A model generated the notes under the pieces. That model ran no database searches. It saw only the letters and a list, made by a program, of their open reading frames with translations, and had not been told where the DNA came from. Both the position numbers and the translations under genes were made by a program. From Oopsacas minuta (Eukaryota; Animalia; Porifera), in NCBI GenBank assembly GCA_024704765.1, contig JAKMXF010000334.1, forward strand, positions 218,664-282,663: 64,000 nucleotides of DNA, given 5' to 3'. Positions 1-64,000 of the stretch are shown here, in pieces. How positions within the stretch are numbered: the stretch's first letter is position 1; each line of letters begins with the position of its first letter.

Positions 1-661
1 TAACAAGGTATTCTTTATGGAAGCATTATGGAGTAGATTTCTACCCAGCACTACAGCATTAAGAGAGGAGTTAATTAAAGGTAGTATAGGAGAGATACGT
101 TACATCCAAGCTGAAATAGGTATTCATCCTTTGCCTATGCCTACTAGACTGAGTGACCCTGACTTAGGGGGTGGTTCAATACTAGACCTTGGTGTGTATG
201 CGGTTAATATCGTGAGCATGGTGATGGGTAATAAACGTCCGTCTAAGATTTATGTAGCAGGATCAAGAAATGATAAGGGAGTAGATGAGTCAGCTTATTT
301 CACTTTGGAGTATCCTGGAGACGTTGTAGCACAGTTGGCATGTAGTGTTGTAGTCGAAATGGGTAATGCTCTGAGCGTGTACGGTTCAAAAGGATTTCTG
401 CGGTTGGTAGCACCTTTCGCTGCCACAGAAGAGCTAGAGACCAGTGATGGAGTCAGAGAATTTCCCTTTCCACCATCTGATGCTAAATTTAACTTCAGGG
501 GTTCAGTTGCTCTGTGCTATGAAGCAGCTCACTGCAGAGAATGCATAATGCAAGGAAAGATAGAGAGTCCAATAATGCCTTTAGAAGATAGCTTGGTTGT
601 GTGTGGTATACTGGACGAAGCTAGGAAACAATTAGGCGTCAAGTTCCCTCAGGACATCTGA
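1..661 (+). CDS. DHDH: Trans-1,2-dihydrobenzene-1,2-diol dehydrogenase (Gfo/Idh/MocA family), 5'-truncated by window edge
   Basis: Frame is open upstream of the Met at 17 (NKVFF-MEALWSRFLP). Motifs MEALWSRF, GGGSILDLGVY, GVDES and GKIESPIMPLEDS match the DHDH C-terminal half. Confidence 0.88.
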   Translation, partial: NKVFFMEALWSRFLPSTTALREELIKGSIGEIRYIQAEIGIHPLPMPTRLSDPDLGGGSILDLGVYAVNIVSMVMGNKRPSKIYVAGSRNDKGVDESAYFTLEYPGDVVAQLACSVVVEMGNALSVYGSKGFLRLVAPFAATEELETSDGVREFPFPPSDAKFNFRGSVALCYEAAHCRECIMQGKIESPIMPLEDSLVVCGILDEARKQLGVKFPQDI

Positions 662-1122
662 TAGTTACTATACATGTATAAGTATTTATATTTCTTATTT
701 CTAATTTTTGGTTTATCACAAACCTGTATTCTCCTTATGTCTGAATAAAATGAAGGGTTGCACATGAGTGCAGAGTTGGAATCGGGTTCAGGTACCTTGG
801 GTCGCGTCGGGTCGGGTTCTGAAAAGTGGACCCAATTCCAACTCTGCATGAGTGACATGACAAACTGAATTTAAGTTCGCTAATACACAGCAACATTAAT
901 ATAGATTTGCAAGTTTATTAGTTATTTTAGTTATCACATGTAATTACATTGGAGTTGCAACAAACTTGATTCTCACTCAATTTCTTATTCTGTAAAATAC
1001 ATTAATTTATTGCTGCAACGAATTTAAATATCCTAACCAATCAAATTTAAGTTCTGCGTTAGAAGCGATTGCTCTCACTATAAATACGTTAGGCTTAATT
1101 ATATCTGAGATTAGTAATAGGA

Positions 1123-2178
1123 ATGGCGAATACATATTTCGATACCCCTTTAAACCTTTCTGAAACATTACTAGTTAGTCTATGTCGTGGGAGCTATGGG
1201 GGATTCGATCCAGATTTATTTGCTGAAAAGTATGAAGATCATATATGCGCTATTTGTTTGGGTATTTTACGTAATCCAGTCTGTACTAAATGCAAGCATT
1301 TTTTCTGTGAATCATGTTTTGGCTGCATAAGGGATAATGAGGACTGTGCTAGATGTCCGATAGATAGAAACAAGTTATTGCCTCATGAGTACTATATAGC
1401 CCGGACAACGCAGAAAGAGATAGAATCCAAACTTATTCTCAAGTGCCCATGGTCCAGTGAAAGTTGTAAATGGTCAGGGAATTTAAAACAGCTTGTCACG
1501 CATATAGAAGATGATTGTGAATACGCGTTTATTAAGTGTAGAGAGTGTCCAAAAGAGATTCGACGAAAATTTATGGACAAACACGAGATAGAACATTGGA
1601 GAAGTAGATGTAGAAACCTATTGAGTTCTATTAAAAACCGCACAAGTCCAGTATGGTTTATACAGAAAGATACATGGACAATATTAAACCAATCAAGAAA
1701 AGTTCTAGATAATTTCGTAACTCCATTTTACTGGGCTATACCGGGTGTGGAATCTCTAATAGGGAGAAGATGTATACTGTTCTCACCCCCTATTCTAACT
1801 GATTACTACGGATACAGGTATCAAGTACGGATTAATATGGGTGGATACGGGGATGGATATGGGCGGTTTATTTCTGCATATTTGTACCTCATGAATGGCC
1901 CGAATGATAAATCACTGCGATGGCCATTTGCAGCTAATTTTCAGCTGACTTTGTTGGATCAACGTTTGAAGGAAGAAGATAGAGGTCAACATTTCGCGAA
2001 AACATTACAATTCCTTTCGCACCCAGCTCTATTCAACTCTCCATTAGCAGGAGAGTCTAGGAATACTGGACTTGGTTGGGGACGATTTGCATCGTTTCAA
2101 TTGTTACAGGATAATTACTGTGTTGAGGATACGATTGTAGTTTGTGTGGAATTAACGACGAAGTTTCAACCTTCTTAA
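1123..2178 (+). CDS. TRAF-family protein (RING + TRAF zinc finger + MATH), intronless
   Basis: RING CAICLGILRNPVCTKCKHFFCESC...CPID; Zn finger CPWSSESCKWSG...H...C..C..C; MATH motifs FSPPILTDYYGY, GYGDGYGRFISAYLYLMNGPND, LRWPF, LLDQ, GLGWGRF. Confidence 0.92.
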   Translation: MANTYFDTPLNLSETLLVSLCRGSYGGFDPDLFAEKYEDHICAICLGILRNPVCTKCKHFFCESCFGCIRDNEDCARCPIDRNKLLPHEYYIARTTQKEIESKLILKCPWSSESCKWSGNLKQLVTHIEDDCEYAFIKCRECPKEIRRKFMDKHEIEHWRSRCRNLLSSIKNRTSPVWFIQKDTWTILNQSRKVLDNFVTPFYWAIPGVESLIGRRCILFSPPILTDYYGYRYQVRINMGGYGDGYGRFISAYLYLMNGPNDKSLRWPFAANFQLTLLDQRLKEEDRGQHFAKTLQFLSHPALFNSPLAGESRNTGLGWGRFASFQLLQDNYCVEDTIVVCVELTTKFQPS

Positions 2179-3245
2179 TTTGTGGGATAACTAAATGGGT
2201 AGTCATTATATTAGCTTACAATAGCTTGGAATTGTTCTTATCAATCGTACTCATCCGCCGTTCAATGCTAGTTCTGAATATTATTATTTACATAATGTAT
2301 ATTGGATAATGTGTGCAATACCTGGAACTTGCTATGCTATATAGTTGTTATTATTCTATTTAATCCAATAAATTAAAATCATTTGGATATTCATGCCGTT
2401 GGAGACGGTCCCGTTGGTCGGGTTCAATCGGACCAATTTTACATTGGTTAGTGCAGTGAGTATAGGGAAATCGGATAAACTTAGCAGGGATAGCATAGAC
2501 AGTATAGTGGATAATTATAACCTGATCAATACAAATAAATATCCCTGCTAACGCTTATAAGATGAACAGATATTTTGTTATCTGGTTAGTGTGGAAATTT
2601 TGTTGAAGTACATACTAGAGCAGTACAACCGACTCTTGTTACACTAAGACGCATAAGGAGTGAGGAATACAAACTTTGATTCCCCCAGCTTAAAATATGG
2701 CGAAATATATCGTACAAACAAACTCTGTGCTAATTGCTATGGTTTATTACAAGTGCTTCATATGCATTGTAGAGAATAGGATTTGTATATATGTGGAATT
2801 TGTCAAATGTTGATTTTCCAAATGAACATCGAATATTCTTCTTAGGATTCTATAGAGAAGTCCAGTGTCTTTGTAATTTGTATTTGATGTTGGCCAGGGC
2901 ATTTTATAGGTCCAACGTTTAATTTGGAAAAATATTGGTCCGATACAATTTCGAAAATTCGTTTAAGGCCTTAATAGAATTCTATGATAGTGGGATTGGT
3001 CGATTTATCACAAAGGATTCAGATTTACGCTAATTTTATTGTGAATGATACGTATTCTAAACAGAATGAGGGGCGATTAATGTGTTAAAGATAATTAGGT
3101 GTATTAATAAATATCTAATAGATAGAATTACATAAAATATGAAATATAAAATTATAGAAAGTATAAACACTTAGAAGTGATAAATGTTGAGTAAATACTA
3201 TCCTATAGCTATAAGTCCTAAATATCTACTAGTAGTTATTTCGAA

Positions 3246-5066
3246 TCAGATCATAAAGAGAGAGAAGACAAATGCCAGAAATATAACTGACATTGTCACT
3301 TGGAGGGAACTGCCATCAGAAGTACCAAAAGTACCCTCGATACAAATTGCTGGGTCACAAGGGGAACCTTCTAGAGTAAATGAATTCGCATTACTGGCAC
3401 CTTTGACAGAAACGTAAATTGAGTATGTTACATTTTCAGTATCTCTTCTTGTAATGTTCACATCTTCTGAGAGAGGAGATATCACAAGTTCTTTGTATGT
3501 ATCAGAGGATGAAATCTCTAAATCATTGTCATACTCGTATGGATGCGGAGTAACTCTAGAAGCATACAAGAAAGTCAGTCCTATTTCGTCAACAACTACT
3601 ATCATTAAGTTCATATTATCTTGAACTTCGAATTGATAATATTGGAATTCATCCTGCAAGACAACTCCTATAATTATAGAATTTATCGGGATGGGTTGTG
3701 ATTCATAACACGTAGTAGCTGTGAGGGTACTTGCAAAATCACTCAAATCTGTAAATGAATCAAGTATATAAATATGAGGAGGGGGAGAGGGAGAAGCTAT
3801 CACATTCAATTGATTAATGTCATACCCCCCGATGCCTACGACATAGATTATGATATTACTATCTCTGACATTCATAGCTGGGATTTCTACCGAATCGCCA
3901 GCTTTACCATCGGTCAGGACAATTAAAATCTTTGGAAGCCCCAGTGTATCTGGACGGAGGCCATTTAGTTCAGTAAATTGATCACCTTGTGTTAAGTTTA
4001 ACGCACTTCCTAATTGTGTACCTCCCCCGATCTTTGTGATGTTATCGATAGCGTTGTCATAATCCTCTTTACTCTTATAAGATGATAAATAGAAGACGGT
4101 TGTATAGAAGGAACCGAAAAGAGAAAGTCCAAATCGAGTTCCATCCTCATCAGCTAGGTCTTCATCAGAAAAAGCGTTGATAATTCGGCTAATAAAATCT
4201 AAAGCAAGCGAGAAATCACTACTGCTGATACTCCCAGATTGATCCAAAAGAAATACTACATCCACAGATCGAGTGCATACCTCTAGGACAGCACGGATGA
4301 TATCTGCTTCATTATTTCTTCTCTTAAGGTCACCCCTCTGCTGAATTTCGGGGTTATTATAGAAATTCTCTAACTCATTAATAGCACCCTCCCAATCATT
4401 TTTGATGACTAAATTCCAGAACTTAGGGTACTCAGGGTAAGCTTCCGGCGTACCAAACTGAAACCATACGTCAGAAATAGCAGTCCTTATACCTCTAGGA
4501 AGTGATGCGAATTCCGGAAGGCCTGATCCGCGCTCAGCGTTATAAGTCGTTTGTACACTTTCCACAATGAGGTCTTTCACCTTAGTAGTCAGGTCTTTCG
4601 CTTCATCTAATGTCAAGGCTAAAGGATTTTCAATAATCGCACAAGCAGCATCGTTCTGTGTAAGACCGAAGTATGGTTCTAATTGATTAATTACTGTTGC
4701 TTCTACACTAATGTCAGTGAAGTACTCACCGTTCTTAGATCCTAGATCCACTCCTCCTCCGATAGTAACACCACTCGTTCCTAGAACTTCTCCGTCATCA
4801 GAGTTGATTGGCACATATCCGCATTTAGTAAGTCCTTCGTGACATGTAACGAATTCGTTGTATATGAGAGGTAGGTCAGTGGATGTACCCTCTGGTATTC
4901 CAGCTTTCCAGCTAGTTGGACAAGAAAGCATCTCCAATTTACAATCCGTTGGAACACGGGGATTATTGATGTACAGACGAGGTTTGTAAGGGGTAGTACA
5001 AACGAGTGCTGTGCATACAGCAAGCATAGAGAAGAAGGTGTAGAAGAAAATCTTCAACATTGCCAA
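3246..5066 (-). CDS. Signal peptide + pesticin C-terminal-like (T4 lysozyme-fold) muramidase + VWA domain + PPC-like beta domain + hydrophobic C-terminal (GPI-like) tail; intronless
   Basis: HEG..GYVP...SGVTIGGGVDLG, LEPYFGL, LPRGIRTAISDVWFQFG, PKFW...DW...NEL.NF and RR..EA match pesticin-type muramidases. VWA: VVFLLDQSGS, GGGTQLGSAL, ILIVLTDG. N- and C-terminal hydrophobic segments. Confidence 0.85.
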   Translation of the reverse strand: MAMLKIFFYTFFSMLAVCTALVCTTPYKPRLYINNPRVPTDCKLEMLSCPTSWKAGIPEGTSTDLPLIYNEFVTCHEGLTKCGYVPINSDDGEVLGTSGVTIGGGVDLGSKNGEYFTDISVEATVINQLEPYFGLTQNDAACAIIENPLALTLDEAKDLTTKVKDLIVESVQTTYNAERGSGLPEFASLPRGIRTAISDVWFQFGTPEAYPEYPKFWNLVIKNDWEGAINELENFYNNPEIQQRGDLKRRNNEADIIRAVLEVCTRSVDVVFLLDQSGSISSSDFSLALDFISRIINAFSDEDLADEDGTRFGLSLFGSFYTTVFYLSSYKSKEDYDNAIDNITKIGGGTQLGSALNLTQGDQFTELNGLRPDTLGLPKILIVLTDGKAGDSVEIPAMNVRDSNIIIYVVGIGGYDINQLNVIASPSPPPHIYILDSFTDLSDFASTLTATTCYESQPIPINSIIIGVVLQDEFQYYQFEVQDNMNLMIVVVDEIGLTFLYASRVTPHPYEYDNDLEISSSDTYKELVISPLSEDVNITRRDTENVTYSIYVSVKGASNANSFTLEGSPCDPAICIEGTFGTSDGSSLQVTMSVIFLAFVFSLFMI

Positions 5067-6537
5067 TGAAAATACAAGATTTGTATCAAATAATTAGATA
5101 ATAGAATTCGAAAGTGTAACTGAGTAATGTATTGCAGTTACATGTTTATATTTATAACACACTATAAATGTCATCAATACCAAGATGTGTAGAGCATAAA
5201 GCGATTGAGCCCATAAGATTCCATTCCATTCCTTTATTGAATACACAATACGTAACCATTACTATTACACATTTCATTCATGATTTACTACTGATTGATT
5301 CAATTAGTGTAAACTGGAACAATTCGTGACTGATTCTATTGGTTAATCTGAGATGTATTAATTAATCCATTTTCCGAAAATTATTTCTGCCACGGAAAGT
5401 CGTTCTGGATAGATAATCCTAATTTAGAAAACATACATTCCATGGAATCCATTAGATCAGTGGTTCCCAGCCTGGGGTCTATGTACCCCTTGGTGGTCCA
5501 TAGGATCTGTTAAAATTGATATTGGGGTTCACGGGTAAAAAATTTGACACCCGCTACATTAAATGATAAGAATTCCAAAGATGGATTAAAGTAAGCAACA
5601 CACACTAATTAAATACAGTTAGGACTATATTTGGTATCACCTGTAAATTTAGGCTTTATGCATAGGCGGCGTGTCATGCATAGTGGAGGATCCGGGAATT
5701 GCTAGTGGGGAAATATCATCCAGCTGGGGGCTTTGGGGCGTACCCTGGGTGGAGCCCATGGAAGACAATTCTATTTTCATTTTCCAATCACATTAGTTGC
5801 CTTTCTACTGTCAGCTGTATGTAATGCTGAATACTCATAAAGCTTGAAAAATTTCGCGATTTACAATGAACCTAAATTACATCATTGTGTAGTTACTGTA
5901 TTACATATAATATTTGGTCTATATTAGCACAGGGTAACATTCAAAGAAATTAGCTACGTATAAATATTGTTTCTAATTAGACAATGGTATGATAAGCTAA
6001 TATGTGTTGTCTTGTTCATAATAATAGTATATCCAACAGTTAGGGAAACTTTCATCCGTAGGTATATACCTGGGGTTAAGGTATTTTAATATGATATCGA
6101 GATATGGTGACCAGAAGAGTTTTTACCAAACCTGCACATTATCAGGTTGTCAGAAAAAATGCTGGACCTCCCTGGATAAAACTTAGGAAAAACTAAGTAT
6201 GCTATAAAAAGTAACAGTTATAAATTATCAATAGATTTATTCATGTACGTACTATATGCTGTGAAGGAAGCAAAAAACTCGCGCCAAGATATGTAAATAT
6301 AGTGACGTGTTTACTAAGGTGAAGAAATTGGACAGCAAAAAACACTGGATAAACCATATATAAGTGGACATAACCAATTTGCTTCAAATAAAGGGCAATG
6401 GTAACTGTAAGATTCGAACGAAGCGAGGATAAAATTTAATGTTTGCTATTCGAGCTAGTGTTTCTATGTATTGACATAATTTTCGATACCACTATGATTC
6501 AATATCAAGTATAATTATCCTGGTGGTATCCCTACAC

Positions 6538-6661
6538 CAGTGGTTCTCAACCTGGGGTCCGCAGCCCTAAAATGTTTTCGTTATGTTTATTGGCAGGGGT
6601 CCGCGAACCCCATAAAATGGACCAAAGAGGTCCGCAGAAGAAAAAAGGTTGAGGACCAATG
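6538..6661. mobile_element. hAT (Charlie-like) MITE
   Basis: TIRs cagtggttctcaacct / aggttgaggaccaatg; perfect 8-bp TSD CCCTACAC at 6530-6537 and 6662-6669. Confidence 0.85.
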
Positions 6662-7469
6662 CCCTACACCTTCAAATACATGAAATTTAAAGATCTGACT
6701 AGTTTGATACTCTATAACGATTACATTACATAAGGGGTCGATGTTGGAAAGGGCTGGTAGGGCACACTAACATTAGATTCATACCTGTGTCCCATCAATG
6801 GTGGCCCGCTAGCGCTAGCAACTCTCACGATTTCAGGTCTACAAATACTACAGAATCCCTGGTATTTTCATGAAAACAATAGTAAATAGCACATCTCACG
6901 ATTTCCCTGTGAATGACACTATAGCCGCAATTAGGGCGATTTTGGGTCGGCATATGTCCACCCAAAATGCATAACCCTGAACTGCACTACCAGTCTGTAG
7001 GCTGGACATTTTTTGACCTTTTTTAGTCCACATCGGCCATAGGCGCCGAACGAGTATAATTCCCAAGGGGGCGGGAGCATTATGTAATTGTGTGGCTAAT
7101 AATTCTCTTTATAAAGCAAATAATATAGTATATACAATTATATATTAATTTTGACTCTGATTAACAGGGTCACATCGGGACTACACATTTTTTACCCGTT
7201 TAAGCGGAGCTATTTAATACACTGGTGACATATATTGTTACACTACAATATATATAGTAATTCTAAGGAATACACGAGGGGGGTAGCCCCTTGATCTTCG
7301 GCGCCCATGCATACTAATTTTCCCCTTTGATAGCCAAACCGACATTTCGTCAACGAAAATTGTTTTCCTCACTGGCCTTTCGGATATTTAAACTTGTTCG
7401 CCCATTTCACTCGTAGTCTTTTATGATTCTCCGTTAAATTATTGGATTAGTTTTCAATATAGCTTACAA

Positions 7470-8726
7470 ATGGCTACAGCTTCCCTTGATATCGAGAGAG
7501 AAGATAATTTCGAAATAGAAATCCAGAGAGTCAGAGAGAATATTCAAATTCAATTCATTCAAATAATCGATTGTTTAAAAGTTAGAGAGAATGTACTTTT
7601 GAAAGAATTAGATAATGTTTTAGCTTCTTATTACAAATATCGGAATGAAATCAGAGAATTTGAATATAATTCACATAACCATGAGAATATACAAGTACAA
7701 ACATCAAACCAATTACCGGTTCTATCTCCTGCCATTTCCTTACAAGATAACAGTTCAGAACGAATCAATGAAGTACAAGACTCAATTAAAACGCCTCAAC
7801 AACCTCATATGGTTAAGTTTGTGTGTGATAACAGCAAGTTATTATCTGAAGCAGACAATTTGGGTAAGTTAGTGGAGAGTGTAGGGGATGTAATTAACTA
7901 TACAATCAAGTCAAAACCTATAATTAGTGTATGTAAGGGAGGATATGAAATAGACCAGCTTTACCGACCACATGGTGTTACTTTTGATAGAAATAGCGGG
8001 AATATTTACGTAGCTGATTGTTATAATAATTGTGTAAAAGTATTTGATTGTGTTGGTAGATATATCTTTAAAATTGGAGACGATTATGGTGATGGAAAGA
8101 TGAAATGGCCGAGAAGTTTAGCAATTTGTGGAGACAGAATCTTGATTACTCAAGGAGATGTTATTTCACAATCAACTCATAAAATATTTTCCTTTAGCCT
8201 TGATGGTATATTTGTTTGTAAGATAGGTAAACGTGGAACAGGAGAACTCAAATTTATTTTGCCTACTGGTCTTACATTTGATGAATTTACAGAATACGTT
8301 TATGTTTGTGATTCAGGTAATAACCGGGTTCAAGTATTGGCCAAAGACTTAACTTACATTTCCCAGTTTGGAAGAGAGATACTCTTCGAACCATGTGACG
8401 TCAAACTTTCAATAGAATACATTTTTGTTCTCGATAATTTGGATCCTTGTCTCCATCTCTTTGATTATGATCATGTTCCAAAGAAGAGTGTTATTTCTCG
8501 GAAAACTGGATTACAAAATATTAATCCTTTCTATTTCTTCATTGATAAATATGATAACATTCTATTTTCAGAAAATGACTATAATTCTATTCTCATTTTT
8601 AATTCTGAATTCAATTTTGTACATCGCATCACCGTTTCAACTTCTCCAATGGGTATTGCAGTTGATCAACAAGGACGAGTTATTATAGTATGTCAAGCTA
8701 AAAATAACTGTTTACAGATATTTTAA
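7470..8726 (+). CDS. Coiled-coil + NHL-repeat beta-propeller protein (TRIM/NHL-like without RING or B-box), intronless
   Basis: Repeated P.G...D...G.IYVAD..N..V.VF units (RPHGVTFDRNSGNIYVADCYNNCVKVF; LPTGLTFD..YVCDSGNNRVQV; PMGIAVDQQGRVIIV). Confidence 0.9.
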   Translation: MATASLDIEREDNFEIEIQRVRENIQIQFIQIIDCLKVRENVLLKELDNVLASYYKYRNEIREFEYNSHNHENIQVQTSNQLPVLSPAISLQDNSSERINEVQDSIKTPQQPHMVKFVCDNSKLLSEADNLGKLVESVGDVINYTIKSKPIISVCKGGYEIDQLYRPHGVTFDRNSGNIYVADCYNNCVKVFDCVGRYIFKIGDDYGDGKMKWPRSLAICGDRILITQGDVISQSTHKIFSFSLDGIFVCKIGKRGTGELKFILPTGLTFDEFTEYVYVCDSGNNRVQVLAKDLTYISQFGREILFEPCDVKLSIEYIFVLDNLDPCLHLFDYDHVPKKSVISRKTGLQNINPFYFFIDKYDNILFSENDYNSILIFNSEFNFVHRITVSTSPMGIAVDQQGRVIIVCQAKNNCLQIF

Positions 8727-9851
8727 GAACTACGCTCTGTATTATTAATGGACTGATTAAAGTCATTTGTATTACTGAGTAGTTCGTAGAATAAACTAGA
8801 TTACATATCTTGAATTTGACAAAATTATAACAATTGCATGTATTGTATTATCCATGGTTCGTATGTATTATAGAATAACCATTGTCTCCCCTAAGACTTA
8901 CGGCGACACAATACTGGCTCCGCAGATTTCGAATATCAACCCGCCACATCTTGTCTCGAATGTTGCTCAATATTCCAAAATTTACTCGTTTCCCGAAATT
9001 ATCCAATATACGTAGTTACTATGTGATTATTTACATATACCGTATGATGCGTGTTCATAAACCTTATTGGTCAAAAATTTGACGTCAGGATATGTTAGAT
9101 ATGGAAGGGTACTTGTGATTCACATTTCAACCATTTTTCGATAAAAATTTGGAACTCATACATAATAGAAGATATAAACTAATATGTGCTATGCGTGTGG
9201 AATGTGATATATCTATAGCAAACTAAATTACAGCGATATATCAAAAAACTCTCTGAAATATCAAAATGTCTTGCCTGTCAGATATGAGAGTTTACGAATA
9301 AGGAAAATAATATATTATTAGATTTTAGGCTCTAACAAAGGTTAATTAGATTGCAATAATTAACAAATTGTTCCTATTTTTCAAATTATTCAAAAGCCAA
9401 TTTATTAAACCTGTAACTAAGTTTGTGAATGTAATTACTGTAATTAGAAATTATATTACCGCTTATAGTGAGTAGTTCAAATGTTAAGATATACTCAAGC
9501 GGTGAAAGACATGTAGACAAATTATTGATCAATTCCATAAACATCTACCTAATTAGATTTTGTGTAACTAATGATTACTTTGTGGTCAATGTAATGCTAT
9601 TATGAGACATGTAAATGATTGATATACATCTGTTCAATAGTAAATAACAAAGAATACAGTGGGCACCCAAAGGGTGCCACGCGCGAACACAAAGTGTTCG
9701 CTTGTCGCGCAAAGCAAGTAAGCGTAGCTTCCTTGTTAATTATAATTAATTTAAAATCGGGGAAAAACAAATTTATTTTGTATAATCAATATCAGAATAA
9801 TTCATTAATTCATGAATCAGTCAATTTATCCATAAATTCATTCCTTGACAT

Positions 9852-9854
<3 letters not shown>

Positions 9855-9888
<34 letters not shown>

Positions 9889-9904
9889 TGACTGACAGAC
9901 TGAC
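9855..9904. repeat. (GACA/GACT)n microsatellite within a dispersed non-autonomous element
   Basis: About 12 tandem 4-mers; flanking sequence resembles copies near 29260-29325 and 62135-62205. Confidence 0.9.
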
Positions 9905-10187
9905 GGATAAACTAACAAAATTTGCAATTTCATAATATAGACTTGCTGTATATGAATGTAATCATATTTGGAGCATCTTTTTGAGTTTGACATTTGGTTA
10001 ATTCTTCTCACCGTGTTACGCTAACATTAATTATTCGAATTTATCAGTATGCATAGTGAGCTAGTATTGATAAGGATATAATAGAGTGCAAGTTTCATGG
10101 AGTAGAGTTCATCTTGTCATAGGAATTACCTACAAATCAAGTACTAATTGTGGAAGCTTTATCTCAATCATCATTTCTCAAACGAAA

Positions 10188-11057
10188 ATGAATTTGAAAA
10201 CCAATAAATTTATATTTTTAACGCTAATAATATTTATACTTAACAGTCTGTACCTATCATGGGATTATTTCAAACAACTTTGTTGTGAAGATTGTGTTAC
10301 CAGTAATAATAACAAAAATGAGTCATACCTTTTGTTTATTCTAATACCCACAGCTCCAAATAATTTTGCCAATCGTGAGGCTATTAGAAAAACATGGGGA
10401 AATACAATTAGCAAATATGATTCTATCAATTACGCTTTTATTGTTGGAAATATCGGAGTATCAATATCGGTAATGTCTGCTCTATTAGAAGAGAAAGATA
10501 AGTTTGGGGATATTGTGATATTGGATGGAGTGGAAGAGGAATTTTCTAAATTGACAAGAAAGGTACTGAAAGCTTTTACATGGGCCAGTGAACACATAGA
10601 TTCTGTTTACTATTTCAAGGCTGATGATGACTGTTATATTGTGATTGACAATGTTTACAAAACTATAACGGATAGGAATTTCAGGACTGAGAAACTTATT
10701 TTTGGACACAAAATGGTTGGATCTGCAGTACTCCCTAAAGGGAGATGGGCGGAATTGGGGTGGTTTCTTTGTCCAAGAGTTTATCTTCCCTATCCATCTG
10801 GTATGGCGTATATCCTGACTAAAGATGTAGTTAAATTCTTGAATATTAATTCAGACAGATTAATGATTTACAATAACGAAGATGCTTCACTAGGGTCCTG
10901 GGTAGCCGGACTTAAACTCACTTTTGTGAATGATCCTAGGGTCATTATATCTGCTCATTCTTGTCTACCATCTGTATGGGCTATACACGGTTACGGCCAT
11001 AAAAGATTTGCAGAAATTCATTCTTCTTTGTTGAGTGGCACTATACATTGTCCTTAA
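10188..11057 (+). CDS. B3GALT6: Beta-1,3-galactosyltransferase 6 (GT31), type II membrane protein
   Basis: Likely start MNLKTNKF at 10188, followed by a TM helix. Motifs ILIPTAPNNFANREAIRKTW, LTRKVL, YYFKADDDCY, GRWAE..WFLC..YLPYPSG..Y, EDASLGSW. Confidence 0.85.
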   Translation: MNLKTNKFIFLTLIIFILNSLYLSWDYFKQLCCEDCVTSNNNKNESYLLFILIPTAPNNFANREAIRKTWGNTISKYDSINYAFIVGNIGVSISVMSALLEEKDKFGDIVILDGVEEEFSKLTRKVLKAFTWASEHIDSVYYFKADDDCYIVIDNVYKTITDRNFRTEKLIFGHKMVGSAVLPKGRWAELGWFLCPRVYLPYPSGMAYILTKDVVKFLNINSDRLMIYNNEDASLGSWVAGLKLTFVNDPRVIISAHSCLPSVWAIHGYGHKRFAEIHSSLLSGTIHCP

Positions 11058-11289
11058 CCACACAATATTTAATATTTTTATTATTTGCAAAACCTTATGT
11101 ACCAACTAATTCTTCCAATTGAAATGTCGTTCAGTTTTGAATTAATACTTTTATACATACGAGCGCGCTTCGCTTGCTCTCGCTTACAAATGAGAAACTT
11201 GACAATGCGAAATTTGTATTAAGCATAGTTGATTACCCATGTATATCTGATGAGAGCAAATCTCTACGTATATTTCGAGATTAAAACTA

Positions 11290-11629
11290 CAGTCGAACCT
11301 CCGAGATCCGGACCTCCAAGATACGGGCACCTCCAAGATACGGGCACCTCCAAGATACGGGCACCTCCCTCAACCGGGCACCCTTATTTTATATCAGTCC
11401 AACAGAATTTCACCATTTCATATAATTCTCCTCATACTAACGGTGACTTCAGTTACTATATTTCATATTGGATTACGTTTGTATACAGTATGTAAACTTA
11501 ATAACAGAATTAGATACCTAAGGGAACTCATATGTACATTATGTGTTGTAACTGCCATAGAGTTAATGATATTTCCGAGATCCGGGCACCCTCCGGTCCC
11601 ACACTACCCGGATCTCGGAGGTTATACTG
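11290..11629. mobile_element. Tc1/pogo (Tigger-like) MITE with internal 18-bp tandem repeats
   Basis: TIRs cagtcgaacctccgagatccgg / ccggatctcggaggttatactg, flanked by TA on both sides; repeat cacctccaagatacggg about 3 times. Confidence 0.8.
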
Positions 11630-12165
11630 TATTTGTTTACTTTATATTCATTAAAAACAACAACAAATATATTTACATGATTAATGACGCGCAAATGATT
11701 TGCAGTAAGAAGTCTGAAATGAACTTTAATATTGCTCAAAATTTGAATATTTGATATTTTCATTAGATTGTAATTTTTGACCATGGATGTATGCGTTTTC
11801 TACATTCTTTTAGAATAATATTCTCTGACTGCATTTTGTTGTTCAAATACAAAATCTGTGGGCAATTCAATCAATATTTTCTAGTTGAACTCTTGTTAGA
11901 GTCCCTCTGGTTGTTTTCTATCCACTAAATACGAATTTATATTTTTATAGAATTTATTGATGACTAATTATTAAGAGGTAATTCCAGATAAGGAGTACAA
12001 ATTTGTACACTTTATCAGTCCCCTTCGATGTTTTTTCAATGTTAATTAGTTCGGATAAGGAGTAGGAATTTGGCAGTCCCATGTTGTACGTATTTTCGAG
12101 ACTCTACTGTATGTGTAACCAATTCATGAATCAATTAGTGTATATTTTAGTAATTATATCGCGTC

Positions 12166-12786
12166 ATGGCAAAAAGGAAAGGGTTGTCACTAGATGATAA
12201 GAGACAGAAAATAATGCAGATATTTGCAGAAAAACAGGAATTCTTTCAACTGAAAGAAATAGAAGTTTTGGCCAAGAAAGAAAAAGGCCTGAATCCAATG
12301 CAAGTGAAAGATTTAGTCCAGTCATTAGTTGATGACGATATGATAGATATGGAAAAGGTTGGTATATCTAGTTACTACTGGGCTTTCAGGAGTAAATTGT
12401 CAGCTAAAAAGAAATTGAAGTTAGACACTGTGAAAGGAAACCTGAAAGAATTGGAAGAAAAGGAAAAAATTTTGAAATCAAGGTTAGAATCATCAAAGAT
12501 TAGTCGTGAAGAGTGTGAAGAGAGAGATAAAATATCGGAAGAAATCGAAGAGAAGTCTCTGAAGGTAGCTTCTATTCAGAAAGAATTGGAAGAATTGAAA
12601 GATTCTGATCCATCTTTATGGGAAGAGAGGGAGGAAGAGATAAAATTAGCTCTGACAGCAGCTAACAGATGGACTGACAATATATTCTCTCTGGTGAGTT
12701 GGTGTAAATCCAAGTTCAATATGGAAGAGAAGAGTTTAAATGACGCATTTGGTATTCCTGAAGATTTGGATTACGTAGAGAACTGA
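12166..12786 (+). CDS. MND1: Meiotic nuclear division protein 1
   Basis: KGLSLDDKRQKI, FFQLKEIE, VKDLVQSLVDD..DMEKVGISSYYWAF, coiled coil, AANRWTDNIF, FGIPEDLDY. Confidence 0.95.
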   Translation: MAKRKGLSLDDKRQKIMQIFAEKQEFFQLKEIEVLAKKEKGLNPMQVKDLVQSLVDDDMIDMEKVGISSYYWAFRSKLSAKKKLKLDTVKGNLKELEEKEKILKSRLESSKISREECEERDKISEEIEEKSLKVASIQKELEELKDSDPSLWEEREEEIKLALTAANRWTDNIFSLVSWCKSKFNMEEKSLNDAFGIPEDLDYVEN

Positions 12787-13286
12787 TTATTTTGATTGGA
12801 TTATTGGCATAACTTATCACTTTGAAACGAATCCTTGATTTTTGATATTTCTTTATTATTTATGGGGGATTTTAATGTAAATAGCTGCTACATGTTCCAG
12901 ACGTCCGTTAGTTTTAATATTTTCACTGCGGATCTGAACCATCTCGTAGATTCCAAAAATGTAATCATATTATTTCATATTCATCCAAATTTTTGGCTGC
13001 GAATGGCTTATGAAATTTTAGGAATTTTGGCTGACTCTAATACTCCAATCGTCGGTGCATCTAGTTTCTAATCCTTTAAACTGAAAAGTAAGTAAATAGA
13101 ATGTCAATATAATGAATATTGCGACTTTCAACAGCATTCAAGTTATGCTATAGCAAAATCACTTCCGCTATGACTGTATCTTAAATGCTGATAAGAGGGA
13201 ATAAACCTGTGAGGCAGAATCTTATGATTTAGGTGGGATATCTTATAGTACACTTCCTTTACATTGAAATAGCTTTAATCTAATCC

Positions 13287-13613
13287 ATGGTTGTATTATC
13301 TATATTTAGCATGGTAGATCCTGAAACAGAATCTCATAGAAGCATCTCTTCTCAGCCTGAACGTCCTTTTGATAGACTCCCGATAATTCCATCCATTTCC
13401 ACTGACTTTTCCCCAGAAGATGAGATAACTACAGATTACATGCTACATAACTTAATAAGGAAAGTTGAAAAAGAATGGCTATTCAATATAATTTTCATTA
13501 TTCTTTTCATCCTAACATTTATATGCTTGTTTATATCTATTTTAATAGCTATTTGGGGAGACGAATGGTTTTCTAAAGTGAATTTCACGATAAATTGTGG
13601 ATATACTAGTTGA
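13287..13613 (+). CDS. Small single-pass membrane protein of unknown function (start may be 13311)
   Basis: 108-aa ORF with an acidic/Pro-rich N-terminus and one strong hydrophobic helix (WLFNIIFIILFILTFICLFISILIAIW); no family recognised. Confidence 0.4.
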   Translation: MVVLSIFSMVDPETESHRSISSQPERPFDRLPIIPSISTDFSPEDEITTDYMLHNLIRKVEKEWLFNIIFIILFILTFICLFISILIAIWGDEWFSKVNFTINCGYTS

Positions 13614-14267
13614 TAATATATTATTCAAATGATATTGTTTTACCTTGTATTCTAAAGTAGACCTTAATAATCCGTACAGGGCATACAGCCCAATTCTACA
13701 GCGGATTAATACATACAGCGGATTAATACATACAGTAGAATTATATGTTGTTATGTACTGGGCTAAGATGTACAATCGGTTATTACCTCCTTTTCTCCAA
13801 AACGGTTTATCAATTCTTGTATAAAAATAAGAATATTCGAATATGATCAACTTGGGTTAGTACTTACTAATTTTTATTCTCCGAAGGGTTCTGTCTTGTC
13901 CGAGTTCTATTATAATACTATACTCCACATGTTGGCAGGCTTTTCATTGTTTTACAACATTCGCGAACCTGTAACACTCGATAAATAGTGTTACAATGCG
14001 ACTGTAGCTAGCACTAATCCGAATTGTTTCATTAGTACCGGGCTGCTTGAATTACGAGGGCAACTGTTTCCGTTTTATCTATCCATTCATGTTCTATCGA
14101 TTACTTGCTTAACAAGCGAATAGTATCAGCTAGTGAGTACTCACGTAGAGTGTGTGTAATTTGTGAATATTCTAATTTCCATATTAGTATAATTATCAGT
14201 TTATCACTCAAGAATTACTCAGATGACGTAATCTGAATTATAAAGAGAGCTAAGCTACTGATTGGTT

Positions 14268-15156
14268 NNNNNNNNNNNNNNNNNNNNNNNNNNNNNNNNN
14301 NNNNNNNNNNNNNNNNNNNNNNNNNNNNNNNNNNNNNNNNNNNNNNNNNNNNNNNNNNNNNNNNNNNNNNNNNNNNNNNNNNNNNNNNNNNNNNNNNNNN
14401 NNNNNNNNNNNNNNNNNNNNNNNNNNNNNNNNNNNNNNNNNNNNNNNNNNNNNNNNNNNNNNNNNNNNNNNNNNNNNNNNNNNNNNNNNNNNNNNNNNNN
14501 NNNNNNNNNNNNNNNNNNNNNNNNNNNNNNNNNNNNNNNNNNNNNNNNNNNNNNNNNNNNNNNNNNNNNNNNNNNNNNNNNNNNNNNNNNNNNNNNNNNN
14601 NNNNNNNNNNNNNNNNNNNNNNNNNNNNNNNNNNNNNNNNNNNNNNNNNNNNNNNNNNNNNNNNNNNNNNNNNNNNNNNNNNNNNNNNNNNNNNNNNNNN
14701 NNNNNNNNNNNNNNNNNNNNNNNNNNNNNNNNNNNNNNNNNNNNNNNNNNNNNNNNNNNNNNNNNNNNNNNNNNNNNNNNNNNNNNNNNNNNNNNNNNNN
14801 NNNNNNNNNNNNNNNNNNNNNNNNNNNNNNNNNNNNNNNNNNNNNNNNNNNNNNNNNNNNNNNNNNNNNNNNNNNNNNNNNNNNNNNNNNNNNNNNNNNN
14901 NNNNNNNNNNNNNNNNNNNNNNNNNNNNNNNNNNNNNNNNNNNNNNNNNNNNNNNNNNNNNNNNNNNNNNNNNNNNNNNNNNNNNNNNNNNNNNNNNNNN
15001 NNNNNNNNNNNNNNNNNNNNNNNNNNNNNNNNNNNNNNNNNNNNNNNNNNNNNNNNNNNNNNNNNNNNNNNNNNNNNNNNNNNNNNNNNNNNNNNNNNNN
15101 NNNNNNNNNNNNNNNNNNNNNNNNNNNNNNNNNNNNNNNNNNNNNNNNNNNNNNNN
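14268..15156. other. Assembly gap (N run)
   Basis: Run of N bases. Confidence 1.
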
Positions 15157-16008
15157 TGTGAGATTACTGTAGATCGTGTAGTAGACGCACACAAGGTAGA
15201 GACTGACAAGCATAAGTTTCGATTAGTCAGCATAACTTCAGATAATGGAGAATTACAATAACCTATTATCCACAGTTCTTAATCTTGTTGTTATTCCATG
15301 GAGTTGTATAATCACACTTATAATTTGAACTTTATATATTTTTCCAGTAATTGAACCGTGTCAGGACCCTCAGAGACCAATACAGTAGGCTCTCAATGAT
15401 AAGTGTACCGTTGATATGTCTTACTCCTTACCGGCAAGGTATCCGATAAATATGGTTTTTCCCAAAATTGGAATCTATTATAGTACTCGAAAACCCTGAC
15501 TATCCGTTCAAATGAAATTCCCAGCATCTTTTTGAAATATGTTCCAAAATGTGTGAAAAATAGATTGATCATATGATATATCTGTGAATTTAAATACCCG
15601 CGGTGCAAATCTCCGACCCAAAATCTCTCTCTATATATATCTAGTAGAATTCGGTTATTGACAATATTATTTTATTGTCAACCTATTTTCAAAATGTTCC
15701 CTTATTACGGCTGCGCTGATGGACGGAAGTCGCACATCATAGATGTCATTAGGACATCTGATTCTCCCTATAGGGCCTGTGCTAAAATAGAACGTGTTAA
15801 CAGTGTATAATATAATATCGGATACCGACAATTCGCACCACGGCAATTCGCACCTAATTTGATTGGCCTACTGTATCCACTTGCCCAGCCTCAACAGATG
15901 CTCCTGGACTTTGAGAAGGGCCCGATTACCAGCTTTGAGCATGTCTGGCCTAACACAGTAGTGAAGTGCTGCTTCTTCCACCTCACACAGAATATCTGGC
16001 GACATGTG

Positions 16009-16538
16009 NNNNNNNNNNNNNNNNNNNNNNNNNNNNNNNNNNNNNNNNNNNNNNNNNNNNNNNNNNNNNNNNNNNNNNNNNNNNNNNNNNNNNNNNNNNN
16101 NNNNNNNNNNNNNNNNNNNNNNNNNNNNNNNNNNNNNNNNNNNNNNNNNNNNNNNNNNNNNNNNNNNNNNNNNNNNNNNNNNNNNNNNNNNNNNNNNNNN
16201 NNNNNNNNNNNNNNNNNNNNNNNNNNNNNNNNNNNNNNNNNNNNNNNNNNNNNNNNNNNNNNNNNNNNNNNNNNNNNNNNNNNNNNNNNNNNNNNNNNNN
16301 NNNNNNNNNNNNNNNNNNNNNNNNNNNNNNNNNNNNNNNNNNNNNNNNNNNNNNNNNNNNNNNNNNNNNNNNNNNNNNNNNNNNNNNNNNNNNNNNNNNN
16401 NNNNNNNNNNNNNNNNNNNNNNNNNNNNNNNNNNNNNNNNNNNNNNNNNNNNNNNNNNNNNNNNNNNNNNNNNNNNNNNNNNNNNNNNNNNNNNNNNNNN
16501 NNNNNNNNNNNNNNNNNNNNNNNNNNNNNNNNNNNNNN
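16009..16538. other. Assembly gap within the left arm of the foldback element
   Basis: 530 Ns; the mirror-image right-arm segment (16623-17175) is 553 nt. Confidence 1.
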
Positions 16539-17330
16539 CCGATTAACATGTTAATCTAAAGGATTATCTAGCCCTCAAATACATTGATTAGAGATAATCC
16601 TTTAGATTAACATGTTAATCGGCTCCCAGACTGAAATGATGTGCTACACCCTGCAAGAACTCCATTTTAGAACGATCTTGAGAATAATATTCACGAACTA
16701 GAGTCTTCAACGCTTCCTCACTCTGTTGGGACCGCCTTCGCTTGGTTGGTGGCTTGCCAACGAGGTAGTTAGTATGCCGCACCTCCACTAGGCCCTGCTC
16801 ACGCTTGAGGGCTAGGAGGAACTTCCATATGGTGGGGTGATGGCAGTCGACAGTGGCATTGAAGCTGTGGTGCCATGCCTCCACGGCGTTGGTTGTACGG
16901 GGGAGCCCGAAGGGCGTGCTGAGGTGGTAGTTCCACAGGTCGATGGGGAACGTCGCCGCTACATGGTATCCACTGGCTAGCGTGCGACCGATATACGTCC
17001 TCTCAAAGTAGTCGACTAGTTCGCCTATCTCAGACGTAAGGGGGAGGTCCATTGCCACTTGATCAAACAGATCGTGTACGTCTGCTGGTCGGGCAAAAGC
17101 AAGGGCTGGTATCCTCCGGATGCACATAGCCAACTCTTCGTCATGTGTGTAGGCAGACTGCAGCCCTACAGACTGCACATGTCGCCAGATATTCTGTGTG
17201 AGGTGGAAGAAGCAGCACTTCACTACTGTGTTAGGCCAGACATGCTCAAAGCTGGTAATCGGGCCCTTCTCAAAGTCCAGGAGCATCTGTTGAGGCTGGG
17301 CAAGTGGATACAGTAGGCCAATCAAATTAG

Positions 17331-17479
17331 GTGCGAATTGTCGTGGTGCGAATTGTCGCTGGTGCGAATTGTCGCGGTGCGAATTGTCGTGGTGCGAATT
17401 GTCGCGGTGCGAATTGTCGTGGTGCGAATTGTCGCGGTGCGAATTGTCGTGGTGCGAATTGTCGTGGTGCGAATTGTCG
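17331..17479. repeat. 15-bp subterminal tandem repeat of the MULE TIR (GTGCGAATTGTCGYG x10)
   Basis: 10 units counted directly; only 2 units in the left TIR. Confidence 0.95.
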
Positions 17480-17638
17480 GTATTCCGTATAATATGTATA
17501 CGAATAGAAAATCTGTTTTGGAGAAAAGTCCCGATTGCAAGTGTTAAGCTTATTACGTATGCTAACCGAACTCTATTGTATATTATTCAGTGGATAACAG
17601 GCATCTATTGTATCCCGCTTCTATATTAGATTATTCTC

Positions 17639-20586
17639 ATGTCGAAAGCAAAACCCATTCAAGTGGTAATACTCTCTTCGTTTTCTCTTCCTTCCAATAC
17701 TGCATCAAGTGAAGATGTCCTGAGTCAGTGGGATCGTCACCATAAACATTATATTCTATCGCTAAGACAGTATTTATCTCAGAACCTGGATAGAAGTAAT
17801 CAAATATTTTTAGATTTAGAATTGAAAGATAATCCGAATTGGCATATTAATCTAATCGGTCCTGAATCTACAGTGATAATTATATTGAGTAGCGGGCTAT
17901 TGGAATTCTATAATAAACCTGATAGACGGCCAATTACTGATAATGATAGACACACTTCTCTTGTTGTAAATCTTATCAAAGGGCTGGATGCGAATCATAA
18001 TTGTACCAAAAAATACTTTTTCGTGATATTTGAAGAGAATTTACTCTCGATAATTCCAGTTATATGGCAAGGTTCAATTTGTCACGTGAAATCTGAGACT
18101 GATCATAGAAAGGTAATGACAATAATAAAGGATGAACCTCAAAGCCAGCAGACATTTTCCACTTCCTTTGAACCCCTATCAATGATATACAATGATGATC
18201 AGGCTAAATTTATCAATTATTGGAAGGCAATCTATAGAGAAGACAAATCACATACAAATTTGAGTATGTATTATATTGAGCAGAAACTCACAAAGCAAGT
18301 AACTGATGATTCTCCAGATAATGTAAGTAATACCGGTGGGAGTGATGAGTTGATGACTGATCAGCTGTATGGTGATGCAAATGACTTGATGAATAAAATG
18401 ATTGTAATTCAAGGAGCTAATGGATGTGGGAAGTCTGCACTCGCACAGATGCTCTGCCATCGATGGGGTAAGGGAGAAAGTTTGAAAATGTTCAGAGCTC
18501 TTGTTTTCATTGAACTAAATGAGGATAATATTCAAAAGCCTATGATAGAATTGATGAGATTCATTCCACACGAATCTGCCGCCAAGAAGGAAATTATTCT
18601 TAACGGGCTATCTGCAACTCAGGATGTACTGTTCATATTGGATGTTGAAAACTATCCTTGGAGAAAATGCAAAAATTTTAAGTCCACTGAAATCGGACAG
18701 CTATTACTTCACCAAAGAACAGAAAGTCTACTCGTATTAACGAATCAACTTGCCAGTAACGAAGATGATAAACGAATAATCGATGAAGCTGATATCATCT
18801 ATGAATTGCAGAGTTTTGATCAAGATCAACTCAAACATTTTTTTTGGAAAAGGACTTGTCCTATGGATATGAAATGTTCAGAAATATTTCAAGAATTGTG
18901 TAAGCTTCCCCTCTATGCCGTGATGATCCCCAGGAGTGAGGAAGTTGTTAAACATACTAATCTCACCGCGTTTTGTAAGGGCATTGTTGTCCAAATTCTG
19001 GCTAAAACCTTCCCAAAAGTTTGTTTAGAATCACTCGAACAATTTCTGAAGGAAAATAATACATTTAAGAACATCTGTAATTTAGCTTGGGACCTTATAA
19101 ATGACCAAACTAACACAATACCAATAACTGATGTAAGAGCTAAAAATATCAACAGACAGGAAGGTGGATTGGGATTCCTGGATTTTATCACCAAACCGAA
19201 TGACAAAAAAATTTGCACAGATTTCCTAGTTTTCCGTCTGAAGACGATTCAACATTTTTTGGCAGCTCTTCATTTCGTATATACAGTATGCACCCCTGAA
19301 ATAGGGAGGGACTTTCTATTGACGTTAATGTCAGACCATTCTATTCACAATGTTTGGAGATTTGTGACAGGTTTATTGAATGATAAGAAAAAAATACATT
19401 CTTTATTGAAGTCTCTCGGGTCCAATCATGCACCTCCCAAGCTTCTCTACGTACAAGCCATTTCTGAGAGTGAGATGAAATTCGATGAAATGGACACAGA
19501 GCTCAAAGAGATAGTATCTACCTGGATAAATTCTTTTAATTGGGAGAAGATTTCTTTATATCCTAGCGATTGTTTGGCTATCATAAAAACCCTCAATTAC
19601 CTCGGAGAAAAGGAAAAGCGAAGGATTTTAGAAGAAGTTAAAGAGCTAAATTTTTCAAATTGTAATCTGGGTAATGAAGGTATGTTTCATTAAATTGAAT
19701 GTCTGTCTATGCTCACAAATGTTAAGCTTATTAATATGGGAGGAAATCCAAACTTTTTGAATCCTTTATCCAGGAATGGTTGCGTTGGATATTTGAAAGA
19801 AATACTAAAGAATAATTCTCGTACTTTAAAGCGATTATATCTTGGATCTTCTGGCCTAAACTTTACAGGATTGCGTATTTTGAAGCCGACCCTCCTTAAG
19901 TTGACAGATCTAACTGAATTAGATTTATCTAGAAATAGCCATCTGGATTCTAAGGGTTGGAGCTTATTTGCAGATATTCTAAAGAACCTCAAAAACAAAG
20001 AACTCTTGAAACTATTCTTAGCTGATAACAATATTGATTCTAACAGTTTCATAAGTATCCTAGAACAACTGAAGAAGTACCCGTTTCTTAAATATTTGAA
20101 TTTTTGTGGCAATCACATAACTTCAAAAATAATGGACAGTTTGATAGAAGTTCTAATGAGAATTAACATTAGGAGATTATTCCTTTCAAACTGCAGAATC
20201 AATAACAGTGTATTTACAATTCTATTGAATTTTATCCGTGAGAATGAAGCAAAATTAGATTCTCTTGTTTCCCTCAGTTTAGCCTTGAATGAATTTGATA
20301 ACAATATCGTTGGAAAATGATGGATTCTCTGAAACTTACCAAAAAGTTGCAAACTTTAGTTTTGAACCACAACAAAATTGGCGATAATTCGTCAATGCAG
20401 ATTCTTTCTGATAGCTTGAAAGACATGCCTGCTATTGGTGCTATATGCGTATCTCATTGTGGGATCCAAGAAGAGGGAGCGATTATATTATGCAGTAATT
20501 CTCATAATGTTTCTGTGGATTTAAGGAAAAATAATATTAGGAAGGATTCTGAAAAGTTTAAAAAGTTTGGTCATACTCTAATATAG
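17639..20586 (+). pseudogene. SEFIR/TIR-like - NACHT - LRR (NLR) gene disrupted by one in-frame stop and one frameshift
   Basis: Walker A MIVIQGANGCGKS; Walker B-like LFILDVEN; NACHT-associated F...TIQHFLAALH; RI-type LRRs. TAA at 19691-19693 lies in frame between ORFs 17639 and 19709. A -1 shift occurs at the A-run 20314-20317. Confidence 0.8.
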
Positions 20587-21616
20587 TTAATACGAAATTC
20601 TTCAGTTTGTACATTTATTTCTTTTTCCTACGTTTTTATTAATTATCCCCGATGTGGGTTGTTGATTATTTTATCAAACATTTTATTCGATTTCTGCATG
20701 CAACGTATTATGCTCTATGTTTTATTTGTTGTTATATTCTATCTTTTCTAGTTTCATTCAAGTTTGCCTTTTCATGTATGTAGAATTTATTAGTGTATAT
20801 ACAGTGTCAACAGGATAAGCCAACTGTTCCTGTTTTCGGATATGTATTGAGGTAAGGTCCCACTACGAGCTTTAATTGGCTCGCTTTTTGTAGTCCACTA
20901 ATTCCAGTCTAATGTAACTGCTTCCCGCGATGCCTCGCTAAATTCCTACAGTCGAAATCGGATTAATTTTGATTATGTATGTGTGTACAACTGTACGTAT
21001 TGTACAAATGAATTAGTGCATAAAATTGTGGCGTAATACACTGTTTGGTGGATTATCGGGGTGATACTGTATCCTGTAATTTGATACTGGGGGATGTTTG
21101 GGATCTTAAAGGTTAGCAGAGTTGAGTCTCCCTCACTATTATTGTTATACTACTTTTCCAATAGAGATTAAGAGATGAAATACAAGAGAGGCACGTATTA
21201 ATGTCCCAATATTATAGTAACAATAAACCTCAGGTTATTTATTAACAATTATATTATTGATTTCTCTTGACTTTACTGCAATGGTTCTCAGTAAAAGTTA
21301 TTTTGAGAATTATGCACCGTTTAGCCTTTATAGTTATACCATAACGTTAGCATGTACGAATAACGTATGACAATATCGCATCCATCCAGGTACCAGGTGA
21401 CCAGCTTTTGACTATAAAACTAATGGGCCAATAATTCCAGCTCCAGGTTACATAATAACCAGCATTCACTCAAACGTAGTGGATAGGTTTTTATGACACA
21501 AAGCTTGAATATTCAAAGATGTTACTCAATATTAAATTTATTATACTTGTATATTTTGTTTTATTACTTTATCAAATCTACTTATAGCAAGAGTCATACA
21601 TAGAGCAGGATTCTAG

Positions 21617-24600
21617 ATGGATAGAGTGAAATCTTACTTCACATCGCTATTCAAGAGTAAAAGTACAGACACAGCTGATCCGTTTAACATATTAGTTTTG
21701 TGTAATGAGTGTCTAAGTCCTGTTCATTCACCTGACCACTACCATAGATGTGTTGAATGTCTTGAAGTTTATGATCTTTGTAATATTTGTATGACCCAAG
21801 GTAAAGGAAGCCAACACACAGAAATCCATGGCAAAGAACATTACTTCTACTCTGAAAACAGACAATTAAATGATATACTCCAGGGTCTTAGTCAGACCAA
21901 ATCTATAGAATCGCTATTCTTCTCTGCTTTTAAGGAATTTTCTACTAAACCTGCATTTGGTAGCTATGATGTTCAGAAAAAAAAGTTCGTTTATATAACA
22001 TTTGGAGAAGTGTTCAAAGAGATTGAGAGGTTCGCTTCTGGATTGTTAGCAATGGGAATCGTACGATGCAATTCTAAAGGCATTATTCCACATCAAATAT
22101 TCGCTATTTGTTCAATTTCTCGAGCAGAATTTTTCATAGCAGACGTGGCATTAATGTTCTTAGGTATAACATCTGCTCCTATTACAGCTTCTGATGATAT
22201 AATTAATTTCAGAGCTATTCTCTTTCAGACAGAATCTGAGACTATTATATGTTCTAAACAAGTGCTATCTAAGGCGAGTAATCTTACTGGAGGTTTATAG
22301 CTTTATATAAAGCGCGAATACAATCGGATTCGAATATGAATTTTCCGTAAAACAAATACGTATCTACTTTTTCAAAAATTTGTAAAATACAGTAAAGTTA
22401 CAGAACAGTACGAGTGTTGGAGTAAGCATCGCGATGTAGCATCGAGTAATGAGCACAATTTAACACTTAATAACTGTCAATTTGCTACCTATTCACCTGG
22501 AACTTGTTGAGTACCTTCATTTTGTTTGGGGTTTTCTCATATAAATAATCTATCTGTATCAAACCTAATCATGCCACAATGACATTGCAAACTTTGTAAT
22601 GCGAAATCTCCATAAAGGAATACAGAGTTATTAAGTGTTTAAGTTGTGCTTATTGCTCGCTGCTAACACCACGCTCATCAGAACAGTAGACTCTGCTTCA
22701 TATAGCCATGTATGACTACCCTATTGTCCGAATACAGATTGGCCTAGAGCAGCCAGATATAATCTTAACTGACTAAGAAATATTTATCTCATATTAATGA
22801 GAAACATTGTGCACATGCACTTTTCTGCCATGCAGGTTTAGCCATATCATAACTGTCTTTTTAATTGATAGGTTTTGACAGCTGTCAGTAATGAGAATGG
22901 AGGGAGTAAAGTCAGATATGTTATTTGTATGGATGAGACCGGAGATACAGTATTATCTCATAAGTCTGTAAATCTGTTGGGTTGGAAACAAGTATGTGAT
23001 GATGGAGAACAGCACTTAGTGGACATGGATTCATTCAAAAGTCAGTTGAATAAGAAAATTTCTGTATATATTCTGATGCATTCGAGTCTAGATAATTTTT
23101 CATTATACATCAGTGATCAGTAAAGACACCGAAATTTAACAAACATCCTTAAAATCCTTCAGAAATTTCATTATTGGCACATTTGAGGCCATTTTTCTAG
23201 AAAGAATTAGATTTGGAAAGTCAAACATTTCTGACCGCGCTCTATATGCGAACATTTATTGCCAAAGATTTTATAGAAAACCAATGGTATAGGGGGATAG
23301 GGAATTGTCAGGGCTATTGTATTAGCCTGTAGCTCCAAAATATAATGAGTTATGACAGTTTAAAGTTAGAGGATAGTGGAAAATTTGCTCATGTCAACTT
23401 GAAACGGTCATAACTCCGTCAATTTTGGAGCTCCATAGTAGGTTCATTCTCTAGTTGCTTTCCCAATCAAAACTATCGTTTTTCACTAATAAATATCAGC
23501 AAATAGTGCGAGATCAGTATTTTTTTAAATCAAAAAATGTTTGGCATTTGGATTAAAATCCGCCAATAATGAAAATTTTGACTGATTTTAAGGATACCTG
23601 TCAAAGTTCGGTGATTTGCTGGTGCATACGTATCGAATTTTATGGAATTGAATATTTTCCTATGGAAAACGATTAAGCCTGTATCCATTCATTTAATGAT
23701 ACAAGGATCATTCATGACTTTCAACTTTATCATTTGTTTAGCATCTAATGATAGTATTTTCACTTTGATATATACAAGTGGTACTACTGGTACCCCTAAG
23801 GGTTGCATATTCACCAGACAGTCATACTATGAATTGATAAAAGGAACTCTGTCAATATCTTCTATCTGTGAGGTATGGTTAGCTTTTCATCCTCCTTCTC
23901 ACCAAATGGAGAGGAGATCTGTTCTTTGTAACATGTGTTCTGGAATGAGAGTAGCGTTTTACAGGTAAATTTAATGTCCTCTCTGTTAGTACGCTCGATC
24001 CTGCGAAATGTAACTGTCCAGATAGATATTAAAATCGGTATATAACTAACATAAGGTATATACAGGATAGCTTTTAATATAATTTTGGATACTGAGTTTC
24101 CTATATTATACTAAGCACAAGAATTCTAGGCATACCATACTAATATTCGTATTGTTTATCAGAATTATACGTATTATTCACTTAATTCTTATGCCGTAGA
24201 ACCACTATAATTAGGGGAGGTCGGGGCGGCGAATCTCCTGGTAACCCTCCATCTTACCTTTATAATTTCGAGTGCAAATGTCTTACCAGAGATTTTTGTA
24301 GTCAATTTGTGTTACCACTTCCTCCAACGATTGTCTTTAAATGAATTTGATTATTATAATATGCCCTAAGGTCGTTGGTTGAATTGAAAATTTGTAATAA
24401 TTTTTCTTCTGAGAAACACAACATTTCAATTCGTCATAGCGAAAATATGTGGTTTTTTGCAGGTTTAGCACAAAAATTGATTATTCAAGAAAACTGATCG
24501 TAGATTTCCCCACTTATAGAGGTAAATTTCATCTAAGCAGGTGATCTAGTGCATCTGACGGGTCGTTTGCTATCTTGGATGCTCTGAAGGCTCTTGACTG

Positions 24601-27600
24601 ATATGTGTTTTTGCACATCTCCCGCGGAGGGTGGTAGGACTGGTTGGCGGGATTGCTGTGTTATGGGCATTGGCGTAGCTGCAACAGGATTTTTGAGGGG
24701 GGCGCAGTCTCTAAAATATATCCAGTTTCCCACCATCCCTTGGTAAAATCATATTCAATAATTTTTGGAGGGGTCTACCGAGAAATTTGGGGGGTCAGGT
24801 CCCCCAGAGGTCCCCGGCGCTACACCATGGTCGTTACAGGTTTGGCAGTTGTGGTTTTTGAATGTGTCGAGTAGGAGGGAAGACGGAAGGGCACCTAACC
24901 CACCTTCCCTAAATGAGAAGGAGTTACTTCTTTTAGTAGTTCCTGATTCCTGGATGGTGACTCGTCAGACCTCCATATTGATTTGGTGGTGTGTTGGGAG
25001 TGTTGTCAGTTTCTGCGTTGCATTGAGCGGTCCTTTCTTTGGGCATGTTTTATTAGAGGTTGAACTGCCGAAGTGCTTCCTTTCGTTCTTTGCTGTCCTG
25101 TCCCTTCCGCATTTAGCACAGATTGCAATTGCTTTGCAGACAGAAACTAGCTGAGAGTAGATGTTTGTTTGTTGATTTGTTTCCTTAATGCTAGTGGGAG
25201 TGTTTTTGAGTGCTCTTCTAGTGATTTAAACCGGGGTGGAATTGAAGTGTGTCTGTGTACTTTTTTCTGTTGTTGTTAGAATGGCGTTTGTAGTCAGATA
25301 TTTGGCACAGGGATATTGGGTTGGGACAATAAGCTGCAAGATGAGGATTTTCTTGGGTTTTGCAGCTATTAGCAGTCGTTCACTTACTGATGCAGCATAG
25401 CTGTGTAGTTTTGGTCCCGTTTTCCTCTCTATGGGGCTAAATAATTCGCTATTGCGGATTTCTGTTTGTAGTAGGGTTGTGAGAAAGTTTCGGGCTATGG
25501 TATTTGTGTCTAAAGTGGAGGGCCTGCATTAGTGTTCTGTACGTGTGTGAGGGGAATTCTGGGAGGTTTAGTAGTGGTAGATAATTCTTTTGTAAAGTTG
25601 TTTTATTTTTGTTCCTTATTGTTCTTGGCTTTTGTCACATACTGTATTCGTCGGGATGTCCAGTTCTAATTGTTCTAGTGTCGCGGCTGCAAGCAGCCTG
25701 ATATAATATGTTTGAATTGCATGCGGTACAGAACATACTAAATTATCAATTGCTTAGGAGATTGAGAGTTTCTGTGGAAATGTAAGCTTGTTTGGTTGTG
25801 GGTGTTCCAAGTAGAAGTATTCGTCACTGTTTAGGATCTTGTATGCGTATGGAGGGCAGGTACGAGGGAGGTTAGTAAGGTAGCTACCATTGGTGGTTGC
25901 TGGGTCTGCTTGTGGGGTGGAGTTTGCAGGTGGTGTTGTAGGGGTGGCTATTGGTGGATCGTTTGGAGGTTTAGAGCTTGTAGGTTGTGAGGGTACATCA
26001 GGTCCTTGTGTCCCAGTCGTTATGCTGAAGTTTGATATATTGGGAAACTCGTCGAAGAATTTAGAAAGCCGTGGCGATCTGTTAATTGGCGAGCCCGTTC
26101 TTGAGTTTGAAGGCTCGTTGGGTGTAGGGACATTTAGCAATGATCTCCTGATTTGTTCACTGGTGAGGTATTGTGCAGCTTTGGAGATCTGTAGTTTGCA
26201 GCTCCACTGGGAAGAATACTATGTCGTTTTCTTCTCGGGACCTGAAACTATTATACATACAGGGACATTTACTATATCAGAACGGCAATAATGTCTATAC
26301 CCGACGGAATTCTGTTCGAAGAAATATGTGTGTTTCAGTTGGAAACAATTCGAAAACACTGCCTTAGGGAATCTCCCTATAGATACTGCACTAAAATGGA
26401 GTTTAGCATATAGATGATAAATACTTATTTGAAAGGATAATTATATATTTCTTAGAGGAGACATGGGCTGTATCATGGAGGACATCTCTCTAGTAAGACC
26501 AACTTTGTTGGCCTGTACCCCCAGATTCTGGTCCAGTCTATATCAACATTACAGAATAATGGTGGATAAAGAGTACAGTTCTATATGTGAATCTTCTCTA
26601 CAAAACTCAGAGAATGATATAGATGGAGTAAGACTAGCACTAGGAGATGTTCTGAATTCTGAAAATATTCCTATTCATGAAGAGGTGATATATTATTTTG
26701 CTATTTAGTCATACTACCTTATTCGATCTAATTCAGGCGCCATTCTAGGTTAAGCGCCGTCTAGAACCAATCATATTTATTTGGTTCAAAGCAGTGGCGG
26801 ATTCTTTAAAAAATTCTGGGGAGCAAAATGGAACTTATCAGAGCTAGTTTTGGATTTCATTATAGAAGACTACACAGTACGCCTACTAGATACATATAGC
26901 CTCACTTAAAGAAGTTAATTATGACCTCCAAAACCATCGCTGTCAGCACTGCAACAGTCAAGAGAAGCTTTAGTGCTATGAATAGAATATTAAGTTGGGC
27001 TAGATTTAGCCTTGATAGCACTAGAGCAAGTGATTTGATGACAATTTCCTTGAGTAGAGAAATTGTGAAAGCAATCAATTTAGATAATGTGTTGGAAAGG
27101 TGGATGATGTAAAAGAGGCGCGTGATTCCATTCTAGCTAATACGCCTTCTTTCTTGTAGAATTTCCAAAAAATTATATTCTTTCTTGTTTACTAATAAAT
27201 TTCAGTTATTCTAATGTTGAAAACTGGGGGGGGGGGGCGATTGCCCCCTTGCCCCCCCGAAGAATCCGCTGTTGGTAAAAATATCCAGCCAACAGACTGG
27301 TAGTGCAGCTCAGTATTGTGTTTTTTGTTCTTTTCAAGTGGGCACCCCCCCCCTTGATACACCGTGTAAATTCCGAAATGCACCAGATCCCGACTGATTT
27401 TAGGCTCCTATATCTGATATATATTTCAGGATATTCAATATTATTCGTCCCCTAATGAACTTCATTTTCTATCCTCAAATCTTGTGGTTAAAACTCTAAA
27501 TAAATAAATAAATAACCCCCTGTCTAACATTTGAAAAGAAATCTCTTAGCATGATTTTGAATAAAATGCAAAATGGTATGAAATATGCAGTTTAGAAGAC

Positions 27601-30600
27601 AATCATATCCGAGGAGCAAATCTCTGACCCAAAATGTATTTGTGAACTATTTGAATTAGACTGCTAGATTTCGCACGGACGTTCTGACGTCGTACATCGT
27701 CCATGCCATTAGGGCATCTCCCTATAAGAGCTGCACTAAAAACGGAGCCTGAATTAGAGCGATTACGGAAGTGCTTATATGAAATTTATTTCGATTTTCG
27801 AAATTAGCAACTCCATTCTGGTATGAATATGTGATTAGGTGTAATAGAGATGAATTCTTAATCATTAGAACATCCTTTTTTTAGCAAACTTTACCTGAAA
27901 TTCAAACTCCACCATCTAATAATGTAGAGCTGTCTAATCAACTACGAGATATAGAAAATAAAGTAATAGAACAGTTTTCAGGAATTCTAGGAGGGAGATT
28001 ACGTATCATCGTTACAGGAGGAGCTCCTACTTCTCCAGAAGTTTTCAAGTTTCTAAAAAGATGCTTCGACTGCTTTGTAAAGGAGAGTTATGGCGCTACT
28101 GAAGTAGGAGCTATAGCGTTAGGAGAGTTTGTGTCTCCAGGTAACAAACTCTAAAATAGTTTCAGTAATGATAAAAGAGTCATATAATAATAATAATGAA
28201 TGTAATTATCAATTCCCAGAGCAGGTATAGTTTGAAAATCGTTCAAATTGGCTATGATGACAAATCAAATTCAATACTGCTTGCACAACATTCGTGATTA
28301 TGTACATGAGGCTTAATTCTAATGCATATGGAACAGTACCGTTCTGATTAGCGAGGGTGTACTGTAATACAGACAATTTCTATAAATCTGATTGTTTTCG
28401 TAGGTGCAGAAGTGAAACTAGTTGATGTTCCTGAGATGGGATATCTGGGGAGTGACGATCCTCCCCGAGGAGAGATTTGTGTCCGCACAACTAACATGGT
28501 TAAGGGATACTACAAAAATGAGAAAGAGACTGAAGAAAGATTCGTAGACGGTTTCTTCCGTACAGGAGATATCGGAATTATTGAGAAAAGTGGGAAAATT
28601 AAAATTATTGATAGAAAGAAGAATCTATTCAAACTTTCACAAGGTATTAACTGTTTATATAGTAATGTAATTGGATTCAATTTATTTGTGAACTTCATAC
28701 ACTATACAACACTGATTCAAGACATACTATGGGATCATATGTTATTAGGACATGTACGTAAAGTAAATTTGATTGTTTCTCATCCATGATTTCTAGCAGA
28801 CTGAAAACTGCGTTTTATTTTTAGCTACGAGCGTACTTCGCCTGCTAGTACTACGCGGTTGCGAACGCTTCGTGTCCACACTCAGGCCTATGGCCCTCGG
28901 GTATATAAACTCATAATCTTAACCGTAGCAAACATGATACTGCCATAATCTATAAATCTGCTTACTTTATATCCCCAAAAGTGAACAAATATTTATGAAA
29001 TGTTGTATACAATATCATATTAGGGCTCAATATATTCGATTATCTCAGTCGTTGAAAGTATGATTCTAACTCAATTTTGAAATTTGCTTACTTTATATTC
29101 ATAAAAATAACAATAAATTTAAATATGATTAATCCAAAAGTGCAAAAATCGGATTTAGTATGTTAGATATATTTAGTGAAGTTTTATTGAATTCTATTTT
29201 AACTTCCTTGATAAACACGAAAAATACATAGTTATGCGACAATTTCAAAATTGCATACCGTAAATCCTTTCCTTGACAACGGACAAACTAACAAACAAAC
29301 AACAATTAAGATTTAATAATATAGAATTTGTAAGGATCCTCGGATATAGAGTAATTGGCAATTTGTAGGTAAATATCAGTAGTCCACCCGATAGATATTA
29401 TTCAAGTAGCTTGGCGCATTTTCTTGCATTGGTATCTAATTATTGAATCGTACTTTGATGTTCATCATCTACATTCTTCAAATGTAAGGTATAAATAGGT
29501 TACTTAGCATCTTTAATCTTTGTAGGAGAGTTCGTTTCACCTGAGCGTATTGAAGGAATATTTTGCTCTAACTCTAACTATATTCAACAGATGTTTGTAT
29601 ACGGGGAATCCTTATGGAATAATCCTGTGTGTGTGGTAGTACCCAATAGAGAATACGTCATTAATTCAGCACTTGCTATGTCTCATCAAGAGTTATCATA
29701 TTCCCAGCTGTGTACTACTACTGGATTATTAGACAATATACTCATGCAAGAGGTAAATGTACTATATTCTTCCAATATTATACATGTAAACTTTACTGTA
29801 TTCTATTATTTGCAATCCATATATCAACAAATGATACAGTTGTAGCCTCCACAAACGTTTCCACGTTTCTTCCAAATTTGGTGTTTATGGAGATTCATCT
29901 GTATGTGCATGGGACTATAGGATTCCCTCTACGTATATTGTGGAAAATTTGTGGCTCAGATTGACATCAAAAGGCAGTGGAGATATCTAATTACTGTATC
30001 CGCGATAAAGTAATTAGATATGTCCATGACCGTTCATTATTCGCGTTTGTAAAATATTTTCAGAATTGCTTGCTACGTTAACATTATTTCTAGATAAGAC
30101 AAGTCTATTCTAAATCAGGCCTATCCCCCTGGGAGGTACCAGTTGCAGTGTTAGTAGAAGAAAACGAGTTTACAGCTACCAACAATCTCCTCACAGCTAC
30201 CTTCAAGCACTGTAGGCCTAGACTCAGTATCAAATACCATGACAAGCTATCAGAACTACACACAGCAGCTGAAGCAAAATTATGTGCACTTACACAGAAC
30301 AAAATGTTAGATGTTGTATCACAGGTGTGTTCAAATTGATAGATACAGGCTGTAGGTTGCGTACACGATATTCATTAGATTAGTTTTAAGTGCCGCTATT
30401 AATGCAAAATTAAACTTTCGGTTAATATGTACATTTCTCAGAAATGGATCACCAATTTTGTACAAATTATATAGGAAATATTCCGATAAGACATACTTCG
30501 GTTAATACGTTATACGTCTAGGTTAATCTCGAAATAGGAGATTTTGACATTTTTGGACTTGTACATATCGCATTATTATCTCAAGTATTATACAATTAGC

Positions 30601-33600
30601 TGATATTTCTCATTAACAATTCGAGAACTTCTGTTTTCATGCAAAATGTAAATTACAGAAATCAGCCCAATAGAATTACGTCACCAAAAATAGTAGATTG
30701 AACGTATAATACGTATTAAACAACTTAGCTATTTTTTGTCTCTCAAAGAATACATCTTATCCGAATTCTAATAATAACAAATTTTTCGAAATTCTATCTG
30801 AGAGCGAAGAGCATCTATGTGAGCGGCGGAGCTAGGCCCAGGTATACTCAGGCCTGGGTAATCATTAAACTCTAGCTACACCCTGATCTATGTAATACAA
30901 ATATATCAGTATAATTCAAATATCTATTCAAACTCTTTTCACAACTAACATCATTGATGACTTAAAGTACAATGGAACCTCACTTAACAGCAGGTTGCCG
31001 TGGGGGTGGGATGGGAAATGATTCGATTCCTTACGATGGGAAATCCTATTGAAGTTCATGCGTGGAAATCCCATATGGGAATCGCATGGAATTCCCAGAT
31101 CCCCACAAGTTTCTCATGGGAATTCCTACCTATACAAGTAAGGGATGGTAAACCTATATTAGTCAAGCATATACCCCCCTGACCATAGGGAGTTTCGCGC
31201 CCCCATGATGGCACGTATTTATTTAATTAATTAATTGTACACTCAGGATTGATAAGAGAAACTGAAAGAACCCCAGGACTGATTTGGCATACAGGTCAAT
31301 CCTAGTGTTCTACCTTTTACTTTTGTTTGTTTGAGAAAAGTATGATATAATCTGTTGGAATTTCACTTGTAGGAATAATAATATTTTTGTCAAAAGAATT
31401 AAAACCCAAAATCCGGACAGCGATTGAACCCAATACTCGTAAAATTTATAATTCTTCATTTTCCAGGTGTTGTCTTTGGATTCTTCCCCAATAAATCTAG
31501 ACAAATCATTCTCTCAGCTAGGTGGAGATTCTCTATCTGCAGTTACTTTAATGATGCAAATCAAGAGTGAATTGAATGTTGAGATTCCTATCAAAGAATT
31601 GTTGCAGTGCTCATTAACCCAATTGGAAGAGTATGTTAATATGCACTCACAAGCCGGAACGAGACAACCATACAATGATAGTGAGTGTATGCGTGTTTAA
31701 ACCTCAACATTACTCATGTATCCTATAGAGGTTTATTTGAACCCCCAAATACTCCTTTATTAACACATTTGATCATTAATGGTTTATTACTAGAGTATAT
31801 ATCAGTTAGGCATAGGGTCATATATTATATATACACATTTAGTTTTGGTAAGGGGATCAGGGAGAAAGTTACTAAGCAGAGTACTCGAAATATTTTAATA
31901 ACCAGACCCATTCTCCACCCATGTCACATGCATCCAACTGTGCTCAAAACAAAATGTGTGTTGTGCATAGTAGACTACGGTTTGTGCTTGTATTTGATTT
32001 CATTTATATGAATTATAGACATTGAGGAACACGTTATGATAGCTCTGTTATAGATTCTTCGAAGAAATCCATTGACAATTCTCTACAGGTTGATTTCAAA
32101 GCAGAGACTCGACTAGACCCTGCTCTATTCATCAGTGGGGGTAACTATACTCCTGCATGGAGATTGACGAGATCTGATTGTATGCACAATTCTAAGATTG
32201 TTTGCTTCCTAACTGGAGCGAGTGGCTTCCTAGGAAGATACATTTTAGCAGACATCCTTCACCTCACTCAATGGCAGGTTAGTACCACCCGAACGAACAC
32301 ACATACAGCGTCGTACACTCCCTAAAGAAGCTGAACTAATGATTGTAATAAATAGCTTGCCATATCATGTTGATTTTGTCAATCGACATAATTGTTTCAC
32401 GTGTGAACACGCACTCGCCCAAAATGGCCCTAGTTGCGCCTCTGTCATTTCGTTTTGCATTTTTGTAGTTTTTTAGGCATATTTATCATGAATGAATGTA
32501 TTTATGTAAATTCATTTTGATTTATCCAAATCCAAGGCTAACTAGAAATACCATGGTGAGGAGGCATGCAGTGTTCCCTCTAAGGAATCCGGGGCGGTAT
32601 CTTAGAGAATTTTCTCATTTTAAGACCTTACCTCCCATAATGATCCTCGCTTTCGAAATGTTTGAGCATTAGGATATTTTGTTGAATTTCTCACTTTATT
32701 GACTGTATCCCGAAAATTTGAGGGAAGTTTTGAAAGAGAGAAAAATGTTGCCTCCTATTTTAACACATTTTTATTTCAGTATTGTAAGGTTTCATACTGT
32801 AGTAATTTGCCTTCTTTACATTTCGCAAAATGTTATACCGCATAATTGTGTGATTGAATTAATTTGTTCATACGAGCCATTGGTTTGGTAGCTTCGCGAT
32901 GGATCACTCCACAGCCATGCAGTTTCGCTGATTCCAAATTTCATTCTTTAAAAATTTTGATAACTACGTATATATTCAGATCTCAAAGGTCCTGATATTG
33001 CATGAAGTATTTATGAAATTTATTATTACAGTAGAAACTCCATGATCCGTCACATAATAGGAAAAGTGTGTAAATCTGACGATCAGATTATAGAGGTCAA
33101 TTTACATGAGATTACAGCAATTTGCTTGAAGATCAATGTCGGATTTATTATAGAGGTGTCCTAGGTTATCCAGGTGTCGGATTCGAGTTTCCACTGTAAT
33201 AATAAATTTCATGAATACTTCATGCAATATCAGGACCTTTGAGATATGAATATATACGTAGTTATCAAAATTTGTTGATAACTACTTGTATATTCATGAA
33301 ATCAACTAAACTGCATGGCTGTCGAGTTTCATCGCGAAACTACCAAGCCAATGGCTCATAAGACTAAAATTAATTCAATTACACAACTATGAGGTATTAC
33401 CAGATATTCAGCGGTCTAGTCTGGACCACGGCTCTGACGAGACCTGACCTGAGAAAAAGCGGACTGGACCCAGGGACGTCGCCACGGGGGGTATAGGGGT
33501 AATGCCCCCCCCTGGCAAAATCTCGTGTCCCGGAGCATGCCCCCCCTGGTAAACTCTTGCCCGGAGAAATATGGTACCAAACCATATTTGTACAATTTCA

Positions 33601-35585
33601 ATGTAACATATATCAGGGTGGACCTTGGGTCACCATTGACCCATGTTCTACTCTGACATATATTACATCGGTTATATCGAAAAATAATCGCGGTTCCTAG
33701 ACTTTGATTAGTTCGATATAACTTGTGTTAACTGTCTATGAGCTGTATAATAGTTTTTAATTCATCAGGTAGTCTGTCTGGTTCGTCCTAGCCTTGACGG
33801 TACTCCAGCTCAACTGCGTCTTAATGCTGAAATGTCAAAGGTTTTAGAGGTAGATGTCTATGACAATATATACTCTAGGAGAGTAAGCGTGTTGGAAGGA
33901 GACTTGTCTAAACCAAACTTGGGGCTGATACCAAATGATGTCGAGTTTTTGATTGAGAATGTTGATATTATAGTACATAATGGTGCTAGAGTATCATTTG
34001 TACTTCCTTACACTAAACTAGTTGCTCCTAACGTAAACTCTCTGCGATTCCTACTTTCTGTGTGTTCTCAAGCAACTCACAGACCTAAACATTTGCACTT
34101 TGTCTCGACTATTGGAGTGTTGAACCTTTCGACAAATTTAGGTATATATTATCTAGCAATAGCATAGGTGCCTATTTTGGGGTTCTGGCTGGCCTAGGTC
34201 GTAGGGCTGGGGGGAGTGGGGGTCAACTGGATGGGTCACTGGGGGTACTGAGCATCCTTGGCACCAAAGAAGTAGCTAGGGGTTACCAGCAACCTCTAGA
34301 TCAACCCATAGAGCTAGATTACTAGATATTCTTGCAATTTTATTGGAGTGGCTAACACCGTACTCCCCGCTGGTGCTTCCTGTATCCCCACAGCAACCCC
34401 AAATAGAATATGCTAGCTGGGCTAAGCCATGCCTACTAATAATAATACATACTTCATCCGGCAAGAACTTATCCTTAACTCAGTTCTCTTTCAGTATTTT
34501 AAAATAGCAATTTATTACCTCCAAATATGGCAAAGCAACCTCGAAATCCGAGACCATGTGTTATTATTAAAAGCTTTGGCCAAAAAAGTTGCCCCCAGAT
34601 TGAGGCTGATTCCTGCTAAGATCGGCGCCTATGCGGAATAGTAAATTCTATCAATACTAGACTAGAACTATCAGTCCGCTTACAAGTACTTTTAAGCATT
34701 TTAACTATCAGATTTAATTTCTAAGTGTATCTATATCAATTGTATCTCTCATATGTATACAAAGACTGGTGATATTTCCCAGGATAAATACAGTTGAAAC
34801 AGGTTTTTTCAAGGGATTTTCTGTTTCCAAATATCTCTAAATCTATAATGACTCTATACATATTTTAAAAGATATAATTATTATTAGGCATTGAATCATT
34901 TCTCAATGAAACAAGCCCTCATGATCCTGCATACATTGCCATCACTACTGGTTACAACCAATCTAAATTCGTTTGTGAGATCTTATTAAAACGGGCCACA
35001 GAATTAGGTTTATCTGCTAGCGTGTCTCGCCCCGGACTTATTGGCCCTCACAGCGTAACAGGAGATACAAACCTCAGAGATTGGACAACCTATTTAGTGT
35101 ATTCTTTATTCAAGCTAGGACTCTCTCCTTTCTCTTCTACAGATTCTAGCCTGAATTCTATAATATCTCACACCCCAGTAGATTATGTAGCTCGCTCTAT
35201 TATATACATTTCCGTTCTGTCAGAAGATTCTAGCAATATGATACCATTCCATCTCGTCGGTCTCGTTGCTAAGAACTATTCACTTTCACAAATACTGAGT
35301 ATTGTGAGTGACACGCTCAGCAGAACTCTCCTTAAAGCATCATTTCAGGAATTTAAAGATTCTCTAATCGCAGCTTCCAAACACGATTCTACCCTCAGGG
35401 CAGCTACACTATTGTTCCATGAAGGTAGATTCACCTTGAAAACTCCTCTACAAGCTTCTACAGAACAAGCAATATCTCTTCTAGAACCATTGGGTGTTAC
35501 CTGTCCTCTAATTTCTGAAGTGTATTACCAGAATATGAGCAGATTCCTAGATTCTAAGCTGTTTGTTAAATCTGATCAGTTGTAG
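21617..35585 (+). CDS. 12-exon NRPS-like carboxylic acid reductase (ZZ zinc finger + adenylation + PCP + thioester reductase), about 1246 aa
   Basis: Hand-spliced exons: 21617-22273, 22872-23040, 23742-23964, 26456-26684, 27885-28140, 28404-28643, 29526-29752, 30094-30324, 31467-31680, 32054-32277, 33769-34141, 34888-35585 (3741 nt, phases consistent; exon 1-3 junctions least certain). Motifs YTSGTTGTPKG, ESYGATE, FFRTGDIG, FKLSQGEFVSPERIE, LGGDSLSAV, FLTGASGFLGRY, GYNQSKFVCE. Confidence 0.88.
23127..23613. mobile_element. MITE in CAR intron 2
   Basis: Imperfect ~30-bp TIRs caccgaaatttaacaaacatccttaaaatc / gattttaaggatacctgtcaaagttcggtg. Confidence 0.65.
24870..26140 (-). mobile_element. Degenerate ORF1/gag-like remnant, possibly a non-LTR retrotransposon, in CAR intron 3
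   Basis: Compositionally distinct, strand-skewed block. The minus frame gives a Pro/Thr-rich segment and a decayed Cys/His knuckle (CAKCG...H...CP), with stops. Confidence 0.35.
26792..27274 (+). mobile_element. hAT deletion derivative retaining the C-terminal dimerization domain (26921-27112)
   Basis: AVSTATVKRSFSAMNRI...R..L...DLM matches the hAT dimerization motif; ends cagtggcggattctt / aagaatccgctgttg. Confidence 0.7.
32836..33396. mobile_element. Long-TIR foldback MITE in CAR intron 10
   Basis: ~32836-33050 and ~33178-33396 are imperfect inverted copies; for example gatctcaaaggtcctgatattgcatgaagtat has a reverse-complement partner. Confidence 0.75.
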
Positions 35586-36610
35586 ATATTCAGAAGTTGG
35601 ATAATTGTAGATATTTAGTTATCAATTTTGCTGCATGTTTGATATACATATTTATGTAAATTTTTAACGCATGAACGTATTTTCAGAATATTATTACTTT
35701 AGCCCAGGGGTAGGCAACGTTTACAATGAAAGGGCCATTTGGGGCCAAATATGAAAAAAACATGATCAAGAGCGGTATCACGTACGATTCAAATGTTGAT
35801 TTTTTCGAATCTATATCTACATGATTTATTATATGATTAATCATATTTTTACTTCACAAAAAATAATTTGTATTGGGCAAAATATGCACGAGCCCATTGC
35901 TACATTCATAACTGTATTACGAATATACATAGCTGTCTATGGACCGTAGTAAGTTTCCCTTTCTTAGCTTCGTAGATTCCAATTCAAACCCACTATACTG
36001 TGTGTTATAGTCGGCACAGTAAAAGGGAAAACCTTAAGGAAAATATGAACCGCCATACTCGATTTTCCTTAACTAGTCAGTGAAACGAAAGTTCTAGAAC
36101 TATTTTGAAATATTTGCAAAAAGGTGTTAAAATATGATTAATCAAATGCGAAATTTGTGAAATTGTCACTTTCACTGAAATATCAAAATCGGAATATAAG
36201 TACTTATCTCTAGCATGTTTTTGAATTTTACATAGAAAGGTTTGAAAATATGATTATTCACCCATAGGTGTGAAAAAATAACTTGAAATAATTCTACCCG
36301 AGGTGCATACAATATTTGAGCGAAATCAGATGCTGTTTCCAACTTATATTGATCTTAAGGAGATATGATTAGGTGATAAGACAAGGGGAATTCGAGATGG
36401 GATCATTAGTTCATGATCTGATTGACTATTGATTGAAAATGAGCAAAGTAAACAATATAAGTGTAAAATTTGTGGGATTATGGATTAGGTCTACCCCGTA
36501 TGACATATCTATGAATTTGTGACGAGGAAAATTGAAAGTAAGGGAAAGATTTATTATCACAAACATGACAAACATATTTGGTAGAAAAGAAAAAATATAG
36601 AAAAAATAAA

Positions 36611-38190
36611 TTAGAATTAGAATATTTTTAGAAAATCGCAATAATTCTCATCTTTATCATCTACTGTAATTCCCATTGGATTTGATTGGGAATAGAGATT
36701 TTGTGGATATATTCAAATTCAGAATTGAGATTAAGAATAGAATTAAAATTAGAATATTATCAGAGTTGTCTAGAAAGAAGAAGCAGGGAGATATCACTTG
36801 CTGTCCTTTTCCTCTTGAAATGATATGAGACTTGAGGTAATGAAAGTTCTATGAAGGTATCTGAATGCGATCGTTCTAATGATCACAAATGTAAACATCT
36901 CTATTTGATTCATCCTTCTAGTTGATACTTCACACAGTGGTTAGCATGAAAATAAGAACTATATTTCCATTAACAGCTAAGCCTTTCGGGTAGTTCATCC
37001 CAGACCACCTTGGCTGTATACTTAGCAGTACTGTCAAATGGTAAACAGAAATTTCGTCCCCAGGATATCCCATAAGTTCCTGTATCCTTAGTGAAACCAA
37101 ACTAGTCTTGCAGATACACTAGATGTATATAATTTACACAAGTTATATCGTAGGTGTGAAAGGTATACTTCCTGACCACTGTCTGGCAAAAATAAACAAT
37201 CCGTGAATACTCCACGTAGTATATAAGGATACATATATTAAGAATAAGATCAATCAGAGTCCACAAATTATTCACTTGTCATAAACTGAACATTGTAATG
37301 GCGCTGCTCCTCTCAAAATTGAATTGGTTAAAACTATAAGGGGGAAAGATAAAGCTACGTTCCAAGGGTTCGTGTATACATTGACAAAGTCGTCATTGGA
37401 CGTACAACAGTGGGTATGTGAAAATCGGGGGACGTGTAAAGCTCGTATGCACACTGAAGGAGATGAAATTATCAAACCGACACAGATACACGGCATTTAT
37501 TCTAGTCATACGCATGGATCTAACCCTGTACGAATCGAAATGCTATCAGAATCTGGAACATGTACGAAAAGGTACGTCAACAACTACCACGAACTAATAA
37601 CGTAGTTGAGGGGTGGCACAATGCATTTAATTCTAGTGTTGGTTGTTCCCACCCTAATGTGTCAAAGCTGTTCAAATCTTTACAACGAGAACAGTCACTA
37701 CAAGAGGCCAAACTGATAAAGTGGGAGTCTGGTAATACAATAGTACGCAGCAAAAAGTCCATTGAACGAGATGAGCGTATACAGTTACTTGTTGGAGATT
37801 ATGAGAACAGGGATATAACAACATATCTTAGGGGAATCGTATACAATTTTGAGTTTTGACTATTGTATTATTCCTCACATACCTATTTCAATAATTAATT
37901 AAACCATATTTATCTTCTAGATGCATGAATATAACCTGAATAACAAGGGACAGGGAATCACCTGGGGAGGAAAATTCCGGAATTCCTGTCAAATACTTTA
38001 ACACAGTTATTAAATCGATCCGCTACATAAATATAACACCACGTGACCAGTTAAGCTCTCTCTTTTCACTTCCTCCATCAACCCTCTCAACTTATTTACT
38101 TGACCAAATGTTTGTATTTCTCTCTTACTCGACTCAATTCCAATCAAAATTATCTTATCTATTCTCTCTCGGAGGATTAGCTGTAGCTTT
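36611..38190 (-). pseudogene. NHL-repeat pseudogene interrupted by a MULE insertion
   Basis: Minus strand reads (start lost) ATANPPRENR*DNF..., YVADRFNNCVKVFD|STAKY across the insertion, then HIISRGKGQQVISPCFFFLDNSDNIL and PMGITVDD; multiple stops and frameshifts. Confidence 0.75.
37040..37986 (+). mobile_element. Internally deleted MULE (FLYWCH + C-terminal transposase fragments)
   Basis: FLYWCH-like ORF 37324-37605 (FQGFVY...WVCENRGTCKAR...HTH); C-terminal ORF 37560-37859 (PRTNNVVEGWHNAFN...HPNV); degenerate TIRs; TSD TGTCAAAT at 37032-37039 and 37987-37994. Confidence 0.85.
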
Positions 38191-38623
38191 TTGGTTTACC
38201 ATATTCCAGTTGTAACTTACAAAATATACAAAATTATAATTAATTCGATTCAATTCTACTAAAATACACTAAATATATTCGTAATTAAATCTATATATTA
38301 TGAATATTCTATTAATAGCACAATGTATCTGTGTATAGAATTACACAAGTGGATAATGTTATAGGGAGATGCTCTAATGGCATGGAGGATGTATGACGTC
38401 CACTCGGCTGTGCCTTTTTACACATGCTGTAAACCATGGTATCTCCTAGCTCAGATCAGCACGGATAAAAGTGAATATGAAGCAAGTAGGATCAGTTAAT
38501 TAATGAATAATATTGAAAAATATGATTCTATTTAAATCAAGAAAAAGTAAATAAAAATAAGAGTTTGGAAAATAGAAAAGAAATTTGAAGGAAGATAAGA
38601 ATCTAACAAAGCATGAGAAAACT

Positions 38624-39533
38624 TCAAAATATCTGAAGCCAATTCCAGTCAGTACAAGACACTATTACAATAATTCTTCCTTCATCATCTGCTGTAATTC
38701 CAAATGGATTCTTATTCACAGAAATCTTATGAATCAATTCATAGAGAGGATTGAATATAAGAATAGCATTAGATTCCTGATCAGGAATAAGAATATTTCT
38801 AGAATTATCAATAAAGAAGGAATACGAATACGATTCGGTAACTTGCATTCCAGGTCCTTTAGAAATAATACTCTTCTGTAGAATAAGATTGTAGTCAAAG
38901 AGATGGAGACAAGGATTTGAGTCATCCATAACAAATATGAAATATTCTGTCAGTTTTACGTCAAGAGGGCTAGAGAGCAAATCTTTTCCAAACTGAGATT
39001 TAAATGTTAAAGCATTTGTAAGTATTTGAACCCGCTCATTGCCAGTATCACAAATATAAATATCCCCGTTAGATTTATCAACTGTCAAACCATAAGGGAT
39101 AGTAAATTCCATTTCATCTTCTCCATCTGTCCCTATTCTACAAATATATCTACCATCAAGTTGATATTTGATAATACAAAAAGAACTAACGTAAGGTCCC
39201 TGAGAAATATATAATATATCTCTATAAATAACTAAACAACGAGGATAGCATATCTTTCCTTCACCTACTTTGCCTCCAAATTGAAAAATGTATCTACAAT
39301 AACTATCAAACACTTTGACACAATCATTTTAAAATCTGCAACATAAATATCTACTGTACTATTATCAACTGTAACACCATGTGGATCGAAAATTGTCCCA
39401 CTCTCCTTCCTCCCACACAAGCATTCAGTAGAGGTTGTATCTTGTTCTTATAGTTAACCCTACTAATATTGTCTCTATTCAAATCAAACTCTAAATTTCT
39501 CTCAGTTGAGACCATACTGTTAGCTGTAGCCAT
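38624..39533 (-). pseudogene. NHL-repeat gene, frameshifted and lacking most of the coiled coil
   Basis: MATANSM start; DPHGVTVDNSTVDIYVAD lies in a shifted frame between ORFs 39351-39533 and 38624-39313; NHL repeats resemble those of 7470-8726. Confidence 0.75.
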
Positions 39534-41430
39534 CAGTTAGCATTGTGCTCTTTTCAAAATGATAAAAAATAATATCAAATTATTTAAGAATTATATTGTA
39601 ACTAGCGCGCTGCGCGACAGCTTAGTGCTCCAGGTTAGCTTAAGTATCAAAACAACTAAATTTTATAGTGTTAGTGGTCGCAAGCGCGCTAGTTATATAA
39701 TATCACTAAAGGTAACTTTCTATATGATACTGCTGATATTTAATTCGAACGGTTATCGCTTTGCTTATATCTACAATTACGTAACTAATATGCAATGTTA
39801 TAATGTTTATCTTTATCATTACGAAGTGTCTATTGACACCGACCGGTGGTATAATTCTCGTATTGTGTCAAGTACGATGGGAGGTGATGTCCGGATTCAG
39901 TGTACCCCAGATTGTCGAATTAGGTATTTTGAAGCGAGCTACAGTTGTTGGAATTTTTTCGAATTAGTGAATAATGGTGTTACCGGTCGGTGCAATAGCC
40001 TCACCCATAACTTGGACATTAAATTGATTTGTACTTTAGTGCAACTAGTTGACATTCTGAACATTTGATGAATAGAAGAATTTGATAAGAGATCATCTGA
40101 CTTTGACCAATTTACACATTCAAGTAATAAGAATTGTAGCTATACTTTGTCATAAAGAAGGCGAGTCGATTATGTAGAGAGATTATTTCTTAATAAGACA
40201 GTATTCTTCGAACTTTAATGAATAGAAGCATAATATCAGAATTAATTGTGACGAGAGCTTCTCCAATACAAAGCGATATTATATCTAATTATTTGAGGGG
40301 AAAATATTTTAAACCTGGAACGATAATATTTACATATTTTAGTCCGGCAGTGCTTATGGTGGCACACTGTGGTGTCCTCTGTCCTGACGGTCTGAGCACC
40401 CACTGTCCATTAATTATCATGAATACCCACTCGCTCTAATGGGCGTCACATGCCTTATATCTCTATAGTTAAATATGGCTGTTTGAGTGTGTTTAGAAAC
40501 CATCTGTTTATGAGATTGCTAATATTTACATATCCAGTAGAACTGGGATATGACGTACTCCCTCGGGAGACAAATATTAGTACGTACTAACCAAAGTAGC
40601 ACCTGACTGCTACTTATGTGCACTGTGGAAAATTAGTGGAAATCTGCTTAATACAACCCAAAGGCGAAACCTAATGAGGTTTATGGATAAAAAATAAAAT
40701 GTTTGTATATGTTACTTTGGGTATAGCATAATTATATATCAGTCATGGCCCCTCCACAAACAACACAGCAATAGTTATTCATAAACCACAATCTTTACCC
40801 TTCCAAATGCTGGTCATAAACTTTATATTGTTTTACTGTAAAATATCGCATGTAATGGTACTTGTTTTCTAGAAAATATTACTATACCTTATTGGAAAGA
40901 ATCTATATTTTGAATTATAAAAAATTCCTAATACAACTTTTGGTTGCAAATTAAATAACTGTAAAACATTTCCCGTAGTATTAAGTAAATAGAAATCTCC
41001 AATAAATTCTCCATCTCATTAAATAGAAAAGTAATGCATAAGTAGGTAGGAATGTAGGCAGTAGATATTTAAATAGCAATACTACAACATATAAAACAGT
41101 GAGTTCCATTTACCATTTATTACAATTTGTTAACAGTTGCTTATTATTAAACTGATACATTCAAAATGAATAACAAGTAGGACGCAACATACATTGAAGT
41201 GGACAGGACTTGGGAATAGAAGTTCTAAATAAAAAGTACATTTTGACAGAAGTCATTATTCCTGGATTGAGACAAATAGGAGCTTTAACATCGGGCCAAC
41301 TATACAAAAATATCATAGAATGAGAACAACCCTATACGTATCCTCGAGGCTGGTGAATTTCGAGGTGAATTAAAGGATGAGAAAGAAGAAAGCGTTAGCT
41401 AAGTGGCAATTTAAGGGGTTTGTATGTGTA

Positions 41431-61817
<20,387 letters not shown>

Positions 61818-62721
61818 CTAAGTGAGCGAATATAAAAATATTAATAGCAGAACAAATAAATATCATATATCCTTGTAATCAGAAATTCAGTAATCCATAA
61901 CACGTGCGGATTATTAATTCATCACTGATAGAATGCTAACTATACTATCAGGGCAGAAACATGAGAATGGTAAATTCAGATCAACGTAGTTTGTTACGCT
62001 TTGTAGCCATTGATAGCAAGTCTCTATGGAAATTTTGAGATTTGGCTAATCTGTTTACAGTTTAGTTTATATATATTTATATACCCTAAAACAACAAATA
62101 ACTTTACATATGATGAATTCAAATTAAACATAGCATACCATAAATCCTTTCCTTGACAACGGACAAATAGATAGACAGACAACAATTACAATTTATTAAT
62201 ATAGATTTGATTCGGCTGGATCTGCTATAAGTGAGAAAAATCTACTTGAATCATAGGCCATTATTGAACATACAGGATGTCACACTTTTAGAATTGCATT
62301 CTTCTACCCAGGAATTCTAGGAAGAGTATAGACCTGATATGTTATCAATAGCATACCCGATTTAAATCCCGAGATTATTTCTCAATCCGGGATTCCGACA
62401 TTAGCAGCAAATTACGCAACCGCAGTCAAATAATGGACCAATTTTCATTGACAAGAGTTTAATAACCATAATTAATTAGAAATACAGTAAACTGCAGTTA
62501 TAAGTAATAACAAAGTCGGATATAGCGAAATACTCGTTATAAGGATGTTATTCTTGACCCAATATAGCGTGAAAAGTTATTGGTTTTACTCCCTTTATAA
62601 CGAAATACCGCTCATGCAAGAATGAAACCGCAGTTGAGAGTTTACTTAATTATTAAAATATATATTATTAATATTTGCTCTCTGTGTGTATAAAAAACAA
62701 ATTTCTAAATACAGACTTGCC

Positions 62722-62791
62722 GCCGTATTCACTAAGCATACTTAGTACTTAAGTACTAAGTACATACTTAAGTATGCTTAGTGAATACGGC
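62722..62791. mobile_element. 70-bp palindromic mini-MITE (Harbinger-like ends)
   Basis: gccgtattcactaagcatactta / taagtatgcttagtgaatacggc form a perfect inverted repeat. Confidence 0.6.
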
Positions 62792-64000
62792 CCTTGGTTT
62801 CAACGGTTATACTGAAGTAATCCAGTACACGTACACTGATCCCGATTTTCGCACTTTCAAGTCGATCATTTGTAAATTATGATGGTTCCTTCTCCTATTA
62901 ATAAAATTAAAGGCACAAAGTGCCGAGCTCAACAAAAATATGAAGTGTTCGCCAAGCTGCTTAGCGCGAGCAAGCGAAGCGCGCTTCATGATGGCCACAT
63001 GAAACAATTGGTGGGACACTACATTAGATAATCTTTTCATCTGGAGCTGATCTTAGATGAAATTTGTATATGAATTATCGGTTCTAAGGATATGAATAAC
63101 ATACTGGAGATAAGAACCACCTTCTGAAAACGATTACCACAATAATATTTAATGTATTCCGTAAGAAGATATCGGTTATAAGGGGGACTCGGAGAGTTCG
63201 CTACAGACATTTCACTACATGGACACTTCACTATGGACAGTTCGGTGCACGAAAAGTTCGCTACACGAAGACATCGCTATGTTGTTAGTGTGGCTTAGAT
63301 AGAGAGTTATAATGTCTATCTAATAATCAATACATTCATCTTATCTTATGCCAATCCTTAACAAATTAACAAAAATCAGACAGCAGAAATAATTAGTTCA
63401 TATGTCAACCCGGGCCATAATTGTCTGATATACGTATTTGGTCCAGTCAGACCAAATTGCAAACCCAGTCTAAACGCCCATATTATAGCTCTATCCTGGA
63501 ATATACATGAGTATACACTGTCCTAGCCCATAGTATCCTCCAGTATGAAGTGGGCTAGACTAGTGAAATACACTGATACAATAATCAGGGCTAGAAATAT
63601 ATCAACCCAACAAAAGCTGATATCACAACACGATTAATAATGGCTGTGAAAGACACTGGCAAAACTCCCAGAGGGTAGCATTGATGCTGATCCATTATAA
63701 CCATCAAGACAAATCTAATGGCATTATAACCCAGGGGTGTATTCTGTCATAGAGCAGATTATATCCCGCTATTTTCTGAGCTGTACATCTTGCCAAAATT
63801 TCTGTAATATTTGTTTAGGCCTTTCGGGAATTTTTTGTCACGACCTGACCTACAACTTCAGCCATATTAGGTCAGAGTGCGTGGATCTATAATTGAAATA
63901 GTGTTTGCCTTAAACCGCCCTGAGTAATCACAGTCGCACTGATGTTCATTCAAAATACATGAAATAATTACTACAATCAGGAAGTATAACCAAGAATTGA

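What the first reader, a model, noticed from the sequence alone, without database searches (positions are those of the whole stretch)
21617..35585. Intron-containing animal NRPS-like carboxylic acid reductase (A-PCP-R)
Seen: 12 phase-consistent exons spliced by hand give one ~1246-aa ORF. It has a complete adenylation domain (YTSGTTGTPKG, YGATE, RTGD, KLSQGEFV), a PCP with the phosphopantetheine Ser (LGGDSLSAV), and an SDR thioester reductase (TGASGFLGRY; YxxxK in GYNQSK). Established: this A-T-R layout, and KLSQGEFV / LGGDSLS / TGxxGFLGRY in particular, characterise actinobacterial-type CARs that reduce acids to aldehydes using ATP and NADPH; known animal NRPS-like enzymes (Ebony, AASDH) end in different domains. 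Inference: the host genome itself encodes an acid-to-aldehyde/alcohol pathway, possibly for fatty acids since the A domain resembles long-chain acyl-CoA synthetases. Eleven spliceosomal introns argue against bacterial contamination.
Basis: partly seen in the sequence, partly recalled or inferred. Interest (0 to 1): 0.82.

Follow-up and report, generated by a model that had tools for sequence, protein, structure and literature searches.

The report
Sponge gene for acid-to-aldehyde reductase
This animal genome (earlier scan notes, which I did not check, call it a glass sponge) carries a real, spliced and expressed 12-exon gene for a zinc-finger-tagged enzyme built like bacterial carboxylic acid reductases, most likely turning fatty acids into fatty aldehydes or alcohols without coenzyme A; I found no paper describing this enzyme type in animals.

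Summary
Twelve exons (21617-35585, + strand) join into one 1246-aa frame with a ZZ zinc finger, an ACSL-type adenylation domain, a carrier domain and a thioester reductase. All catalytic motifs are intact.

Contigs of one public run, which behaves like RNA, are spliced exactly at introns 6-10. Loose contig ends match the splicing of introns 5 and 11. The adenylation, carrier and reductase exons are therefore joined in RNA. Introns 1-4 rest on conservation only.

A related genome holds the complete orthologue: same 11 intron positions, 69% identity, dN/dS 0.14. Two more genomes hold its 3' part.

The gene is not a recent bacterial insert. It lies near a CBP/p300 gene. Its nearest full-length relatives (26-30% identity) are unstudied ZZ-A-T-R proteins of Naegleria and slime moulds, and bacterial CAR/FadD9 at about the same identity. 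It scores far below NCBI's CAR cut-off. The published CAR types I-V are bacterial or fungal.

I rate this a new variant of a known kind. Substrate and product are inferred. The scan had also noted this gene from an overlapping window.

The parts
21617..22273 (+). Exon 1. Start codon directly after an in-frame TAG. Encodes a conserved N-terminal helix, the ZZ zinc finger (aa 29-75, about 21701-21841) and the first part of the adenylation domain (aa 108-219).
   Evidence: Open frame and Pfam ZZ/AMP-binding. Zinc ligands are conserved in homologues. The fold model matches ZZ domains weakly. The donor is GC here and GT in L002 at the same position.
22872..23040 (+). Exon 2: adenylation domain, N-terminal subdomain.
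   Evidence: 55% identical to L002 with the same boundaries.
23742..23964 (+). Exon 3: A3 P-loop YTSGTTGTPKG (aa 286-296) and the A4 histidine (H329).
   Evidence: Pfam AMP-binding E 3.5e-15; motif alignment.
26456..26684 (+). Exon 4: adenylation domain.
   Evidence: NF041592 is the only NCBIfam hit; 69% identical to L002.
27885..28140 (+). Exon 5: A5 motif YGATE (aa 495).
   Evidence: Pfam AMP-binding. A loose end of an X4 contig at 28402 reads the last bases of this exon, so intron 5 is spliced out.
28404..28643 (+). Exon 6: A7 RTGD (D567) and the start of A8 (IIDRKKNLFKLSQ), an ACSL-like signature.
   Evidence: 87% identical to L002. NF041592 75 bits. RNA joint 28644-29525.
29526..29752 (+). 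Exon 7: rest of A8 (GEFVSPERIE) and the C-terminal subdomain of the A domain.
   Evidence: X4 contig 25 runs across exons 6, 7 and 8.
30094..30324 (+). Exon 8: A10 catalytic lysine (K705, TATFK) and the linker to the carrier domain.
   Evidence: Motif alignment; RNA joints 29753-30093 and 30325-31466.
31467..31680 (+). Exon 9: carrier (PCP) domain with the phosphopantetheine serine S766 (LGGDSLSAV; codon at 31530).
   Evidence: Pfam PP-binding E 2e-12; RNA joint 31681-32053 to exon 10.
32054..32277 (+). Exon 10: linker and the start of the reductase, with the NADPH-binding TGASGFLG motif (aa 869-876).
   Evidence: Pfam NAD_binding_4 and TIGR01746 start here; RNA joint 32278-33768.
33769..34141 (+). 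Exon 11: reductase Rossmann core with CLVRP (R896), HNGA and the active-site S/T (1003-1004).
   Evidence: Pfam NAD_binding_4 E 3e-27. TIGR01746 98 bits. 76% identical to L002.
34888..35585 (+). Exon 12: reductase catalytic Y1037 and K1041 (GYNQSK), the C-terminal subdomain and the stop codon.
   Evidence: Pfam NAD_binding_4. Best solved-structure hits are MxaA and CAR reductase domains. A loose end of an X4 contig at 34142 reads the start of this exon. Three related genomes are 65-67% identical.

Best explanation
This is a functional, host-encoded gene of an animal; earlier scan notes say the glass sponge Oopsacas minuta, which I did not check. It encodes a 1246-aa, single-polypeptide, carboxylic-acid-reductase-like enzyme with the layout ZZ finger, ACSL-type adenylation domain, carrier domain, SDR thioester reductase. 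Proposed mechanism, inferred from intact motifs and from characterised bacterial and fungal CARs: (1) the A domain uses ATP to adenylate a carboxylic acid, most likely a long-chain fatty acid; (2) the acyl group moves to the phosphopantetheine thiol on Ser766 of the carrier domain, primed by the animal's Sfp-type PPTase, instead of to CoA; (3) the carrier swings to the reductase, where NADPH (TGASGFLG, R896) and the S/T-Y1037-K1041 triad reduce the thioester and release the aldehyde, possibly going on to the alcohol. The N-terminal ZZ finger is found in most of the eukaryotic relatives examined and in none of the bacterial CARs aligned. It probably docks the enzyme to a partner protein, as other ZZ domains bind N-terminal peptide tails. 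Shown here: gene structure, splicing of exons 5-12, conservation under purifying selection, domain content, intact motifs and family placement. Inferred: substrate, product, cofactor use and the role of the ZZ finger.
For: One 1246-aa frame from 12 exons. Pfam AMP-binding, PP-binding and NAD_binding_4 on the exon pieces. Motifs A3, A4-His, A5, A7, A8, A10-Lys, the DSL serine, TGxxGxLG, LVR and the S/T-Y-K triad are all conserved in the window and in L002 when aligned with bacterial CARs. The run X4 is covered on exons and barely on introns, and its contigs join exons 6-7-8, 8-9, 9-10 and 10-11 at GT..AG; loose ends fit 5-6 and 11-12. The orthologue L002 has 12 exons, the same intron positions and phases, 1244 aa and 69% identity. 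Its dN/dS is 0.14 overall and 0.10-0.27 in the four regions where it could be computed; dS was saturated for the first 100 codons. Two further genomes keep exons 5-12 or 9-12. NF041592 'carboxylic acid reductase' is the best or only NCBIfam hit for most exons, colinear over profile positions 60-1038. The protein aligns end to end with ZZ-A-T-R proteins of Naegleria-like organisms and Protostelium, and with bacterial CARs. In an A-domain tree, eukaryotic ACSLs fall among these A domains, which favours fatty acids. A CBP/p300 gene lies on the same contig.
Against: No biochemical data exist for any member of the eukaryotic ZZ family. Identity to characterised CARs is only 26-30%, and the summed NF041592 score of about 360 bits is far below the 1300-bit equivalog cut-off. 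The best solved-structure hit of the last exon is MxaA, a four-electron reductase (E 6e-10), ahead of CAR (1.6e-5), so an alcohol product is as plausible as an aldehyde. CAR R domains also reduce aldehydes as a side activity (PMC10168641). X4 is not on record as RNA; I infer this from its coverage pattern and joints. Introns 1-4 are not confirmed by RNA. The ZZ assignment is weak on its own: Pfam 15 bits against a 21.4 cut-off, and Foldseek E 0.04-0.4.
Confidence: 0.72

Rival explanations
1. It is a fatty-alcohol-forming (four-electron) reductase that works like a FAR, feeding ether-lipid or wax synthesis, and does not release an aldehyde. The chemistry is the same up to the thioester; then two successive NADPH reductions follow.
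For: MxaA, an alcohol-forming R domain, is the best solved-structure match of the last exon. CAR R domains have intrinsic aldehyde-reducing activity, about 40% of the acid rate for octanal (PMC10168641). Myxobacterial ElbD, with acyl-CoA synthase, ACP, NAD-dependent domain and acyltransferase, is needed for ether lipids (PMC13012113).
Against: Sequence cannot tell two- from four-electron R domains (PMC10168641). No acyltransferase or ether-lipid gene lies beside it in the window.
Confidence: 0.3
2. It activates and reduces a non-fatty acid, such as an aromatic, amino or keto acid, as part of a sponge natural-product pathway, in the manner of the NRPS-like reductases FmtATR and ATRR or the type V tyrosine-reducing CARs.
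For: Bacterial CARs accept many aromatic acids (my own knowledge). Animal NRPS-like A-T-R enzymes with specialised substrates exist (PMC11869996).
Against: The A domain is ACSL/CAR-type, not NRPS-type. The NRPS-like A-T-R outgroup separates at SH-aLRT 100, and canonical ACSLs nest with it. The A8 region reads IIDRKKNLFKLSQGEFVSPE, which is ACSL-like. No tailoring genes flank it.
Confidence: 0.15
3. It is a recent transfer from a bacterium, or assembly contamination, with no role in the animal.
For: Architecture and motifs are CAR-like. The AU test does not reject a sister position to the bacterial CAR clade (p 0.28).
Against: It has eleven spliceosomal introns, and joints for five of them are seen in RNA-like contigs, with loose ends fitting two more. 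Animal genes lie on both sides. Intact orthologues with the same introns occur in related genomes, with dN/dS 0.14. Its ZZ finger is shared with eukaryotic homologues. It lies outside the sampled bacterial clade (SH-aLRT 100).
Confidence: 0.03
4. It is a decaying or non-functional gene: an expressed pseudogene, or an ACSL with a vestigial tail.
For: It sits on a very long branch, 1.3-2.6 substitutions per site.
Against: There are no stops or frameshifts in 3741 nt. All catalytic residues are kept in two species. dN/dS is 0.10-0.17 in the A, PCP and R domains.
Confidence: 0.03

Closest known systems
Bacterial type I carboxylic acid reductases / FadD9 (NCBIfam NF041592; Nocardia, Mycobacterium and Segniliparus CARs; PDB 5MSC, 5MSP)
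   Same: Same A-PCP-R order in one polypeptide. The alignment is colinear from A3 to the end of the R domain. The KLSQGEFV, LGGDSLSA, TGxxGxLGR and YxxSK motifs are shared.
   Different: Only 26-30% identical. Summed NF041592 score is about 360 bits against a 1300 cut-off. The sponge protein has an N-terminal ZZ finger that the aligned bacterial CARs lack. Its A domain groups with eukaryotic ACSLs and not with bacterial CAR A domains. It is encoded by 12 exons.
Uncharacterised eukaryotic ZZ-A-T-R proteins (Naegleria fowleri FDP41_013167 and FDP41_013591, Protostelium nocturnum, Clastostelium, Physarum, Heterostelium album PPL_05336, Willaertia, Anaeramoeba; the rotifer Didymodactylos carnosus A0A813UFL8)
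   Same: Same four-part layout. The ZZ finger is present in most members examined. The alignment runs end to end (q29-1245). The window's nearest rows in all trees are Naegleria-type.
   Different: Only 27-29% identical, on a long branch with weak placement (SH-aLRT 81-87). The rotifer copy belongs to an amoebozoan-type branch; a common animal origin is rejected (AU p 3.6e-11). None of these proteins has been studied, as far as my searches show.
Eukaryotic long-chain acyl-CoA synthetases (ACSL3-like)
   Same: The A domain is of this type. It carries an ACSL-like A8 signature, and ACSLs nest among the ZZ-A-T-R A domains in the tree.
   Different: ACSLs stop after the A domain and hand the acyl group to CoA. 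Here a carrier domain and a reductase follow in the same mRNA.
Animal NRPS-like reductases: mollusc FmtATR (bursatellin pathway) and NRPS-like glycine betaine reductase ATRR (PMC11869996)
   Same: Animal-encoded, intron-bearing A-T-R enzymes that reduce a carrier-bound thioester.
   Different: Their A domains are NRPS-type and act on amino acid or betaine substrates. FmtATR has a formyltransferase domain and ATRR a second R domain. The NRPS-like A-T-R proteins used as outgroup separate at SH-aLRT 100.
Fungal CAR types II-IV and tyrosine-reducing type V (PMC10168641)
   Same: Eukaryotic A-T-R acid reductases.
   Different: From my own knowledge, their A domains are NRPS-like. An Aspergillus NRPS-like protein falls in the outgroup of the full-length and A-domain trees. 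I did not scan fungal CARs for a ZZ finger.

Membership tests
Carboxylic acid reductase (EC 1.2.1.30; NCBIfam NF041592 equivalog) | Single polypeptide with adenylation, phosphopantetheine carrier and thioester reductase domains in that order | tested here: met
   Pfam hits on the exon pieces in that order. One frame. RNA joints link the domains.
Carboxylic acid reductase (EC 1.2.1.30; NCBIfam NF041592 equivalog) | Score at or above the curated whole-protein cut-off (1300 bits) | tested here: not met
   Only exon pieces could be scanned. Their colinear hits sum to about 360 bits. The protist homologues, scanned whole, reach 428-566 bits.
Carboxylic acid reductase (EC 1.2.1.30; NCBIfam NF041592 equivalog) | Catalytic residues: A3 P-loop, A4 His, A10 Lys, carrier Ser, TGxxGxLG, reductase S/T-Y-K triad | tested here: met
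   All are conserved in the window and L002 in an alignment with Nocardia, Mycobacterium and Streptomyces CARs.
Carboxylic acid reductase (EC 1.2.1.30; NCBIfam NF041592 equivalog) | ATP- and NADPH-dependent reduction of free acids to aldehydes after phosphopantetheinylation | not testable with these tools
   Needs expression and an enzyme assay.
Carboxylic acid reductase (EC 1.2.1.30; NCBIfam NF041592 equivalog) | Placement inside the bacterial type I clade | tested here: not met
   The bacterial CARs form a clade at SH-aLRT 100 that excludes the window in the full-length and R trees, and a group at 92 in the A tree. A sister position is not rejected (AU p 0.28).
Eukaryotic ZZ-A-T-R proteins (unnamed, uncharacterised) | N-terminal ZZ-type zinc finger in front of the A domain | tested here: met
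   Ligands C29, C32, C45, C48, C55, C58, H67 and H71. Five cysteines are invariant across seven family members. Pfam ZZ passes its cut-off in P0044 and P0163 and is weak in the window. The best fold matches are ZZ domains, at weak E-values.
Eukaryotic ZZ-A-T-R proteins (unnamed, uncharacterised) | Groups with the eukaryotic members in trees | tested here: inconclusive
   The window is nearest to the Naegleria-type proteins in all three trees, but support is only SH-aLRT 81-87 and the branch is long.
Long-chain acyl-CoA synthetase (ACSL) | ACSL-type A domain | tested here: met
   ACSLs nest among these A domains (SH-aLRT 94 for the joint group). NCBIfam long-chain-fatty-acid--CoA ligase models are the second-best hits for exon 6.
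Long-chain acyl-CoA synthetase (ACSL) | Stand-alone enzyme ending after the A domain, with CoA as acceptor | tested here: not met
   The carrier and reductase exons are spliced on to the A-domain exons.
NRPS-like A-T-R reductases (Lys2/AAR, ATRR, FmtATR) | NRPS-type A domain with an AMP-binding_C subdomain | tested here: not met
   No AMP-binding_C hit. The NRPS-like A-T-R outgroup separates at SH-aLRT 100.

The most novel reading that the evidence does not exclude
Glass sponges, together with Naegleria and slime moulds, use a so far unrecognised sixth clan of carboxylic acid reductases: a ZZ finger, an ACSL-type A domain, a carrier domain and a reductase. This clan would give eukaryotes a CoA-independent route from free, possibly very-long-chain, fatty acids to fatty aldehydes or alcohols, for example for ether lipids or waxes. 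The ZZ finger would dock the enzyme to a partner or a membrane site. The fusion may have arisen in eukaryotes from an ACSL and not been inherited from bacterial CARs.
Probability: 0.3. Interest if true: 0.72.

Novelty: new variant of a known kind. Interest (0 to 1): 0.6.

Why it matters
Animals are thought to make fatty aldehydes and alcohols from acyl-CoA with FAR-type reductases. Carboxylic acid reductases are treated as bacterial and fungal enzymes, in five published types.

An expressed, selected CAR-like gene in an early-branching animal adds a lineage to the short list of animal carrier-protein enzymes. It also points to a whole eukaryotic family that nobody has assayed, one member of which is found in the pathogen Naegleria fowleri.

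For biocatalysis, a eukaryotic CAR with an ACSL-type pocket could be a new catalyst for making long-chain aldehydes. For evolution, the patchy spread across sponges, a rotifer, amoebae and heteroloboseans gives a testable case of ancient inheritance with losses against eukaryote-to-eukaryote transfer.

Tried and rejected
- **RNA runs.** The run search listed no run on record as RNA. I laid the four listed runs anyway, and one (X4) proved RNA-like. Only 5.9 kb could be laid, so introns 1-4 stay untested by RNA.
- **Whole-protein searches.** The spliced protein has no reference, so I searched exon pieces and then used full-length homologues as queries.
- **AU test.** On the 48-row mixture-model tree it did not finish in two tries. 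I repeated it on 20 rows under LG+G4.
- **Papers.** Searches for CARs in metazoa, amoebae, sponges or Naegleria found nothing on this family. A coral paper only speculates about an EST. The Oopsacas genome paper mentions neither fatty acids, reductases nor horizontal transfer.
- **Other checks.** A phage search with the intron-6 repeat found nothing and was a poor choice of collection. No tandem repeats occur in the gene.
- **Rejected readings.** Bacterial contamination, two separate genes, a pseudogene, and an NRPS-type amino-acid reductase; the reasons are under the rival explanations.
- **Not determined.** Whether this gene is already modelled in a public annotation of the genome. The last-exon searches returned no annotated or near-identical protein from any source.

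Full report

Yes. Stop-free stretches in the three + frames between 21.6 and 35.6 kb give twelve pieces. Scanned one by one against Pfam, they hit AMP-binding (pieces 1, 3, 5, 6), PP-binding (piece 9) and NAD_binding_4 (pieces 10-12). There is also a weak ZZ zinc-finger hit at the very start.

I fixed each splice junction by comparing the window with an orthologous locus found later (L002). The resulting exons are 21617-22273, 22872-23040, 23742-23964, 26456-26684, 27885-28140, 28404-28643, 29526-29752, 30094-30324, 31467-31680, 32054-32277, 33769-34141 and 34888-35585. Ten introns are GT-AG. Intron 1 is GC-AG here, and the orthologue has GT at the same place.

**2. Is it transcribed and spliced as one unit?**

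The run search listed four runs of one sample, none on record as RNA. Laid on 28300-34200, three of them cover exons and introns evenly, as DNA would.

The fourth, X4, has depth of roughly 200-1100 on bins that contain exon sequence and 0-18 on purely intronic bins. Its contigs carry GT..AG joints that skip 882, 341, 1142, 373 and 1491 nt, exactly my introns 6, 7, 8, 9 and 10. Loose ends at 28402 and 34142 read the last bases of exon 5 and the first bases of exon 12.

So the exons for the A core, the A C-terminal subdomain, the carrier domain and the reductase are joined in RNA.

Three caveats apply. The contigs are short, so no single record spans the whole gene. X4's RNA nature is my inference from its coverage and joints.

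**3. Is it conserved?**

I searched the last exon against 1.84 billion representative proteins. One close cluster came back (65% identity), and everything else was at or below about 40% over comparable lengths.

That cluster led to ENA metagenome contigs. L002 holds a complete orthologue of 12 exons with the same 11 intron positions and phases, 1244 aa and 69% identity. pS is 0.64 and pN 0.18, giving dN/dS 0.14. By region it is 0.13 in the A domain, 0.10 in the carrier domain, 0.27 in the linker and 0.17 in the R domain; dS was saturated for the first 100 codons. Intron lengths differ freely: intron 10 is 1491 nt here and 65 nt there.

Two further genomes, 65-67% identical in the last exon, keep exons 9-12 (L004) and 5-12 (L005/L006) with the same boundaries.

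The contig is animal. A CBP/p300 gene (bromodomain, CBP-type RING) and an NHL-repeat ORF lie downstream, and an NLR gene lies upstream. Earlier notes of this scan name the genome as the glass sponge Oopsacas minuta. I did not test that. One related contig has a record name that looks to me like a sponge-microbiome study, which is a guess from the name.

**4. What is it?**

All catalytic motifs are intact in both species when aligned with Nocardia, Mycobacterium and Streptomyces CARs:

- A3: YTSGTTGTPKG (aa 286-296)
- A4 histidine: H329
- A5: YGATE
- A7: RTGD
- A8: DRKKNLFKLSQGEFV
- A10 lysine: K705
- Carrier serine: S766 in LGGDSLSAV
- Reductase: TGASGFLG (869), R896 in CLVRP, S/T 1003-1004, Y1037 and K1041

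NCBIfam's 'carboxylic acid reductase' model NF041592 is the best or only hit for exons 1, 4, 5, 6, 7, 8 and 9. The hits are colinear over profile positions 60-1038. The summed score of about 360 bits is far below the 1300-bit equivalog cut-off.

The spliced protein aligns end to end (residues 29-1245) at 26-30% identity with two groups. One is bacterial CAR/FadD9. The other is a set of eukaryotic proteins with the same four-part layout, mostly including the ZZ finger:

- a Naegleria-like metagenome protein (P0128) and two N. fowleri paralogues
- Protostelium, Clastostelium, Physarum and Heterostelium (PPL_05336)
- Willaertia and Anaeramoeba
- the bdelloid rotifer Didymodactylos carnosus

The zinc ligands of the ZZ finger are conserved across the family. 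An AlphaFold model of residues 1-89 has mean pLDDT 69. Its top PDB matches are almost all ZZ domains (CBP, PRT1, HERC2, p300, p62), but at weak E-values of 0.04-0.4.

**5. Trees**

- **Full length.** The sampled bacterial CARs form one clade (SH-aLRT 100) that excludes the window. The window and L002 sit on a long branch (1.8) among the eukaryotic proteins, nearest to the Naegleria type, with weak support.
- **R domain alone.** The result is the same: 81 with the Naegleria type, and outside the bacterial clade at 100.
- **A domain alone.** Canonical eukaryotic ACSLs (fish ACSL3b, a plant and a chytrid) fall among the eukaryotic ZZ-A-T-R A domains (joint group 94), apart from the bacterial CAR A domains (92). 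It is my main reason to favour fatty acids as substrate.
- **AU tests on a 20-row set under LG+G4.** A single sponge-plus-rotifer clade is rejected (p 3.6e-11). That grouping was named after I had seen the tree. A sister position of the sponge branch to the bacterial clade is not rejected (p 0.28).

The deep origin is therefore open. It could be vertical descent with many losses, or an old transfer from a protist or a bacterium. The ZZ finger, shared with eukaryotic members and absent from the aligned bacterial CARs, argues for membership of the eukaryotic family.

**6. How it most likely works**

By analogy with characterised CARs, I propose three steps. ATP-dependent adenylation of the acid comes first. 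The acyl group then moves to the phosphopantetheine on S766. NADPH-dependent reduction in the SDR domain releases the aldehyde.

Sequence cannot say whether reduction stops at the aldehyde. The last exon's best solved-structure match is the alcohol-forming MxaA. CAR R domains also reduce aldehydes as a side reaction (PMC10168641).

The ZZ finger probably mediates protein docking. That is inference from what other ZZ domains do.

No partner or tailoring genes lie beside the gene.

**7. Comparison with what is known**

The published CAR types I-V are bacterial or fungal (PMC10168641). Known animal carrier-protein enzymes with R domains are mollusc FmtATR and the NRPS-like glycine betaine reductase, alongside Ebony and ACSF4-U26, which lack one (PMC11869996).

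Those enzymes have NRPS-type A domains. This one is ACSL/CAR-type with a ZZ finger. My paper searches found no description of this family in animals or protists. The Oopsacas genome paper does not mention it.

**8. Verdict**

This is a new variant of a known kind: a eukaryote-specific, ZZ-tagged, ACSL-type carboxylic acid reductase, here in an animal. It is expressed and under purifying selection. Its function is inferred and not shown. Interest 0.6.

Noticed in passing
window 21586-21619; L002 1900-1931: The start codon is directly preceded by TAG in both species (…TTCTAG|ATG here, …TTTAG|ATG in L002). The AG could serve as a splice acceptor. An earlier scan note reports spliced-leader acceptors in front of start codons in this genome.
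   Followed up: partly
window 22274-22871 (intron 1): Intron 1 has a GC donor (AAG|GCGAGT) in the window, while the orthologue has GT at the same position.
   Followed up: partly
window 28900-29480 (intron 6); copy at 62120-62208: An interspersed repeat lies in intron 6. Summed contig depth rises to 97,000-380,000 in all four runs over 29088-29284, against about 50-300 nearby in the DNA-like runs. A second copy, 83% identical, lies at 62120-62208.
   Followed up: partly
window 32952-33273 (intron 10): An inverted repeat with 89-nt arms, 97% complementary, 144 nt apart, looks like a MITE. Intron 10 is 1491 nt here and only 65 nt in L002.
   Followed up: no
window 24001-26000 (intron 3): A stretch of unusual composition: GC 0.42, GC skew +0.25 and AT skew -0.22, with overlapping low-complexity ORFs on both strands. 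It is probably a transposon remnant.
   Followed up: no
window 38624-39313 (-), 46460-55887 (-): An intronless NHL-repeat ORF, followed by exons of a CBP/p300-type gene (bromodomain at 54200-54538, CBP-type RING at 52929-53273).
   Followed up: partly
window 57009-57230 and 58540-58600: Two long (TAA)n microsatellites lie about 1.3 kb apart.
   Followed up: no
P0168 (1833 aa, Logan contig) and P0263: A relative fuses an FAD-binding/berberine-bridge-type oxidase in front of the ZZ-A-T-R unit. This suggests a coupled oxidase-reductase pathway in an unknown organism.
   Followed up: no
P0268 (Didymodactylos carnosus, UniRef A0A813UFL8): The bdelloid rotifer's ZZ-A-T-R protein groups with the amoebozoan Clastostelium (SH-aLRT 98 in the 48-row tree, 91 in the 20-row tree) and not with the sponge gene. 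It is a likely separate acquisition.
   Followed up: partly
L002 3432-4377, L004 700-3550, L006 1-1439: Tc1/mariner-, ZBED- and pogo-type transposase fragments sit inside introns of the orthologues. This explains their very different intron lengths.
   Followed up: no
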